Part shown: in pieces, positions 1-64,000 of the stretch
How the letters are laid out: the number at the start of each line of letters is the position of its first letter
How positions within the stretch are numbered: position 1 is the stretch's first letter
Source of the DNA: an uncultured Actinomycetes bacterium
GTDB lineage: Bacteria; Actinomycetota; Acidimicrobiia; Spongiisociales; DATADW01
DNA: 64,000 nt
NCBI GenBank assembly: GCA_963824995.1
Contig: CAWGRK010000006.1
Coordinates: 318,273-382,272 of the forward strand
Direction of reading: 5' to 3'
The notes under the pieces: generated by a model
Seen by the model: only the letters and a program-made list of their open reading frames with translations
Databases searched by the model: none
What the model was told of the DNA's origin: nothing
Position numbers and translations under genes: made by a program

Positions 1-915
1 TTGGCCCCCTCGGCGAGCCGGGAGACTTCACCCGCAAGCTCGAGCAGCCCCAGCTTGTCGGCGTCGGGACAGCGAGCCACTACCAGCCCCTCTGGAGTGT
101 CCACGGCGAACCCGAGGTCGTAGCGACGGTGGAGGATCAACTCATCGTCCTCCAAGGTTGCGTTGAACTCGGGAAACGAAGCCAGGACGGGTATCACGGC
201 TTTGGCCACCAGCGCCTCGATCGGCAAGGACCGCTGGTGCCTCTCGGCCAGCGCCCGCCGTGCCGCCAGCAGCCTGCCGGCGTCCACCTGGTCGAACGTG
301 GTGACGTGGGGGATCTCCCGCCACGACTGGGTCATCCGCTCGGCGATGGTGCGGCGCAGCTTGCTCAACCTGACCCGCTCGTCGCCGTCTTGCCTCGCAG
401 CGCCGTCCGGCTGAGAGGCAGCCACCACATCGTCGCGGGTCACTCTCCCCCCTGGCCCGCTGCCGGCGACGCCGGCCAGATCCACCCCCAATTCCCGGGC
501 CAGTTTTCTGACAAGGGGCAGCGCCTGGGGACGCGACGGTTCGGCTGAGCCTGATGGACCCAGCACCTCGGCCTCCTCGGAAATGCTGCCCACGATCGGC
601 GCTATCGGCGTAGTGGCAGGCTCGTTCGCCTGGCGTATCCGACGGTTCGCTTGCCGCGTCTTCGTCCCAGGTCTCCCCCGGTTCTCCGATCACCGCCAGC
701 ACAGCACCGACCTCCAGAACCCCGCCGACCGGGGCACCGTGGTGGAGGACGATCCCCTTCCGTGGTGACGGGATCTCCACCACCGCCTTGTCGGTCTCGA
801 CCTCGACCAGTGGCTGATCCAGGTCAACCTCGGACCCGACTTCGATCAGCCACCGCACCACCTCGGCCTCGGTGAGCCCCTCGCCGATATCGGGCAGCCG
901 GAACTCGTACGCCAA
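1..915 (-). CDS. 2-oxoacid dehydrogenase E2 (dihydrolipoamide acyltransferase); frameshifted, runs off window start
   Basis: N-terminal lipoyl domain MAYEFRLPDIGEGLTEAEV...VETDKAVVEIPSP; catalytic-domain sequence continues in another frame; follows E1a/E1b. Confidence 0.9.
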
Positions 916-916
916 G

Positions 917-1894
917 TCAGCCCTCCAAGGTCCGTCGCGCCGCGCTGAGGATTCGCTCCACGCCTGGAAGGTAGACGTGCTCGGTGCGCTTCAGCGGGAA
1001 CACCGTGTCCCAACCGGTCACCCGCTCCACCGGTGCCTGGAGCGAGTAGAGGGCCTTCTCCTGGATGAGCGCCGCCACCTCGGCGCCGATCCCGGCGGTG
1101 CGGGGGGCCTCGTGGACGACCACCACCCGACCCGTCTTCTCGGCGGATCCGACGAGTGAGCCCGCATCTAGCGGGGAGAGGGTGCGGAGGTCGATCACCT
1201 CCACCGAGACCCCGTCGCCGCCTAGGTGGTCTGCGGCCCGTCGCACCTCGCGCAGCATCGCTCCCCACCCCACCAGGGTCAGGTCGCTCCCGGACCGTTC
1301 GATCCGGGCGGGCCCGATGGGCACCGTGTAGTGGCCGTCGGGGACATCCTCCTTGACCGCCCGGTAGAGCCGTATCGGCTCGAGGAAGATCACCGGATCG
1401 GGATCCTCGATGGCTGCCAGCAACAACCCCTTGGCGTCGTGCGGCGTCCCCGGGACCACCACCTTGAGCCCGGGAGTGTGCACATAGATGGCCTCCGCCG
1501 ATTCGGAGTGGTGCTCGGCGGCGCCGATCCCGCCGCCATAGGGGATGCGAATCACCAGCGGGGCGGTGAAACGATGCCGGCTGCGGTTGCGGATCCGCGA
1601 GACGTGGCTGATCACCTGGTCGAAACCCGGGTAGGAGAACCCCATGAATTGGATCTCGGCCACGGGGCGCAGCCCGGCAACGGCCATCCCGAAGGCGGTC
1701 CCCACGATCCCCGACTCGGCGACCGGGGTGTCCACCACCCTTTCCGAGCCATAGCGCTCGATGAGCCCGTCGGTGACCCGGAAGACACCACCGGTCCGCC
1801 CCACATCCTCACCCAGCAAGATGACGCGCTCATCCTCCTTGAGGGCGCAATCGAGGGCATCGGTGATGGCCTGGGCCAACGTGAGCACCGGCAT
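917..1894 (-). CDS. 2-oxoacid (pyruvate/branched-chain) dehydrogenase E1 beta subunit
   Basis: MPVLTLAQAITDAL...GEDVGRTGGVFRVT...DTPVAESGI...EHHSES; ATG overlaps the E1a stop (TGATG). Confidence 0.95.
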   Translation of the reverse strand: MPVLTLAQAITDALDCALKEDERVILLGEDVGRTGGVFRVTDGLIERYGSERVVDTPVAESGIVGTAFGMAVAGLRPVAEIQFMGFSYPGFDQVISHVSRIRNRSRHRFTAPLVIRIPYGGGIGAAEHHSESAEAIYVHTPGLKVVVPGTPHDAKGLLLAAIEDPDPVIFLEPIRLYRAVKEDVPDGHYTVPIGPARIERSGSDLTLVGWGAMLREVRRAADHLGGDGVSVEVIDLRTLSPLDAGSLVGSAEKTGRVVVVHEAPRTAGIGAEVAALIQEKALYSLQAPVERVTGWDTVFPLKRTEHVYLPGVERILSAARRTLEG

Positions 1895-2910
1895 CAGCGT
1901 GCCGCGTCGCGCTGCTCGGCGAGGAGCGGGTTGGAGCCCGCGAACATCCGATCGAACAGGTCTGAGCCGGGCAGCGGCTCGAGACCTTCGGCGGCGGCGA
2001 CGGCCTCCTCGATCCGCTCCGACGCCTCCCCTTCGATCCTTCCCTGCCACTCGTCGTCCCACTGGTCCTGCGACACCAGGTAAAGGCGAACCCGCTCCAG
2101 AGGGTCGCGCTCGCGCCACTGCTCCACCTCGTCGGCGGGCCGATATCGACCCGGATCGTCGGCGGTGGTGTGCGGTCCCATCCGGTAGGTCAGGGCCTCG
2201 ATGAGAGTTGGGCCTTCACCGTCTCTCGCCCTCGCCACAGCTTCGCCGGCGGCGGTGAGAACCGCGAAGAGGTCGTTGCCGTCCACCTGCTCGCCCGGCA
2301 TTCCGTAGGCGACGGCCTTGTCGGCGATCGTCTCCGCCCGCGTCTGGCTCGCCAGGCCAAGCGAGATGGCGTAATGGTTGTTCTGGCAGAGGAACACGGT
2401 GGCGGTGCCGAACACCGCGGCGAAGTTCATCGCCTCGTGGAAGTCGCCTTCCGAGGTGGCACCGTCTCCGAAGGAAGTGAGCGCGATCCGGTCGCTCCCC
2501 AACACCCGTTCTGCCCATGCCAGTCCGACTGCGTGGAGCATGTGGGCGCCGACGGTGATCGAGGGCGGCATCACGTTGACGCCCTCCGGCGGCGACCCAC
2601 CGCGCTCGTCACCGGTGCGCCCCAGCACCAGCGCCTCCCAGGTGTACCCCTGCATCCACATCAGCGCCGCGTCCCGGTAGGTGGCAACCAGCCAGTCGTC
2701 GGAGCGCAATGCCGCCGCCGCCCCGATCTGGGCAGCCTCCTGCCCCTCGAAGGGCGCGTATGTCGCCAGCCGCCCCTGCTTCTGGAGAGCGGTGCATTTC
2801 CGGTCGTAGGTACGCGCCTCGACCATGGCGGCGTACAACCTGCGGGTCTCGTCGAGATCCACCGGTGCGTCACCAACGAGCTGACCGGTTGGATCGAGGA
2901 TGTGGCGCAT
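1894..2910 (-). CDS. 2-oxoacid dehydrogenase E1 alpha subunit
   Basis: TPP motif GDGATSEGDFHEAMNFA...NN; YRMGPHTTADDP. Confidence 0.95.
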   Translation of the reverse strand: MRHILDPTGQLVGDAPVDLDETRRLYAAMVEARTYDRKCTALQKQGRLATYAPFEGQEAAQIGAAAALRSDDWLVATYRDAALMWMQGYTWEALVLGRTGDERGGSPPEGVNVMPPSITVGAHMLHAVGLAWAERVLGSDRIALTSFGDGATSEGDFHEAMNFAAVFGTATVFLCQNNHYAISLGLASQTRAETIADKAVAYGMPGEQVDGNDLFAVLTAAGEAVARARDGEGPTLIEALTYRMGPHTTADDPGRYRPADEVEQWRERDPLERVRLYLVSQDQWDDEWQGRIEGEASERIEEAVAAAEGLEPLPGSDLFDRMFAGSNPLLAEQRDAAR

Positions 2911-3017
2911 CGTCCGGGGAGGCTACCGGCAGGCCCGTCTCACGGGATCGTCCCCCCTGGCTTTTGGCGTCGCCCAACGCGGCTATCCCCCCTCGAGTGA
3001 CGCCGAAACGGGTCTTC

Positions 3018-5296
3018 TCATGCGTCCTGGCGGGACCAGGCGTCCTCGAGTTCCTCCGTCGTCATGAGAACGGCACGCGCCTTGGAGCCCTCTGAAGGGC
3101 CGACCACACCGCGCTGCTCCAGGATGTCCATGATCCGTCCCGCCCGGGCGAAACCGACCCGGAGCTTGCGCTGCAGCATCGAGGTGGACCCGAGTTGGGA
3201 GCGAACCACCAACTCGGTCGCCTGACGGATCAGTTCGGTGTCCTCGTCGTCATCGTCTGCGGCGGCCTGGGCCCGGGCCTCGGCGGCGGCTTCTTCGATG
3301 ACATGGTCCTGGTAGAGCACCTCGCGCTGGTTCTTGACCCACTCGACGACCTCGTGCACCTCTTCCTCGGAGACCCACGCCCCCTGGATCCGGACCGGCC
3401 GGGGCTCCTTGGCGGTGATGACGAGCATGTCGCCCATCCCGACCAGCTTCTCGGCACCGATCCCGTCGATGATCACCCGGCTATCGGTCTGAGAGGCCAC
3501 CGAAAAGGCGAGGCGGCTGGGGATGTTCGCCTTGATCACTCCGGTTATCACGTCCACCGATGGGCGCTGGGTGGCGATGACCAGGTGGATCCCGACCGCT
3601 CGGGCCATCTGGGCGATCCGTACGATCGCCTCTTCGACCTCGCGGCCGGCCACCATCATCAGGTCGTTGAGCTCGTCCACGACGACCACGATGTAGGGGA
3701 ACCGATCGAAGCGGTCGTGGTCGATCTGTTCGGCGTCCCACTTCTCCCGATAACCGATGATGTCACGCGCCCGGGCGTCGGCGATCAGGTCGTAGCGCCT
3801 GTCCATCTCGGCCACCGCCCACTTCAGGGCGTCGGCCGCTTTCTTTGGGTTTGTGATCACCTTGGTGAGGAGGTGGGGCACCCCGTTGTACTGGCCGAGC
3901 TCGACCCGCTTTGGGTCCACCATGATGAGCCTGACGTCCTCGGGACTGGTCCGGACCAGGATCGAGGTCACGATCGAGTTGATGCACGACGATTTCCCTG
4001 CGCCGGTGGCACCGGCGATCAGCATGTGGGGCAGCTCGGAGAGGTTGAGCAGCCGGGGACGTCCGCTGATGTCCATCCCCAACCCGACTTCGAGAGGGTG
4101 GGTCACCCCGCCCGCCTCGGCGCTGCGGAGCACGTCTCCCAGCGTCACCAGCCGGCGCTTCCGATTGGGCACTTCGACCCCGATGGCGCTCCGCCCCGGG
4201 ATGGGTGCCAGCAGCCTGACGTCGGGTGTCGCCAGGGCGTATGCGATGTCGTGGGAGAGTCCGGTGACCCGGTTCACCTTCACCCCTGGAGCGAGCTCGA
4301 TCTCGTAACGGGTCACGGTCGGTCCGGGGACAATCTTGGTGAGCCGTGCATCGACGCCGTGCTGTACCAGCGTGTCCTCGAGAACCCGGGCAGTCTCCTC
4401 GAGCGAGCGTCTGCTCTGCTCCTCACCTCCGCCGAGCGCCAACAGTTCGAGCGGGGGAAGCTGGTACCCGTCCGCGCCGCGGAGGCCGCGTCTGGGGAGA
4501 GCCGGCCGGCGGACGCTCCTTTGCTTCCCTGGTCGACGGCGCTTGGCGCTTGGGTCGGGTCGGGGCGGCCGCTGACGCCTGCACCACGGCGCGGTGCTTC
4601 GCCTGATCACGGGGAGTCTGCTGTGGTGTCGGTGCCGTGGCTCGAGCCCAGCGACGAATGCGGCGCAACAATTCGACGAAGCCGAGGGCGAACTCGCGTA
4701 TCGAGCTACGGGCGACGGCGAGTATCCCGATGGCGCTCACCGCCACGAGCACGACCCCCGCTCCCCACTGCCCGACCAGCCGTCGCAGCGGGAATGCCAT
4801 CAGAGAACCGATCGCCCCGCCCCGCTGCCGAGACGGCTTCCAACCCCGCCGACAATGAAACTGCCCCGGTGAGCAGGTGGAATATGCCGAGCGTGCCGAC
4901 GAAGGCGAGCAGCAAACCGGCGGCGATCCGCCCGTAGTCGTCGCGCCGCCGCCCAGCGATGAGCAGCACCCCGAGCACCGCGATGGCCACCGGCACGGCA
5001 TACGCCCATACACCGACGAGCACGGTCAGGACCGCCTCGATGCCACGACCCACCGGTCCGGCATGACGGATGAAGGCAAGACCGATGAGGACAGCCACGA
5101 CGATGAGAACCACGCCCCAGATGTCGTCGGCCTGTCGTCCGAACCGGTTGCGGACCCGTTCCCGGAACGCCACGAACAGCGCGGCGGGAGTCCGTCGCAC
5201 CGTCTTCTTGGCAACCGGGCGCGCCCCGGCCTTGCTCTTGGTGGACACCCGCTTCCGCCCCGCTACGCCCCGGCGGGTGGGTGTCCGCTTGGGCAT
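3018..5296 (-). CDS. ftsK: DNA translocase FtsK; split over three frames by indels
   Basis: N-terminal TM segments (4706-5296, 4423-5013); motor domain PHMLIAGATGAGKS, VVDELNDLMM, HLVIATQRPS; gamma domain STSMLQRKLRVGFARAGRIMD. Confidence 0.95.
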
Positions 5297-5323
5297 TGGG
5301 GGAAAGACTAGTGGGGGAAACCA

Positions 5324-5470
5324 GACGGAAGGCGGAAGGCGGAAAACGGAAGGCCTGAGAGGACGACGGACGGCGGACGGCGGACGGCGGACGGCGGCGA
5401 CGGACGGCGGACGACGGACGACGGCCAGAACAAGACGGAAGGCGGAAGACGGAAGACGGAAGTTGAAGAC
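5324..5470 (+). repeat. Tandem heptamer array (G[AG]CGGAA and GACG[GA]CG units)
   Basis: GACGGAA GGCGGAA GGCGGAA AACGGAA ... (GACGGCG)x4 ... GACGGAA GGCGGAA GACGGAA GACGGAA, intergenic between ftsK and the cysteine synthase gene. Confidence 0.9.
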
Positions 5471-5494
5471 GCCGAGACCCCGACTTCGTCCTTT

Positions 5495-5628
5495 GGGGGG
5501 TGCCCGAGGGGGGTGGCTCCTGCCAGCCCCCCTTCGGCCTGATCGGGCCGGCTTTGCCGAGCCCGGTCAGCACAAATGAGCGCGGCCGAAGGCCGCTCGT
5601 TCGTGGATCGCACGGCGGCCTGCCGCCG
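5495..5628. repeat. REP/MITE-like multi-hairpin intergenic element
   Basis: Four consecutive inverted repeats at about 5508-5532, 5539-5570, 5578-5598 (GAGCGCGGCCGAAGGCCGCTC) and 5613-5628. Confidence 0.55.
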
Positions 5629-5632
5629 GGCG

Positions 5633-6532
5633 TTAGAAATGATCCGAGATGTACTTCTCGCCTTCGTCGCAGAAGAGGGTGACGACGGTCCCGAGCGAGG
5701 GTTGGCGCTGCCGCAGTTGTTGTGCCGCCACGTAGTTGGCGCCGGATGAGGGTCCGACGAACATCCCGTGACGGCGGGCCAGGTAGCGCATCGCCTCCAG
5801 CGCTTCGTCGCTCTCCACGGGGACGAACTCGCTCACCATGGTGCCGTGTCGAGCCATGATCCCGGGCACGAACCCGTCGGCGATGCCTTCGATGGCGTGA
5901 CGGCCGATCTCACCGCAGAGAAAAGTGCACGATTCGTCCGGTTCCACCCCGACGAGCACTGCCTCCGGATTCACTGCGCGTATCGCCTGTCCGACTCCGA
6001 TCAGGGTTCCTCCGGTGCCGATCCCCATTACCAGGGCGTCGGGGGGATGGGGAAGCCCCTCGATGATCTCCTGTCCCAGCCAAAGCCGGTTCTCCTCGAC
6101 GTTCCACTCCGAGTCGAACTGCTTTGGCCCCCACCACCCGCCCTGTTCGGCCAGTTCCGCCGCCCTGGTCAGCGCCTCGTTGACGTGGAAGTCGCCGACC
6201 AGCTCCATGTCGGCGCCGAGTGCCCGGGAGATGGCCACCCGCTCGGAGCTCAGCCCGCGGGGCATGACCACGACCATCCGGTACCCCTTGACCGCAGCCA
6301 CCATCGACAGGGCATTCCCGGTGTTGCCGCTCGACGCCTCGACGATGGTGTCACCCGGATGGAGCAGCCCGGCCTCCTCGGCACGTTCCACCATGTAGCG
6401 GGCGATACGTGCCTTGATCGATCCCGATGGGTTGAGGAACTCCAGCTTGACCCAGAGCCCGTCCAACTCGACGAGGGGCGTGTTGCCGATGCCGTCGAGA
6501 ACGGTGCCGGTAGATCCCACCAGGGCCACCAT
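5633..6532 (-). CDS. PLP-dependent cysteine synthase family protein
   Basis: IGNTPLV, KLEFLNPSGSIKAR, EASSGNTG, GIGTGGT, GPSSGA motifs. Confidence 0.92.
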   Translation of the reverse strand: MVALVGSTGTVLDGIGNTPLVELDGLWVKLEFLNPSGSIKARIARYMVERAEEAGLLHPGDTIVEASSGNTGNALSMVAAVKGYRMVVVMPRGLSSERVAISRALGADMELVGDFHVNEALTRAAELAEQGGWWGPKQFDSEWNVEENRLWLGQEIIEGLPHPPDALVMGIGTGGTLIGVGQAIRAVNPEAVLVGVEPDESCTFLCGEIGRHAIEGIADGFVPGIMARHGTMVSEFVPVESDEALEAMRYLARRHGMFVGPSSGANYVAAQQLRQRQPSLGTVVTLFCDEGEKYISDHF

Positions 6533-6552
6533 GGGTTGGAGGCTAGACCCGA

Positions 6553-6583
6553 GGCGGAAGACGGAAGACGGAAGGACGGAAGA
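6553..6583 (+). repeat. Short heptamer array (GGCGGAA/GACGGAA)
   Basis: GGCGGAA GACGGAA GACGGAA G GACGGAA between rnj and the cysteine synthase gene. Confidence 0.8.
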
Positions 6584-6614
6584 AAATGCAGCGGCAGAGC
6601 CGGTTGCGTGGGTC

Positions 6615-8303
6615 CTAAACCTCGAGGACTACCGGCAGTACGACGGGGCGGCGGCGGGTCTCGGCTTTGAGGAATTGGGACACGGTGCGGCGGACGGCTT
6701 GTTGCAGTACTGAGGGGTCGGTCGGCCCGGCGGCGACCAGTTCGGCGACGGTCTCGGCCACCTTGACCCCGGCAGCTTCGAGCAGTTGCTCGGGGTCCGT
6801 CACGAACCCGTGACTGTCCAGTTCAGGACCGAGCACGATCTCGCCGGTGGCGAGGCGGACGCCGACGGTCACCACCACCACGCCCTCGTCGGCGAGGTGG
6901 CTCCGGTCCCGCAGCACCGCATCGCGCACGTCGCCCATCTCCGACCCGTCGAGATAGACATAGCCGGCGGGAACCGCTCGCCGCTCCACCAGGGTCTCGC
7001 CATCGCGTAAGACGATCGAGTCGCCGTCCTCGAGAACGTGGACCTCGGGCACCCCTGCGGTCGTGGCAAGCTCGGCGTGAGCTCGAAGGTGCCGGTACTC
7101 ACCGTGGATGGGAACCATCACCGCCGGTCGCACCACGTTGATGAAGGTCGCCAATTCGTCGCGGGCGGCATGTCCCGACACGTGCACCTCGGCGTTTCGC
7201 CCGTGATAGACGGTGGCGCCGCTGCGAAGAAGGCGGGAGATGACCCGCGAGACCGCCGTCTCGTTGCCCGGCACCGGCGTAGCGCTGATCAGGACGGTGT
7301 CATCCGGCCGCAACTCGATCCACTTGTGCCTCCCCGAAGCCATGAGCGAGAGAGCCGCGAATGGCTCACCCTGGCTTCCGGTGGTTATCAGCATCTGTCG
7401 GTCGTCGGGGAGGTCGCCGAGGTCGGCGATGTCCCGCAGCCGGTCGGCCGGGATCCTCAGCTCCCCCAACTCGGCCCCGACTCCGGTGATCCTCCGCATC
7501 GAGCGGCCAAAGATGGCGATGTCTCGCCCCGCAGCCAGCCCGGCATCGGCGATCTGCTGGACCCGGTGGACGTGCGATGAGAAGCAGGCGGCCACGACCC
7601 GACCCGGCGCCTGCCCGACGATGTGCCTGATCGGCTCGGCGAGCGATCTCTCGGATGGGACGAACCCCGGACGCTCGGCGTTCGTGCTGTCGGATAGCAG
7701 CAGCCGGACGCCCTTGCGCCCCAACTCGGCGAAGGTGCGTAGGTCGGTCACCCTGCCGTCGATCGGTGTCGGGTCGAGCTTGAAGTCACCGGAATGGACC
7801 ACCGCACCCTGATCGGTATCGAAGACGACGGCGCACCCCCGGGGGACACTGTGTGTCACCGCCACCAGCATGAAGCGAAGCGGGCCCTCCTCGACCCAGT
7901 CGAGCTCGATCATCGGCCTGAGGTCCACATCCACCCCGAGCTCTTCGATCCTCCCGCGAGCCACCTCCAACGACAGCTCGGTGCCGTAGACCGGGACCTG
8001 GATGTCCCTGAGGAAGTAGGCGAGCGCTCCAATGTGGTCCTCGTGGGCATGGGTGATGACCACACACCGGACGTCGTCACGACGATGCGCCAGCCAGCTC
8101 CAGTCCGGGAAGACGAGGTCCACCCCGAGCATGTCCTCCTCGGGAAACATCAGCCCGCAGTCCACCAGTGCAATCTGCCCGCCGACTTCGATGGCGGCGC
8201 AGTTGCGCCCGATCTCGCCCAGACCGCCGAGAAAGGTGACCCGGACCCCGTCCGTCTCCGGCGGCGGACCCCCGGCCGGGGGGTCGGACCTGGACCCGTT
8301 CAC
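6615..8303 (-). CDS. rnj: Ribonuclease J
   Basis: LGGLGEIGRN, THAHEDHIG, HSGDFKLD, DSTNA, TGSQGEP, HVSGH, PIHGEYR; located between dapA and ftsK. Confidence 0.96.
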   Translation of the reverse strand: MNGSRSDPPAGGPPPETDGVRVTFLGGLGEIGRNCAAIEVGGQIALVDCGLMFPEEDMLGVDLVFPDWSWLAHRRDDVRCVVITHAHEDHIGALAYFLRDIQVPVYGTELSLEVARGRIEELGVDVDLRPMIELDWVEEGPLRFMLVAVTHSVPRGCAVVFDTDQGAVVHSGDFKLDPTPIDGRVTDLRTFAELGRKGVRLLLSDSTNAERPGFVPSERSLAEPIRHIVGQAPGRVVAACFSSHVHRVQQIADAGLAAGRDIAIFGRSMRRITGVGAELGELRIPADRLRDIADLGDLPDDRQMLITTGSQGEPFAALSLMASGRHKWIELRPDDTVLISATPVPGNETAVSRVISRLLRSGATVYHGRNAEVHVSGHAARDELATFINVVRPAVMVPIHGEYRHLRAHAELATTAGVPEVHVLEDGDSIVLRDGETLVERRAVPAGYVYLDGSEMGDVRDAVLRDRSHLADEGVVVVTVGVRLATGEIVLGPELDSHGFVTDPEQLLEAAGVKVAETVAELVAAGPTDPSVLQQAVRRTVSQFLKAETRRRPVVLPVVLEV

Positions 8304-8364
8304 TCGACAGGGTCCGCTCTATTTGGGCCCAAGGTGACAGGACCTGCGGTGACAGGGCCCACAG

Positions 8365-9260
8365 TCATAGGACCTGCGCCTTTCCCAATGCCTCCTTGAC
8401 CAGTCCGACCGTCTCGGGACGCGCCGGCACGAGCGGTAGCCGTGGTTCTCCCACCGGTTCCCACAGGGCGGCCATGGCCGCCTTCACGGGGATGGGATTG
8501 GGCTCGACGAAGAGCGCGTCGAACAACGGCATCAGCCCGGTATTGATCCGCCGCGCCTCGACGATGTCTCCCGAGGCGGCGGCTCCGACCATCGCCGCCA
8601 CCTGCGGACCGGCCAGGTGCGAGGCCACCGAGACGACTCCGACCGCGCCCACCGCCATGAGACTGCCAGGGTGATGCTGTCCTGCCCGGAGTAGACCGCC
8701 ATGTCATCACCGACTTCGGCCACGGTGCGCGCTGTGAACTGAGCGTCCTCCACCGCGTCCTTCACCGCCACGATCCTGGGGTGCTCGGCCAAGGTGACCA
8801 GCGTGCCGACCTCGATGAGCCGGCCTGTCCTCCCCGGGATGTTGTAGAGGATGACGGGGAGATCGGTGGCATCGGCGATCGCACGGAAATGCGCTACCAG
8901 GCCCGCCTGCGGTGGCTTCGAGTAGTACGGCGTCACCGCCATGATCCCGTCCACGCCGGCCGCCGCCGCCCGCTCGGACAGGTGGATCGATTCAGCCGTG
9001 TCGTAGGTGCCGGTGCCGGCGACGACTTGGGCGCGCTCCCCCACTGCCTCGACCACCGTCCGGTACAGCGCCACCTTCTCGTCGCCCGAGAGCGTGGGCG
9101 ACTCGCCGGTCGTGCCGCTGACCACCAACCCGTCTGACCCGTTGGCCACGAGAAAGCGGGCCAGCCTCCACGCCCTCTCGTGGTCTACGGCTCCCTCATC
9201 GGTAAACGGGGTGATCATGGCGGTGAGCACCCGACCAAACGGCTCCCCATGACGATCCAT
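8365..9260 (-). CDS. dapA: 4-hydroxy-tetrahydrodipicolinate synthase; frameshift near 8660
   Basis: TAMITPF, GTTGESPTL, VTPYYSKP, LYNIPGRT, AVKDA; C-terminal NPIPVKAA in another frame. Confidence 0.95.
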
Positions 9261-9384
9261 GCATCCTCCACGTGGCTGCGGGACAACGTTAGATGCATGG
9301 AGCCGCGCCGTCGGCACCATGCCGGGGAAGTCGAGAGCCAGCGCGATACGTTGGAAGTGGCATATGACTGACAGGGGTTCTGAA

Positions 9385-10218
9385 ATGCAGCACGTGAAGG
9401 ACGTGGACCAGGCCGGGTTCTCGCTCGAAGTCGAGGAACGCTCCCGCCAGGTTCCGGTGGTGGTCGATTTCTGGGCGGAGTGGTGCGGTCCCTGCAAGGT
9501 GCTCGGCCCAGCCCTCGAGCGGGCGGTCGAGGATCAGGACGGTGCGGTCGAACTGGCCAAGGTCGATGTCGACACCAATCAGCAATTGGCGATGCGGTTC
9601 GGCGTCCAGGGCATTCCCACGGTGGTCGCCTTTCGTAACGGCGAGCCGGTGTCCCGGTTCACCGGAGCGCTCCCCGAGCAGGCCGTTCGCCAATGGGTCG
9701 AGCAACTCCTCCCGAGCGACGTCGATCGGGCGGTGGACCATGCTCGGCAACTGGCGCTCGACGGCGACACCGCCGGAGCCGAGACCGTCCTCCAGGCCGC
9801 ATTGCAGACCGAACCGGGCCACCTCGAAGCCGGCACCGCCCTCGCCTCACTTCTCCTCGCCGGCTCGCGGGCGGCAGAAGCCGAGGAGGTGCTGGCCAGG
9901 CTCTCTCCCACGCCGGAGGTGGCCCAACTCGCCGCCGTCGCCAGGCTGCAAGCGGGTGGGGCCGAGGATCTGGAAACCTTGCTCGACGAGGCGAGGAAGC
10001 CAGATGCAAGCGACGAGGTGCGGTTGGAGGCGGGACGCGGGCTCGCTGCCCAGGGACGGCCAGCGGACGCCCTCGAACTGCTCCTCACGGTCGTCGAGGC
10101 AAAGAGCGAAGCCGCCGAGGATGCCAGGCACAGCATGCTCGATCTGTTCAACGTGCTCGGTCCAGACCATCCGCTCACTGCCGACTTCAGGAAGAGGTTG
10201 GCCGCCGCACTCTTCTGA
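9385..10218 (+). CDS. Thioredoxin-TPR chaperedoxin (YbbN/CnoX-like)
   Basis: VVVDFWAEWCGPCK followed by helical TPR-like region ending ...FRKRLAAALF. Confidence 0.9.
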   Translation: MQHVKDVDQAGFSLEVEERSRQVPVVVDFWAEWCGPCKVLGPALERAVEDQDGAVELAKVDVDTNQQLAMRFGVQGIPTVVAFRNGEPVSRFTGALPEQAVRQWVEQLLPSDVDRAVDHARQLALDGDTAGAETVLQAALQTEPGHLEAGTALASLLLAGSRAAEAEEVLARLSPTPEVAQLAAVARLQAGGAEDLETLLDEARKPDASDEVRLEAGRGLAAQGRPADALELLLTVVEAKSEAAEDARHSMLDLFNVLGPDHPLTADFRKRLAAALF

Positions 10219-10250
10219 CGGTCGCCCTTGTTTTGAGGCAGACTTCCCGC

Positions 10251-10814
10251 GTGGCCTACCCCCGGTTCGTCCGCTGGAAGAGAACGGATGTGGTCGGGTC
10301 GTGTCTCGGTCGGGTGATCGAACACGACGACGACGTCGTTCTCTCCGGGCGCGAGTTGGTGGTCGACCCCGGCTACGCCGTTTCTTTCACTTTGGTGGTC
10401 GGAACCGAATGGGAATCGGAGAGCCTCGAGGCCGAGGTCTTCGATCATGCCGGCGCCAGACGCCTTTCGCTGGTGCGCGCCGAGGACGGTGGGTGGCGAC
10501 ATGACGGTGAACCGATACCGGATACCGGGTCGTGCGACGACGTCGACATCGCCGCCACCCCTTTGACCAACACCCCGCCCGTGGTCCGGCTCGGGCTTGC
10601 GGTGGGTGAATCCGCCGAGATCCCGGTGCTCTGGGTGCGTATCCCCGAGTTGGCGGTCGCTCCAGTCCTCCAGCGGTACGAGCGGCTCGCCCCGGTCCAG
10701 GGGCTCGAGCAATACCGGTTCTCCTTCGTGGAGGCTGGCGCGAATGAGTATCTCCTCACCGTTGACGAGGACGGGTTGGTGGTCGACTACGGGGACTTCG
10801 CCACCCGGATCTGA
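10251..10814 (+). CDS. Putative glycolipid-binding domain protein
   Basis: DVDIAATPLTNTPPV, QRYERL, LTVDEDGLVVDYGDFATRI pattern; start uncertain. Confidence 0.75.
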   Translation: MAYPRFVRWKRTDVVGSCLGRVIEHDDDVVLSGRELVVDPGYAVSFTLVVGTEWESESLEAEVFDHAGARRLSLVRAEDGGWRHDGEPIPDTGSCDDVDIAATPLTNTPPVVRLGLAVGESAEIPVLWVRIPELAVAPVLQRYERLAPVQGLEQYRFSFVEAGANEYLLTVDEDGLVVDYGDFATRI

Positions 10815-10873
10815 GATTCGATCGAGGGCTCGAGGTCTCCCTACCCTCGGCGGCCCTCACCGGAAGGACCGCC

Positions 10874-11380
10874 GTGGCCAAGCAGTACTCGACACCGCCC
10901 GAGATGACGATCGACCTCGCCAAGACCTACGAGGCGGTGATCGACACCGACCACGGCGAGATCACCATCCGGCTCTTCCCCGAGGAAGCGCCCATCACGG
11001 CGAACAACTTCGCATTCCTCGCCGGTGAGGGGTTCTACGACGGGGTCGTCTTCCACCGTGTGGTTCCCGGTTTCGTCATCCAGGGCGGCGATCCGACCGG
11101 CACTGGCAGCGGTGGTCCCGGTTACCGGTTCCGCGACGAGTTGGACAAGCCGCGTCGTTATACGAGGGGCACGGTGGCGATGGCCAATGCAGGGCCCAAC
11201 ACCAATGGAAGCCAGTTCTTCATCACGCTCAAGGACGTGTCGCTTCCCCACCAATACACCATCTTCGGCGAGGTGACCGGAGGGATGGAGACGGTGGACG
11301 CCATCGCCGCCCTGGAACTGCGTGGTGAGCGTCCCGTCGAGGAGCCGGCCATCCGATCTGTCCAGATCCGGGAGAGCTGA
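10874..11380 (+). CDS. Cyclophilin-type peptidyl-prolyl cis-trans isomerase
   Basis: FYDGVVFHRVVPGFVIQGGDPTGTGSGGPGY, AMANAGPNTNGSQFFI. Confidence 0.96.
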   Translation: MAKQYSTPPEMTIDLAKTYEAVIDTDHGEITIRLFPEEAPITANNFAFLAGEGFYDGVVFHRVVPGFVIQGGDPTGTGSGGPGYRFRDELDKPRRYTRGTVAMANAGPNTNGSQFFITLKDVSLPHQYTIFGEVTGGMETVDAIAALELRGERPVEEPAIRSVQIRES

Positions 11381-11780
11381 CCCATAACCACCCCCGAGTC
11401 GACGCTCCCCGGCTGCCGGACCACGTTCGCCTCGGGGCTGGCACTCCTACTTGTCGGAGCGGTGTTCTTCAGCGCCGGGCTGGCCCTGACTCTGGCCGAC
11501 ACCTGCGTTGGTGGATGTGAGCGGCTCGGGTTCACCCTGGCCTTCGCCGGTGCTCCTGTTTCCGGTCTGCTCACATCGGTGGGCGCTATGACCGCATCTG
11601 ACGGGACGCTCGGCGGTTGCCTACCCGCTCGACGTCACCGTCTGGCTGCTGCTCGGCGGGTTGCTCACCAGGGTGGCGGGCCCGGCGCTGCGAGCCCAGT
11701 GGTGGCGCTGGCTCGGAGTGTTCGTTGCGGTCGCCCTGCTTTACGGACTTCTGCTCTCGCTGTTGGTGGAGCGCGTCTGA
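11381..11780 (+). CDS. Small hypothetical membrane protein; frameshifted, boundaries uncertain
   Basis: Hydrophobic stretches in successive frames; stop TGA at 11778-11780. Confidence 0.45.
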
Positions 11781-11903
11781 CCGAAATCCGCCAACCCTGG
11801 GTTCGAACGGTGCCATAGCGACCGTTCCAGCCCACGGTTCGAGGGCGTTCTGTGGGCCCGAAGCGTTGCTCTGCGACGCTACGAACCCTGGGTTGCGGGG
11901 TTC

Positions 11904-13154
11904 TCACCCCACGTACTGCTCCAGGTCGGAGGGGTCGAACGGGCCGACGGCGCCGATCACCCGCGGGCCGCCCAGGACCTCGGCCGCAACCTCGCGCACC
12001 TCGTCGAGGGTGACGCTCTCTATCCGCTCGATCCGCTCGTCCACCGACAGATGCGGGTTCCCGATCAACTCGTCGCGGCCCAGGCGGGTCATCCTGCTGT
12101 TGGCGTCCTCCAGCGCGATGGCAAGACCGCCCCTCATGTTCCCTTTGGCCCGATCCAGTTCGTCCTGGCTGACCCCCTTGGCCGACATCAGCTCGAGTTC
12201 GCTCAGGATCAACTCCATGGCGGTGGCCACCAGGTCCGGTGTGGTCCCGATGTACACCCCCCAGGCGCCGGTGTCGGCGAAGGGGAGCCGGAAGCTGTAG
12301 ATCGAGTACGCCAGCCCGCGCTCCTCGCGGATCGTCGTGAACAGGCGAGATGAGAGACCACCACCCAGGACATGGTTCATCACCTCGAGGGCGAACCGCC
12401 TCTCGTCCGACCGGGTGAGCCCCTCGCCGCCGATCACGAGGTGGGTCTGCTCGGTTGGCCGGCGCACCACCCGCACACGGCGCTCGACCAGCGGCGACGA
12501 AAGATCGTGTTCGACACCGGGACCGCCCCAGGAGCCGAACAGCGATCCGGCGAGTTCGACCACCTGGTCGTGGTCGATCGATCCCGTCAGGGCGAGCACC
12601 GCCGAATCGACCCGGTAGCGGCGCTTCCAGTAGCCGCTGAGGTCCTGACGGGTCATCGCCCGGATCGACTCCCGCGTGCCGAGAACCGGACGCTCCAGCG
12701 GGTGGCCATCGAACAGGGCGACGGTGAACTCCTCGAAGGCGACGTCCGATGGGTCGTCGTCGTTCATGTTGATCTCTTCGATCACGACCTGGCGCTCAGA
12801 GTCGATCTCCTCGGGCCGGAACGCCGGTCGCTGGAGCATCTCGGCGAGGACGCCGAGACCCTTGGGGAGGTCCTCGTCGAGCAGCCGCGCCCAGAAGCAG
12901 GTGTACTCCTTGGTGGTGAAGGCATTCGACTCGGCGCCCATGGCGTCGAAGGTCTCTGAGATCTGCCGGGCGGTGAGCGTCTCCGACCCCTTGAAGAGGA
13001 GATGCTCGAGGAAGTGCGAGGCGCCCGCCTCGTTGGGGAGCTCGTCCCGGGTCCCGGTATCCACCCAGCACCCAACCGCAACGGAACGCAGCCCTGGGAT
13101 CGCCTCGGTGATCACCCGGAGCCCATTGGGAAGGGTGGTGAGTGCGTAGTGCAT
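11904..13154 (-). CDS. M16 (pitrilysin) family zinc peptidase
   Basis: Inverted zincin motif HFLEH (HxxEH), NAFTTKEYT, GGGLSSRLFTTIREERGLAY. Confidence 0.95.
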   Translation of the reverse strand: MHYALTTLPNGLRVITEAIPGLRSVAVGCWVDTGTRDELPNEAGASHFLEHLLFKGSETLTARQISETFDAMGAESNAFTTKEYTCFWARLLDEDLPKGLGVLAEMLQRPAFRPEEIDSERQVVIEEINMNDDDPSDVAFEEFTVALFDGHPLERPVLGTRESIRAMTRQDLSGYWKRRYRVDSAVLALTGSIDHDQVVELAGSLFGSWGGPGVEHDLSSPLVERRVRVVRRPTEQTHLVIGGEGLTRSDERRFALEVMNHVLGGGLSSRLFTTIREERGLAYSIYSFRLPFADTGAWGVYIGTTPDLVATAMELILSELELMSAKGVSQDELDRAKGNMRGGLAIALEDANSRMTRLGRDELIGNPHLSVDERIERIESVTLDEVREVAAEVLGGPRVIGAVGPFDPSDLEQYVG

Positions 13155-13226
13155 GAGCCGGATGATACGGAGATGCCGGGAACGAGTCGCCGGGCCGTAT
13201 GCCAGGAGGCGGCACTGAGTGAGACA

Positions 13227-15350
13227 ATGGGCGGCTATGCCGTCGGCGACCCGCCCCCTGGACCACCGCTCCAGCACTCACCCAGCTGGTCCGGCCCGAG
13301 GAACGCGCCATCGAGGAGGTGGTGGGCCGCTACCAGCGGGTGGCACCCGCGGTGACCCGGTTCGCCCGCACCCTCTCTGGCAACCCCCAACTGGTGGTCA
13401 GGCTCGGCCCAGAGTCGTCGGCCGGAGCCGACGAGATCGTGTGCGACCCGCGCGTCTTCCAGGCGGCCTACGCGGTGTCGGCACCGGTGACACCCGACGA
13501 GGTGGCTATCGCCTCGGCGCTCCACGAGGTCGTACACCTGGTCGCTACCGACCTCGACGAGCGGCGAGCCGTTCCCGACGTATTCGCCCCCCACGGGGTG
13601 ACCGGGGAGAGCGACCTGATCGGGGTGCTCCGCGCCGCCGGTGGGTCCGCCCTCGAGGCGCTCTTCTTCGCCCTCGAGGACGCCCGCCAGGAGCGGGTCA
13701 ACCTCGCCGTCTATCCGGGAGCCCGCTCGGTGCTGGCCGACATCTATTCGGCGGCATCCCAGGTGCACCTCGGACAGTCACGCCTGCTCGGGCAATTCGC
13801 ACTCGCTTGCTTCCTCATGACCGGGGGCTACGAGGATCGGGATCGCCTGGAGCGCCGCGTCGACGGGCGGGTCGCCGTGGCTTTGGCCGACGCCGGACCG
13901 TACATCGAGCAGGCGGCCGCGGCGGCGGATCCGTGGGAGGTAGCCGTGGCGGCGCTGATGCTGCTCGAAGTGGCAAGCGGATCCACCGCCTCGTCAACCG
14001 AAGGGCAGCCCAGCGGAGACCGTTGCCGAGCGGCGGGACCGTCAGGACAATGACCGGCGCGCCGTCTCCGACGGCCGTGGACCGGGTCAGGCTGACGAGT
14101 CCCAGTGCTGCGCGACTGCCGAGGGATACGAGGAGACCCGGAGGTCGGCCCAGGCGCGGGCGGGCGACGCCCCCCGTCGGGCCGACAGCGAGGTCGCCGG
14201 GCAGGAGGGCATCGACCAGACTACTCAGGGTGAGTCAGGCACCCACGATCTACCTCCCCAACGGGATGCGGGGCAGGCTCCTCGTCACCCCGATACCCGA
14301 CCAGTTCCGTAGCTTCGGCGACCAGGGCAGGGAGGCTCTGGATCGCTTCGCCCGGCGGTGGCAGGTGGCGCAAAGACACGTATCGGGCGAGCTGTATCCG
14401 TTGTTCGTGGCCAACCAGCGCCGCGGGCTGCGCTCGGGGTACGACGCCGGCGATCTCTCGCCGCACGCCGCGCTGTTCATCGGTGCCGGGCTCTACCAGC
14501 GGATCTACGAGCGGAGGGCTCTACCCAACCGGCGCTCGTATGCGGTGAGCCTGCTGGTCGACGCCTCCGCCTCGATGCTCCAGCCCCGCTCGATCGGGGC
14601 AACACCGGCAAGTCGCCATGGGGGATGGCCGCGGCGCTCCTCGGCGCATGGACGCTGGCCAGGCTGTGCGACGAGCTTCAGGTCGAGTTCGAGGTGGCGC
14701 TCTTCAACCGCTCCTTCGCCGCCCGCCGCACCGACACCGAGGCCAGGTACACGGCGAGCCGCTCCCGAGCCACCGCCGGGCTTCGCCAGAGCCAGGGTGC
14801 GGCTGCCGAGCGGCTCATCTCAACCGTGAACCACTACCTGGTGAAGCCGTTCGGGCGCCGCTGGCGCGACGCTGAGGACGTCCTCGCCGGGTTGTTCCGG
14901 ACGGCCGCCGAGCCGGCTGAGGCCGAAATGGAGGCGAAGCGCTACCCCAACTCGAGCCCTCCTGTCTCGATGTTCGAGAAGGCGGCCAACGTCGACGAGT
15001 TCAACGTGATCCACGCCGCCGAGCGGATGGCGCGCACCGGCTCGACGGTCCGGGTGCTGGTGGTGCTCGCCGACGGCATGACACGCGGCTCGGTCGAATC
15101 GCTCGCCGCTGCGGTCAACGGCGTCGAGCACGGTGGCACCACGGTTCTCGGCATCGGGATCGGCGACGCCACCGTCGAAGCCGCCTACCGTCGCAGCGAG
15201 GTGGTCGGCCGGCCGGAGGCGCTCACCAGGGCCATCGTGGACGGCACCAGACAGGCGCTGCGCCGCAGCCTGGCGATGTGGGGGATGGAGGCCTGGTGGC
15301 AGCGCGCCAGCCGCACGCCCGAGCGGGGCCTGCAGACCATCGATCAATGA
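13227..15350 (+). CDS. CobT/NorD-like protein: N-terminal HExxH domain plus C-terminal VWA domain; several frameshifts
   Basis: LHEVVH and FFALEDARQE in 13319-14053; MIDAS LLVDASASM near 14550; NVDEF, VLVVLADG, VLGIGIG near the end. Confidence 0.75.
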
Positions 15351-15360
15351 GAGGAACCCA

Positions 15361-16368
15361 ATGAACGTGACCTTCAACGACCCTGCAGGCGCGGGCAAGC
15401 CAATCACGCTGGAACGATTTCTCGCTGCCAGGCGACCTCGAGGACATCGACCATCGCCACCGCAAGATCCCGACGCAGACCCCCACTACGTCGACCTGGG
15501 GATGCTCTACCGCTTCGCCCGGTTGGAAGAGGTGCGACGTCAGGAACCAGTCCGGGTTCGCCCCACTCCATGTGGCGGTGCGTGGTCACATGGGTACAGG
15601 GAAGGACCACGACATCGAGCAGTTCGCCGCCATGCTCGGCCTCCCCTATTTCCGGATACCGCTGACCGGCGAGGTGCGGGACGTCACCCTCATCGGGTCG
15701 ACCAAGCTCCACGGTGACGGGAAGGGGGGCACCGAGAGTCGGTGGCAGGACGGCGATATCACCAGGGCGCTGCGCGGCCCGGCGCTGGTCAACCTTTCGG
15801 AGCTCAACGCCGCCGGCGCCGAGACGCTGTTCGCCCTCCACGGGCTGCTCGACCGATACGCGGCGCTCGATCTGCCAAACGGGGAAACCGTGCAACTCAG
15901 GGGTGACGTTCGGCTGTTCGGGACGATGAACCCGACCGACCTGCGCGACTATGCCGGGACCCAGACGCTCAACAAGGCGTTCGCCGACCGCTGGGTGATC
16001 TGGGAGAAGGACTTCCCCACCTCGGACGAGATCACATCGATGCTCGAGGTCCGCTATCCGGCGCTGCGCGCCTCCGTTCGTCGAGGCGATCTGCCCGTCT
16101 GGCGGTCGAGGTCAACGCCTCGTTCCGGACGACCGACCAGGGAACGAGGGTGGAGACGCCGATGAGCCTGCGCACCGTGCTCGACCGGGTCCCCGCCGGG
16201 TCTGATGGTCCACGCCGGCGAGACCGACCCACTCCGGCAAGCCTGGGACTCGATGGTCCTACCCCACGTCGACCCATACGATCGCGACCATTACGACACG
16301 GTGTGGAACGCGGTGGTCAGGAAGGGCCCGGCAGGTCCCCCCTTCGAGGGCTGACCCGGTCCGACTAA
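15361..16368 (+). CDS. CbbQ/NorQ/CobS-like (MoxR clade) AAA+ ATPase; frameshifted, end approximate
   Basis: GHMGTGKD (Walker A), WQDGDITRAL, VNLSELN (Walker B), FGTMNP, TLNKAFADRW; SD GAGG upstream of ATG 15361. Confidence 0.85.
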
Positions 16369-16914
16369 CCATCGACCGAGAAGCTCTCGACCAGGCGGTC
16401 GAATGTCGCCTTGATCTCCTCACGGTTCTCTGCGGGGCCGAGCGACTGCAATTGGACCAGTTGGCTGTCGATCAGCATGGCCCGGAGGAATACGACCACA
16501 TCGGTCCCCTCGCTCGTTGCCGCGATCTCGGCGTCGCGCGCCGGGTAGTCGAGCCCCTCGACCGCCTCGTCGGACACGGTGGTGCCACCCAGGTTGGACG
16601 AGGCTCCGTCCACGGCTCCCTGGAGAACGGGGTCGGCTCCCCCGGCGGTGGACTCCTCGGGCAGGTCGTTGACGGCGAACGCCACCGCGCTGTCGTTCTC
16701 CTCGACCAGCCAGGTGTCAACCGAGATCGGCCCGAGCGCGGACGGCGCCTCGAATGTGTCCTGCTCGGGCTCGGCGGGCATCTCCATGGTGAAGCCGGCA
16801 GCCGAGACCGGGACCCAGGTCTCGGTGGCGACGTCTCCTCGAGCAGGCGGCTAGCAAGAGGCCCACCAGCAGCACAGTCCAAGATATTCGACGGTATTCA
16901 GTGGCTTGTCTCAT
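16365..16914 (-). CDS. Hypothetical lipoprotein; frameshifted
   Basis: Signal peptide with lipobox LLLAACS; mature part ends ...FDRLVESFSVDG. Confidence 0.6.
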
Positions 16915-16997
16915 GACCTGACATTGTGTCAGATCACTGAGTGTCGGTCAAAAGTCACCGGGCTGCCGTCGGGCGGGAGACCACTACGGTGGCCCGG

Positions 16998-18089
16998 ATG
17001 CGCCCCTATGAGATGGGGAACCCGGAACTCGACACCAAGATCCGGGAATTGGTCGATGCCGCCGGGGGCGGGGACAACCCCGAGTTGATCCACGAGTTGA
17101 TCGTGACCGCCCTCAAGCTTGCGCGCGATCGCGCCCAGAGGGGCGATCTCAAGCTGCTCAACAGCGCTCTCAAGGAGATGCGGTACTCGATGCTGGTGTT
17201 CTCCCGGCACCAGGACGAGCCGAAGGTGACGTTGTTCGGGTCTGCCCGACTCCCCGCCGAAGACCCCAACTACCAACTGGCGTACCGGTTCGCCAAATTG
17301 ATCACTCAGAAGGGGTGGGACATCATCACCGGCGCCGGTCCCGGGATCATGGAGGCGGGGTCCACGGCGGCGGGATGGAGAACTCCTTCGGGGTGAGCAT
17401 CAGGCTGCCGTTCGAGCCGGCCGCTTCGGGCTCGATCGCTCCGGAGCGTCTCATCAACTTCAAGTACTTCTTCACCCGCAAGCTCGGGTTCGTCAAGGAG
17501 TCCCACGCTTTCGTCCTCATGCCGGGGGGCTTCGGGACACTCGACGAGACCTTCGAGTTGCTCACCCTGATCCAGACCGGCAAGAGCGATCTTCACCCCA
17601 TCGTGATGCTCGAAGCCGAAGGAACCGGCTTCTGGGAGGCCTGGGACCGGCTGATCCGCACCCACCTCGCCGGGCGGGGGATGATCGCCGAACAGGACCT
17701 GATCTCTCTATCGGATCCTCCATGACGCCGATGAGGCCGTCGAGGAGGTGATCCGCTTCTACGCCAATTATCACTCGCAGCGCTACGTCGGCGGACGGCT
17801 GGTGCTCCGCATCGCCACGGCGCCCAACGAGGAGCAATTGGAGAAACTCAACGAAGAGTTCGCCGACATCGTGGTCGAAGGCAAGATCGAGGTCGTCGAG
17901 CCCACCGAGCGGGAGATCGCGGACAACGACGCCATGGACCGTGCCCGGATCGCGTTCGTCTTCGACCGCCGCAGTTACGGGCGGCTGCGCAACCTGATAG
18001 ACGCCCTCAACGACCTGGTCGGACAGCCCGAGGAGCCCATCCACCCACCGCCGGTATTCGGGGAGGAGCAGGCGGAACGACCCTGGTGA
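16998..18089 (+). CDS. LOG/TIGR00730-family nucleotide-binding protein (long form); frameshifted
   Basis: VTLFGSAR, ITGAGPGIMEA, FKYFFTRK, PGGFGTLDETFE. Confidence 0.9.
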
Positions 18090-18151
18090 CAGGCTCGGCA
18101 GTGCCCCCGGCCGTCATTTTGACCCCAGGATGACGGCTACCATTTGGGGTC

Positions 18152-18883
18152 GTGCGTGACATTCTTTCTGATTTGGTCGCGGAGCAACAGGCTCTCGACC
18201 AGTTCCTGCAGCGCGCCCCGATCCGAGACTGGTCGGTGAAGGCCCGGAACAGCACCACGGTCAAGGACCTGGTGGCACACCTGGCCTCCGATGAGGAACT
18301 GGCGCGCGACTCGCTCGACGGCGGGGGCGAGATGCTCGACCGCGCCATCGCCGAAGGTCCGGACCCCGTGCTCGCCGACCGCGCAACCAGAGCCAACGCC
18401 ATGCGTCCCCAGGACGTGATCGAATGGTGGCGCGAGGCGAGGGCAAAGGTCGTTGAGGCGCTCTCGCGCATGGAAGGCGACGAGCAGGTCCCCTGGCTCG
18501 ACGGGCCGGTGGAGGGGCGTCGCATCGCGGCCGATCGCCTCCGTGACACATGGGCCCATGCCCTCGATATCGAAGGGGTGCTCCGCGGCGAGCCCGAGGA
18601 CTCGGCGCGGCTGCGACATGTCGCCTGGATCGGATGGGCCGAGCTTCCCGAGGCCTTCGCTTCCGCCGGTGAGTCCTACGACGGCGAGGTGAGGCTCGAG
18701 GTGATGGGGCCCGGCTACTCGAAGTGGGTTTGGGGCCCGGAAGGTGGCGAGAGCCTCATCAAAGGGCCTGCCGGCGAATGGTGCCGGCTGGTGGTGGGGC
18801 GGATCCCACCGGGCGCGCTGTCGCTCAAGGTCGAGGGAGACCTCGCCGAGGCTGCGGTGCGCGTTCTCGGCAAGCGGCGATGA
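18152..18883 (+). CDS. Maleylpyruvate isomerase family (mycothiol-dependent-type) protein
   Basis: TVKDLVAHLA, DTWAHALDI, RLRHVAWIG, WVWGPE pattern. Confidence 0.8.
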   Translation: MRDILSDLVAEQQALDQFLQRAPIRDWSVKARNSTTVKDLVAHLASDEELARDSLDGGGEMLDRAIAEGPDPVLADRATRANAMRPQDVIEWWREARAKVVEALSRMEGDEQVPWLDGPVEGRRIAADRLRDTWAHALDIEGVLRGEPEDSARLRHVAWIGWAELPEAFASAGESYDGEVRLEVMGPGYSKWVWGPEGGESLIKGPAGEWCRLVVGRIPPGALSLKVEGDLAEAAVRVLGKRR

Positions 18884-19662
18884 CCCTCCCCCGTCTGGTG
18901 GGGATGGTCCACCTCGGACCGCTCCCCGGGGCCCCCCGCTTCGGCGGGTCGCTCCAGACGGTGATCGACCGTGCGCTAGCCGATGCATCCATCCTGGCCG
19001 AGTCCGGCTTTGACGCACTGATCGTGGAGAACTTCGGCGATGAGCCCTTCTTCCCCGATGAGGTCCCCAAGATCACCGTCGCCGCCATGACCCGGGCCGT
19101 GGCCGCGGTGCGCGACGCCGTCCCTTTGCCGGTGGGTGTCAATGTGCTCCGCAACGACGCAATGGCGGCGTTGGCCGTTGCCGCCGCCACCGGCGCCTCA
19201 TTCATCCGGGTCAATATCCTCTCCGGCGCCATGGTCACCGACCAGGGACTGGTACAGGGCCGCGCCGCCGAGGTTGCCAGGGAACGGGTGGCGCTTGGCG
19301 ATGCCGCCGTCTGGGCCGACATCCATGTCAAGCATGCCGTCCCACTCGGCGCAATCTCCTTGGAGGATGCGGCCAGCGACACGTTTCACCGTGGCGGGGC
19401 GGACGTCCTCATCGTCTCCGGCCGAGCCACCGGACAGCCGACATCCACCGACGACATCGCCCGAGTGCACGACGCCGTGCCCGAGGCGCCCGTGGTGGTC
19501 GGGTCGGGTGTGACCGCCGAGACGGTGGCCCGGATCCTCTCAATGGCGGATGGCGTCATCGCCGGCACCGCCCTGAAGCGAGATGGGATCACCACGAGTC
19601 CGGTCGATCCCAAGAGGGCGGCGGAACTCGTCGCGGCCGCCCGGCAACCTACCTCCCCTTGA
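18880..19662 (+). CDS. BtpA/SgcQ family protein
   Basis: GMVHLGPLPGAP, ENFGDEPF, GVNVLRND, ADIHVKH, SGRATG; ATGA overlap with upstream gene. Confidence 0.93.
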   Translation: MTLPRLVGMVHLGPLPGAPRFGGSLQTVIDRALADASILAESGFDALIVENFGDEPFFPDEVPKITVAAMTRAVAAVRDAVPLPVGVNVLRNDAMAALAVAAATGASFIRVNILSGAMVTDQGLVQGRAAEVARERVALGDAAVWADIHVKHAVPLGAISLEDAASDTFHRGGADVLIVSGRATGQPTSTDDIARVHDAVPEAPVVVGSGVTAETVARILSMADGVIAGTALKRDGITTSPVDPKRAAELVAAARQPTSP

Positions 19663-19874
19663 CCCCCCCGCCGGCCTGGAAGAGGGCGACGGGATGGCGG
19701 TCCTGACCATCGGCCGCTGCAGCGGCAACTGACCGCAAACCGGATCGACCCCCCGCTCCGAATAGTCAGTCGCTGGCCGAATGAGTCGCCCGCCCCATGG
19801 ACCGCGAAGAAGAGATCGTGGACACTGTGTATCGCAGCGGGGTGCGGCTGATCTAGAAGAGGGACGAGGAAGGA

Positions 19875-20496
19875 ATGCGAGGGATGGGACCAGGATTGAC
19901 GGCGGACCGGCAGGTGGACGAGTTCCTCACCATGCTGGGCCAGGGTGTCGACGACCTCGAGGGGCACGGCTTCCGGGTCGCCGCTTTGGCGTTGTCACTG
20001 GGCCGGCATCTCGACCTTTCCGCCTCGCAGCTGGAACACCTCGAAGTGGCGGCGATGTTGCACGACATCGGCAAGATCCGCCTCGACCCCCAAGTGGTCG
20101 GAAAGCCGGGCCCGCTGACCCCCGACGAGTGGCACCACATCCGTCGCCACCCCGAACTCGGGTTCGCCATGACCGCAGGCGTTTTCCACCCAGAGATTGC
20201 CCAGACGGTCCTCTGCCATCACGAACGGTGGGACGGACGGGGCTATCCGCTGGGCCGAGCCGGCACCGAGATCCCCTATCTGGCCCGGATCCTCTGTGTG
20301 GCCGACACATATGACGCAATGACCAGCGATCGCTGCTACCGGTCTTCGCTCCCTCGTTGAGGTCGTGATCGCCGAGCTGATCGCACACGCCGGCACCCAG
20401 TTCGACCCGGCAGTGGTCGACGCCATGGAGGACCTCATCATGGCCGACGCCCTCCCGGTGCTAGCCGCCGCGCAGCCACAGATGGCGGCCGCCTAG
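19875..20496 (+). CDS. Stand-alone HD-GYP domain protein (cyclic dinucleotide phosphodiesterase-like); frameshift near 20350
   Basis: LHDIGKI, HHERWDGRGYP, ADTYDAMTSDR, then GTQFDP in the shifted frame. Confidence 0.9.
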
Positions 20497-20498
20497 CG

Positions 20499-20688
20499 AG
20501 TCGGAAGGCGGAAGTCGGAAGACGGAAGTCAAAACCCGGACGGCTGACACCAGACGGCGTACGGCAGCTGTTCTTCAGAGAGCCAGCACAGCCTGTGTGC
20601 TCTTCTGTCCTCCTTCCCTGAGGAGGAGGGGGCGATCGAAGCGAGCGGAGCGGATAACGTTCCGTCTTCCGTCTTCCGCCTTCCGTCT
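20499..20688. repeat. Intergenic element bounded by inverted heptamer arrays
   Basis: Left GTCGGAA GGCGGAA GTCGGAA GACGGAA; right TTCCGTC TTCCGTC TTCCGCC TTCCGTC; internal TCCTCC..GGAGGA hairpin. Confidence 0.75.
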
Positions 20689-20709
20689 ATACCGCGCAGC
20701 CCGATTTAT

Positions 20710-20731
20710 TGTCACTTCATCCTTCTACGAT
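20710..20731 (+). promoter_or_regulatory. PafBC/RecA-NDp-like DNA-damage promoter of lhr-nei
   Basis: TGTCAC-N10-TACGAT, 7 nt before ATG 20739. Confidence 0.7.
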
Positions 20732-20738
20732 GGCGGTG

Positions 20739-23700
20739 ATGGCCCCTGACCCCATGGCCGGGTTCTCGCCGGCGACGAGGGCATGGTTCGAGAGCTCCTT
20801 TTCCGAGCCAACCGAGGCGCAGGCGTTGGGCTGGCCGGTTATCGCCAGGGGCGAGCACACCCTCGTCCATGCCCCCACCGGCTCGGGCAAGACGCTCGCC
20901 GCCTTCCTCTGGACGCTCGACCGTCTGCTCCACGAGCCGGTCCCCGAGCCGGCGGAGCGGTGCCGGGTGCTCTATGTGTCGCCGATGAAGGCTCTCGCCT
21001 ACGACGTGGAGCGCAACCTGAGGGCGCCGCTCGCCGGGATCGGCCACGCCGCGACCCGACTGGGTCTGCCGGCGCCGGCACAGATCATCGCCGGAATCCG
21101 CACCGGTGATACCCCGGCCGACGAGCGGCGAAGGATGCAGCGGTACCCCCCCGACATCCTCATCACCACCCCCGAATCGCTTTTCCTGATCCTCACTTCG
21201 GCGACCCGAAGCATCCTCGAGACGGTCCGCTGGGTGATCGTCGACGAGGTCCACGCCGTCGCCGGCACCAAGAGGGGTACTCACCTCTCCATCTCGCTGG
21301 AGCGCCTCGAGGAACTGACCAGGGTTGCCCCGCAGCGGCTCGGGCTCTCGGCGACGCAGCGCCCGCTCGAGACGATCGCCCGCTTCCTCGGCGGGGGCAC
21401 GCTGGAACGGAGCGGGAGCCGACTGGGTACCCCGACCTGTCAGCGTCGTCGATGTCCCGGGAGAGCATGCTCTCGAGGTCGAACTGGTGGTGCCGGTCGA
21501 GGACATGACCGCGCCGCTCCGGCCCGAGCCGGAGGTGAGCGCCCGGCCCGACGGGACGATCGATCCCGCCAGACCCCAGGCTGGCCCCGAGCCGTCCCTC
21601 GGTGTGGGAGGCGATCTACCCGAGGGTGCTCGATCTCATCCGAAGCCATCGATCGACGATCGTGTTCGCCAACAGCCGGCGGCTCGCCGAGCGGATCTGC
21701 TCCGAACTGAACGCATTGGCCGGGGAGGAGATCGCCAGGGCTCACCACGGCTCGGTGTCGCGCGAGCAACGGGTGTCGATCGAGGAGGGTTTGAAGCGTG
21801 GCGTGCTTCCAGCCGTGGTGGCCACGTCGTCGCTAGAACTCGGCATCGACATGGGCGCGGTGGACCTCGTGATCCAGGTCGAGTCGCCCACTTCAGTCGC
21901 TTCGGGGCTGCAGCGGGTGGGAAGGGCAGGCCACCAGGTGGGTGCGGTGAGCCGGGCGAAGGTGTTCCCCAAGTTCCGTGGAGACCTGCTCGAGGCGACC
22001 GTCGTGGTGGACAGGATGGTGGACCGGACGGTGGAGTCGACCCGGATCCCGCGCAACCCACTCGATGTGCTCGCCCAGCAGGTGGTGTCGATGGTCTCGG
22101 TGGAGCCCTGGAACGCCGCCGATCTACTTGCGGTGGTGCGGCGCAGTGCCCCCTATGCCGACCTCACCGCCGGGCCGTTCGAAGCCACGCTCGACATGCT
22201 GGCAGGCCGCTACCCGTCGGACCTCTTCGCCGAGTTGAGGGCGCGTATCACGTGGGATCGTATCGACGGCACGATCACCCCCCGGCCCGGAGCTCGCCAG
22301 CTAGCCGTGGCCAACGCGGGCACCATCCCCGACCGGGGGTTGTTCCGGGTCACGCTCCCAGACGGCGCTCGTGTCGGCGAGCTCGACGAGGAGATGGTCT
22401 ACGAGAGCAGGCCGGGCGACGTGTTCCTCCTCGGCGCGAGCACGTGGCGGATCGTCGATATCCAGCACGACCGGGTGGAGGTGGTCCCAGAACCGGGAGC
22501 ACCGGCGGCGAACATGCCGTTCTGGCACGGCGATGCTCCGGGGCGGCCGCTCGAGACCGGTAGGGCGATCGGTGAGTTCATCCGCCGTATGGCGGCCATG
22601 CCCGCTGACGAGGCCGAGGCGACTCTCCGCGATCGCTACCGGCTCGACCCGCTGGCCGCCTCCAACCTGGTCGCCTATCTGACCGAGGAGCAGGAGGCGG
22701 TGGGCGTGCTTCCCACCGACCGGACGATCGTGGTCGAGCGCTTCCGCGACGAGATCGGCGACTGGCGCCTCGTGGTGCTGTCACCTCTCGGTGCCAGGGT
22801 CCACGCTCCATGGGCGATGGCGCTCGTTCGGAGATTCAGGGAGAGATACGGCCACGATGTAGACGTCATCTGGTCGGACGACGGGATGGTCTTCCGATTC
22901 CCCGACACCGACGATGTCGCCTCGGCGGAAGAGGTCGCCATCGATCCGGAGGAGGCGGAAGGACACCTCATGGAGCAACTGCCGGACACCGCCCTGTTCG
23001 CTGCACGCTTCCGCGAGGCGGCGTCGCGGGCTCTGCTCCTCCCCCGGCGCCGTCCCGGGTCGCGCACCCCTTTGTGGCAGCAGCGGCGCCGCGCCGCAGA
23101 CCTCTTGGCGGTGGCCCGTGAGTTCGGCTCATTCCCCATCATTCTGGAGACTTATAGGGAGGTGCTCCAAGACGACTTCGATCTGCCTGCGCTGCGCGAG
23201 GTGCTCGGCGGCATCCAGTCCCGCCGCATCCGCCTCGCCGAGGTCGTCACCACCAGCCCCAGTCCCTTTGCCTCGTCACTGCTGTTCGACTTCGTCGCCG
23301 CCTACCTCTACGAGGGCGACACTCCCCTGGCCGAACGCCGCGCCGCGGCACTGACCCTCGACCGCGATCTCCTCGCCGAATTGCTGGGTGAGGGAGAGCT
23401 CCGCCAGTTGCTCGACCCCGAAGTGGTGGCAGAGGTCGAACTCGAACTCCAGGCATTGACAGACGAGCGGCGGGTACAGGGCTCGACGGGGTGCACGACC
23501 TCCTCCTCCGTCTGGGACCACTCACCGCCGACGGCGTCGCCTCGCGGATCGTCGACGGCGACGCGCTCGCCCTGCTCGACCAACTGACCGCGGCACGGCG
23601 TGCCATCCCGGTGCGGATTGGTGGCGTCGCCAATTGGGCCGCGGTCGAGGACAGCGCTCGCGCCTGCGCGATGCTCTCGGTGTCCAGCCCCCACCGGGTG

Positions 23701-25160
23701 TCCCCTTCACCTTCCTCGAACCGGTGGTAGACCCGATGGGAGACGTGGTCGGCCGCTTCGCCAGGACGCATGGACCGTTCACCCAGGGGGCCGCCGCCGC
23801 CGCTCTGGGGCTGGCGCCGGCGGTGGCGAGGACGGCACTGGAGCGCCTGGAAGCTCAGGGCAGGGTGGTGCGGGGCGCCTTCCGCCCGGGTGGCGACGGA
23901 GTGGAATGGGTGGACGTCGAGGTGTTGCGACGGCTCAAGCGACGCTCGCTGGCCGTGCTCCGCAAGGAGATCGAACCTGTCGGTCCAGATGCGCTGGGGA
24001 GGTTCCTCCCTGCCTGGCACGGCGTGGGCACAGCCACCGCCGACCGCGCCGGTTTGACCGACGTCGTCCGCCAACTCCAGGGTGCCGCCATCCCGGCGTC
24101 GGCACTCGAGACCGACGTACTTTCCGCACGGCTCAACTACCGCCCCGAAGACCTCGACCGTTTGATGGTCAGCGGAGACGTGGTTTGGGTGGGAGCAGGC
24201 TCGATCGGTCCAAGGGATGGCCGGGTCGCTCTCTTCTTCGCCGATCAACTGCCGCTGCTCGGTAGAGCCCTCGCCGATCCCGTGGAGGGGAGGGTTCACG
24301 ACTCGCTCCGCAACCACCTCCTCGCCAGAGGTGCTTCCTTCTTCCGCGAGTTGTACCAGGCCGCGGGTGGGGGCGATCCAGACGCCGTGGTCGAGGCTAT
24401 CTGGGATCTGGTGTGGGCCGGCGAGGTCACCAACGACACGCTCGCTCCGCTGCGTGCCCTGGTGGGCGGAAGACGGGCAACTCGCCGATCCACCGGTCGG
24501 CGACCAAACCAGGTGGTGGCATCACCCCCTTCCGTCACCGGGAGGTGGTACCTGGTGTCCGAACTTGCGGGGCAGCCAACCGAACCGACCGAGTCGGTTA
24601 CGGCATGGGCGCTCCAACTCCTCGACCGCCATGGCGTACTCACCCGGGCGGCCGTCGCCGCCGAGGGCCTACCTGGCGGCTTCAGCGGGCTCTATCCGGT
24701 CCTCTCCAGGTTGGAGGAGACGGGGAGGGTCCGCCGGGGCTACTTCGTCGAGGGCCTCGGAGGAGCCCAATTCGCCAAGCCAGGTGCCGTCGATCGGCTG
24801 CGGTCGTCGGACGGCGACGGGGTCATAGTGCTCGCCGCCACCGATCCGGCCAACCCATACGGGGCGGCGCTGCCGTGGCCGGCGAGCGCCGGCGCCCAGC
24901 CGGCGAGAGCGGCAGGGGCCGCCGTGGTGCTGCTGGATGGGTCATTGGCAGCTTTCGTCGAACGCGGTGGGCGAAGGGTGGTCACCTACGGCGACGAGTT
25001 GGAGTCGGTCGCCGCGGCGCTGGCGGATCTTGGCCGGCGCCGGCACCGGATGCTCCTCACCACGGTTGATGGCAAGCCGGTGGCGGATACCCCGCTGGGT
25101 GATGCCTTGATCGCTGCCGGGTTCACCACGGCGCTCCGCGGGTTGGCGTGGCGCGGTTGA
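20739..25160 (+). CDS. lhr: Lhr-family ATP-dependent helicase (long form); frameshifted
   Basis: APTGSGKT, VSPMKAL, TTPESL, DEVH, GLSAT, AHHGS, TSSLELGID, QRVGRAGH; C-terminal VTNDT and RRGYFVEGLGGAQF. Confidence 0.95.
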
Positions 25161-25177
25161 CACCTTCGGGGGGTTGA

Positions 25178-25963
25178 TTGCCCGAGGGAGACGTCATCGC
25201 CCGGGCCGCAGCACGGCTGCAGGAGGCACTCGGAGGCGAGGTGATCGCCCGTGTCGAGGGGAGCAACCCAGGCGTGCGCCGCAATGCGGGGCGTCTGGTC
25301 GGCTCCCGGGTGGGCGAGGTGACTTCCCACGGCAAACACCTTTTGATCCACCTCGACAATGGGCTGAGCATCCGGACCCACCTCGGGATGCCTGGCGCCT
25401 GGCACGTCTACAGATCGGGCGAGCGCTGGCGCCGGCCATACGGAGCCGCCCGCCTGGTCCTAACCACCGACAGCGTCACTGCGGTGTGCTTCTCGGCGCC
25501 GACCGTCGAGGTAGAGCGACGACGTGTGGTCGAGATGGGGATCGCTCACCTCGGACCCGATGCAACCGCGGCGGACTTCGACGAGGAGGAGTACCTGCGC
25601 CGGGCCGTTTCGTTCCCCGCTGACCGACCGGTGAGCGATCTCCTGCTGTCGCAGAGAGTGCTCTCGGGCGTGGGCAATGCCTACAAATGCGAGGTGCTCT
25701 TCCTTGAAGGGATTCACCCGGCCGCCCCCGTTTCGGTGCTCGACCCGGAGCGGCTTCTGGCGCTGGCACGCCGGTCTCACCGGCTATTGCGGGCCAACCT
25801 CGGTGGTCCGGGGCGAACGACCACAGGTGATCGGCGGCGTCCGGCCTGGGTGTACGGGCGCGCCGGGCAGCCGTGCCTTCGTTGCGGATCGATCATCGAA
25901 CAAGCCCACATTGGCGATCCCCCTCGTCACACCACCTGGTGTCCATCGTGCCAATCCCGATAG
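25178..25963 (+). CDS. Fpg/Nei DNA glycosylase (Nei2-like, lhr-linked)
   Basis: MPEGD N-terminus, HLGMPG, SGVGNAYKCE, C-terminal CxxC...CxxC zinc finger. Confidence 0.93.
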   Translation: MPEGDVIARAAARLQEALGGEVIARVEGSNPGVRRNAGRLVGSRVGEVTSHGKHLLIHLDNGLSIRTHLGMPGAWHVYRSGERWRRPYGAARLVLTTDSVTAVCFSAPTVEVERRRVVEMGIAHLGPDATAADFDEEEYLRRAVSFPADRPVSDLLLSQRVLSGVGNAYKCEVLFLEGIHPAAPVSVLDPERLLALARRSHRLLRANLGGPGRTTTGDRRRPAWVYGRAGQPCLRCGSIIEQAHIGDPPRHTTWCPSCQSR

Positions 25964-25990
25964 CTTCCTCCTCGGACATAAGGAGGTGCC

Positions 25991-26383
25991 GTGCTCGACG
26001 CGATGGATTTCTGGCCGACCTTGCCCGCCGCCGACATGGAGCGGGCCAAGCGCTTCTACGCCGAGAAGCTCGGTCTCTCACCTCTGGTCGAGACCGAAGC
26101 GTGGATCACATACCGCTCAGGATCGACCATCTTCCAGCTCTACCCGACGTCGTCTGCGGGGACGGCGGGCCACACCCTCGGAGGATGGGTCACCGATGAC
26201 CTGGAGGCGACGGTGACCGGACTCCGCGAGAACGGCGTTGTCTTCGAGGAATACGACATGCCTGGGTTGCGCACGTTCGACGGTATCGCCGACCTCGGCG
26301 GTGTGGAGAGAGCCGCATGGTTCCGCGACAGCGAGGGCAATATCCTCGCCATCTCCGAGTTCCTCACCGACCCGACCGGCTGA
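25991..26383 (+). CDS. VOC/glyoxalase family protein
   Basis: DMERAKRFYAEKLGL, GVVFEEYD, AWFRDSEGNIL. Confidence 0.9.
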   Translation: MLDAMDFWPTLPAADMERAKRFYAEKLGLSPLVETEAWITYRSGSTIFQLYPTSSAGTAGHTLGGWVTDDLEATVTGLRENGVVFEEYDMPGLRTFDGIADLGGVERAAWFRDSEGNILAISEFLTDPTG

Positions 26384-26433
26384 CCTCCGGGGGCGCCGGG
26401 GTACGGTTCGGCTCATCGGCGACTACCTGGTCC

Positions 26434-27633
26434 ATGGCTCCTGCTGCAACCGTCACCGTCCGTGCCGGGCACCCGGATTTCCTCGATCTACCTTGGGACA
26501 CCACGCTCGCCGGCTGGGACGACCCGAGGTTGATCGAGCTGCCCAAGGGGATCTCCCGTCACGAGGTCCGCTTCATCGCCATGGGCCCGTCGATCTATGC
26601 GATCAAGGAACTGCCCACCAGACCGGCTCGACGCGACTACGACGTCCTCCGACGGCTCGAGTTGGCGACGCACCGGCCGTCCGTGCCGTCGGTCTGGTCG
26701 AGGGCCGTTATCCCGATCCAACCGCCGAACAGGCAGCCGCACTCATCACCCGTTACGAGGACTTCTCCTACTCGTACCTCGAACTTCTGCAAGGCCCCGG
26801 TTTCGGGATACGCCGCAACCAGATGCTCGATGCCTTCGCCGGTCTCTTCGCCGAGCTCCATGTCGCCGGATGCTTCTGGGGCGACGGCTCGCTCTCGAAC
26901 GTGCTCTACCGGTTCGATGCCGACAAGGTCGAAACGATGCTGGTCGACGCCGAGACCGCCGAGATCCACACCCGAGCTCAGCGACGGGCAGCGCGAACAG
27001 GACCTCGGGATCATGATCGAGAACGTCGCCTGGGGCATGGCGGATATCGCCGCCCAACAGGGGGTGGACGTCGAGGAAGCCGACATGGCCCTCGGTGAGG
27101 CAATCGCCGATCGTTATCGGGGGCTGTGGCACGAGCTCACCGAGGTGTGGACCATCGGGCCCGATGAGCGGTACAAGATCAACGAGAGGATCGAGAGCCT
27201 CAACGAACTCGGGTTCATCGTCGAGGAGGTTGATCTCGTCCCAACCGAGGATGGCAACCGATTCCAGGTGAGGGCTCGGGTGGGCGGCAGGGCCTTCCAC
27301 GCCGACAAGCTGCGCGAGCTTGACCGGGGTCGATGCCCTCGAGTTCCAGGCGAGACAGATCCTGTCGGATCTCTACTACTTCCAGTCGGACTCAACGGGC
27401 GGCGAGACGCAGACCGGGAAGGCGATCGATGCGGTGCGGTGGCGGGTCAACCAGTTCGAGCCGATGCTGATCAGGTTGCGCGGACACCGCCGGGGTGGTC
27501 GATCCGGTCCAGGCTTTCTGCGACGTGCTCTACCACCGCTACGCGATCTCCAAGGACCGGGGCTCGATGTCGGGACCGATGCCGCCTTTGACGACTGGGT
27601 GGCGATGGGTCGACCCGGCTACCCCTGGTCTGA
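26434..27633 (+). CDS. DUF4032 domain (kinase-like) protein; multiple frameshifts, end approximate
   Basis: HPDFLDLPW, GISRHEVRF, FWGDGSLSNVLYRFDA, LVDAETAE, LNELGF. Confidence 0.8.
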
Positions 27634-27637
27634 GCTC

Positions 27638-28411
27638 TCAACCCAGCGACCCGCTGGCTCCGATCACACCACCGTCCACAGGGAGGGTCACCCCGGTGAT
27701 CCAGGTCGCCCGGTCTGAGCAGAGAAAGACGATTGCGTCCGCCACGTCCTCGGGAACGCCGAGGCGTCCCAGCGGGTGGAGTGCGCGCTGCGCGGCCTCG
27801 TCCTCCCACAGCAGCTTGGACAGCCTGGTCTTCACCACGGCCGGCGCAACCGCGTTCACCCGCACCGTCGGCGCCAACTCGAAGGCGAGTTGCCTCGTCA
27901 TGTGGATCAGCGCCGCCTTGGAGAGGTTGTAGGCGCCGAGCACGTGGCTGGGAGCCATGCCGCCGACCGAGGCGACGTTGACGATGACACCGCCGTGTTC
28001 CTTCATCCATTGATGCCAGACCTGGCGGGACCAGAGCAGCGGGCCCTTCTGGTTCACCGCCCACGTCTTGTCGATGGCACCCTGGTCCACCTCCATGATC
28101 GGACCGCCGGAGGGGTTGGTCCCGGCGTTGTTGACCAGGATGTCGCAGCCACCGAACCGCTCGATGGCGGCGACTACGGTCGCAACCGCGTCCTCTTCCT
28201 CATCGGCCCTTGCGACCCGGGCGTGGAGCGACGATGGGTCGGCGCCGGCATCGGTCAGCATGGCCTCGGCCTCCTCGAGGTTCTCGGCACGCCGGCCGGT
28301 GATGACCACCCCCCGTGCGCCGCTGCGGAGCAGTTCGAGGGCGGTGGCAGCGCCGATCCCCCTGCTCGCCCCGGTGACGATGGCCACCTTGTCGTCGACT
28401 CTTGCGTCCAT
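27638..28411 (-). CDS. SDR family oxidoreductase
   Basis: TGASRGIG, NNAG, YNLSK, VNAVAP. Confidence 0.93.
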   Translation of the reverse strand: MDARVDDKVAIVTGASRGIGAATALELLRSGARGVVITGRRAENLEEAEAMLTDAGADPSSLHARVARADEEEDAVATVVAAIERFGGCDILVNNAGTNPSGGPIMEVDQGAIDKTWAVNQKGPLLWSRQVWHQWMKEHGGVIVNVASVGGMAPSHVLGAYNLSKAALIHMTRQLAFELAPTVRVNAVAPAVVKTRLSKLLWEDEAAQRALHPLGRLGVPEDVADAIVFLCSDRATWITGVTLPVDGGVIGASGSLG

Positions 28412-28512
28412 ACCAACCCCTCGCAGGCCCAACTCCTTGCGGACCGGCCCAGTGACCGCCCGGCTCGCACGGGTAATCATGGCGAAGCTGGCGTCCACTG
28501 CGCATCCCCGAC

Positions 28513-29028
28513 TCAGTGACCGCCCCGCTTGACCCCTCCGTACTTCATCCGCGTGTCGCCGATGGCCGCGGCCTTCTCCACCTCCGGCGAAGGGAGTCCG
28601 GCAGCCACCACCTCCCCCACGAAGAACGTGTGGGTGCCCAGATCGGTCGAGTTGCCTCACCTCGCACTCCATCCAGGCGATCGCCTCGTCGAAGATCGGT
28701 GCTCCGGTTTGGCCGGGGCGAACCGGCCGCTCGTTGAGCTTGCCGTCCTCGTATCTTCGCCGGCTTGGAGAACTTGACGAACACCCGGGTGTCCTCGGAT
28801 GACCAGAGGTTGACGGTGAACACCCCGGAGGCGCTGATCGAGCCGGTGGGTCACCGCCTTGTTGTCGACCCCGATGCCGATGAGGACCGGTTCCATCGAC
28901 ACCTGGGTGACCCAACTGGCGGTCATCGCGTTCCACTCGTCCCCGTGGCGCGACCCGACGAGCACCAGGGCGTTCGGTATACGCCAGGTGACCGCGTTGA
29001 GCAACTCGTCGGTCAGCGTGTCGTCCAT
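28513..29028 (-). CDS. Flavin reductase family protein; frameshifted
   Basis: NAMTASWVTQVSMEP, FTVNLW, AIAWMECEV, GTHTFFVGEVV. Confidence 0.85.
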
Positions 29029-29102
29029 CGCTCTCCTCGGGACGGGCGGGACAGGGTACCGGCATGACCGACCGGCGGGTCATCGGCCTAACCTCTTGAG
29101 CC

Positions 29103-29624
29103 GTGCGGATCCTCATCGCCACGGCAGGAGTGTTGCCCCCTGGCCCGGTGGTCGATCTGGTCGGGCGATTCCGGGGCGACGACGGTGAGGTTTCGGTGCT
29201 CTCGGTGATCGAGGTGCCGCGCAGCTTCCTCGACTCGCTGAGCGCTGAGGAGTGGCGACCGTTCGAGGATGATCCCAGTGATCGTGTCGCCGCCCGGGAA
29301 GCGGCGGTCGCCCGCTACGTGGCCGAGCGGGGCAGACGCCTCACCGAGCCCGTGGTGGTGGCGCTCCGCTCCCGCGGTCTGACCACGTCTGCGCTCTACG
29401 TGGAGGGCTCCGACCCGGCGGATGCGATCGTCGAGACCGCCAACCGGATCGATGCCGGACTGATCGTCATCGGGGCGACCCGGCCGATCTTCGCCGACGG
29501 CAGCTGGGGGAGCGTTTCGGCAGACGTCATGCGCAACTCCCGCCGACCCCTGCTCCTCGTGCCCGGGGCTTCCCGCGATACCGAGGACGTGACCGAGCGG
29601 CCCTTCGTCGCCGATCCCGCCTGA
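29103..29624 (+). CDS. Universal stress protein family
   Basis: MRILIAT, GSDPADAIVETA, LIVIGA, GSVSADVMRNSRRPLLLV. Confidence 0.88.
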   Translation: MRILIATAGVLPPGPVVDLVGRFRGDDGEVSVLSVIEVPRSFLDSLSAEEWRPFEDDPSDRVAAREAAVARYVAERGRRLTEPVVVALRSRGLTTSALYVEGSDPADAIVETANRIDAGLIVIGATRPIFADGSWGSVSADVMRNSRRPLLLVPGASRDTEDVTERPFVADPA

Positions 29625-29664
29625 TCGGACGCGGCCGGAACCCGCTAGGTCTGTCGCCGAGGAA

Positions 29665-29686
29665 TGTCACACCCTCGTGACAGGAT
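29665..29686 (+). promoter_or_regulatory. Candidate PafBC-like promoter / 18-bp palindrome
   Basis: TGTCAC-N10-CAGGAT; also a perfect inverted repeat TGTCAC-N6-GTGACA. Confidence 0.45.
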
Positions 29687-29772
29687 GATGCTCCATGGAC
29701 GGGTAAAGGCTTACGGGAGAACTTCAACGGGGGAACTTCAACTGTCGCCACCAGCCGGTCGAGATCGCCGGG

Positions 29773-30123
29773 ATGTCGGTCGTGGCGTGCGCCGATTGCG
29801 GCATCGTCCAGTGGTTCGGACCATCGGGCCCGCTCGACCCCGCCGAGGCGATGAACCGGGCCTTCGGACAGTACGACCTTGTGGGTCGTCTTCCCTCGGT
29901 GCGGGGTCCCGCCGACTGGGTGCTCCTCTACCGTCCCCCTGGGCGCCGCCAGCGGTCGCACCTCGCCGCTTTTCAGGCTGGCACGTGGTACCGGGTAGAC
30001 GAAGAGCTGTGGCTGTGCCACGACGGCGAGATGCTCCTGTTGGCCCCATCCGACCCGCTCCTCGCCGCCAACCTGACCCGCGAGATGAGTACGGGACGGC
30101 GGTTGGAGCCGGTCAGCGGCTGA
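29773..30123 (+). CDS. Hypothetical protein with CxxC (true start probably upstream, near 29690)
   Basis: Open frame ...NCRHQPVEIAG-MSVVACADCGIVQWF...; fills the gap between USP and ABC genes. Confidence 0.65.
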   Translation: MSVVACADCGIVQWFGPSGPLDPAEAMNRAFGQYDLVGRLPSVRGPADWVLLYRPPGRRQRSHLAAFQAGTWYRVDEELWLCHDGEMLLLAPSDPLLAANLTREMSTGRRLEPVSG

Positions 30124-30135
30124 CACACCGATCGG

Positions 30136-32098
30136 TCAGACGCTGCCAGTCAGGACTCGCCGCCCACCCCGAGCACCGATTCCGAACCGAGGACGTCGAT
30201 CAACCCGGCTTGCTGCGCCAGGAATTGGGTCTCGAACAGGCGGTTGTAGAGCCCACCAGCGGCGAGCAGTTCGACATGATCGCCCTGCTCGACCAGATTG
30301 CCCTTGATCGAACACGAGGATCCGGTCGGCGGCGAGCACCGTGGAGAGTCGGTGGGCGATCACCAGCGAGGTGCGGCCGTTCATCACCCGCTCCAGTGCT
30401 TCTTGGATCTTCGCCTCAGACTGTGAGTCGAGGTGGGACGTCGCCTCGTCGAGCACCAGGATACGCGGGTCCTTGAGGATCACTCTGGCGATGGCGATGC
30501 GCTGCTTCTCGCCACCCGAGAGCCGGTAGCCCCGTTCTCCCACCAGCGTCTCGTACCCGTCGGGGAGCGAGGCGATGAACTCGTCGATGTTGGCCGCGGC
30601 CGCGGCCTCCTCGAGTTCCTGCTGGGTGGCGTCCGGCCTGGCGTAGCGGAGGTTGGCGGCGATGGTGTCGTGGAAGAGGTAGGTCTCCTGGGTGACCACG
30701 CCGATCCCGTCGGCCAGCGAGCCGAGGGTCACCGCGCGGACGTCGTGACCGTCGACCAGGACGCGGCCTTGCTCGACGTCGTAGAGCCGGGGCACGAGAT
30801 AGCTGACCGTGGTCTTCCCGGCGCCGCTCGGCCCGACGAGGGCAACGAGGTCGCCGGGCTCGACACGGAAGGAGACATCCTGCAGGGCCCATCGGCGTCC
30901 CATGCGCTGCGGAAACCGGGACGGCCACCGGAGCGGGGCGGCTGTGCCTCTTGGCGTCGGGAAGCCCGCTCACGCCTTCGGTGTGGTAGCGGAACCAAAC
31001 GTGGTCGAACTCGATGGCGCCGAGCAACGGCGTAGAACCGTCGGCATCCGGGGCCTCCTCGATGTCGCTCGGCAGGTCGATCACCTCGAAGACCCGCTCG
31101 AACGAGACCAACGAGGTGACGAACTCGACCCTGCTGTTGGAGATGGCCGACAGCGGCCCATACAGCTGCACCAGCAGTCCGGTGAACATCACGATCACCC
31201 CGAGGGTGATCGTGCCCTGGATGACCATGTAGCCGCCCACCCAGAACACGGCGGCGGTCCCCACTGCCGAGACCAAGCCGAGCGCGGCGAAGAACCACCG
31301 GCCGATGACCGCCCGCCTCACCCCGAGGTCGCGCACCGTCGCCGGCCTCGGTGGAGAACCGATCCACCTCGCGGCCGGCCCGGTTGAAGAGCTTCACCAG
31401 CAGCGCGCCGCTGACGTTGAACGTCTCCTGGAGAATGCTCGACATGGTGGCGTTGTGCTCCATCTGCTGCTCGGTGACCCTTGCGCAGCGCTTGGCCCAC
31501 CCGTCGCGCCGGCCAGATGAAGAGGGGCAGCGCCGCCACCGCCAGCAGCGTCAGCCGCCACTCCGCCCGGAGCATTACAACCAGGATGATCGATCACCTG
31601 CACGATGTTGGAGACGATCGAGACGAAGGTTCCGGTGACCGCCTGCTGGGCACCGACGACGTCGCTGTTGAGCCGTGAGATCAGCTCCCCGGTCCTGGTG
31701 TTGGTGAAGAACCGCAGCGACATCCCCTGAAGGTGGACATACAGCTGGCGTCCTCAGGTCGAAGATGATCCCTTCACCGGCTCGCGCCGAGAGCCATCGC
31801 TGGATCCCGCCGATGAGGGCGTTGGCGAAGGGGACGACGATCATGGCCGCACCGAGCAGGGTGAGTAGCTGCGATGTCGCCCTCGGGGATGGCGACGTCC
31901 ACCAATTGACGCGACAGACAGCGGGGGGATCACCGAGAGCAGTGAGATCACGAAGATGGTGGCTAGGACGCCGATCGAGGAGCAGCCGGTAGGGCCGCCC
32001 GTACTCGAAGACGCGCCGCAAGAGAGCCCGTCGAGCTTGGGCGGATCGGCGTCCTCGTCGGCATGCAGGTAGCTGAACCACCCGCCGTGATAGAACAT
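30136..32098 (-). CDS. ABC exporter, fused permease/ATP-binding; many frameshifts
   Basis: [30 protein letters not shown] segments [25 protein letters not shown]. Confidence 0.9.
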
Positions 32099-32170
32099 GA
32101 AGCTTGGTCAGGTTATAGACCTGGGGCCGCTACCCAGGGAACGCATTGGCGGCGCCGGCTCTTGCATCTA

Positions 32171-32186
32171 TCGAACAGGTGTTCGC
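32171..32186. promoter_or_regulatory. LexA (SOS) box
   Basis: TCGAAC-AGGT-GTTCGC, matching actinobacterial TCGAAC-N4-GTTCGA. Confidence 0.8.
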
Positions 32187-32191
32187 CAGTT

Positions 32192-32213
32192 TGTCGCACC
32201 CCGCTGATAGGTT
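32192..32213 (+). promoter_or_regulatory. PafBC/RecA-NDp-like promoter of the DUF222 gene
   Basis: TGTCGC-N10-TAGGTT. Confidence 0.65.
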
Positions 32214-32238
32214 GTGCCTACTTCCCCACCGTGAACCA

Positions 32239-33525
32239 ATGGAGTTGACCGTGTTGGCAGGGGAAGTGATCTCGGAGCTGTGGCCACCACCGCCACCCGT
32301 CGCTCCTCCCTGCAGGCCTCGAGGAGATGGCACCCGGTCCCGAGCTTGCCCGGGTATTGGCCGGGATCGACCTCGACTCCCTCCCCGGTTTCGACCTGGT
32401 GGTGGTGATGACCGCCCACGCCCGCCAGGTGTCCCATCAGCAGGCCGAGTTGTTGGATCTGGTGGCCCGGGTGGCCGACGCCTCGTTCTGAGGCGAGCGC
32501 CCTGGTCTCCGACGACGACGGCGAGTTCGCCGCCGACGAGATCCGGGCCGCTCTCTGTCTCACCCGGAGAGCGGCGGTGTCGCTGCTGCAACTGGCCCGG
32601 GACCTGGAGAGGCTCCCCGAGTCTGGCCGAGGCTCTCCGCTCGCGGGTCGATCGACCTCCCCCGGGCCCGGGTGGTGTCCACCGAGGTGGCCACCCTGGA
32701 CGACGAGGAGGCCCAAGCGGTGGTCTCTGTGGTGCTGGAGCGTGCTTCCTCGCAGACCACCGGCCAGTTGGCGGCGCGGGCGCGCCGCCTGGTGCTCGCG
32801 GTGGACCCCGGCGCAGCCAGGAGCGCTACGAGAAGGGGATGAGGGTCGCCGGGTGGAGCTCTCCGCCAACCCCGACGGCACCGCCAACCTCATCGCCTGG
32901 TGCTTGCCCCCCGAGCGGGCCAACGCCGCCTTCGGCCGCTTGGACTCCCTCGCCGGGGTGGCCAAGGGTGAGGACGACCCCCGCAGCATCGACCAGATAC
33001 GGTGCGACGTCCTCTTGGACCTGGTGGACGACGGCTCCGGCTCCACCAGGCGGGGTGTCATCGACCTCCGGGTCGACCTGGCCACCCTGACCCAGTTGTC
33101 GGAGGACCCGGGGGAGATCTCGGGCTACGGGCCGGTGGTGGCCGACATCGCCCGCCGGGTGGCCGCCACCCAGGTGGGGTCGGTGTGGCGGGTGGCGGTC
33201 ACCGACCCCGATGACGGTGCCGTCCTCTGGGACGGGACCACCAGGAGGAGACCCACCGCCGCCCAACGCAGATATGTCGAGGCGCTGGAATCCCACCTGT
33301 GTCTTCCCCGGGTGCCGCATGCCCGCCACCCGCTCCGACATCGACCACACCCGCGCCTTCGCAGAAGGGGGACCCACTCTGGTCGTCCAACCTGGCCCCG
33401 GCGTGCCGCCACGACCACCGGCTCAGAGAAGCCGGATGGAGAGTCAACACGCGGACCGATACGGAACCATCACCTGGACCAGTCCTCTCGGACATCAATA
33501 CACCACCGGGCCTGACCCACCGTGA
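32239..33525 (+). CDS. DUF222/HNH endonuclease-signature protein (REP13E12-like); many frameshifts
   Basis: AADEIRAAL, RSIDQIRCD, GYGPVVAD, RRPTAAQRRYV, CVFPGC...DIDH...NLAPACRHDH, WTSPLGHQY. Confidence 0.85.
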
Positions 33526-33552
33526 ACGCGAGGTGAGCGCGAGCCCGCGGGC

Positions 33553-34390
33553 TCAGGTGGCGCGATCAGCCTGTTTGGGTCTGGCGGGCTCGCTGCAGCA
33601 GCCGGGGGAGGTCGGGCTCGGTCGTGACGGCGCGGTTGATCGGTGCCATCCCCACCGCCATAGCCCGTGCCACCACCGGTTTGACCGAGTCACGGTGGAA
33701 CAGCTCGTACCGGTAGGAACGCTTCCTCCCACACGATCGTCGTCCCCACCGGTTCGTTCAGCACCCAGGCAGGGCGGTCCTCTAGACGGATCCGGACGCA
33801 GCTTTCGATCACTCTCTCGGTGAAGCGGCTGCACCCATCGTCGCCCTCGGCCAATGCGCCCGAAGGGAAGCGCCGCATGACGCTCGAGCACCCCGCTCTG
33901 GCCCACGGTTCGGCTCTGGCTGTAGGGAGGAATGGTCCACAGGCCGAACGCGGCGAGCAAGGGGTCGGCCATCTTGCCATCGCCGGTGAACACCAACTGG
34001 CTGGTGACATAGATCACGTCTTCGGGGAGCGCTGTGGGGAACTCGAGTCCCCTCAGAGACCCTGGCGATCTCGAACCGGCTCGCCTGGAGGTACTCCTCG
34101 CCGGCCTCCCGACGGTTCCAGACCCTGCGGAGCACCGCATTGACGTTGGCCTGCGCCGAGGGACTGCCATAACGGTCGTTGGCCCAGTCGGCGCGCGAGG
34201 TTGCGTGGATCGGAAGGTCACGACGAACAGTCCCTTGGACGGTGGTCGGTGCTCCGGCGTCCACCCAACTCTGGCTGCGGGCGCCGATCCCACGCAGCGG
34301 CGACTCACCACAAGATGTGAGCAGGACCACAGCAACCACGGCTGCGGTGGCGACCCTGATGACGGCGCCCCGGTTCAACGCACTCCTCAA
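33553..34390 (-). CDS. Hypothetical lipoprotein; frameshifted
   Basis: Lipobox VLLTSCG; downstream VTSQLVF...AAFGLWTIPPYSQSRTVGQ in a shifted frame. Confidence 0.55.
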
Positions 34391-34455
34391 CGGATCGCCT
34401 TCACGCTACCGACGACGCGGCCCCGCCCAAAGTTCCTCCGCTTACGCTGATGTCA

Positions 34456-35246
34456 TGCCGCGTATCGATGTCGTCCGCGCCGGGTTCCCCGAAATACCGG
34501 GCATGGACACCGCGCTGTCGCACGCCATCCTGCTCAGGGTGTCCGCCGGCGAGATGGGTGAGACGATTCGGTTGCACCGCCCGGGAGCGATTGTGGCATT
34601 CGGGCGGCGCGACGTGGTCGACCGGCGGTTCGGTGCTGCCGTGGCCGCAGCCAGAGCGGAGGGTTTCGAGGCGATCGAGCGGCTTGCCGGGGGCGCGCCG
34701 CCGTCTTCCACCCTGGCACGATCGCGTTCGCCTGGGCCTTCCCCGATGAGGCGCCGCAGGGAGCGGGTGCGCCGGCGGTTCGACACGGTGGCGGAAGTGA
34801 TATCGGATGCACTCCGGAGTCTCGGGGCCGACGCCCGGATCGGCGAGGTCCCCGGCGAGTACTGCCCGGGATCGCACAGCATCAACATCGGGGGTCGTCG
34901 CAAGATCGTGGGAGTCGGTCAGCGGCTCGTGGCCCGAGCCGCCCACGTCGGCGGTGTGGTGGTCGTGGAGGGAGCAGCGGAGGTGCGCCGGGTGCTCCTC
35001 CCGGTGTACCGCGAGCTCGGCATCGAATGGGACCCGGAGACGACGGGAGACTTGGCGTCGGCGCTGCCTGGCATCGACCTGGAGACCGTGGCAGATTCGA
35101 TCCTGACCCGGGTTGCCGAGGAGGCGGACCTGGTCGAGATCGAACCGGACTCGGCGACGATCGCGCTCGCCGAGCAACTGGCGCCCCGGCACGTGGTCGA
35201 CGGTCAGCCGATCCCGAGAGTCAGCGCCTCGTTGACCGCCGAGTAG
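34456..35246 (+). CDS. Lipoate-protein ligase A family protein; local compensating frameshifts
   Basis: VAFGRRD, ERLAGG, GEVPGEYCPG, RKIVGVGQR. Confidence 0.85.
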
Positions 35247-36212
35247 GAGTAGCCGGGAGTCGTCCCGCCGGAGAGGACGAACAGCGTGTCCTCCAACGAC
35301 GACGACAGCAAGCCCGTGGCGGGCGGTTGGAAGCGACGGGAGGCTGACCCATTCCTCGTCTCCGATGTCATACGCCTCCACCTCGTCGAAGGTGGCCTGT
35401 TCCTCGCCACCGACAGCGATGATCATGTCGCCGATCGCTGATGCGGCCAGGCCGCCCCGTGGTGTCGGGAGATCCGAGAGCCGCTCCCAGTCCATCTCCC
35501 CGGGGTCGAAGACCTCGAAGGCGGCCAGGTTCCCCAACCCGGTCGTCCGGCCTCCGACGGCGTAGACAGCAGCCGTCGGCGGTGGTGAAACCGAGGTGCT
35601 CGCGGGGAGTGATCAACCCGGCTACCTCCTCCCACTCGGTCCGTCTCGGGCTGCCAGACCGCCGTGGTCTCGATCAGATCCGTTGGAGCCCACCCCGCCG
35701 CCGACGACGAGGTTGCGCCGACCGCCGCCATCCCGCCCTGCCGCTCTCGGTTCGGGAAGCGGTGCCATCTCTTCCCACGCCCTCGACACCGGACAAGGCG
35801 AAGACCCGATCGGACGGGTTGGTCAGTCCCGGCCCGCGGAATCCGCCGGCCACGATCACGGTGCCCATCGACGACGGTGCCCATTGCATGGTTGAGCGCA
35901 ATTGGGAGCGGCGGGCCCTCCTCCCAGCGGTCCTCGCCGGGCAGATAGACCTCCACCAAAGGCACCGTCGCCCCGCCCTCGACGAAACCGCCCATCAGGA
36001 GGATGCGGTCGTCGAGAGCGGCGCCGGCGATCTCGGTGCGAGGGGTCGGAGCTTCGGCCAGCGTCCGCCATTCCAGTGCGACGCTGGTCGCGGGGGGTGA
36101 GGTCGACGATGTGACCGCCGCAACCGACGATGGCGTCGTCTGCTGGGCGGTGCACCCGACCGATGGCGAGCGAGGCGAAGAGCGCCGTGGCTGCTGCCGT
36201 GCGGAGAGCCAT
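35204..36212 (-). CDS. Secreted Kelch-repeat protein; frameshifted
   Basis: Repeated P.PR...a..d.i...GG...VE.Y....d.W...p.LP motifs; N-terminal signal-like MALRTAAATALFASLA. Confidence 0.8.
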
Positions 36213-36248
36213 GCGACGACAGTACCGGGCTCGATAGCCTCGCTTGTG

Positions 36249-37424
36249 ATGCGGCGGGTCCTGATCCTCAATGGTCCCAACCTCAACCTGCTCGGGTCGA
36301 GGCGCCCCGACGTGTACGGGTCTGCCACGCTCGCCGATCTGGAACGGCTGTGCGTCGCGTGGGGAACCCGGCTCGGGATCGAGGTCGAGACCTTCCAGTC
36401 CAACCACGAGGGCGCGCTGATCGACCGACTCCATGAGGCGAGGGGGGTGGTCGATGGTCTGGTGATCAACCCAGGAGCGCTGACCCACACCTCCTATTCG
36501 CTCGATGACACGCTCGAGGCAGTCGAGATCCCGGCCGTCGAGGTGCACATCTCCAACGTCGAGGATCGCGAGACGTGGCGACGCATCTCCCTGACAGGCC
36601 CCGCTTGCGTCCACCGCATCTATGGACGGGGGATCTACGGCTACAAGAACGCGTTGTCGCACCTCGTCGCCCGCGATGCCATGTCGTTCAGCACGATCCC
36701 GTATGGCGAGTCCGATGAACAGGTCGGCGATCTGAGGCTGCCCGAGGGCAGCGGTCCCCATCCGATGGCGGTGCTGCTCCATGGCGGGTTCTTCCTGGGG
36801 CAGTACACCCGCGACCTCATGGATAGTGCCGCGGTCGACCTGACCCGCCGCGGGATCGCGACATGGAATGTCGAGTACCGACGGCTCGATGGAGACGGTG
36901 GCTACCCGGCCACGCTGCGGGACGTGGCGGCGGCGACCGATTTCGAGTTGGACTCACCGCTCGACCTCGATCGGGTCGCCTACGTCGGCCACTCGGCGGG
37001 GGGGTACCTGGCGGTGTGGGCGGCGACCCGTGCCGGGCTTGGCAACGGCTGGGCCGAACCGAGGACGATGCCGGCGGTGGTGGCGACGCTGGCCGGGTTC
37101 GGCGATCCCGTCGAGGCAGCGGCGCTGGGCGGAGGCGCCGTCGGGCGGTTCTTGGAGGCATCCACTTCACCGGAGGACCTCACCGTGGCCAAGCCACTGC
37201 TTCGGCTGCCATGCGGTGCCAGGCACCTCGCCGCCACCGCCACGACCGACCCTGTCGTCCCCCCGGCCCACACCGCCCGCTACGTGGATGCGGCCGCCGC
37301 GGCGGGAGATCCGGTGGAGACCGCAGAGTACGACTGCAGCCACTTCGACCTGACCGACCCGGGAGGCGAGGCGTGGCCCGCCGTCGCCTCGCGGTTGGCC
37401 GCCCTGCTTCTCCGCCCCGCCTGA
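36249..37424 (+). CDS. aroQ: Type II 3-dehydroquinate dehydratase fused to an alpha/beta hydrolase
   Basis: LNGPNLNLLGSRRPDVYG, QSNHEG, NPGALTH, EVHISN; then LLHGGF, WNVEYRR, GHSAGG in the same frame. Confidence 0.88.
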   Translation: MRRVLILNGPNLNLLGSRRPDVYGSATLADLERLCVAWGTRLGIEVETFQSNHEGALIDRLHEARGVVDGLVINPGALTHTSYSLDDTLEAVEIPAVEVHISNVEDRETWRRISLTGPACVHRIYGRGIYGYKNALSHLVARDAMSFSTIPYGESDEQVGDLRLPEGSGPHPMAVLLHGGFFLGQYTRDLMDSAAVDLTRRGIATWNVEYRRLDGDGGYPATLRDVAAATDFELDSPLDLDRVAYVGHSAGGYLAVWAATRAGLGNGWAEPRTMPAVVATLAGFGDPVEAAALGGGAVGRFLEASTSPEDLTVAKPLLRLPCGARHLAATATTDPVVPPAHTARYVDAAAAAGDPVETAEYDCSHFDLTDPGGEAWPAVASRLAALLLRPA

Positions 37425-37544
37425 CGGCCAGAGGGGACACATTGCCAGGTGTCACCTGGAAGAACCTGGAGGGCATTTCCCTGGCGCAGTCGTTTGCAGA
37501 CCGGTAGTGTCGCCTGTCCGTCGCGGTTCGCTGGGCCGCGGTTC

Positions 37545-38306
37545 ATGAGGAGGCGGAGGGCTGATCCGGAGAACTCGCCTCGTCGCCTTTGCGGCGTGGC
37601 TTGGAGTCTCGTTGCTCACAATCGCCGGCTTCGCCGTGTTCTCGACGCGCTCGGACCCCCCCACGTCGTCGACCACCACGAGCGTGGCGGTGAAGGTGCC
37701 GTCCGGGCCGCGGCCGCGTCGCCGGCCGTCTCGCCGCGTCCGCCTTCTCTCCCGTGGTCATACCGCCGCGCACCACCACCACCGTGGCAACCGACCCAGG
37801 AATCCGCCGAGGCGGCAGCCGTCGAGACGACCGCACCGCCCGACACAGCACCTCCCGAATCCGAACCTCCCCCCACCACCGATCCGCCGACCACCACGAC
37901 CGACCCGCCGGCTACCACCCAACCGCCGGCGACGACCCAACCGCCCACCACCAGCGCCCCGACGACGACAACCGCACCCCCTGCCCCCGAGCCGCCGTCG
38001 TCCGCACCCCTCACCGAGACGCAGATGCGAGCCCTGGTCGAGGTCTACTTCTCTGCTGACGACGTAGAGAACGCGCTCCAGGTCTCGTATTGCGAGTCGT
38101 TGTGGGACCCCTCCGCCTACAACCCGGCTAGCGGGGCGTCGGGCCTGTTCCAGCATCTCCCCGGGGGGTGGGAGGAGCGGGCGGCTGGTGCCGGCTTCGC
38201 CGGGGCCGACCCGTTCGATGCCGAGGCAAATACAGCAGCCGCCGCCTGGTTGGTGTACCAGGGCGGCGGCTGGTGGCATTGGGACGGTCGCTGCTCCGTC
38301 GGTTGA
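37545..38306 (+). CDS. Secreted Pro/Thr-linker protein with C-terminal lytic transglycosylase (SLT/Rpf-like) domain; N-terminus frameshifted
   Basis: (PPTTQ/PPATT)n linker; CESLWDPSAYNPASGASGLFQ, NTAAAAWL. Confidence 0.75.
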   Translation: MRRRRADPENSPRRLCGVAWSLVAHNRRLRRVLDALGPPHVVDHHERGGEGAVRAAAASPAVSPRPPSLPWSYRRAPPPPWQPTQESAEAAAVETTAPPDTAPPESEPPPTTDPPTTTTDPPATTQPPATTQPPTTSAPTTTTAPPAPEPPSSAPLTETQMRALVEVYFSADDVENALQVSYCESLWDPSAYNPASGASGLFQHLPGGWEERAAGAGFAGADPFDAEANTAAAAWLVYQGGGWWHWDGRCSVG

Positions 38307-38310
38307 CGGA

Positions 38311-38535
38311 TTAGGTGTAGCGCCAGACGATGCGGCCCTTCGTCGGGTCGTAGACCGACACCTCGACGTCGACTTCGTCCCCCTCGATTATCCGAATCCC
38401 ACGACCTCGCCTCATTCGCCCCGCCGCTTTGGCTGTGACGATGAGACCCCCCTCGATGCGGACCCGGAACGTGGCATTGCGATCGACGCCTGCCACGGTC
38501 CCCCTCATTCGGACGTAGTGATCCTCTGAACTCAC
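38311..38535 (-). CDS. infA: Translation initiation factor IF-1 paralogue (in frame with the upstream RRM ORF)
   Basis: MRGTVAGVDRNATFRVRI...AGRMRR..IRIIEGDEVDVEVSVYDPTKGRIVWRY. Confidence 0.88.
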   Translation of the reverse strand: MSSEDHYVRMRGTVAGVDRNATFRVRIEGGLIVTAKAAGRMRRGRGIRIIEGDEVDVEVSVYDPTKGRIVWRYT

Positions 38536-38823
38536 CAGCGCGAGCGGCCGCTCGATCTGTCGTCGCGACGCGGGCCGCGGCTCTCCGCGTGGCCGTGCCT
38601 GGTTGACTGTGAGGCGGCGTCCATCGATGTCGGACCCGTCCAGCTCCTCGATCGCCCTACGGGCGTCCTCGTCGGCCATCTCGACGAACCCGAAACCGCG
38701 TGAGCGCCCGGTGTCGCGATCGGTCACAACTTGGGCCGATGCCACCTCGCCGAAGCGGGCGAACAACGTACTCAGGCTGGCCGAGTCGTAAGAAAAGGGC
38801 AGATTGCCCACGTACAGGTTCAT
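38536..38823 (-). CDS. RRM (RNP-1) RNA-binding protein; no stop before IF-1
   Basis: RNP2 LYVGNL, RNP1 RGFGFVEM, LTVNQAR; SD GAGGAG upstream. Confidence 0.92.
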
Positions 38824-39003
38824 GCTTGTTGTGCTCCTCGTGGAACGGCGGCCCCCGGTTTCTCCGGGAGCGGCGAGCTCCTTTGGCGTTCGACGAGCTC
38901 GCTCCTCGCCAGCCCCGAGGGGCAGTGATCGGAGCGCCGACCGTCGACGACGGATGTCGTCGGGATCAAGCTTAACCGTCTCCAGCAGTTTGGTGCCAGA
39001 GAC

Positions 39004-42000
39004 TCACCTGAAGTTCCGCGCTGCCACCCCCTCCACCGGGATCGGCCGGAAGGAGCGAGCCACCAGGTTGGTCACCCCGTCGCGGTACTCCACCATCCCC
39101 TCGATCACCAGCCCGGGATTGCGCCGGGCAACCTCGCGGTGCACCGTCCACACATCGGGCAAAACCACCACGTTGAGCAGCCCGGTCTCGTCCTCCAGGT
39201 TGAAGAAGATCACCCCTGCAGACGTCTCGGGGCGCTGGCGGTGGGTGACGATCCCGCCCACCGCAACCCGCGACCGCATCGAACGCAGGTCGAGCACTTC
39301 GGCCACGGTGAGACAGCCCATCTCTCGCAATGAGTCCCTTACGAATTGCACCGGATGGGACACCGAGACACCGGTGGACCAGAGGTCCGCTTGGTGGTGC
39401 TCCAACTCGCTCATCGCGGGGAGGCGTGGAGGGTCGATCCCGGCACCGAGCGGCAGCCTGCCCGGGCCGATCTCAGCCATCACACCTGCCGCCCACATAC
39501 CCTCCCGGGGGGAGAGCCCGATCGATTCCAACGCACCGGCAGCGGCCAGGCCCTCGAGGGCACTCACCGCCAACCCGGTCCGCTGTGCCAGGTCTTCGGG
39601 AGAGGTGAACTCGCCGCCGATCTGGCGGGCCGCCTCGATCCGGGTTATCTCATTCTCTCCCAGGTTGCGTACGTAGCGCAGCCCCAACCGCACAGCCACC
39701 GCCGGTCGCAGCGGGTCGTCCACCGGCCCCCTCCCCCGCCGCCACGCCGAGCCGGAGAAGGTCACCACGTCGTCGGGGTCGGCATCCCACGGCTCGATGG
39801 TGCAGTCGTGCCATGAGCGGTTGATGTCGGAATGGAGCACGACCACCCCGTGACGTCCGGCATCCTGCACCAGCGAATTGGGGCTGTAGAACCCCATCGG
39901 CTGGGCATTGAGCAGTCCTATGAGGAACTCGGCCGGCCAGTGGTAGCGGAGCCAGGCAGACATGTAGACGATGTAGGCGAAGCTCACCGAGTGACTCTCG
40001 GGGAAGCCGAAGCTGGCGAACCCCTGCAGCTTCTCCCAGATCTCGTCGGCGGCGGCACCGGCGATCCCGTTTGCAGCCATCCCCGAGTAGACCTCGCCGG
40101 CGAGCTTCGCCATCTCCCGGTCGGAGCGCTTGTGGGTCATCGCCTGACGGAGCCGATCGGACTGGCCTCCGTCGAACCCGGCGCAGACCCTGGCCAACTC
40201 CATCAATTGCTCCTGGAACACCGGGACCCCGAGGGTCTTCTTCAGGATCTTCTCGGTGAGCGGATGCGGATAGCGAACCGGCTCCTCCCCATTGCGACGG
40301 CGCAGGTAGGGATGGACCGATTGACCCTGAACTGGCCCCGGCCGGATCAAGGCGACCTCCACCGCCAGGTCGTAGAAGGTGCGCGGCTTCATCCGAGGAA
40401 GGGTTGCCATCTGAGCTCTCGACTCGACCTGGAACAGGCCGACGGTGTCGGCCCTGGTCATCATCTGGTACACCGCCGGCTCCTGGGGGATGGTTGACAG
40501 GTCGAGGGCAACCCCGTGCACGTCTTCGATGGCGTCGACGGTGAGGTGCAGTGCGTTGAGCATCCCGAGCCCGAGCAGGTCGAACTTGACGATGCCGATG
40601 GCTGCGCAGTCGTCCTTGTCCCACTGGAGCACGGTGCGCCCCTCCATCCGTCCCCACTCCAACGGGACCACTTGCCAGAGCGGACGGTCGGCGATGACCA
40701 TCCCCCCGGAGTGGATCCCGAGATGGCGAGGGAAGCCGTCGAGGCGGTGGCACACCTCGTATATGAGCTCGGCGGTGAGGCCCTCGGGTAGCGGCGCCTG
40801 GAGCCTCAACTGGGAGACATCACGGCTGTCCACGTACTTCGACAACCCGTCTACCTGGGCTTGGGTGAACCCGAAGGCCTTGCCGACGTCACGGAGCACC
40901 GATCTTGGCCGGTAGGTGATTACGTTGGCCACCATCGCCGCCCGCTCCCGCCCGTAGCGGCGATAGCAGTACTGGATCACCTCCTCGCGCCGGTCTGCCT
41001 CGAGGTCGAGATCGATGTCGGGTGGGCGCCCTCGCTCCTCGGAGAGGAACCTTTCGAAGGGGAGGCCGAGCCGGATGGGGTCCACCCGGGTGAGCCCGAG
41101 ACAGCGGCACACCGCCGAGTCGGCGCCAGACCCGCGTATCTGGCACATGATGTCCTGCCCGCGGGCGAACCCGACGATGTCCCACACCACGAGGAAGTAA
41201 CCGGCGAACCCCAGATTCTCGATGATGACCAGCTCGTGCTCCAGCCGTGACTCCGCAACCTGGTCGATCCCACCGGAGGAATCGGGGTAGACACCTCTGG
41301 CACCCTCCATGGTGAGATAACGAAGGAACTCCATCTCCGACTGGAAGTGACCTGGCATCGGGAAATCGGGGAGTTGCGGTGCAACGAGCCTCAGGTCGAA
41401 GGCCAGCGTCTCGGCCAACTCCACCGCACGGGGCACCGCACCGCGATGGCGGGCGAAGCGGCGCGCAATCTCACCGGCGGGCTTGAGGAAGCGTTCATCG
41501 GAGGCGGGGCGGAAACCGTCGTGAGCGGCGAGACTCCGCCGACCGCCGACGGCAGCCAGCACTTCGGACAGGTGGGCGTCGCTCCTGTCGTGGTAGTGGA
41601 CGTTGTTGGTGGCCACGATCGGGAGGCCCAATCGATTGGCTACCTCGCCCATCAGATCGTTGCGGGGATCATCCTCGGGCATGCCGTGGTGCCACAACTC
41701 GATGTGGAGCCGGGAACCGAATAGGTCGCGCAGCCGGGCGGCTGCTGCCGTCGCTCCATCGACATCATCCCGCTGCGCCGCGGCAGGCACCGCCCCACGG
41801 TGACACCCGGTGAGCGCAACCAGACGGCCGGTCGAAGCGGCTTCTGCCACGTCCTCCCACCCGTATACCGGGCGGTCCTTCTCACCGCGGAACTGCGCCC
41901 TGGTGACCAGCCTGGAGAGAGCGGCGTACCCCTCGGCGGACGGGGCGAGCAACACCAGATGTTCGGTCTCATCCGGCGCAGTCGGCTTGGCGCCATGCAT

Positions 42001-42357
42001 CCTCTTGGTCCGCCCTCGACGGCGCCCTTCGGGCGCCGAGTCGGAAGTCGGAAGACGGAAGTCCGAAGTCTCACGATCCCGCGCCTCGGCCTTGGCGATT
42101 GGATTGTCTTCCGTCCTCCGTCTTCCGTCTTCCGTCTGAGCGGGTAGCCCTACCTCCACCCCGTAGACAGCAGGAAGCCCGACACGACGGGCGGCCTCGG
42201 AGAAGCGGACCGCTCCGTAGAACCCGTCGTGATCGGTGATGGCCAGAGCGCGATAGCCGAGATCGGCGGCACGCTCCACCAGGTCATCGGGGTGCGAGGC
42301 ACCGTCGAGAAACGAGAAGTTGGAGTGGCAATGGAGTTCGGCGTACTCGTGTCGCAC
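39004..42357 (-). CDS. dnaE2: Error-prone DNA polymerase DnaE2
   Basis: YAELHCHSNFSFLDGAS, PDIDLD, FPRHLGIHSGG, FGFPESH, QRPETSAGV, C-terminal ARNFR; LexA box upstream. Confidence 0.97.
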   Translation of the reverse strand: MRHEYAELHCHSNFSFLDGASHPDDLVERAADLGYRALAITDHDGFYGAVRFSEAARRVGLPAVYGVEVGLPAQTEDGRRRTEDNPIAKAEARDRETSDFRLPTSDSAPEGRRRGRTKRMHGAKPTAPDETEHLVLLAPSAEGYAALSRLVTRAQFRGEKDRPVYGWEDVAEAASTGRLVALTGCHRGAVPAAAQRDDVDGATAAAARLRDLFGSRLHIELWHHGMPEDDPRNDLMGEVANRLGLPIVATNNVHYHDRSDAHLSEVLAAVGGRRSLAAHDGFRPASDERFLKPAGEIARRFARHRGAVPRAVELAETLAFDLRLVAPQLPDFPMPGHFQSEMEFLRYLTMEGARGVYPDSSGGIDQVAESRLEHELVIIENLGFAGYFLVVWDIVGFARGQDIMCQIRGSGADSAVCRCLGLTRVDPIRLGLPFERFLSEERGRPPDIDLDLEADRREEVIQYCYRRYGRERAAMVANVITYRPRSVLRDVGKAFGFTQAQVDGLSKYVDSRDVSQLRLQAPLPEGLTAELIYEVCHRLDGFPRHLGIHSGGMVIADRPLWQVVPLEWGRMEGRTVLQWDKDDCAAIGIVKFDLLGLGMLNALHLTVDAIEDVHGVALDLSTIPQEPAVYQMMTRADTVGLFQVESRAQMATLPRMKPRTFYDLAVEVALIRPGPVQGQSVHPYLRRRNGEEPVRYPHPLTEKILKKTLGVPVFQEQLMELARVCAGFDGGQSDRLRQAMTHKRSDREMAKLAGEVYSGMAANGIAGAAADEIWEKLQGFASFGFPESHSVSFAYIVYMSAWLRYHWPAEFLIGLLNAQPMGFYSPNSLVQDAGRHGVVVLHSDINRSWHDCTIEPWDADPDDVVTFSGSAWRRGRGPVDDPLRPAVAVRLGLRYVRNLGENEITRIEAARQIGGEFTSPEDLAQRTGLAVSALEGLAAAGALESIGLSPREGMWAAGVMAEIGPGRLPLGAGIDPPRLPAMSELEHHQADLWSTGVSVSHPVQFVRDSLREMGCLTVAEVLDLRSMRSRVAVGGIVTHRQRPETSAGVIFFNLEDETGLLNVVVLPDVWTVHREVARRNPGLVIEGMVEYRDGVTNLVARSFRPIPVEGVAARNFR
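42040..42137. repeat. Inverted pair of heptamer arrays inside dnaE2
   Basis: GTCGGAA GTCGGAA GACGGAA GTCCGAA GTC ... GTC TTCCGTC CTCCGTC TTCCGTC TTCCGTC. Confidence 0.8.
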
Positions 42358-42364
42358 CCAGTGG

Positions 42365-42386
42365 ATACTATCGAACGTATGTTCGG
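42365..42386 (-). promoter_or_regulatory. LexA box abutting the -10 element of a leaderless dnaE2 promoter
   Basis: Minus strand CCGAAC-ATAC-GTTCGA then TAGTAT, 7 nt, GTG start. Confidence 0.85.
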
Positions 42387-42391
42387 GGCGA

Positions 42392-42432
42392 GACGGAAGG
42401 CGGAACGGAAGGCGGAAGACGGAAGGCGGAAG
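42392..42432 (+). repeat. Heptamer array (GACGGAA/GGCGGAA)
   Basis: GACGGAA GGCGGAA CGGAA GGCGGAA GACGGAA GGCGGAA. Confidence 0.8.
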
Positions 42433-42471
42433 AAAAGAGACAGAGCATGGAGTGAGGCTTGGCTAGTTCAA

Positions 42472-42507
42472 CCCGCACGACCACCTTCTCCCGCACGACC
42501 ACCTTCT
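42472..42507 (+). repeat. Perfect 18-bp tandem duplication
   Basis: CCCGCACGACCACCTTCT x2, intergenic. Confidence 0.8.
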
Positions 42508-42513
42508 ACCTAC

Positions 42514-44500
42514 TTATTCCGGGCCGCCGAGGAGGCCGGGGATGGGGGCCTCATCGCCCCGGCCGAACCGTTCCCTGGGAGCGGCTCCGATCGCCACCGC
42601 CACTGTCAGGTCGGGTCGGCGCGATGCCAGCGACGCGGCATCACCGCCAAACGTGGTGCGATGACGCCCCGCCGGGAGCACCACCAGTTCGGAGGTCCCG
42701 GCAAGATCCTGCACGGTCGCCGCCCGCGACCCATCTCCCTGCGTCACGTGGACGGTCGCCTCGGGGAGGAACTGCTGCGCAGGCCAACGTCGGGGGCACG
42801 ACACGGTGACCGGCAGGCCCGACCGGGCGAGCAGCCGGCAAACCGCCAGAGCGGCATCCAGGTCGCCGGCGTGCGACTCCCTGAGGTCGTCCTCGTTCAG
42901 CGCCAGGAGCACGCCAGAAGGCGCCTCTCCGCCCAACCTGATCGTCACCACCGGCACGGCGCAGGCGGCGACGATCTCGTCGATCCTGCTGCCGAGGAGG
43001 ACGTCCTGGATCGGAGTGAGCTGCTGCCATCCCAGCACCAGGAGCGACGCCGACCTCTCGGCGACGGTATGGAGGATCCCGGCGGTCGGGGAGGCATCGA
43101 CCCTCATCTGCAACTCGACCTCACCCCCTTCAGCCGCCGCCGGCCGGGCGGCGTCCTCGAGCAGTCGCTTGGCGTCGCTCACCGCTTCCTGGTCGGTGTC
43201 CACAAGGACGTGTGTCGCCACCACGACGCCGCCATCGGCCATGGCGAGCCGTGCGGCGAACCGCGCCAGTTGGGGTGCCGAGCCCGGGTTGGCCACCGGG
43301 ACCACGACCACCTCGCCCAGTCTGCGGGGCCGCTCCCGCGCTCCCATCCACCCGGGGAGCCCAGCGCCGCGCCGCCCACGAGGAGATCACCACGGTGACG
43401 AGGATGACCAGCAGGACCGCATTGACCACCTCCTCGTCGAACAGCCCGATCTCGAATGCGACGATGGTGGCGGCGAGGGTTGCCGCGGCGTGAGCGCCCG
43501 ACAGCCCGAACATCACCCCGATCTCGGCTCCGCTGAACCGGAAGATCCGGCCCGTCAACCATGCTGCAGCGGCCTTGGCCACCAGGATGAGGATGGAGAC
43601 GACTGCGGCCAGGAGCACCGTGCTCGGGTCGGCGACCACCGCCGGGTCCACCAGCATCCCTACCGAGATCAGGAATAGCGGGACCAGCAGGGCGGCGCCG
43701 ACGAACTCGATGCTCTGCATGAGAGTCCCCCGGTTCGGCACCAGGCGGTTGAGCGCCAGGCCGGCGAAGAAGGACCCGACGATCGGCTCGACCCCGAGCA
43801 GATCTCCCAGCGCGGCGGCGGAGAGGAACCCGGCGAGGACGAAGACGAACCGGAGCACCGGCTCCTGACCCAGGCCGGCGAAGAACCACCTTGCCACCCT
43901 CGGCAGCACCCAGATGCAGTAGGCGGTCAACACAGCCAGCCCCAGGAAAAGCCGGAGCACGACATCGAGACCGCCGCCGGCGCTGGACAGGCCAACCACC
44001 ACCCCGAGTGAGGCGAGTGCCACCGTGTCGGTGATGACGGTCGCTCCGACCGTGCTCGCCACCGCCCGGTTCCCCACCAACCCATACCGGCGCACCACCG
44101 GGTAGGCGACGAGGGTCTGGCTGGCGAAGAGCAGCCCGAGGACCACCGCCTCCGCTGCGGCGAAGCCAAAGGCCCAGCCGACCCCCGCCCCGGTGGCGAA
44201 GGGGATGATGAAGGTGAGCGCGCCGAATACCCCTGCGGCGCGCCGGTAGTGGTAGAGCTCGTCTATGTCGAGTTCGAGGCCGGCGAGGAACATCAGGTAG
44301 AGGAGGCCGAGGCCGCCCAGTTGCTCGACGGTTCCGCTCCGCTCGAGGAGCCCGGTGACGTGCGGTCCGAGCACGAGGCCGGCGAGGACCAGCCCGACGA
44401 TCCCCGGCAACCTGATCCGCTCGGCCAGCAGCGGCGACACCAGGATGGCGACCGCGAGGACGAGAAAGACCCAGGCGGGGTCGGTCAGCGGCAGCGTCAC
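42514..44500 (-). CDS. Cation:proton antiporter with C-terminal USP-like domains; frameshift near 43345
   Basis: RLPGIVGLVLAGLVLGP, LMFLAGLELD, GATVITD, EPIVGSFFAGL; then VVVPVANPGSA, LLVLGW. Confidence 0.9.
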
Positions 44501-44502
44501 CG

Positions 44503-45539
44503 TTACCCGGCGAGCTCGGCCATGGTGCGAAGAGTCGCCAGGTCGGTGGTAGCGACCAGCAACTGGGTGGCGCCCGACTCGGCGTAGGCGTCGAGTCGGT
44601 CGCGGATCCGCTCCGCCGGGCCGACGAGCGACACCTCGTCGATCAACTCGTCGGGGACCGCCAGCATCGGCCTCACCCTTGCGTCCCTCGAGAAAGGCGT
44701 TCTGGACCCGCTCCACCGCATCGCCATAGCCGTAGCGGGTGGCGAGGTCGGCATAGAAGTTGCGTCCCCGCGCCCCGATCCCGCCTAGATACAGCGCGAG
44801 CATCGGTCTCATCGTGTCACGGCCGCCGGCGAGGTCGTCGGTCACCAGCGTCTGCACCGTCGGTGCGATCTCGAAGCGCGCCGTCTTCGAGCTGTCGCCG
44901 GACCGGGAAAACCCACGGTCGAGCGCCGCGCCGAATTCCTCACCGGCCCGGCTCGGGCGACCAGAAGACCGGCAGCCAGCCATCGGCGATCTCTGCAGCC
45001 AGTTCGACGTTGCGGGGGCCGATGGCGGCGAGATAGACGGGCATGTCGGGGTTCCGGGGATGGCCGATCAGCTTGAGCGGCTTGCCGAGACCGGTGGCCC
45101 CCGGACCCCGGTAGGGGATGCTGAGCTGCTCGCCGTGGTGCTCGAGCGGCTCCTCACGGCGGAGTATCCGCCGTACGACGTCCACATACTCCCGGGTCAG
45201 TTGCAGTGGCTTCCCGTAGGGAACCCCATGCCAGCCCTCGACCACCTGCGGTCCCGAGACCCCGAGACCGAGAAGCATCCGGCCACCGCTCAGCTCATCG
45301 AGCGTCACGGCGGTCATCGCCGTCATCGCTGGTGTGCGGGCGTGCATCTGGAGGATGGCCGATCCCACCCGGATTCGGTTGGTGCGGGCCGCGATCCAGG
45401 TGAGCACCGTCACCGCATCCGCACCGTATGCCTCAGCCGCCCACACCGAGTCGTAACCCAGGCGTTCGGCTTCGATGACCAAGTCGAGCCCCGGTCCCAT
45501 GCCGGCGCCCCAGTAGCCGATGTTGAGCCCGAGCCGCAT
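44503..45539 (-). CDS. LLM-class F420-dependent oxidoreductase; frameshifted
   Basis: [48 protein letters not shown]. Confidence 0.9.
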
Positions 45540-45600
45540 GTGGGTCTCCTCGTCTCCCAGCGCATCTGCCCGGCCTGGGGGCGGGCTACATTATCGGTCC

Positions 45601-46395
45601 GTGCACCCGTCCCCGGGCCGCCGGCTCACCCTCGCCCTTCCCGTGATCATCGCGGGCGCCCTGGCCGCCACCCTGGTTCAGGCACTGCGCGCCGGATACA
45701 GACGCGACCTGCCCACCTTCGAGGGATACGACCCCTCTGGCGACTTCGGCTCACCCGAGGACCCCTTGATCCGCATCGTCGCCCTGGGGGACAGCGCCCT
45801 CACCGGTCCCGGTCTCGTCGATCCGGACGACATCTGGCTCCGCCAGGTCTGCCGGGCGCTCGCCACCGACCGGAGCATCGGGCCTTGGCGAATCGAACTG
45901 CGCTGTCTCGCCACCGGGGGACGCGCGCCGGCGATGTGCTCGCCCACCAACTCGAGGCCGCCGAAGCGCTCCGGCCCGACATTTCCTTTCTCGCCGTGGG
46001 AACCAACGACGTGACCCATCGCACGCCGCCCCGGCTGTTCATCGCCCAACTCTCCGAGATCGTCGAGCGACTGGCGGCATGCTCGGGCGTGGTGGTCCTA
46101 CCCGGAATGGGCGACCTGGGAACGGTGCCGCGGGCCGGCTTCCCGCTCAGTTCACTGCTCACCACCTGGTCGGCGGTCATAAACAACATCCAGGAGCGCG
46201 CCGCCACCAGGCACGACAACGTCTGGCTGATCCCGATGCGCCGCCTCACCACGGCGGCCTTCCGTAGGGAGAACGTCTTCAGCCCTGACAGGTACCACCC
46301 AAACGTCGCCGGGCACACAGTGTGGGCCGAGGCAGCCATCCCGTGGTTTCCGCGAGGTGATCGACACCATCGGCGATCGGGCGCCGGCGAGGTGA
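45601..46395 (+). CDS. SGNH/GDSL hydrolase family protein; frameshifted
   Basis: VALGDS, VGTNDV, FSPDRYHPNVAGH. Confidence 0.85.
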
Positions 46396-47192
46396 TCGGC
46401 CGCCGCCGACTGGCGACTGTGCTCATCACGCTCGGATGGGTGGGGGCGGTGGCGACGATCGTAGGGGTGGTGCTCGGATGGCGGCTGACCGACTCGCTGA
46501 TCAAGTCGGTCGAGGACACCGCGGCCCTGGTGGACACATCGCTCCAGACGGTGGACGAGTCGGCGCTGCTCCTCTCGGATGCCCTTGGCGATGTGGGACC
46601 CGGACTCGAATCGGCCGAGACGGTGCTGGCAAGCGCTGCGGAGACGGTATCCGGGATGCAGTCCATGGCCACCGACACCGCCGATGTCATGACGACGACC
46701 CTTCCCGACAGCGTATCGGCGGTGCTCGATGCCCTCCCCGGGCTCATCTCGACGGCGGGGGTGCTCGACAGGACCCTTTCCGCACTATCCGTGGTCGGGG
46801 TCGACTACGACCCCGAAGTACCGCTCGACGAGGCGTTGACCGAGTTGCAGGACAGCCTCGAAGGGCTACCCGAACAACTCATCACCGAAGGGGAACAACT
46901 CGACTCGTTGGCAGAGGAGACCGCCGGTCTCCCCGACGAGGTGGCTGCACTCGGTACCGCGGTGGGTGATCTGGCCGATCAGGTCGGCTCGGCGCAGACG
47001 CTCCTCGATGAGGTCCAAACATCGACGTCGCAGGCACGTGAGACCCTGAATGACGAGGTCGCCGAATTGGCCCGGACCCGCCGCCTCGCAAAGCTGGCAC
47101 TGGTGGCGCTCGGGATTGCGCTGTTCGTCGCCCAATTGGGCACCGCCGCTGTCGGCCACCTCATGAGGCAGTGGGGGACGCCACCTGGATGA
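46392..47192 (+). CDS. Hypothetical membrane protein with long helical region between two TM segments
   Basis: N- and C-terminal hydrophobic helices, central GVDYDPEVPL; GTGA/ATGA coupling to neighbours. Confidence 0.7.
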   Translation: MIGRRRLATVLITLGWVGAVATIVGVVLGWRLTDSLIKSVEDTAALVDTSLQTVDESALLLSDALGDVGPGLESAETVLASAAETVSGMQSMATDTADVMTTTLPDSVSAVLDALPGLISTAGVLDRTLSALSVVGVDYDPEVPLDEALTELQDSLEGLPEQLITEGEQLDSLAEETAGLPDEVAALGTAVGDLADQVGSAQTLLDEVQTSTSQARETLNDEVAELARTRRLAKLALVALGIALFVAQLGTAAVGHLMRQWGTPPG

Positions 47193-47614
47193 GCCCCACG
47201 CTCGATCGGGCGGAGGCGCACCGGAGACTGATGGCCGCCGAGTTCGGGGTGCTGGCGACGATCACGCCGGAAGGCTCGCCCCACGCCGTACCCATCACCT
47301 TTGCCATTCTCGACGACCTGGTGGTGACCGCGGTGGATCACAAGCCGAAGCGGTCGGCCCGCCTCCAGCGGGTCGTCAACCTGGAGATGACGCCGACGGC
47401 TTGTCTTCTCGTCCACGCCGACGACCCCGACTGGGACCGGCTGTGGTGGGCGCGCGCCGACCTGAGAGGCGGCCCGGTTACCGACCCCGGCCTGCGCGAG
47501 CGGGCGCTGGCCGCGCTGGTCGGGAAATACCAGCAGTATCGGGCGCATCCGCCCGGCGGCGCGGTCCTCGGTCTGCGGATCGAGCGCATCACTGCATGGG
47601 CGGCCCGGCGTTGA
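47189..47614 (+). CDS. PPOX-class F420-dependent oxidoreductase (TIGR03668-like)
   Basis: LATITPEGSPHAVPITFA, AVDHKPK, DWDRLWWARAD, KYQQY. Confidence 0.88.
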   Translation: MSPTLDRAEAHRRLMAAEFGVLATITPEGSPHAVPITFAILDDLVVTAVDHKPKRSARLQRVVNLEMTPTACLLVHADDPDWDRLWWARADLRGGPVTDPGLRERALAALVGKYQQYRAHPPGGAVLGLRIERITAWAARR

Positions 47615-47645
47615 GCACCACCCTGGGTCGCTACCCTCGGCACGC

Positions 47646-48383
47646 ATGACGCTGCTGGCGGCCGTGCGGTCGTTCTTCACCCTGGTCGCCGGGGTCGCCG
47701 CCACCATCCTCTGCTCGCTCGCCGCCCTCGTCGTCTCGGCGATTCGGCCCGGCTCGCCATTGCTGGAGCGGGTAATCCGGACCTGGGGAATGGTGTGGAT
47801 TCGGGCTGCTGGGGTGAAGGTGGTGGTCGAGGGAGCAGAGAAGGTTGATGCGACGCGCTCCTATGTCGTGGTCGGGAACCATCTATCCGCCTACGACATC
47901 TTCGTCCACGTATCCGCCTTGCCGGTCCCGGTGAGGTTCCTCGCCAAGGCCGAGTTGTTCCGGATCCCGCTCTTCGCCCAGGCCATGAGGGCGGTCGGGA
48001 TGATCGAGGTAGACCGCAAGGCGGGTGCATCGATCCACAAGCAGGTGAGCCGCGACGCCCGCAACGCCATCGCCATGGGACGGTCGATCATCGTCTACCC
48101 AGAGGGCACGAGGGCGCGGGGCGGTGACCTGGCCTCGTTCAAGAAGGGAGCATTCACGATTGCCGTGGACAACGACCTCGCCGTCCTACCAGTGACCATC
48201 CAAGGAACGCTCGAGGTATGGCGGCCGGGGAGGAGAGTCATCAACCCCGGCGTGGTTCATCTCGTGATATCTCCCCCGCTCGAGGTGCACCCCGGCGATC
48301 CCCGCGAGGCCGAGCGGCTGCGGAACGCGGCACGCGCCGCGATCGCCGAAAACTACGAGCGGCTCCGGCCCGTGGTGGCGTGA
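47646..48383 (+). CDS. 1-acyl-sn-glycerol-3-phosphate acyltransferase (PlsC family)
   Basis: NHLSAYD, FLAKAELF, YPEGTR, FKKGAF. Confidence 0.92.
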   Translation: MTLLAAVRSFFTLVAGVAATILCSLAALVVSAIRPGSPLLERVIRTWGMVWIRAAGVKVVVEGAEKVDATRSYVVVGNHLSAYDIFVHVSALPVPVRFLAKAELFRIPLFAQAMRAVGMIEVDRKAGASIHKQVSRDARNAIAMGRSIIVYPEGTRARGGDLASFKKGAFTIAVDNDLAVLPVTIQGTLEVWRPGRRVINPGVVHLVISPPLEVHPGDPREAERLRNAARAAIAENYERLRPVVA

Positions 48384-48394
48384 TCCCGCCGGGG

Positions 48395-48796
48395 ATGGAT
48401 CGGCCCATCGGGTGGTGGGTCAAGGAGGTCGACCGGCTGCTGACCGAGGCACTCGACACCGCGCTCGAGCGAGAGAGCCTCGACCGGACCGGCTGGCAGG
48501 TGCTCAACACGGTGGCGACCGACGGTCGTGTCAGGCGCGAGGAGGTGGCCGCCGCCCTCTCCAGTTTCGCCGATGAAGACTCGGTCGCCGCCATGATCGG
48601 GAGCTTGTCGGCGCGGGGGTGGGCGACCGACACCGACCCGGTCGAGGTGACCGAGCAAGGAAGGGCTGCCCACGCCGATCTGCTCGCCACCGTGACCAGG
48701 GTGCGCCGAGCGGCCGTGGACGGGATAGAGGCCGAGGAGTACCAGACCACCGTCCGCACATTGGCGCGGATGGTGGAGAACCTCTCTCAGTCGTAG
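48395..48796 (+). CDS. MarR family transcriptional regulator
   Basis: RPIGWWVKEVDRL, WQVLNTV, LSARGW, VTEQGRA, LARMVENL. Confidence 0.8.
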   Translation: MDRPIGWWVKEVDRLLTEALDTALERESLDRTGWQVLNTVATDGRVRREEVAAALSSFADEDSVAAMIGSLSARGWATDTDPVEVTEQGRAAHADLLATVTRVRRAAVDGIEAEEYQTTVRTLARMVENLSQS

Positions 48797-50301
48797 ACAC
48801 CCACCAGGTAGGTGCGGCCCTCGCGTACCAAGCAGAGGAAGGCGCCAGCGCTGGTGACGATCTGGTACCGATCCGCCGCCACCTCGCCCTTCCACCATCG
48901 ACCGGTGAGCCGCCATGGGCCCGCCCACGAGCTCACCGGCTCCCATCGTGACCCGAGCCGGACACGAACCGGCATTCCCTCCTCCCACTCGACTTCGAGG
49001 ATCGGCGGATCGGGAGGTGCCAGCGCCGGAGTGGGAGCCGGGGTGGTGCCGGGCCAAGGATCTCCCGGGTCTCGCTCTGCAGGTCCAACCGGCTCTCCCC
49101 ATGGCCGCCAATGGACCCGGTCCCCCGGCAGCCGGCCTCCCTGCGGCCTGGCCACCAGCACCGACTCCGCCCCAAGCACCGCCTGGGCTCGAGCGAGCGA
49201 TCGCTCCGCTTCCATTCGCGCCGGTATCACCTCCTGCCAACGCCCCCACGCCTCGCTGTCGCCTGTGCCCCACAGGTGCTCCAACATCGGGAGTTGGCGA
49301 CCCTCACCGGATAGATCGTCTGGAGCGAGACGAAGCCGAACCACTCCTCCGGCGACTCCCCCCGACTCGATCCAGGCACGCAACTGCCACCACACCCGAT
49401 CGGCGAGCGCCGACTCGGTGAAGGGATCGGCGCTGCGCCACACCCGGTGACGCAGCGACCCGTCACCAGCCTCCGCTTCCACGACCACCAGATGAGCCGC
49501 CACCCCGAGCCGAGCCAATCCGCTCACCAACCGGTGGGTGAGCCGTCGTGCGGCGAAACCTGCCTGGTCGAGTGTCTCCAAGGGATCCTCGAATCGCTGT
49601 TCCACCGCGGGGTCATCGGGGAGCAGCCGGGGAACCGGGGCGCGATCCTCCCCGGCTGCCAAGCGGTGGACCTCGATCCCCTGCCGCCCGAACCGGGAGG
49701 CGAGAGCCGCCCGCGGCAGGCTGGAGAGCTCGCCGAGGGTGGTGATACCCAACCAGCGGAGCGTCGCCACCAGGTCGGAATCACCCAGTGCTCCGACCTC
49801 GAGCGATGCGAGGAATCCGCCGTCGTCTCTCACCACCATGACATCGCCGTCCTCGACGGCGGCGGCGGCGCACCGGGCGGCGAAGGGGCCACCGGCCACC
49901 CCCATCCTCCCGCCGTGGGGGCCTATCGCGGCATGCACCCGCTCCACGACCTCGGCTTCGCTCCCGTAGTAGCGGACCGCACCCTGGAGGGGGACGAAGA
50001 CCAATCCGGGCTCAGCCACCTCTACACGGGGGATCACATCCTCCACGGCCGAGACCATCATCTCGAAACCGATCGCCTCCACCTCGGGCAGTCGGTCGAG
50101 GACGACCCCGGTGGGGCAGAGCGCCTCTGCCTGACGGCGGAGCATCCCCGCCTCCACACCGGCGGCGGCAGCGAGTGCATTGCAGGCCACCACACGCTGC
50201 CCGCCGGTGGCGGGTTCCACCACCAGACAGGGTCTATCCGGCGGCGCGTCCGGCCGGCGCAGCGGCCAGTCCGGAAACCAAACGCAGAGCGTCCGTGCCA
50301 T
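48787..50301 (-). CDS. imuB: ImuB, Y-family polymerase-like mutasome component
   Basis: CVWFPDWPL, GMLRRQAEALCP, VEVAEPGL, LGITTLGEL, WAGPWRLTGRWW; downstream of imuA'. Confidence 0.9.
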   Translation of the reverse strand: MARTLCVWFPDWPLRRPDAPPDRPCLVVEPATGGQRVVACNALAAAAGVEAGMLRRQAEALCPTGVVLDRLPEVEAIGFEMMVSAVEDVIPRVEVAEPGLVFVPLQGAVRYYGSEAEVVERVHAAIGPHGGRMGVAGGPFAARCAAAAVEDGDVMVVRDDGGFLASLEVGALGDSDLVATLRWLGITTLGELSSLPRAALASRFGRQGIEVHRLAAGEDRAPVPRLLPDDPAVEQRFEDPLETLDQAGFAARRLTHRLVSGLARLGVAAHLVVVEAEAGDGSLRHRVWRSADPFTESALADRVWWQLRAWIESGGVAGGVVRLRLAPDDLSGEGRQLPMLEHLWGTGDSEAWGRWQEVIPARMEAERSLARAQAVLGAESVLVARPQGGRLPGDRVHWRPWGEPVGPAERDPGDPWPGTTPAPTPALAPPDPPILEVEWEEGMPVRVRLGSRWEPVSSWAGPWRLTGRWWKGEVAADRYQIVTSAGAFLCLVREGRTYLVGVYD

Positions 50302-50857
50302 CGTCCTCCACCATCAGCTGACGGTCCATCCCCGCCGCTCCCTTGCCCGATGCCTGCAGAGTGAGCAGGCGTTCCCGCAACCGTCCGTGTCCCTGGCCGG
50401 TCCCATCCCATGCCACCCCCTCCGCCCTGACCCGGATGTGCGCCACCCCGTCGGGGAGATCGCCGCGGAGTGGACGGAGCACCAGACCCGAGCGCCGCGC
50501 CCGGGCCAGCGCCCCCAGTCTCCGCAGTTGGTGATCGCCCACTCCCGGGGGGACCTCGGCATAGACCGCCCGGACCCCCTCGAGCAATGCGGCCACAACC
50601 GCCGGCCATACCCGGCTCTGCGGGCAGCGGACGACCACCAGGCGTTCCGGTTCGATCCCCACCTCCCATGCCGCCGGCGGGCACAGCCAGCCGCGCACAT
50701 CGATTGCGACCACCGGGGCAAGACGGGCGGGGGGAGCCAGCATGGCCAAACCCAGACGGGTGAGACCGCTCCCCGGAGAGCCCACCAGGCCCACCACCCA
50801 CCCCGGACGGAGTTGAAGCAGATCGTGCATCGGAAGATCGGACTGGGTCTGGTTCAA
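50234..50857 (-). CDS. ImuA'-like (RecA/SulA-like) protein; start uncertain (50830-50866)
   Basis: Degenerate P-loop GSPGSGLT, GIEPERLVVVRCP, LRRLGALARARRS, GTGQGHGRL; overlaps imuB. Confidence 0.82.
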   Translation of the reverse strand: MNQTQSDLPMHDLLQLRPGWVVGLVGSPGSGLTRLGLAMLAPPARLAPVVAIDVRGWLCPPAAWEVGIEPERLVVVRCPQSRVWPAVVAALLEGVRAVYAEVPPGVGDHQLRRLGALARARRSGLVLRPLRGDLPDGVAHIRVRAEGVAWDGTGQGHGRLRERLLTLQASGKGAAGMDRQLMVEDDGTDALRLVSGLAAAPAGRAAG

Positions 50858-50867
50858 GGCGATCATC

Positions 50868-50896
50868 AATCTATCGAACATATGTTCGATGGGCAA
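50868..50896 (-). promoter_or_regulatory. SigA-type promoter with a perfect LexA box in its spacer
   Basis: Minus strand TTGCCC-17 nt-TAGATT; spacer contains TCGAAC-ATAT-GTTCGA (50874-50889). Confidence 0.9.
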
Positions 50897-50963
50897 CCGA
50901 TGAATCGAGGGTTGTGCCGCACCCTCACCGGGTATGAGTTCCCCACTGTCACCGAGGAGGGCC

Positions 50964-51345
50964 ATGTCGGACGATCGCTACCCGGACCAGGATGATGACG
51001 AGCTCGTAGTCGAAGAGATCGTCATCGAGGACATCGACGTGCAGCCGGAGCCTCCGGCCGGAGAGCCGCTGCTCCAGACCGAGGGTCAAGAGCTACTGCT
51101 GGAGGAGGAGGGTGGTCCCGACTACGCCCGTGGGCAGGAGCTGCTCCCCGAGAGTGAGGTTCGCCCCGACTTCGCCCGTGGCCAGGAGGAGGATGACCCC
51201 AGGGTCCGACAAGGCCGACTACGCCCGCGGCCAGCGGGAGGATGAGCGGGACCCCAACGCACCCGATTTCGCCCGCGGCCAGCGAGAGGGCGAGTTGCTC
51301 GACGCCGAATTGCTCGAAGAGGACCAGCCCTCGACGCAGACCTGA
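50964..51345 (+). CDS. Acidic hypothetical protein with 16-aa PD(Y/F)ARGQ repeats; one +1 indel near 51205
   Basis: SD GAGGAGG; repeats at 51117, 51165, 51214, 51262 with synonymous third-position variation. Confidence 0.7.
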
Positions 51346-51355
51346 AACCAGGAGA

Positions 51356-52255
51356 TCAACCTCGACGCTGCTCCTCGAGTTCATCGAGGGTCCGGGGCCA
51401 ATCGTCTTTGAGCAGACGGGAAAGCGAACGGTCGGCCAGCAGCCGGCCGTTCGTCTGGCAGGTGGCGCAGTAGTTGGTCTCGTTGTCGGCGTAGGCGATC
51501 CTCTGCACCGCCGAACCGCATCGCGGGCACGGTTCGTTGAACTTGCCGTGGACCGCCATTTCCTTTCGGAAGGCGGTGACCCTCTCGGGCCACCCCTCCC
51601 CCACCTGCAGGCGAAGCAACTCGGTCCACTTGTTCAACTGCTCGTGGACCGCCAAACGGAGCCGCTCCACCTCCTCGTCGCTCAGTTGACCGGTGCGGGT
51701 GGCCGGCGAGAGGCGCGCCTCCCAAAGGATCTCGTCGGAGTATGAATTCCCGATCCCGGAAAATATGCGGGGGTCGGTGAGCGCCCGCTTCAAGGTGCGG
51801 TTCTCCTTCCGCAGCGCGGCGGCGAACTCAGTGGGATCCGCTTCGAGTGGCTCGATGCCGCCACGATCCTCGGTCGCCACCGCCTCGGCGCCACGCAGCA
51901 CCCATATTCCAGCCCGCCGTTTCGAGCCTTGCTCGGTGAGGATCAGTGTGCCCTCGGCGAAGTCGAGCGCGGCGAGCCCCACCTTCTTGGGCACCGCGGT
52001 TCCCGGGGGCTTCCACCGCAGCCGCCCGGCGATCATGAGGTGGTATACGACGAAGAGGTCGTCCTCCAACTCGAGAACGATCCTCTTTCCGACGCGGCGC
52101 AGTCCGATGACCTTCTTCCCGATCACGGCGTCGTACGGCGGGTCATAGGTGCGTAGTACCGCGGGCGACGCCACCCGCATCCCGGTCACCTCCTGACCGA
52201 GCACCCGTTTCTCCAGAGCCTCGATGTAGACCACGATGTCGGGAAGCTCGGGCAC
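51356..52255 (-). CDS. Fpg/Nei family DNA glycosylase
   Basis: MPELPD, HLMIAG, SGIGNSYSDE, CPRC...CATC zinc finger. Confidence 0.93.
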   Translation of the reverse strand: MPELPDIVVYIEALEKRVLGQEVTGMRVASPAVLRTYDPPYDAVIGKKVIGLRRVGKRIVLELEDDLFVVYHLMIAGRLRWKPPGTAVPKKVGLAALDFAEGTLILTEQGSKRRAGIWVLRGAEAVATEDRGGIEPLEADPTEFAAALRKENRTLKRALTDPRIFSGIGNSYSDEILWEARLSPATRTGQLSDEEVERLRLAVHEQLNKWTELLRLQVGEGWPERVTAFRKEMAVHGKFNEPCPRCGSAVQRIAYADNETNYCATCQTNGRLLADRSLSRLLKDDWPRTLDELEEQRRG

Positions 52256-52304
52256 GTCGGCGAGGGTAACGGAGGCCCCGGCAGGGCACTACCGTCGCCG
52301 CCCA

Positions 52305-53978
<1,674 letters not shown>

Positions 53979-54065
53979 GGCCCGTAACGGCCCCGCCGCC
54001 TTTCTTGCGTGACAGGAGTACCTATTCGGTTCCTCAGCCGGGCAGGAACGGGACTGGCGCGAGAA

Positions 54066-54086
54066 GGGCGGCCCGGAGAGCCGCCC
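54066..54086. terminator. GC-rich hairpin between convergent ettA and pnp
   Basis: GGGCGGC-CCGGAGA-GCCGCCC. Confidence 0.5.
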
Positions 54087-54110
54087 CAACTCTGCTCGGA
54101 TCCGGAACGG

Positions 54111-56522
54111 CTACTCGCCGTCCATCTCCTCCATCACGTCCTCGAGCGAGACCGCTGCCCGGCGCCGCTCTCCCGACGCCGGCGCCGGCTGCACGGGCGC
54201 CGGCTGCTGGGCGCTGTAGTTAGACCTGCGGTCGCCGCCGCCGCTTCGACGGTCACGGTCACGACCCCCCCGGTCGCCGCGGTCACGCCCACCGCGGTCA
54301 CCGCGGTCACGATCTCGGTCGCGCCCGCCGTCGCGGGGTGCGGAGGCGATCTTCGCCTTCTGCTCCTCGCTCAACTCGATAGGCACGGCGAGGTCAAGGC
54401 TGACCTTGCCGTTGCGGTCCACCTCGCGCACCGTGACCTTGACCGCGTCGCCCAGGCTGAGGTAGTCCTCCACCCGTTCGACACGGCGCTCGGTGTCGAG
54501 CTTCGAGATGTGGAGGAGCCCGTCACGCCCCGGCAGGATGTTGACGAAGGCGCCGAAGCTGGTGATGTTCACCACTTCGCCGTCGTAGTCGGCACCGACC
54601 TCGACTTCGGGCGGGTTGACGATCAGGTTGATCCGCTCGCGGGCGGCATTGAGGCTATCGGCGTTGTTGGAGCCGATGCGGACGATGCCGTGGGCACCTT
54701 CCTCCTCGATCTCGATCGTCGCCCCGGTCTGCTCCTCGAGTTCGCGGATCACCTTGCCCTTGGGCCCGATGACTTCGCCGATCTTGTCCTTGGGGATCTT
54801 GATCGCCTCGATGCGCGGCGCCCACTGGTTCATCTCGGTACGGGGCGACGAGATGGCCTCGCGCATCACCTCGAGGATCCGCAGCCGTGCCTCTTTGGCC
54901 TGGGCGAGGGCGTCGGCGAGGACCTGGCTGGGCAGACCCTGGATCTTGGTGTCCAACTGGAGGGCGGTGATGACGTCGGCGGTCCCGGCAACCTTGAAGT
55001 CCATGTCGCCAAGGGCATCCTCCGCCCCGATGATGTCTGTCAGGGTGACGAACTTGCCGTCCTGGGCGATGAGCCCCATGGCCACTCCGCCAACCGGGTC
55101 GCTTATCGGCACACCGGCGTCCATCAAGGACAGGGTCGAAGCGCATACCGATGCCATGGACGTCGACCCGTTCGACGAGAGCACCTCAGAGACGAGCCTG
55201 AGTGCGTATGGGAACTCCTCCTCGTCGGGGATCACCGGAAGCAGAGCCTTCTCGGCGAGCGCCCCGTGCCCGATCTCACGCCGGCGCGGCCCGCGCATGA
55301 AGCCGGCCTCCCCGGTGGAGAACGGCGGGAAGTTGTAGTGGTGCATGTACCGCTTGGACTCTTCGATCGAGAGGGTGTCGAGCATCTGCTCCATCTTGAG
55401 CATCCCGAGCGTCGCCAGGTTGAGCACCTGGGTATCCCCCCGTTGGAAGAGCCCGGAGCCGTGGGTGCGGGAGACAACCCCGACCTCGGCGCTGAGCGGC
55501 CGCAGGTCGGTAGGCCCGCGCCCATCGAGGCGGATGCCTTCGTTGATGACGCGCTCGCGCATCATCCGCTTGAGCGTGGAGCCGAATGCCCTTCGGGCTG
55601 CTCCCAGCTCGACGGGATCCTCGATCTTGAGCTCGAGCTCGACGCCGGCCCAAGCCGCCTCCTCGGCCGACTTGCGGTCTACCTTGTTGGAGATGGTCAC
55701 CACATCGGTCAGCGGCATCGTGCTCAGCTCGGACACCCGCTCCAGCAGTTCGGAGGGGTAGTCGGTCACCACCGGCCAGTCACCCTCCTCGACCTCGACC
55801 AGCTTCCGCAGCTCGAGCTGGAGGTCTATCGACTGGGCGATGTACGTCTTGGCCTCTTCCAGCCCGCGGGCGACGCTCTCCTCGTCGCTCGGCGGCTGCC
55901 CGCCGGCGATGAGACGGAGCCCGTCCTCGGTGGAGCCGGCCTCGACCATCAGGATGTCGATCTCACCGGCGTCGTTGCGTCGTCCGGCAACAACGAGTTC
56001 GAAGACGGATTCCTCGAGCTCCTCATAGGTCGGCATGGCGGTCCACTCGCCGTTGCGGAGCGCAAGACGCACCGCACCGATCGGCCCCTGGAAGGGGATG
56101 GTGCTCACCATGAGCGCCGCCGACGCCCCATTGAGGGCGATGATGTCATACGCGTTCTCGTTGTCCACCGACAGGATCGTCGCCACGACCTGCGTCTCGC
56201 TGCGGAAGCCATCGGCAAAGGCGGGACGGAGCGGACGGTCGATGAGACGGGCGGTGAGGATCGCCTTTTCGGTGGCGCGCCCCTCACGCCGGAAGAACGA
56301 CCCCGGGATCTTGCCCGCGGCGTACATCCGCTCTTCGACATCGACGGTGAGCGGGAAGAAGTCGACGCCCTCCCGCAGGGTCTTGTTGGCGGTCGCGGTC
56401 ACCAGCACCTGGGTATCTCCCAGGCTCACGGTGACGGCGCCGTCGGCTTGCATGGCGAGCTTGCCGGCCCGGAAGACGATCTCCCGGTCACCGACAGCCC
56501 CGCGTACCACAATTTCAGGCAC
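54111..56522 (-). CDS. pnp: Polyribonucleotide nucleotidyltransferase (PNPase)
   Basis: FFPLTVD, RLIDRPLRP, RREIGHG, SNGSTSMAS, DMDFKVAG, KH and S1 domains. Confidence 0.98.
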   Translation of the reverse strand: MPEIVVRGAVGDREIVFRAGKLAMQADGAVTVSLGDTQVLVTATANKTLREGVDFFPLTVDVEERMYAAGKIPGSFFRREGRATEKAILTARLIDRPLRPAFADGFRSETQVVATILSVDNENAYDIIALNGASAALMVSTIPFQGPIGAVRLALRNGEWTAMPTYEELEESVFELVVAGRRNDAGEIDILMVEAGSTEDGLRLIAGGQPPSDEESVARGLEEAKTYIAQSIDLQLELRKLVEVEEGDWPVVTDYPSELLERVSELSTMPLTDVVTISNKVDRKSAEEAAWAGVELELKIEDPVELGAARRAFGSTLKRMMRERVINEGIRLDGRGPTDLRPLSAEVGVVSRTHGSGLFQRGDTQVLNLATLGMLKMEQMLDTLSIEESKRYMHHYNFPPFSTGEAGFMRGPRRREIGHGALAEKALLPVIPDEEEFPYALRLVSEVLSSNGSTSMASVCASTLSLMDAGVPISDPVGGVAMGLIAQDGKFVTLTDIIGAEDALGDMDFKVAGTADVITALQLDTKIQGLPSQVLADALAQAKEARLRILEVMREAISSPRTEMNQWAPRIEAIKIPKDKIGEVIGPKGKVIRELEEQTGATIEIEEEGAHGIVRIGSNNADSLNAARERINLIVNPPEVEVGADYDGEVVNITSFGAFVNILPGRDGLLHISKLDTERRVERVEDYLSLGDAVKVTVREVDRNGKVSLDLAVPIELSEEQKAKIASAPRDGGRDRDRDRGDRGGRDRGDRGGRDRDRRSGGGDRRSNYSAQQPAPVQPAPASGERRRAAVSLEDVMEEMDGE

Positions 56523-56541
56523 GCTCTCTCTCCTCTTTCGG

Positions 56542-56615
56542 GGAGAGCGGCCAATTCCCAGTGGTCATCCCTCCGAAATTCCAAGGGATGGCAACTGACA
56601 ACTGGCGCGCTCTCC
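56542..56615 (-). promoter_or_regulatory. Long stem-loop in the pnp 5' leader
   Basis: GGAGAGCG/CGCTCTCC, GCCAGTT/AATTGGC, CAGT/ACTG and CATCCCT/AGGGATG nested pairings. Confidence 0.7.
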
Positions 56616-56660
56616 GTCCTCATTTGTCTCGTCCGGGCCCTGCTTGGGCTCGAACGTGGA

Positions 56661-56684
56661 AGAAGCGCCCCACAGGGCGCTTCT
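56661..56684 (-). terminator. rpsO terminator-like hairpin
   Basis: Perfect 10-bp stem AGAAGCGCCC-N4-GGGCGCTTCT 5 nt after the rpsO stop. Confidence 0.75.
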
Positions 56685-56689
56685 CACAT

Positions 56690-56947
56690 CTATCGGCGCA
56701 GACCGAGACGGCCGATCAACTGCCGGTATCGCTCCACGTCCTGACGTCGCAGATAGTTGAGCAACCGGCGCCGCCTCCCCACCATCATCAACAGGCCACG
56801 ACGGCTGTGGTGGTCGTGTTTGTGGGTCCTGAGATGCTCGGTGAGGTGGTTGATCTTCTCGGTGAGCAGCGCCACCTGCACCTCGGGGGACCCGGTGTCG
56901 CTGTCGTGGTGACCGTATTCGGTGATTATCTCTTCAGTGGTTTTCAT
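56690..56947 (-). CDS. rpsO: 30S ribosomal protein S15
   Basis: [29 protein letters not shown]. Confidence 0.98.
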
Positions 56948-57098
56948 TAAGCGAGCCGATGATCGGGTGGCATGAGCCTATGGGGTTCGGCATTCCTTGG
57001 CAGAGTTGACTACCTGGTCTGACGGCTTGATCCCCATCGCTCCCGAGCGGGAGCGGTAGGCATAGTAGCACCTGTGCCATCAGCGCCCTTCGGGGCCA

Positions 57099-58286
57099 TC
57101 AGGTGGCGCGCATCCGGCGGCGGAGCCCCAGGTAGGCGATAGCTGCCAAGCCGACCGCCAGGGCGGCGAGCGATCCCCAGGTGACGAGCGAAGGCTGGAC
57201 ACCACGGAACATGACGTCCTGCAGTGCGGCTATCCCGTGGGTTGCCGGAATCAGCCAGGCCACCGGACGCACGATGGGCGCCAGGCGCTCGAGCGAGAGC
57301 ATGAAGCCGCTGAAGAATATGGAGACGAGCAGGGCGATCATCGAGGCCTGGACCGCTTGGGCATCGGTTTCCACCAGCGACGACAGCACCATGCCCCAGC
57401 CGAGCGATGCCACGATCACCCCGGCAACCGAAACCCCCAACTGCCACCACGATCCCTCCATGGGCACTCCAAGGGCGAAGACGGATGCTGACACCAGCAC
57501 AGCGGCGAGAACGCCGCCGATGGCGAAGTGGCCGATGTACTTCCCCCAGAGCGTCTCGCCCGCGGTGAGCGGGGCAACCCTGAACAGATCGGCCGTCCCC
57601 AGGTATCGCTCTCTGACCAGCGAGAGAGCGGCAAATGTGAGAGCGGCGTGCTGGAGCAGCAGCACGATGACCGCAGGGGCGTAGTACGAGGTGACGTCCA
57701 CCGAGATCCCCTGCACCTGCTCGGTGCCGGCACTGAATGGGGCAACCAGCACCTCGGGGTCTATCCCCTCGTACTCGCTCCCCTCGCTGAACCCGACCTC
57801 CATCCCCTGCTCGGCCAACTCGCTGAGGAGCCGGTCGTTTGCCTGATCTACCGAGGAACGGGCGAAGAAATCGATGGCGGTGCGCTCGAATGGGTCCAAC
57901 TCGTCATGGACGACGACGAACTGCGCCTTCTCGTTCTGCTGGATCGTTTCGAGCGGGTTCGGCGGCACGACGATCACCGCATCCACCTCGCCGCTCTCCA
58001 GCAGGTTGAGCCCTTCGGCTTCATCGCTGCCGGTCCCGACGACGGTCACCGCCTGTCCCGAATTCTCGGCCCAGTCGATCACCGCCTGGCCGAGGATGTC
58101 GTCCTCGGGAGCGACGATGTACATGTCGAGCGGCCTCACCGCCTGGTAGCCGGCCCCGAAGAGCAGGAGGATCAGGAAAGGGCCGAGCACCAGCGATGCC
58201 AGGAGGCGAGGCTGACGGACCACCTCGACGATCTCCTTGCGGACGAATGCCCCGGCCCGGACAAGAGGTGCGACCCTACTTTGCAC
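57099..58286 (-). CDS. ABC-2 type transporter permease
   Basis: KEIVEVVRQPRL, SLVRERYLGT, SIFFSGF, LIPATHG. Confidence 0.88.
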   Translation of the reverse strand: MQSRVAPLVRAGAFVRKEIVEVVRQPRLLASLVLGPFLILLLFGAGYQAVRPLDMYIVAPEDDILGQAVIDWAENSGQAVTVVGTGSDEAEGLNLLESGEVDAVIVVPPNPLETIQQNEKAQFVVVHDELDPFERTAIDFFARSSVDQANDRLLSELAEQGMEVGFSEGSEYEGIDPEVLVAPFSAGTEQVQGISVDVTSYYAPAVIVLLLQHAALTFAALSLVRERYLGTADLFRVAPLTAGETLWGKYIGHFAIGGVLAAVLVSASVFALGVPMEGSWWQLGVSVAGVIVASLGWGMVLSSLVETDAQAVQASMIALLVSIFFSGFMLSLERLAPIVRPVAWLIPATHGIAALQDVMFRGVQPSLVTWGSLAALAVGLAAIAYLGLRRRMRAT

Positions 58287-59277
58287 CGGTCAACTCTCTC
58301 GGTGTGTCAACGCCTCTTGCCCGCTCGACCAGCGTGACGAAGACGTCGTCGAAAGGCGGCCGGTACTCTTCGGCCTCCTCGAGGTCCAGCCCGCGCTCCT
58401 GCGCCCACGAGACGAGATCGGGGATGGCGCGGGCCGCATCGGATACGACCAGTTCCAGGCTCCGCTCATCGAGCGGACGCACCCTGGTCCGACCGTCGAA
58501 TTGGGATAGCTCGGCGATGGTCTCCGGGCCGTGGACGCTCGCAAACCGCACGTGGACGACGTCACCGCCCGTCGCGGCGCGGCGGAGGCCCTCGGGGGTG
58601 TCCATCATCACCAGCCGACCGCCGACGATCAGGGCGACCAGGTCGCAGTATTCGGCTTCGCCCACGTACTGGGTGGTGACGAAGACCGTCCTGCCGTCGT
58701 TGCGCATCTCGGCGAAGTGGTCCCAGAACTTGCGACGGAGCACGGGGTCTATACCCGCGGTCGGCTCATCGAGGAAGAGCAAATCGGGGTTGTGCACCAG
58801 AGTGGCGGCGAGACCTAGCCGCCTCTGCATCCCTCCTGAGATCTCGGTCACGGTCTTCGACTCCGATCCCTCGAGCTCGACGAACTCGATCACTTCGCGG
58901 AGGGCGGCGGATCGTCCAAACCAGGGCAGCCCGGCGATCGATGCTGCGAAGGTGAGGTTCTGATGAACCGTCAGCTGGGGATAGAGCGCCGACAATTGTG
59001 GGAGATAGCCGATCCGCGACTTGGTGGTGCTCGAGAACCGGGTGGGAACCGATCCGAGGACCTGAACGGAACCCGATGTGGGACGGGTCAGCCCGGTGAG
59101 CAGTCGCACCGTGGTCGTCTTCCCCGATCCGCTGGGGCCGACAAAGCCGAAGATCGTGCCTGAAGGGATCGTCAGGTCGAGGTCGTGGACCCCCGTGTCG
59201 TCTTTGAACACCTTGCTCAGGCCCTGGGTGGTGATGACGGCATCCTCGGGTGCCGGTACCGGAAGCGACTCGCTCAC
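58276..59277 (-). CDS. ABC transporter ATP-binding protein
   Basis: GPSGSGKT, ISGGMQRR, LDEPTAGID. Confidence 0.93.
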   Translation of the reverse strand: MSESLPVPAPEDAVITTQGLSKVFKDDTGVHDLDLTIPSGTIFGFVGPSGSGKTTTVRLLTGLTRPTSGSVQVLGSVPTRFSSTTKSRIGYLPQLSALYPQLTVHQNLTFAASIAGLPWFGRSAALREVIEFVELEGSESKTVTEISGGMQRRLGLAATLVHNPDLLFLDEPTAGIDPVLRRKFWDHFAEMRNDGRTVFVTTQYVGEAEYCDLVALIVGGRLVMMDTPEGLRRAATGGDVVHVRFASVHGPETIAELSQFDGRTRVRPLDERSLELVVSDAARAIPDLVSWAQERGLDLEEAEEYRPPFDDVFVTLVERARGVDTPRELTGAK

Positions 59278-60260
59278 GGCGCCGGCGTACCCGGTGGGGT
59301 CGTTTGGGAAACCGCGCCCGGGACGGAGCCCAGGAGACGCCGGTGGGCAGCTTCGATGTCCGCGTGGATCTGGGCGACCAGCTCCTCGGGTCCTGAGAAG
59401 CGATGCTCGGGGCGAATCCGGTCAACAAAGTGGAGGGTGAGCAGTTCGCCGTAGAGGTCGAGGTCGCTCCGCACATCGAGCAGATGTGCCTCGACCGTTA
59501 GCCGCTTTCCGCCGAAAGTCGGGCGGAAACCGATATTGACTACAGCCTCATGGGTGTTGACACCCACATCGGCAAAGGCGGCGTAGACCCCGGTGGCTGG
59601 GAGCGCCAGCCGATCGTCGAGTTCGAGGTTGGCGGTTGGAATCCCGATCGACCTGCCGCGGCCCTCACCGTGGACCACCACTCCGGCCAGTGCGAAACGC
59701 CGGCCGAGCGCCTCGCCGGCGGTGGCGACGTCACCCGCCTCGAGCATCGCCCGTATCCGGGTGGATGACATCGGGCCCTCGCCCTCGGAGAGCAGCGGCA
59801 CCTCGTCGACCTCGAACCCGAGTTGCCCGCCCATCCTCTCGAGCAACCCGGTGTCGCCCCTCCGGTCGTGCCCGAACCTGAAGTCCGTCCCAACTGCCAC
59901 CAGCCGGGCGCCAAGCGCCCGGACCAGGACACCCTCGACAAAGCTCTCAGCCTCCATGTTCCTCACCTCATCGAAGGGAAGCACACCGGCCACGTCCACG
60001 CCCAGCCGCTCGAATACCCCGAGCCGATCCTCCACCGACGTGAGTAGGCGGGGCACCTTCTCGGGAGCCACTACCTCTAGTGGGTGACGGTCGAAGGTGA
60101 GGGCCACGGTGTCAAGCTGTTCTGCCGCGGCTCGGGCAGTGAGTTCCTCGATCACCTTGCGATGCCCGCGGTGGACACCGTCGAACACGCCGATGGTGAT
60201 GGCGGACCCACGCGGCCGGAGCGGCCCCCACCGCAGCGGGTCACCCCGCAGAACCCGCAT
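59274..60260 (-). CDS. ribF: Bifunctional riboflavin kinase/FAD synthetase
   Basis: IGVFDGVHRGH, GTDFRFG, SSTRIR, GIPTANL, NIGFRPTF. Confidence 0.96.
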   Translation of the reverse strand: MRVLRGDPLRWGPLRPRGSAITIGVFDGVHRGHRKVIEELTARAAAEQLDTVALTFDRHPLEVVAPEKVPRLLTSVEDRLGVFERLGVDVAGVLPFDEVRNMEAESFVEGVLVRALGARLVAVGTDFRFGHDRRGDTGLLERMGGQLGFEVDEVPLLSEGEGPMSSTRIRAMLEAGDVATAGEALGRRFALAGVVVHGEGRGRSIGIPTANLELDDRLALPATGVYAAFADVGVNTHEAVVNIGFRPTFGGKRLTVEAHLLDVRSDLDLYGELLTLHFVDRIRPEHRFSGPEELVAQIHADIEAAHRRLLGSVPGAVSQTTPPGTPAP

Positions 60261-61139
60261 CCAACACCACCTCTGGGACCGCCAGCTTTCCCTCGAGACG
60301 GTAGACGGCGATCAGGTCACCTTCGGCGTCGTGGACCCGAAACGGTCCCGATGAGGGCGCGTCCAGTCCGAATCCGAAGCTGGCGCCGTGACGAACTGCC
60401 CGCGCTCGTCTCGTTGTCGACCGTCACCGCGGGAAGATCACACAACCCGGCATCGGTGGGACGGATGGCATCAGACCCGATGGTGTTGACCAGTTCATCC
60501 AGAGGTGCGGCATCGCGGTCCACGTCGATCGTGCCCACGCCGGTCCGTCGAAGCTCGCAGAGGTGGGCCCTGCCCCCCAATGCGGCGGCGATGTCGTCGG
60601 CCAGCACGCGGACATAGGTCCCCTTTCCACATCTGACCGAGAGCACGGCCTCGGGGTAGTCGCCGGGGGCGAACTCCTCGATCGAGATCTGGTGGATCTC
60701 GATCGGCCTCGGCTCTCGTTCGACCGTCTCCCCGGCACGGTGCAACTCGTGGAGACGGCGCCCCCCGATCCGCACCGCCGACACCATGGGGGGAACCTGG
60801 AGCACCGTCCCGACGAACCTGGGGACCACCGCCTCGAGTTCCTCCTCGTCGAACGGCATCGGCTCGCGCCACAGAACGGCCCCATCGGCATCGAGGGTGT
60901 CCGTCGCCACACCGAACATGACACGGGCCCGGTATCCTTGGCGAGGTCCTGGACGAACCGGAGCAGGCGGGTCGCCCGCCCGACAGCGACCACCAACAGA
61001 CCGGTTGCCATGGGGTCGAGCGTCCCGGCGTGACCCACCTTCCCACCCCGAGAGCGCGGCGGAGAGCCGCAACGACGTCGTGCGACGTCATCCCCTGTGG
61101 CTTGTCTACGAAGAGGAACCCTGAGACCGTATCGGCCAT
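60241..61139 (-). CDS. truB: tRNA pseudouridine(55) synthase; frameshifted
   Basis: VDKPQGMTSHDVV, GHAGTLDPMATG, QVPPMVSA, CGKGTYVRVLA. Confidence 0.93.
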
Positions 61140-62114
61140 CAGCCCTCCGCCGCGGGCAGCAGGTCGCGGATGGCAGCGATGGTCGCCTCTGTCGGGCCGG
61201 GATGGGTGAGCCCGCTGGCGTTGTGGTGTCCGCCGCCACCAAGGGCCACCGCCACCGCCCCCACGTCGATGAGACCCCGCGACCGGAGGCTCGCCTTGAC
61301 CGAGCCATCCACTTCTTTGAGCAGGACGGCCACCTCGGCCTCCTGCTGCCACCCGGATGGCGTCGATCAACGGATCGGTGTCTTCGATGCCTATCCCGTG
61401 CTTCTCGGGTTCCGAGGCAAGGAGCACCGACCAGACCATCGACTTGCCCGGCTCGAGAACGGCGCGGCCGAGCACGGCCGCCTGCACGCCCAGATACCCG
61501 AAGGGAGACTCCTCGTAGACGTGGCGCCCGATCAGGTCGGGACGGGCGCCCATCTCCACCATGTCTGCCGCCGCCCGCAGCGTCTCGGCGGAGGTGTTGC
61601 CGTACTGGAACCGGCCGGTGTCGGTCACCAGTCCGGTCAGCAAGCAGGTGGCCACCACCTCGTCGATCGGCCACCCGAGCCGGCGGATCAGCCTGTATGC
61701 AAGTTGCGCCGACGCCGCGGCAAACGGGTCGATGAGGTTGATCGTCCCGAACCCGGGGTTGGAGGCGTGATGGTCCACAACGATCACCTCGCCGGCCTTG
61801 GCGGCCGCGGTCGCCAACTCTCCGAGACGATCCGCCGAGGCGACGTCGAAGGTGACCAGCACCTCCGGTTCAGCAGGGAACTCCGCGGGCGGTACGAGTA
61901 GCGGGAGCGGGAGGAACCGGTAGCTGTTCCCCAACACGAATGGCGAGCCAAAGGAGACCACGGCGTTGCGCCCGGCGTTGCGGGCCGCCGCGGCAAACCC
62001 GAGAGCCGACCCGAGGGCGTCGCCGTCCGGGTTGATGTGGCAGGTGACCGCGAGGCTCGAGGCACCCGCTATCGCCTCCACGGACCTGCGTAGTGCGTTT
62101 TCAAGATCCTTCAT
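61139..62114 (-). CDS. DHH/DHHA1 phosphoesterase (NrnA-like); frameshift near 61345
   Basis: HINPDGDALGS, VDHH, TDTGRF, SLRS, GGGH. Confidence 0.92.
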
Positions 62115-62469
62115 CGTCACCGTCCTCCAACTGGCGCAGGAGCGCTGACAGCCGCTCCCCTTCGTCGGCCCGCTCGTCGAACCTGAACGCGATCCGTGGG
62201 GTGAACTTGAGCCGCACCGCACGACCCATCGCCCTCTGCACCCTGGGGGTTGCCGCGGCGAGTGCCTTGGCGGTCTCGATCCGCTGTTGGTCGTCGCCGA
62301 GCACCGTATAGCTGACGATGGCATTCTTCAGATCGGGTGACGTGTCCACCGCAGTGATGGTGACGAACCCGAGGCGGGGGTCCTTGAGCACCCCGACCTC
62401 GGCGGCGATCACCTTGTGGAGGGATGCGTTCACCCGGCGCATCCACGATCCGGCTTCGGCGGCACCCAT
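62101..62469 (-). CDS. rbfA: Ribosome-binding factor A
   Basis: LKDPRLGFVTITAVDTSPDL, LKFTPRIAF; downstream of infB. Confidence 0.93.
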   Translation of the reverse strand: MGAAEAGSWMRRVNASLHKVIAAEVGVLKDPRLGFVTITAVDTSPDLKNAIVSYTVLGDDQQRIETAKALAAATPRVQRAMGRAVRLKFTPRIAFRFDERADEGERLSALLRQLEDGDDEGS

Positions 62470-62762
62470 CAACGCGGGTCCTCGAGATGGCTCACCCCGA
62501 CTTCGAGCACCTCGACCTCGGGAACACGCTCGATGAATCGGCGTACTGAATGCACCTGCCGGTCGAGATGGCCCGCCCGACTGGAGACCAAGGCCACTCC
62601 GAGCGTCGACCGCTTCCAGAGGTCCTGGTGGCCCACCTCGGCGACGGCAACGCCGAAGGTGGACCGGAGTGCCGAGATCAACGGCTTGATGACGCTTCTC
62701 TTGCTCTTGAGCGAACGCACCTCTGGGAGCCGCAACTCGAATCGGACCAACGCGGCGTGCAC
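62469..62762 (-). CDS. DUF503 (YlxP-like) protein
   Basis: SLKSKRSVIK, VAVAEVGHQDLW; between infB and rbfA. Confidence 0.9.
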   Translation of the reverse strand: MHAALVRFELRLPEVRSLKSKRSVIKPLISALRSTFGVAVAEVGHQDLWKRSTLGVALVSSRAGHLDRQVHSVRRFIERVPEVEVLEVGVSHLEDPR

Positions 62763-62781
62763 GAGAGGAGGCCTCCCCGTC

Positions 62782-64000
62782 TCAGGTGCGTGGGACCTCG
62801 CGGACCTCGTAAACCTCGATCACGTCCCCCTCCTTGATGTCGTTGAATGCGGCGAGTCCGATGCCACACTCGAACCCGGCCGCCACTTGGCGCACGTCCT
62901 CTTTGAAACGACGCAACGAGCCAACCGACCCGTCGTAGACGACGACACCGTCGCGGATCAGCCTGGAGCGCGCACCGCGCAGGATCTCCCCCTCTGTGAC
63001 ATAACACCCGGCGACGACTCCGAGCCGGGGTACGCGGAAGAGCGCCCTCACCTCCGCAGAGCCACGAACGAGTTCTTCTTCGGTCGGTGCCAGCCTGCCG
63101 ACCAGCATCTGCTCCACCTCGGTGAGCAACTCGTAGATGATCCTGTAGGTCCGGATCTCGATGCCGGTCTGCTCGGCGAGCTTGCGAGCCTTGGCGTCTG
63201 GCCGGACGGCGAACCCGATCACGATGGCATCGGTAACCTCGGCCAGCTTGACATCCTGTTCGGTGATCCCGCCGACGGCTGTGTGCATCAACGTGATGCG
63301 GCCTCCTTCGCGCTCGATCCGTGCGAGGGAGTCGCGGATGGCCTCCAGTGACCCGTGGGCGTCGGCCTTGACGATGAGCCGCAACTCGGCCTCGTCACTG
63401 GTGCGAAGCTGTTCGAGCAGTTGCTCGAGTCGCTCCCTTGCGTTGGGAACCTCGACATGGCTCTGACGCAGTTGGTCGGATCGCTGTTGGGCGACCGCCC
63501 GTGCCTCCTTCTCGTTGCTCACGACCTCGAAGCGGTCGCCTGCGGCGGGTAGCTCGTCCCACCCCATGATGAGCACAGGTCTCGAAGGAGCCGCATCCTT
63601 CAACCGGCCACCGGTGTCGTCGAGCATCGCCCGCACCCGGCCCGCCGCCGTGCCCGCCACCACCGCATCGGATTGATGCAGCGTGCCCCGCTGGACGATC
63701 ACCGTCGCAACCGGCCCCATACCCGTATCGAGCTGGGACTCGATGACCACGCCCGAGGCCTCTACGTCTGGGTTCGCCTTGAGGTCTTCGAGCTGAGCGG
63801 TGAGATCGAGCACCTCGATGAGCTCGTCAACACCATCGCCTGTGAGGGCCGAGACCTCGACTGTGGTCACGTCGCCACCGAGTTCCTCGGCGACCACACC
63901 GAACTCGGTCAGCGCGGCTCGCACGGCAGTCGGGTTGGCGGTAGCAAGATCCGACTTGTTGATGGCGACGATCATCGGGACGCCCGCCGCCTTGGTGTGG
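62782..64000 (-). CDS. infB: Translation initiation factor IF-2, C-terminal part (5' end outside window)
   Basis: AINKSD, VSALTGDG, KADAHGSLEA, SLRRFKEDV, GFECGI. Confidence 0.97.
   Translation of the reverse strand, partial: HTKAAGVPMIVAINKSDLATANPTAVRAALTEFGVVAEELGGDVTTVEVSALTGDGVDELIEVLDLTAQLEDLKANPDVEASGVVIESQLDTGMGPVATVIVQRGTLHQSDAVVAGTAAGRVRAMLDDTGGRLKDAAPSRPVLIMGWDELPAAGDRFEVVSNEKEARAVAQQRSDQLRQSHVEVPNARERLEQLLEQLRTSDEAELRLIVKADAHGSLEAIRDSLARIEREGGRITLMHTAVGGITEQDVKLAEVTDAIVIGFAVRPDAKARKLAEQTGIEIRTYRIIYELLTEVEQMLVGRLAPTEEELVRGSAEVRALFRVPRLGVVAGCYVTEGEILRGARSRLIRDGVVVYDGSVGSLRRFKEDVRQVAAGFECGIGLAAFNDIKEGDVIEVYEVREVPRT

Follow-up and report, generated by a model that had tools for sequence, protein, structure and literature searches.

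A MoxR-class AAA+ ATPase with a reciprocal Asp/Ser exchange at its Mg site in two sister groups of uncultured Acidimicrobiia

We find that a 64,000-nucleotide stretch of DNA from an uncultured member of the Acidimicrobiia (hereafter, the window) encodes a variant of the MoxR-class AAA+ ATPases (AAA_5; CbbQ/NorQ/CobS branch) in which the hydrogen-bonded pair at the Mg site has exchanged its chemistry: Asp stands directly after the Walker A Lys (position K+1), where Thr or Ser is canonical, and Ser precedes the catalytic Walker B Glu, where Asp is canonical. This ATPase is CobS/CobT-like, is not a cobaltochelatase subunit, and is conserved in two sister groups of uncultured Acidimicrobiia, among them organisms with genomes of ~1 Mb. 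The MoxR AAA+/VWA type itself is known; what is new is the reciprocal Asp/Ser exchange at its Mg site. Our working hypothesis, to which we assign a probability of roughly 0.6, is that the protein is an active ring motor that hydrolyses ATP at a rewired Mg site; the motor is predicted to dock the upstream CobT-like protein and likely remodels a conserved client. This hypothesis is supported by the intact Lys/Glu/Asn/Arg/Arg set, strong selection on the gene and its near-universal presence in these two groups.

The ATPase gene lies at 15361..16354 on the forward strand of the window, with start and stop mapped from an intact relative (L004). Intact relatives encode a protein of ~330 aa; the window copy is in pieces because of six small indels (near 15417, 15467, 15548, 16067–16072, 16091 and 16197, as compared with two intact relatives of 89–91% DNA identity). 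The Walker A motif GHMGTGKD occupies the codons 15584..15607 (+), with the Lys at 15602–15604 and the Asp that replaces Thr/Ser encoded by GAC at 15605–15607. The Walker B motif ALVNLSELN spans 15782..15808 (+), its first seven codons (15782–15802) reading ALVNLSE, with an Asn (15791–15793) at a position that is hydrophobic in relatives, the Ser that replaces Asp encoded by TCG at 15797–15799, and the catalytic Glu intact at 15800–15802. A single frame, 15572–16165, holds GKD and LSE together with WQDG, the sensor I motif GTMNP (15920..15934, +; Asn at 15929–15931) and the Arg-finger segment LNKAFADR (15968..15991, +; Arg at 15989–15991), while the sensor II segment TPMSLR (16156..16173, +; Arg at 16171–16173) is read in a different frame owing to the indels. 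A preliminary description of this DNA, made from its letters, had already read both deviant codons and noted that the remaining motifs were intact in the same frame, and it was right on both counts: in an alignment with midasin domains and 26 canonical relatives, D84 falls on the Walker A Thr and S148 on the Asp of hhhhDE (residue numbering follows the intact homologue P0001, L007:5785-6777), and the other catalytic residues are invariant in the clade.

That these features reflect an assembly artefact or a decaying pseudogene is extremely improbable. The six indels in the window copy speak for such an explanation, but the two codons recur in hundreds of assemblies, the frames are intact in close relatives, and dN/dS is ~0.02; for the two codons themselves, an artefact is ruled out by this recurrence in independent assemblies with synonymous variation, as the preliminary description had anticipated when it observed that the visible errors were indels. 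None of the six falls between the two Walker motifs. Because neighbouring genes are broken in the same way, the indels are likely assembly errors: the upstream partner gene has eight further indels, and nearby frames that we take, from their translations, to be dapA, LOG and Lhr-like genes are broken too.

Assignment to the MoxR class is based on profile, fold and motif evidence. Pfam AAA_5 matched with 49.4 bits in the window (cut-off 22; E 6e-13) and with 47.7 bits in the intact homologue. The structural model of P0001 (pLDDT 92) has the AAA+ fold with a helix-2 insert, a pre-sensor-1 hairpin (hairpins at residues 114–132 and 170–180) and a helical lid, and its structural matches to CbbQ (6l1q; Z 24.5, rmsd 2.3, 263 aligned residues) and NorQ (Z 23) were both well above those to other AAA+ proteins. 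The Walker A Lys, Walker B Glu, sensor I Asn, Arg finger and sensor II Arg are all present, as is an adjacent VWA partner with a MIDAS; the Walker A Ser/Thr and Walker B Asp that are canonical for the class are lacking, and these positions are Asp and Ser in 247 of 247 proteins. CbbQ/CbbO and NorQ/NorD (6l1q, 5c3c, 9qh4–9qhg) were the best structural matches of both the ATPase and the partner models; they share 21–26% identity with the clade and differ from it in the Mg-site pair, which is swapped here. No Rubisco or nitric oxide reductase gene was present among the conserved neighbours tested.

The exchanged pair is constant among all relatives that carry it. D84 and S148 were both present in each of 247 distinct clade proteins, in 80/80 GTDB loci (the best 80 of 373, from a search with six seed peptides of which one contained the Asp) and in 120/120 protein clusters among the matches listed (of 1597). 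To avoid motif-based selection, we also used the whole protein to search 201 genomes sampled evenly from the order; one of these (G016) is unpublished, and none of our claims depends on it alone. The gene was found in 191 of the 201, nearly always in single copy, and in 139 of the 141 that are of high quality. Matches to the Walker A GKD pattern were obtained in 186 and to the Walker B SE pattern in 183 of the 201 genomes; the misses among the 191 gene-bearing genomes are contig-end fragments (G060, G115, G147 and G199) or result from changes at neighbouring positions, with D84 and S148 kept. These changes beside the site comprise GQMGTGKD, GHMGCGKD, N146 to Ser (three genomes) and the use of AGC rather than TCN (two genomes). 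Among 130 distinct coding sequences, both Asp codons and all four TCN Ser codons are in use, and the two cases in which the Walker B Ser is encoded by AGC (L219 in G135 and L220 in G189) come from genomes of different families. Because TCN and AGC codons are linked only by a double base change or via a Thr or Cys intermediate, this codon pattern suggests that the Ser148 hydroxyl is under selection.

The preliminary description had proposed that the double change defines a subfamily, and the 247 proteins and strong purifying selection uphold this: for the five closest loci (137 core codons), pN was 0.007–0.010 and pS 0.23–0.33, giving dN/dS ~0.02. K83, E149, N192 and R212 are invariant in 247/247 proteins and R272 in 246/246; E149 is also invariant across the outgroups in our alignments, and the sensor I motif is kept in 247/247 clade proteins and 89/89 relatives. 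Of note, fixation within the clade reaches at least 99.5% in 87 of 145 core columns, which are thus equally frozen, and therefore the invariance of the catalytic residues is not ATPase-specific proof and that of D84 and S148 is not special in itself. Judged from the alignments, what is special is the exchange of chemistry at a known hydrogen-bonded pair in the company of new polar neighbours (N146, D86 and H85) and of a strand-2 Pro for Asn, and by the same measure the change is more than a two-residue swap, for N146 (Ser in a few members), D86, H85 and P102 are clade-specific as well. H85-D86 follow Walker A directly (15608..15613, +) and are present in 247/247 clade proteins, with D86 replacing a hydrophobic residue (L/A/I/V in relatives); P102 belongs to the segment RIPL at the end of strand 2 (15653..15664, +) and stands where relatives have Asn, Gln or Ser, a position that we take to be that of the 'glutamate switch'.

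We also examined how far the gene extends. When 250 further genomes of the class were searched, the protein had strong matches in 72/72 genomes of the same order and in 26/26 genomes of one family with 0.9–1.1 Mb genomes, and the best match in the remaining 152 was no better than E 6.5e-11. All 18 loci fetched from the small genomes encode GKD and LSE, at 55–59% identity. The best match outside the clade in 301 genomes of the phylum (E 8e-27) has the canonical GKT/LEE, and among 1.84 billion representatives the members, at 55–90% identity, are followed by midasin-type proteins at ~30% and one protein at 39%. A search of the ESM Atlas gave AAA_5 clusters only, and a search of sequencing runs, covering contigs only, returned only relatives at 5–10% of words. 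The gene is frozen at its catalytic sites from GC-rich genomes of 3–5 Mb to AT-rich genomes of 1 Mb. Fused or longer forms of the ATPase were sought as well; the one match is a frameshifted read-through (weak evidence). No close canonical paralogue was found in gene-bearing genomes, where the other AAA_5 proteins are distant (29–35% identity or no match). As a separate observation, the ~1 Mb genomes have a second MoxR and VWA pair, with canonical GKT and DE (L204:4802-6974), beside genes that are presumably proAB- and nadD-like, as read off their translations.

The nearest relatives outside the clade all have GK[T/S] with Asp, Glu or Asn preceding the Walker B Glu. Position K+1 is Thr or Ser in 88/88 aligned canonical relatives; for P0193 and the 54 proteins found with it, K+1 is Thr in 54 (one is a fragment) and the Walker B position is Asp in 48 and Glu in 7; and at viral loci K+1 is Thr or Ser in 34/34, with DE at Walker B in 33 and NE in one. 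We looked for intermediates in several ways. None of 55 outgroup proteins, 34 viral loci and 413 midasin-type domains (those scored out of 1073 hits) combined Asp at K+1 with a retained Walker B Asp. In metagenomes, a scan for the clade Walker A with a K+1 codon starting in A, C or T gave no matches, and a scan for the clade Walker B with a codon starting in C or G gave two, both in an unrelated membrane-transporter-like frame; both scans used exact patterns and had no positive control in that collection, although many JGI members are listed by the protein-cluster search. Close homologues were likewise inspected for GKT/S with LDE, a check proposed in the preliminary description; the clade members all have GKD/LSE and no single revertant was found. 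Among the canonical-Thr relatives, P0274–P0280 and L165 have Glu-Glu at Walker B and lack the sensor II Arg, and L165 also has an upstream VWA gene.

In a tree of 60 rows from a quick search, the 22 rows with D/S make up one side of a single branch (SH-aLRT 100) with a stem of 2.86 substitutions per site. Each of the two changes amounts to two base substitutions, and a path via Asn at K+1 and Ala at Walker B would be plausible. Based on 89 canonical relatives, which include near-duplicates, 9 of the 30 columns that are at least 80% conserved changed on the stem (T84D, G142P, D148S, H182R, K203Q, F213W, E226I, R253N and T271L), K83, E149, N151, N192 and R212 did not, and 14 of the 19 columns that are at least 90% conserved were kept, including all hydrolysis residues. 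Because both changes fall on one stem branch without intermediates, their perfect co-occurrence represents one event rather than covariation. The expectation that GKD and LSE would co-occur and co-vary is, therefore, borne out in its first part (247/247) and not in its second, and the description of the swap as 'compensatory' is not supported by the data, both changes lying on one long branch on which so many conserved columns changed.

The same branch gives some room for an account, improbable in our view, in which the two changes are uncoupled and of separate origin, with N146, D86, E88, E106 and D109 compensating for them much as the relocated Asp of MglA does. The length of the stem and the 9/30 changed columns would fit such an account, as would the several new invariant polar residues near the site and the dNMP kinases, in which Asp at K+1 varies freely without a change at Walker B. 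Specifically, the T4 dNMP kinase (1DEK) has Asp at K+1 (GVKRSGKD), and in an alignment of its family K+1 is Asp in 5/8 relatives and the Walker B Asp is kept in 8/8; because that Asp is retained, this precedent is not a swap. Uncoupled changes are nevertheless harder to reconcile with an exchange of chemistry exactly at the known hydrogen-bonded pair, with the lack of any examined AAA domain that has Asp at K+1 and keeps the Walker B Asp, and with metagenome scans that gave no single revertants.

The K+1 Ser/Thr of canonical P-loop NTPases binds Mg as a direct ligand and is hydrogen-bonded to the Walker B Asp, as also stated in the preliminary description; in the available part of their paper, Kozlova et al. 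(PMC9599734) identify this pair as the only strictly conserved proton-carrying residues, propose that it forms a universal catalytic module or proton relay, and report that replacement of either residue abolishes activity. The same part of PMC9599734 gives as exceptions NMP kinases (Gly at K+1), torsinA and DnaC (Asn at K+1; natural non-Ser/Thr proteins that are very weak ATPases), Glu for Asp, and MglA, in which the Walker B Asp is Thr, an Asp has moved to the next strand and function is retained (supplement Fig. S6C, as far as available). Thus, torsinA, DnaC, MglA and the T4 dNMP kinase demonstrate that either residue is replaceable in working proteins, yet none of these deviant P-loop proteins, or of the exceptions in the available part of PMC9599734, represents an AAA+ motor with a reciprocal Asp/Ser exchange. 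We found no description of a GKD/LSE active site in the literature covered, which included two texts on these lineages and left most subscription journals and bioRxiv supplements outside. In DnaC, the five positions equivalent to K83, E149, N192, R212 and R272 are each required for ATPase activity, according to the accessible part of PMC8213410, and CobS needs its Walker B Glu, according to that of a preprint (10.64898/2026.07.21.739949).

How might the rewired Mg site of an active motor work? In the arrangement that we propose, the Asp84 carboxylate would step in for the lost Thr as the direct ligand of Mg, and the Ser148 hydroxyl, together with Asn146, would hydrogen-bond Asp84 or a Mg-bound water, such that one carboxylate and one hydroxyl are kept and charge is conserved; this Asp–Mg–Ser geometry is deduced from the sequences. 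Glu149 would activate the attacking water, and Arg212 of the neighbouring subunit would trigger hydrolysis. By analogy to CobST and NorQD, a hexamer could turn a VWA 'finger' in its pore and pass force via the MIDAS to the client, and the HExxH domain of the partner could putatively hold zinc or cut the client. What counts against this active reading is, besides the statement of Kozlova et al. on the loss of either residue and the weak activity described for torsinA and DnaC, that the swap is one evolutionary event and that E226, R253, T271 and the strand-2 Asn changed as well.

We also considered that the protein is a nucleotide-gated switch or scaffold for its VWA partner that binds ATP and hydrolyses it very slowly or not at all, as torsinA and DnaC do. 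We regard this as unlikely, while granting it more weight than the uncoupled changes described above. The argument that the Ser/Thr–Asp pair is the catalytic module, and the very low activity of AAA+ proteins with Asn at K+1 (both from the available part of PMC9599734), favour a switch, and so do the additional losses of the strand-2 Asn, lid Arg253 and Glu226 and the lack of a close canonical paralogue in the same genomes. By contrast, the elements that count more in hydrolysis than in binding (catalytic Glu, sensor I, Arg finger, sensor II) are frozen, and DnaC itself hydrolyses ATP once stimulated (PMC8213410, in the part available).

Marginally less probable even than uncoupled changes would be a changed chemistry, i.e. 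direct binding of Mn or Ca by the carboxylate, a different nucleotide, or, in place of hydrolysis, transfer of the phosphoryl group to an anionic acceptor. Loss of the K+1 Ser/Thr is typical of nucleotide monophosphate kinases, which act on an anionic nucleophile (PMC9599734, available part), the T4 dNMP kinase has Asp at K+1, and H85, D86 and lid residues differ from those of relatives; on the other hand, the site retains its water-activating Glu and trans Arg finger, an acceptor-binding domain is lacking, and the partner conforms to the usual motor–adaptor build.

The partner of this motor would be the CobT-like protein encoded at 13219..15350 (+; start approximate), which has an N-terminal HExxH domain, a linker and a C-terminal VWA domain and is also in pieces in the window because of indels. 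In 89 of 100 loci, the partner gene is intact and directly upstream of the ATPase gene, and it mostly overlaps the ATPase start. Its zincin-type metal motif HEVVH lies at 13523..13537 (+), and HExxH is present in 92/92 covering matches; the MIDAS motif DxSxS (LVDASASM, 14554..14577, +) is present in 96/96 covering matches, and further MIDAS positions lie in AANVDE (14982–14999) and VLADGMT (15063–15083), both on the forward strand. The best PDB hit of the partner profile is CobT (9uka; E 1.6e-5) and its VWA fold resembles that of NorD (9qh8; Z 18.1, rmsd 3.7, 207 aligned); in whole-protein fold searches the lists were filled by the VWA domain. Downstream of HExxH, [LIVT]ED[AG]RQE occurs in 74/92 matches and xHSxxE in the 18 small-genome loci, with the last Glu invariant. 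This segment (LEDARQE, window 13673–13693, +; xHSxxE in small genomes, L139:6273-8225) putatively holds a third zinc ligand, and a comparison of the two forms suggests that the ligand has shifted from Glu to His, by one residue, in small genomes.

As a test of the association between the two proteins, we modelled their complex. The model reached an ipSAE of 0.79 as compared with 0.00 for the best control, the partner pLDDT was 75 or higher, and no less than 98% of contacts agreed between runs; this mark was reached by 116/157 solved and 2/215 mismatched pairs in a calibration that is roughly applicable here. In the predicted interface, residues 310–322 of the ATPase lid contact residues 19–30, 72–80 and 133–140 of the partner. 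The lid of the ATPase is, thus, predicted to dock the N-terminal domain of the partner, and the C-terminal lid helix DHYDTVWNAVVR (16286..16321, +), in which several residues are invariant, is the predicted docking surface. The contact between the CobS small domain and the CobT N-domain, as far as described in the available parts of the CobST preprints, resembles this lid-to-N-domain interface, and the outcome of the modelling may reflect likeness to solved CobST.

The likeness to CobS and CobT has clear limits. The ATPase matches the sequence of CobS (PDB 9ujv, 9uka) with E 7e-14, but it scores 55.4 bits against TIGR01650, for which the cut-off is 558.55 bits, and CobS has a canonical Walker A and D141-E142 (10.64898/2026.07.21.739949 and 10.64898/2026.10.09.757910, available parts) where the clade has GKD/LSE. 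The partner shares with CobT the N-terminal domain, the linker and a VWA domain with Asn at the MIDAS Thr position; its HExxH is invariant, whereas the word HExxH is absent from the available parts of both CobST preprints, in which the CobT N-domain is said to resemble peptidase M48C. A search for CobN (PF02514) in 101 genomes of the order, of which 100 are of high quality, and in five small genomes gave no match, with a control matching in 5/14, and therefore the client is not a cobalt chelatase. A role in cobalamin synthesis or as a cobaltochelatase is ruled out by the count of 0/106 for CobN together with the TIGR01650 score far below cut-off.

A second known type with the same two-gene architecture is found in phages. 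For jumbo phages, a MoxR/CobS-like ATPase and a vWA co-chaperone fused to a metallopeptidase have been described (PMC7824862, available part); both genes of our pair match phage 'CobS/CobT-like' families (PHROG 249, 5298 and 17276), with a zincin motif in the partner. Viral contigs are among the nearest relatives of the ATPase (29–39% identity), but all 34 keep Thr/Ser at K+1, and the clade gene differs from the phage type in being chromosomal and single-copy in a stable neighbourhood (dapB, M16 peptidase, TIGR03084-like gene and BtpA).

A GKD/LSE pair in an AAA+ protein under strong selection provides a natural test of the role of the Ser/Thr–Asp pair. If the enzyme proves highly active, the requirement of the site would be for one carboxylate plus one hydroxyl, whichever residue supplies which, and the Walker B Glu would be sufficient as base; if its activity is low, the relay model is supported and a switch-type MoxR is added to the class. 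We also entertain, as a tentative and rather doubtful extension of the active reading, that the protein is a fully active motor whose Mg is held by the Walker A Asp without Ser/Thr or a Walker B Asp, and that, together with the zinc-protease/VWA partner that it drives, it forms a two-gene machine for ATP-dependent proteolysis or metal insertion that meets a housekeeping need even in ~1 Mb genomes. Such a motor would, if real, disprove the proposed universal Ser/Thr–Asp proton relay. The gene pair is also a candidate housekeeping machine in two sister lineages.

The genes around the pair provide leads to a client. In the small-genome loci, the gene order is ftsK, dapA, dapB, VWA, AAA+, as in the main order. 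A TIGR03084-like metal-binding protein, which scores below the family cut-off, is encoded at 18152–18883 (+) in the window and is near the ATPase gene in 44/44 long and 18/18 small-genome loci; it is a candidate client. A BtpA/SgcQ-family gene (18895–19644, +) lies a few kb downstream of the ATPase gene in most genomes, being near it in 39/44 long and 18/18 small-genome loci, and has a similar range within the class (60/72 genomes in the order, 26/26 small genomes, and 1/152 others with a strong hit). Because one inherited block explains the shared range, both neighbours are leads only. BtpA as an obligate client is ruled out by its absence from 12 of the 72 ATPase-bearing genomes of the order. 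A long LOG/SLOG-family gene, in pieces at 16941–18089 (+), was rejected as a partner: it is near the ATPase gene in 41/44 long loci and 0/18 small-genome loci. Finally, an M16-family peptidase gene (11904–13277, −) is divergent from the VWA gene in 44/44 long loci and absent from the 18 small-genome loci; an acidic frame of 140 aa (16365–16787, −), with no Pfam or NCBIfam match, converges on the ATPase gene; and tandem dynamin-like GTPase genes follow the ATPase gene directly in 6/44 long loci (e.g. L007:6777-10054, −).
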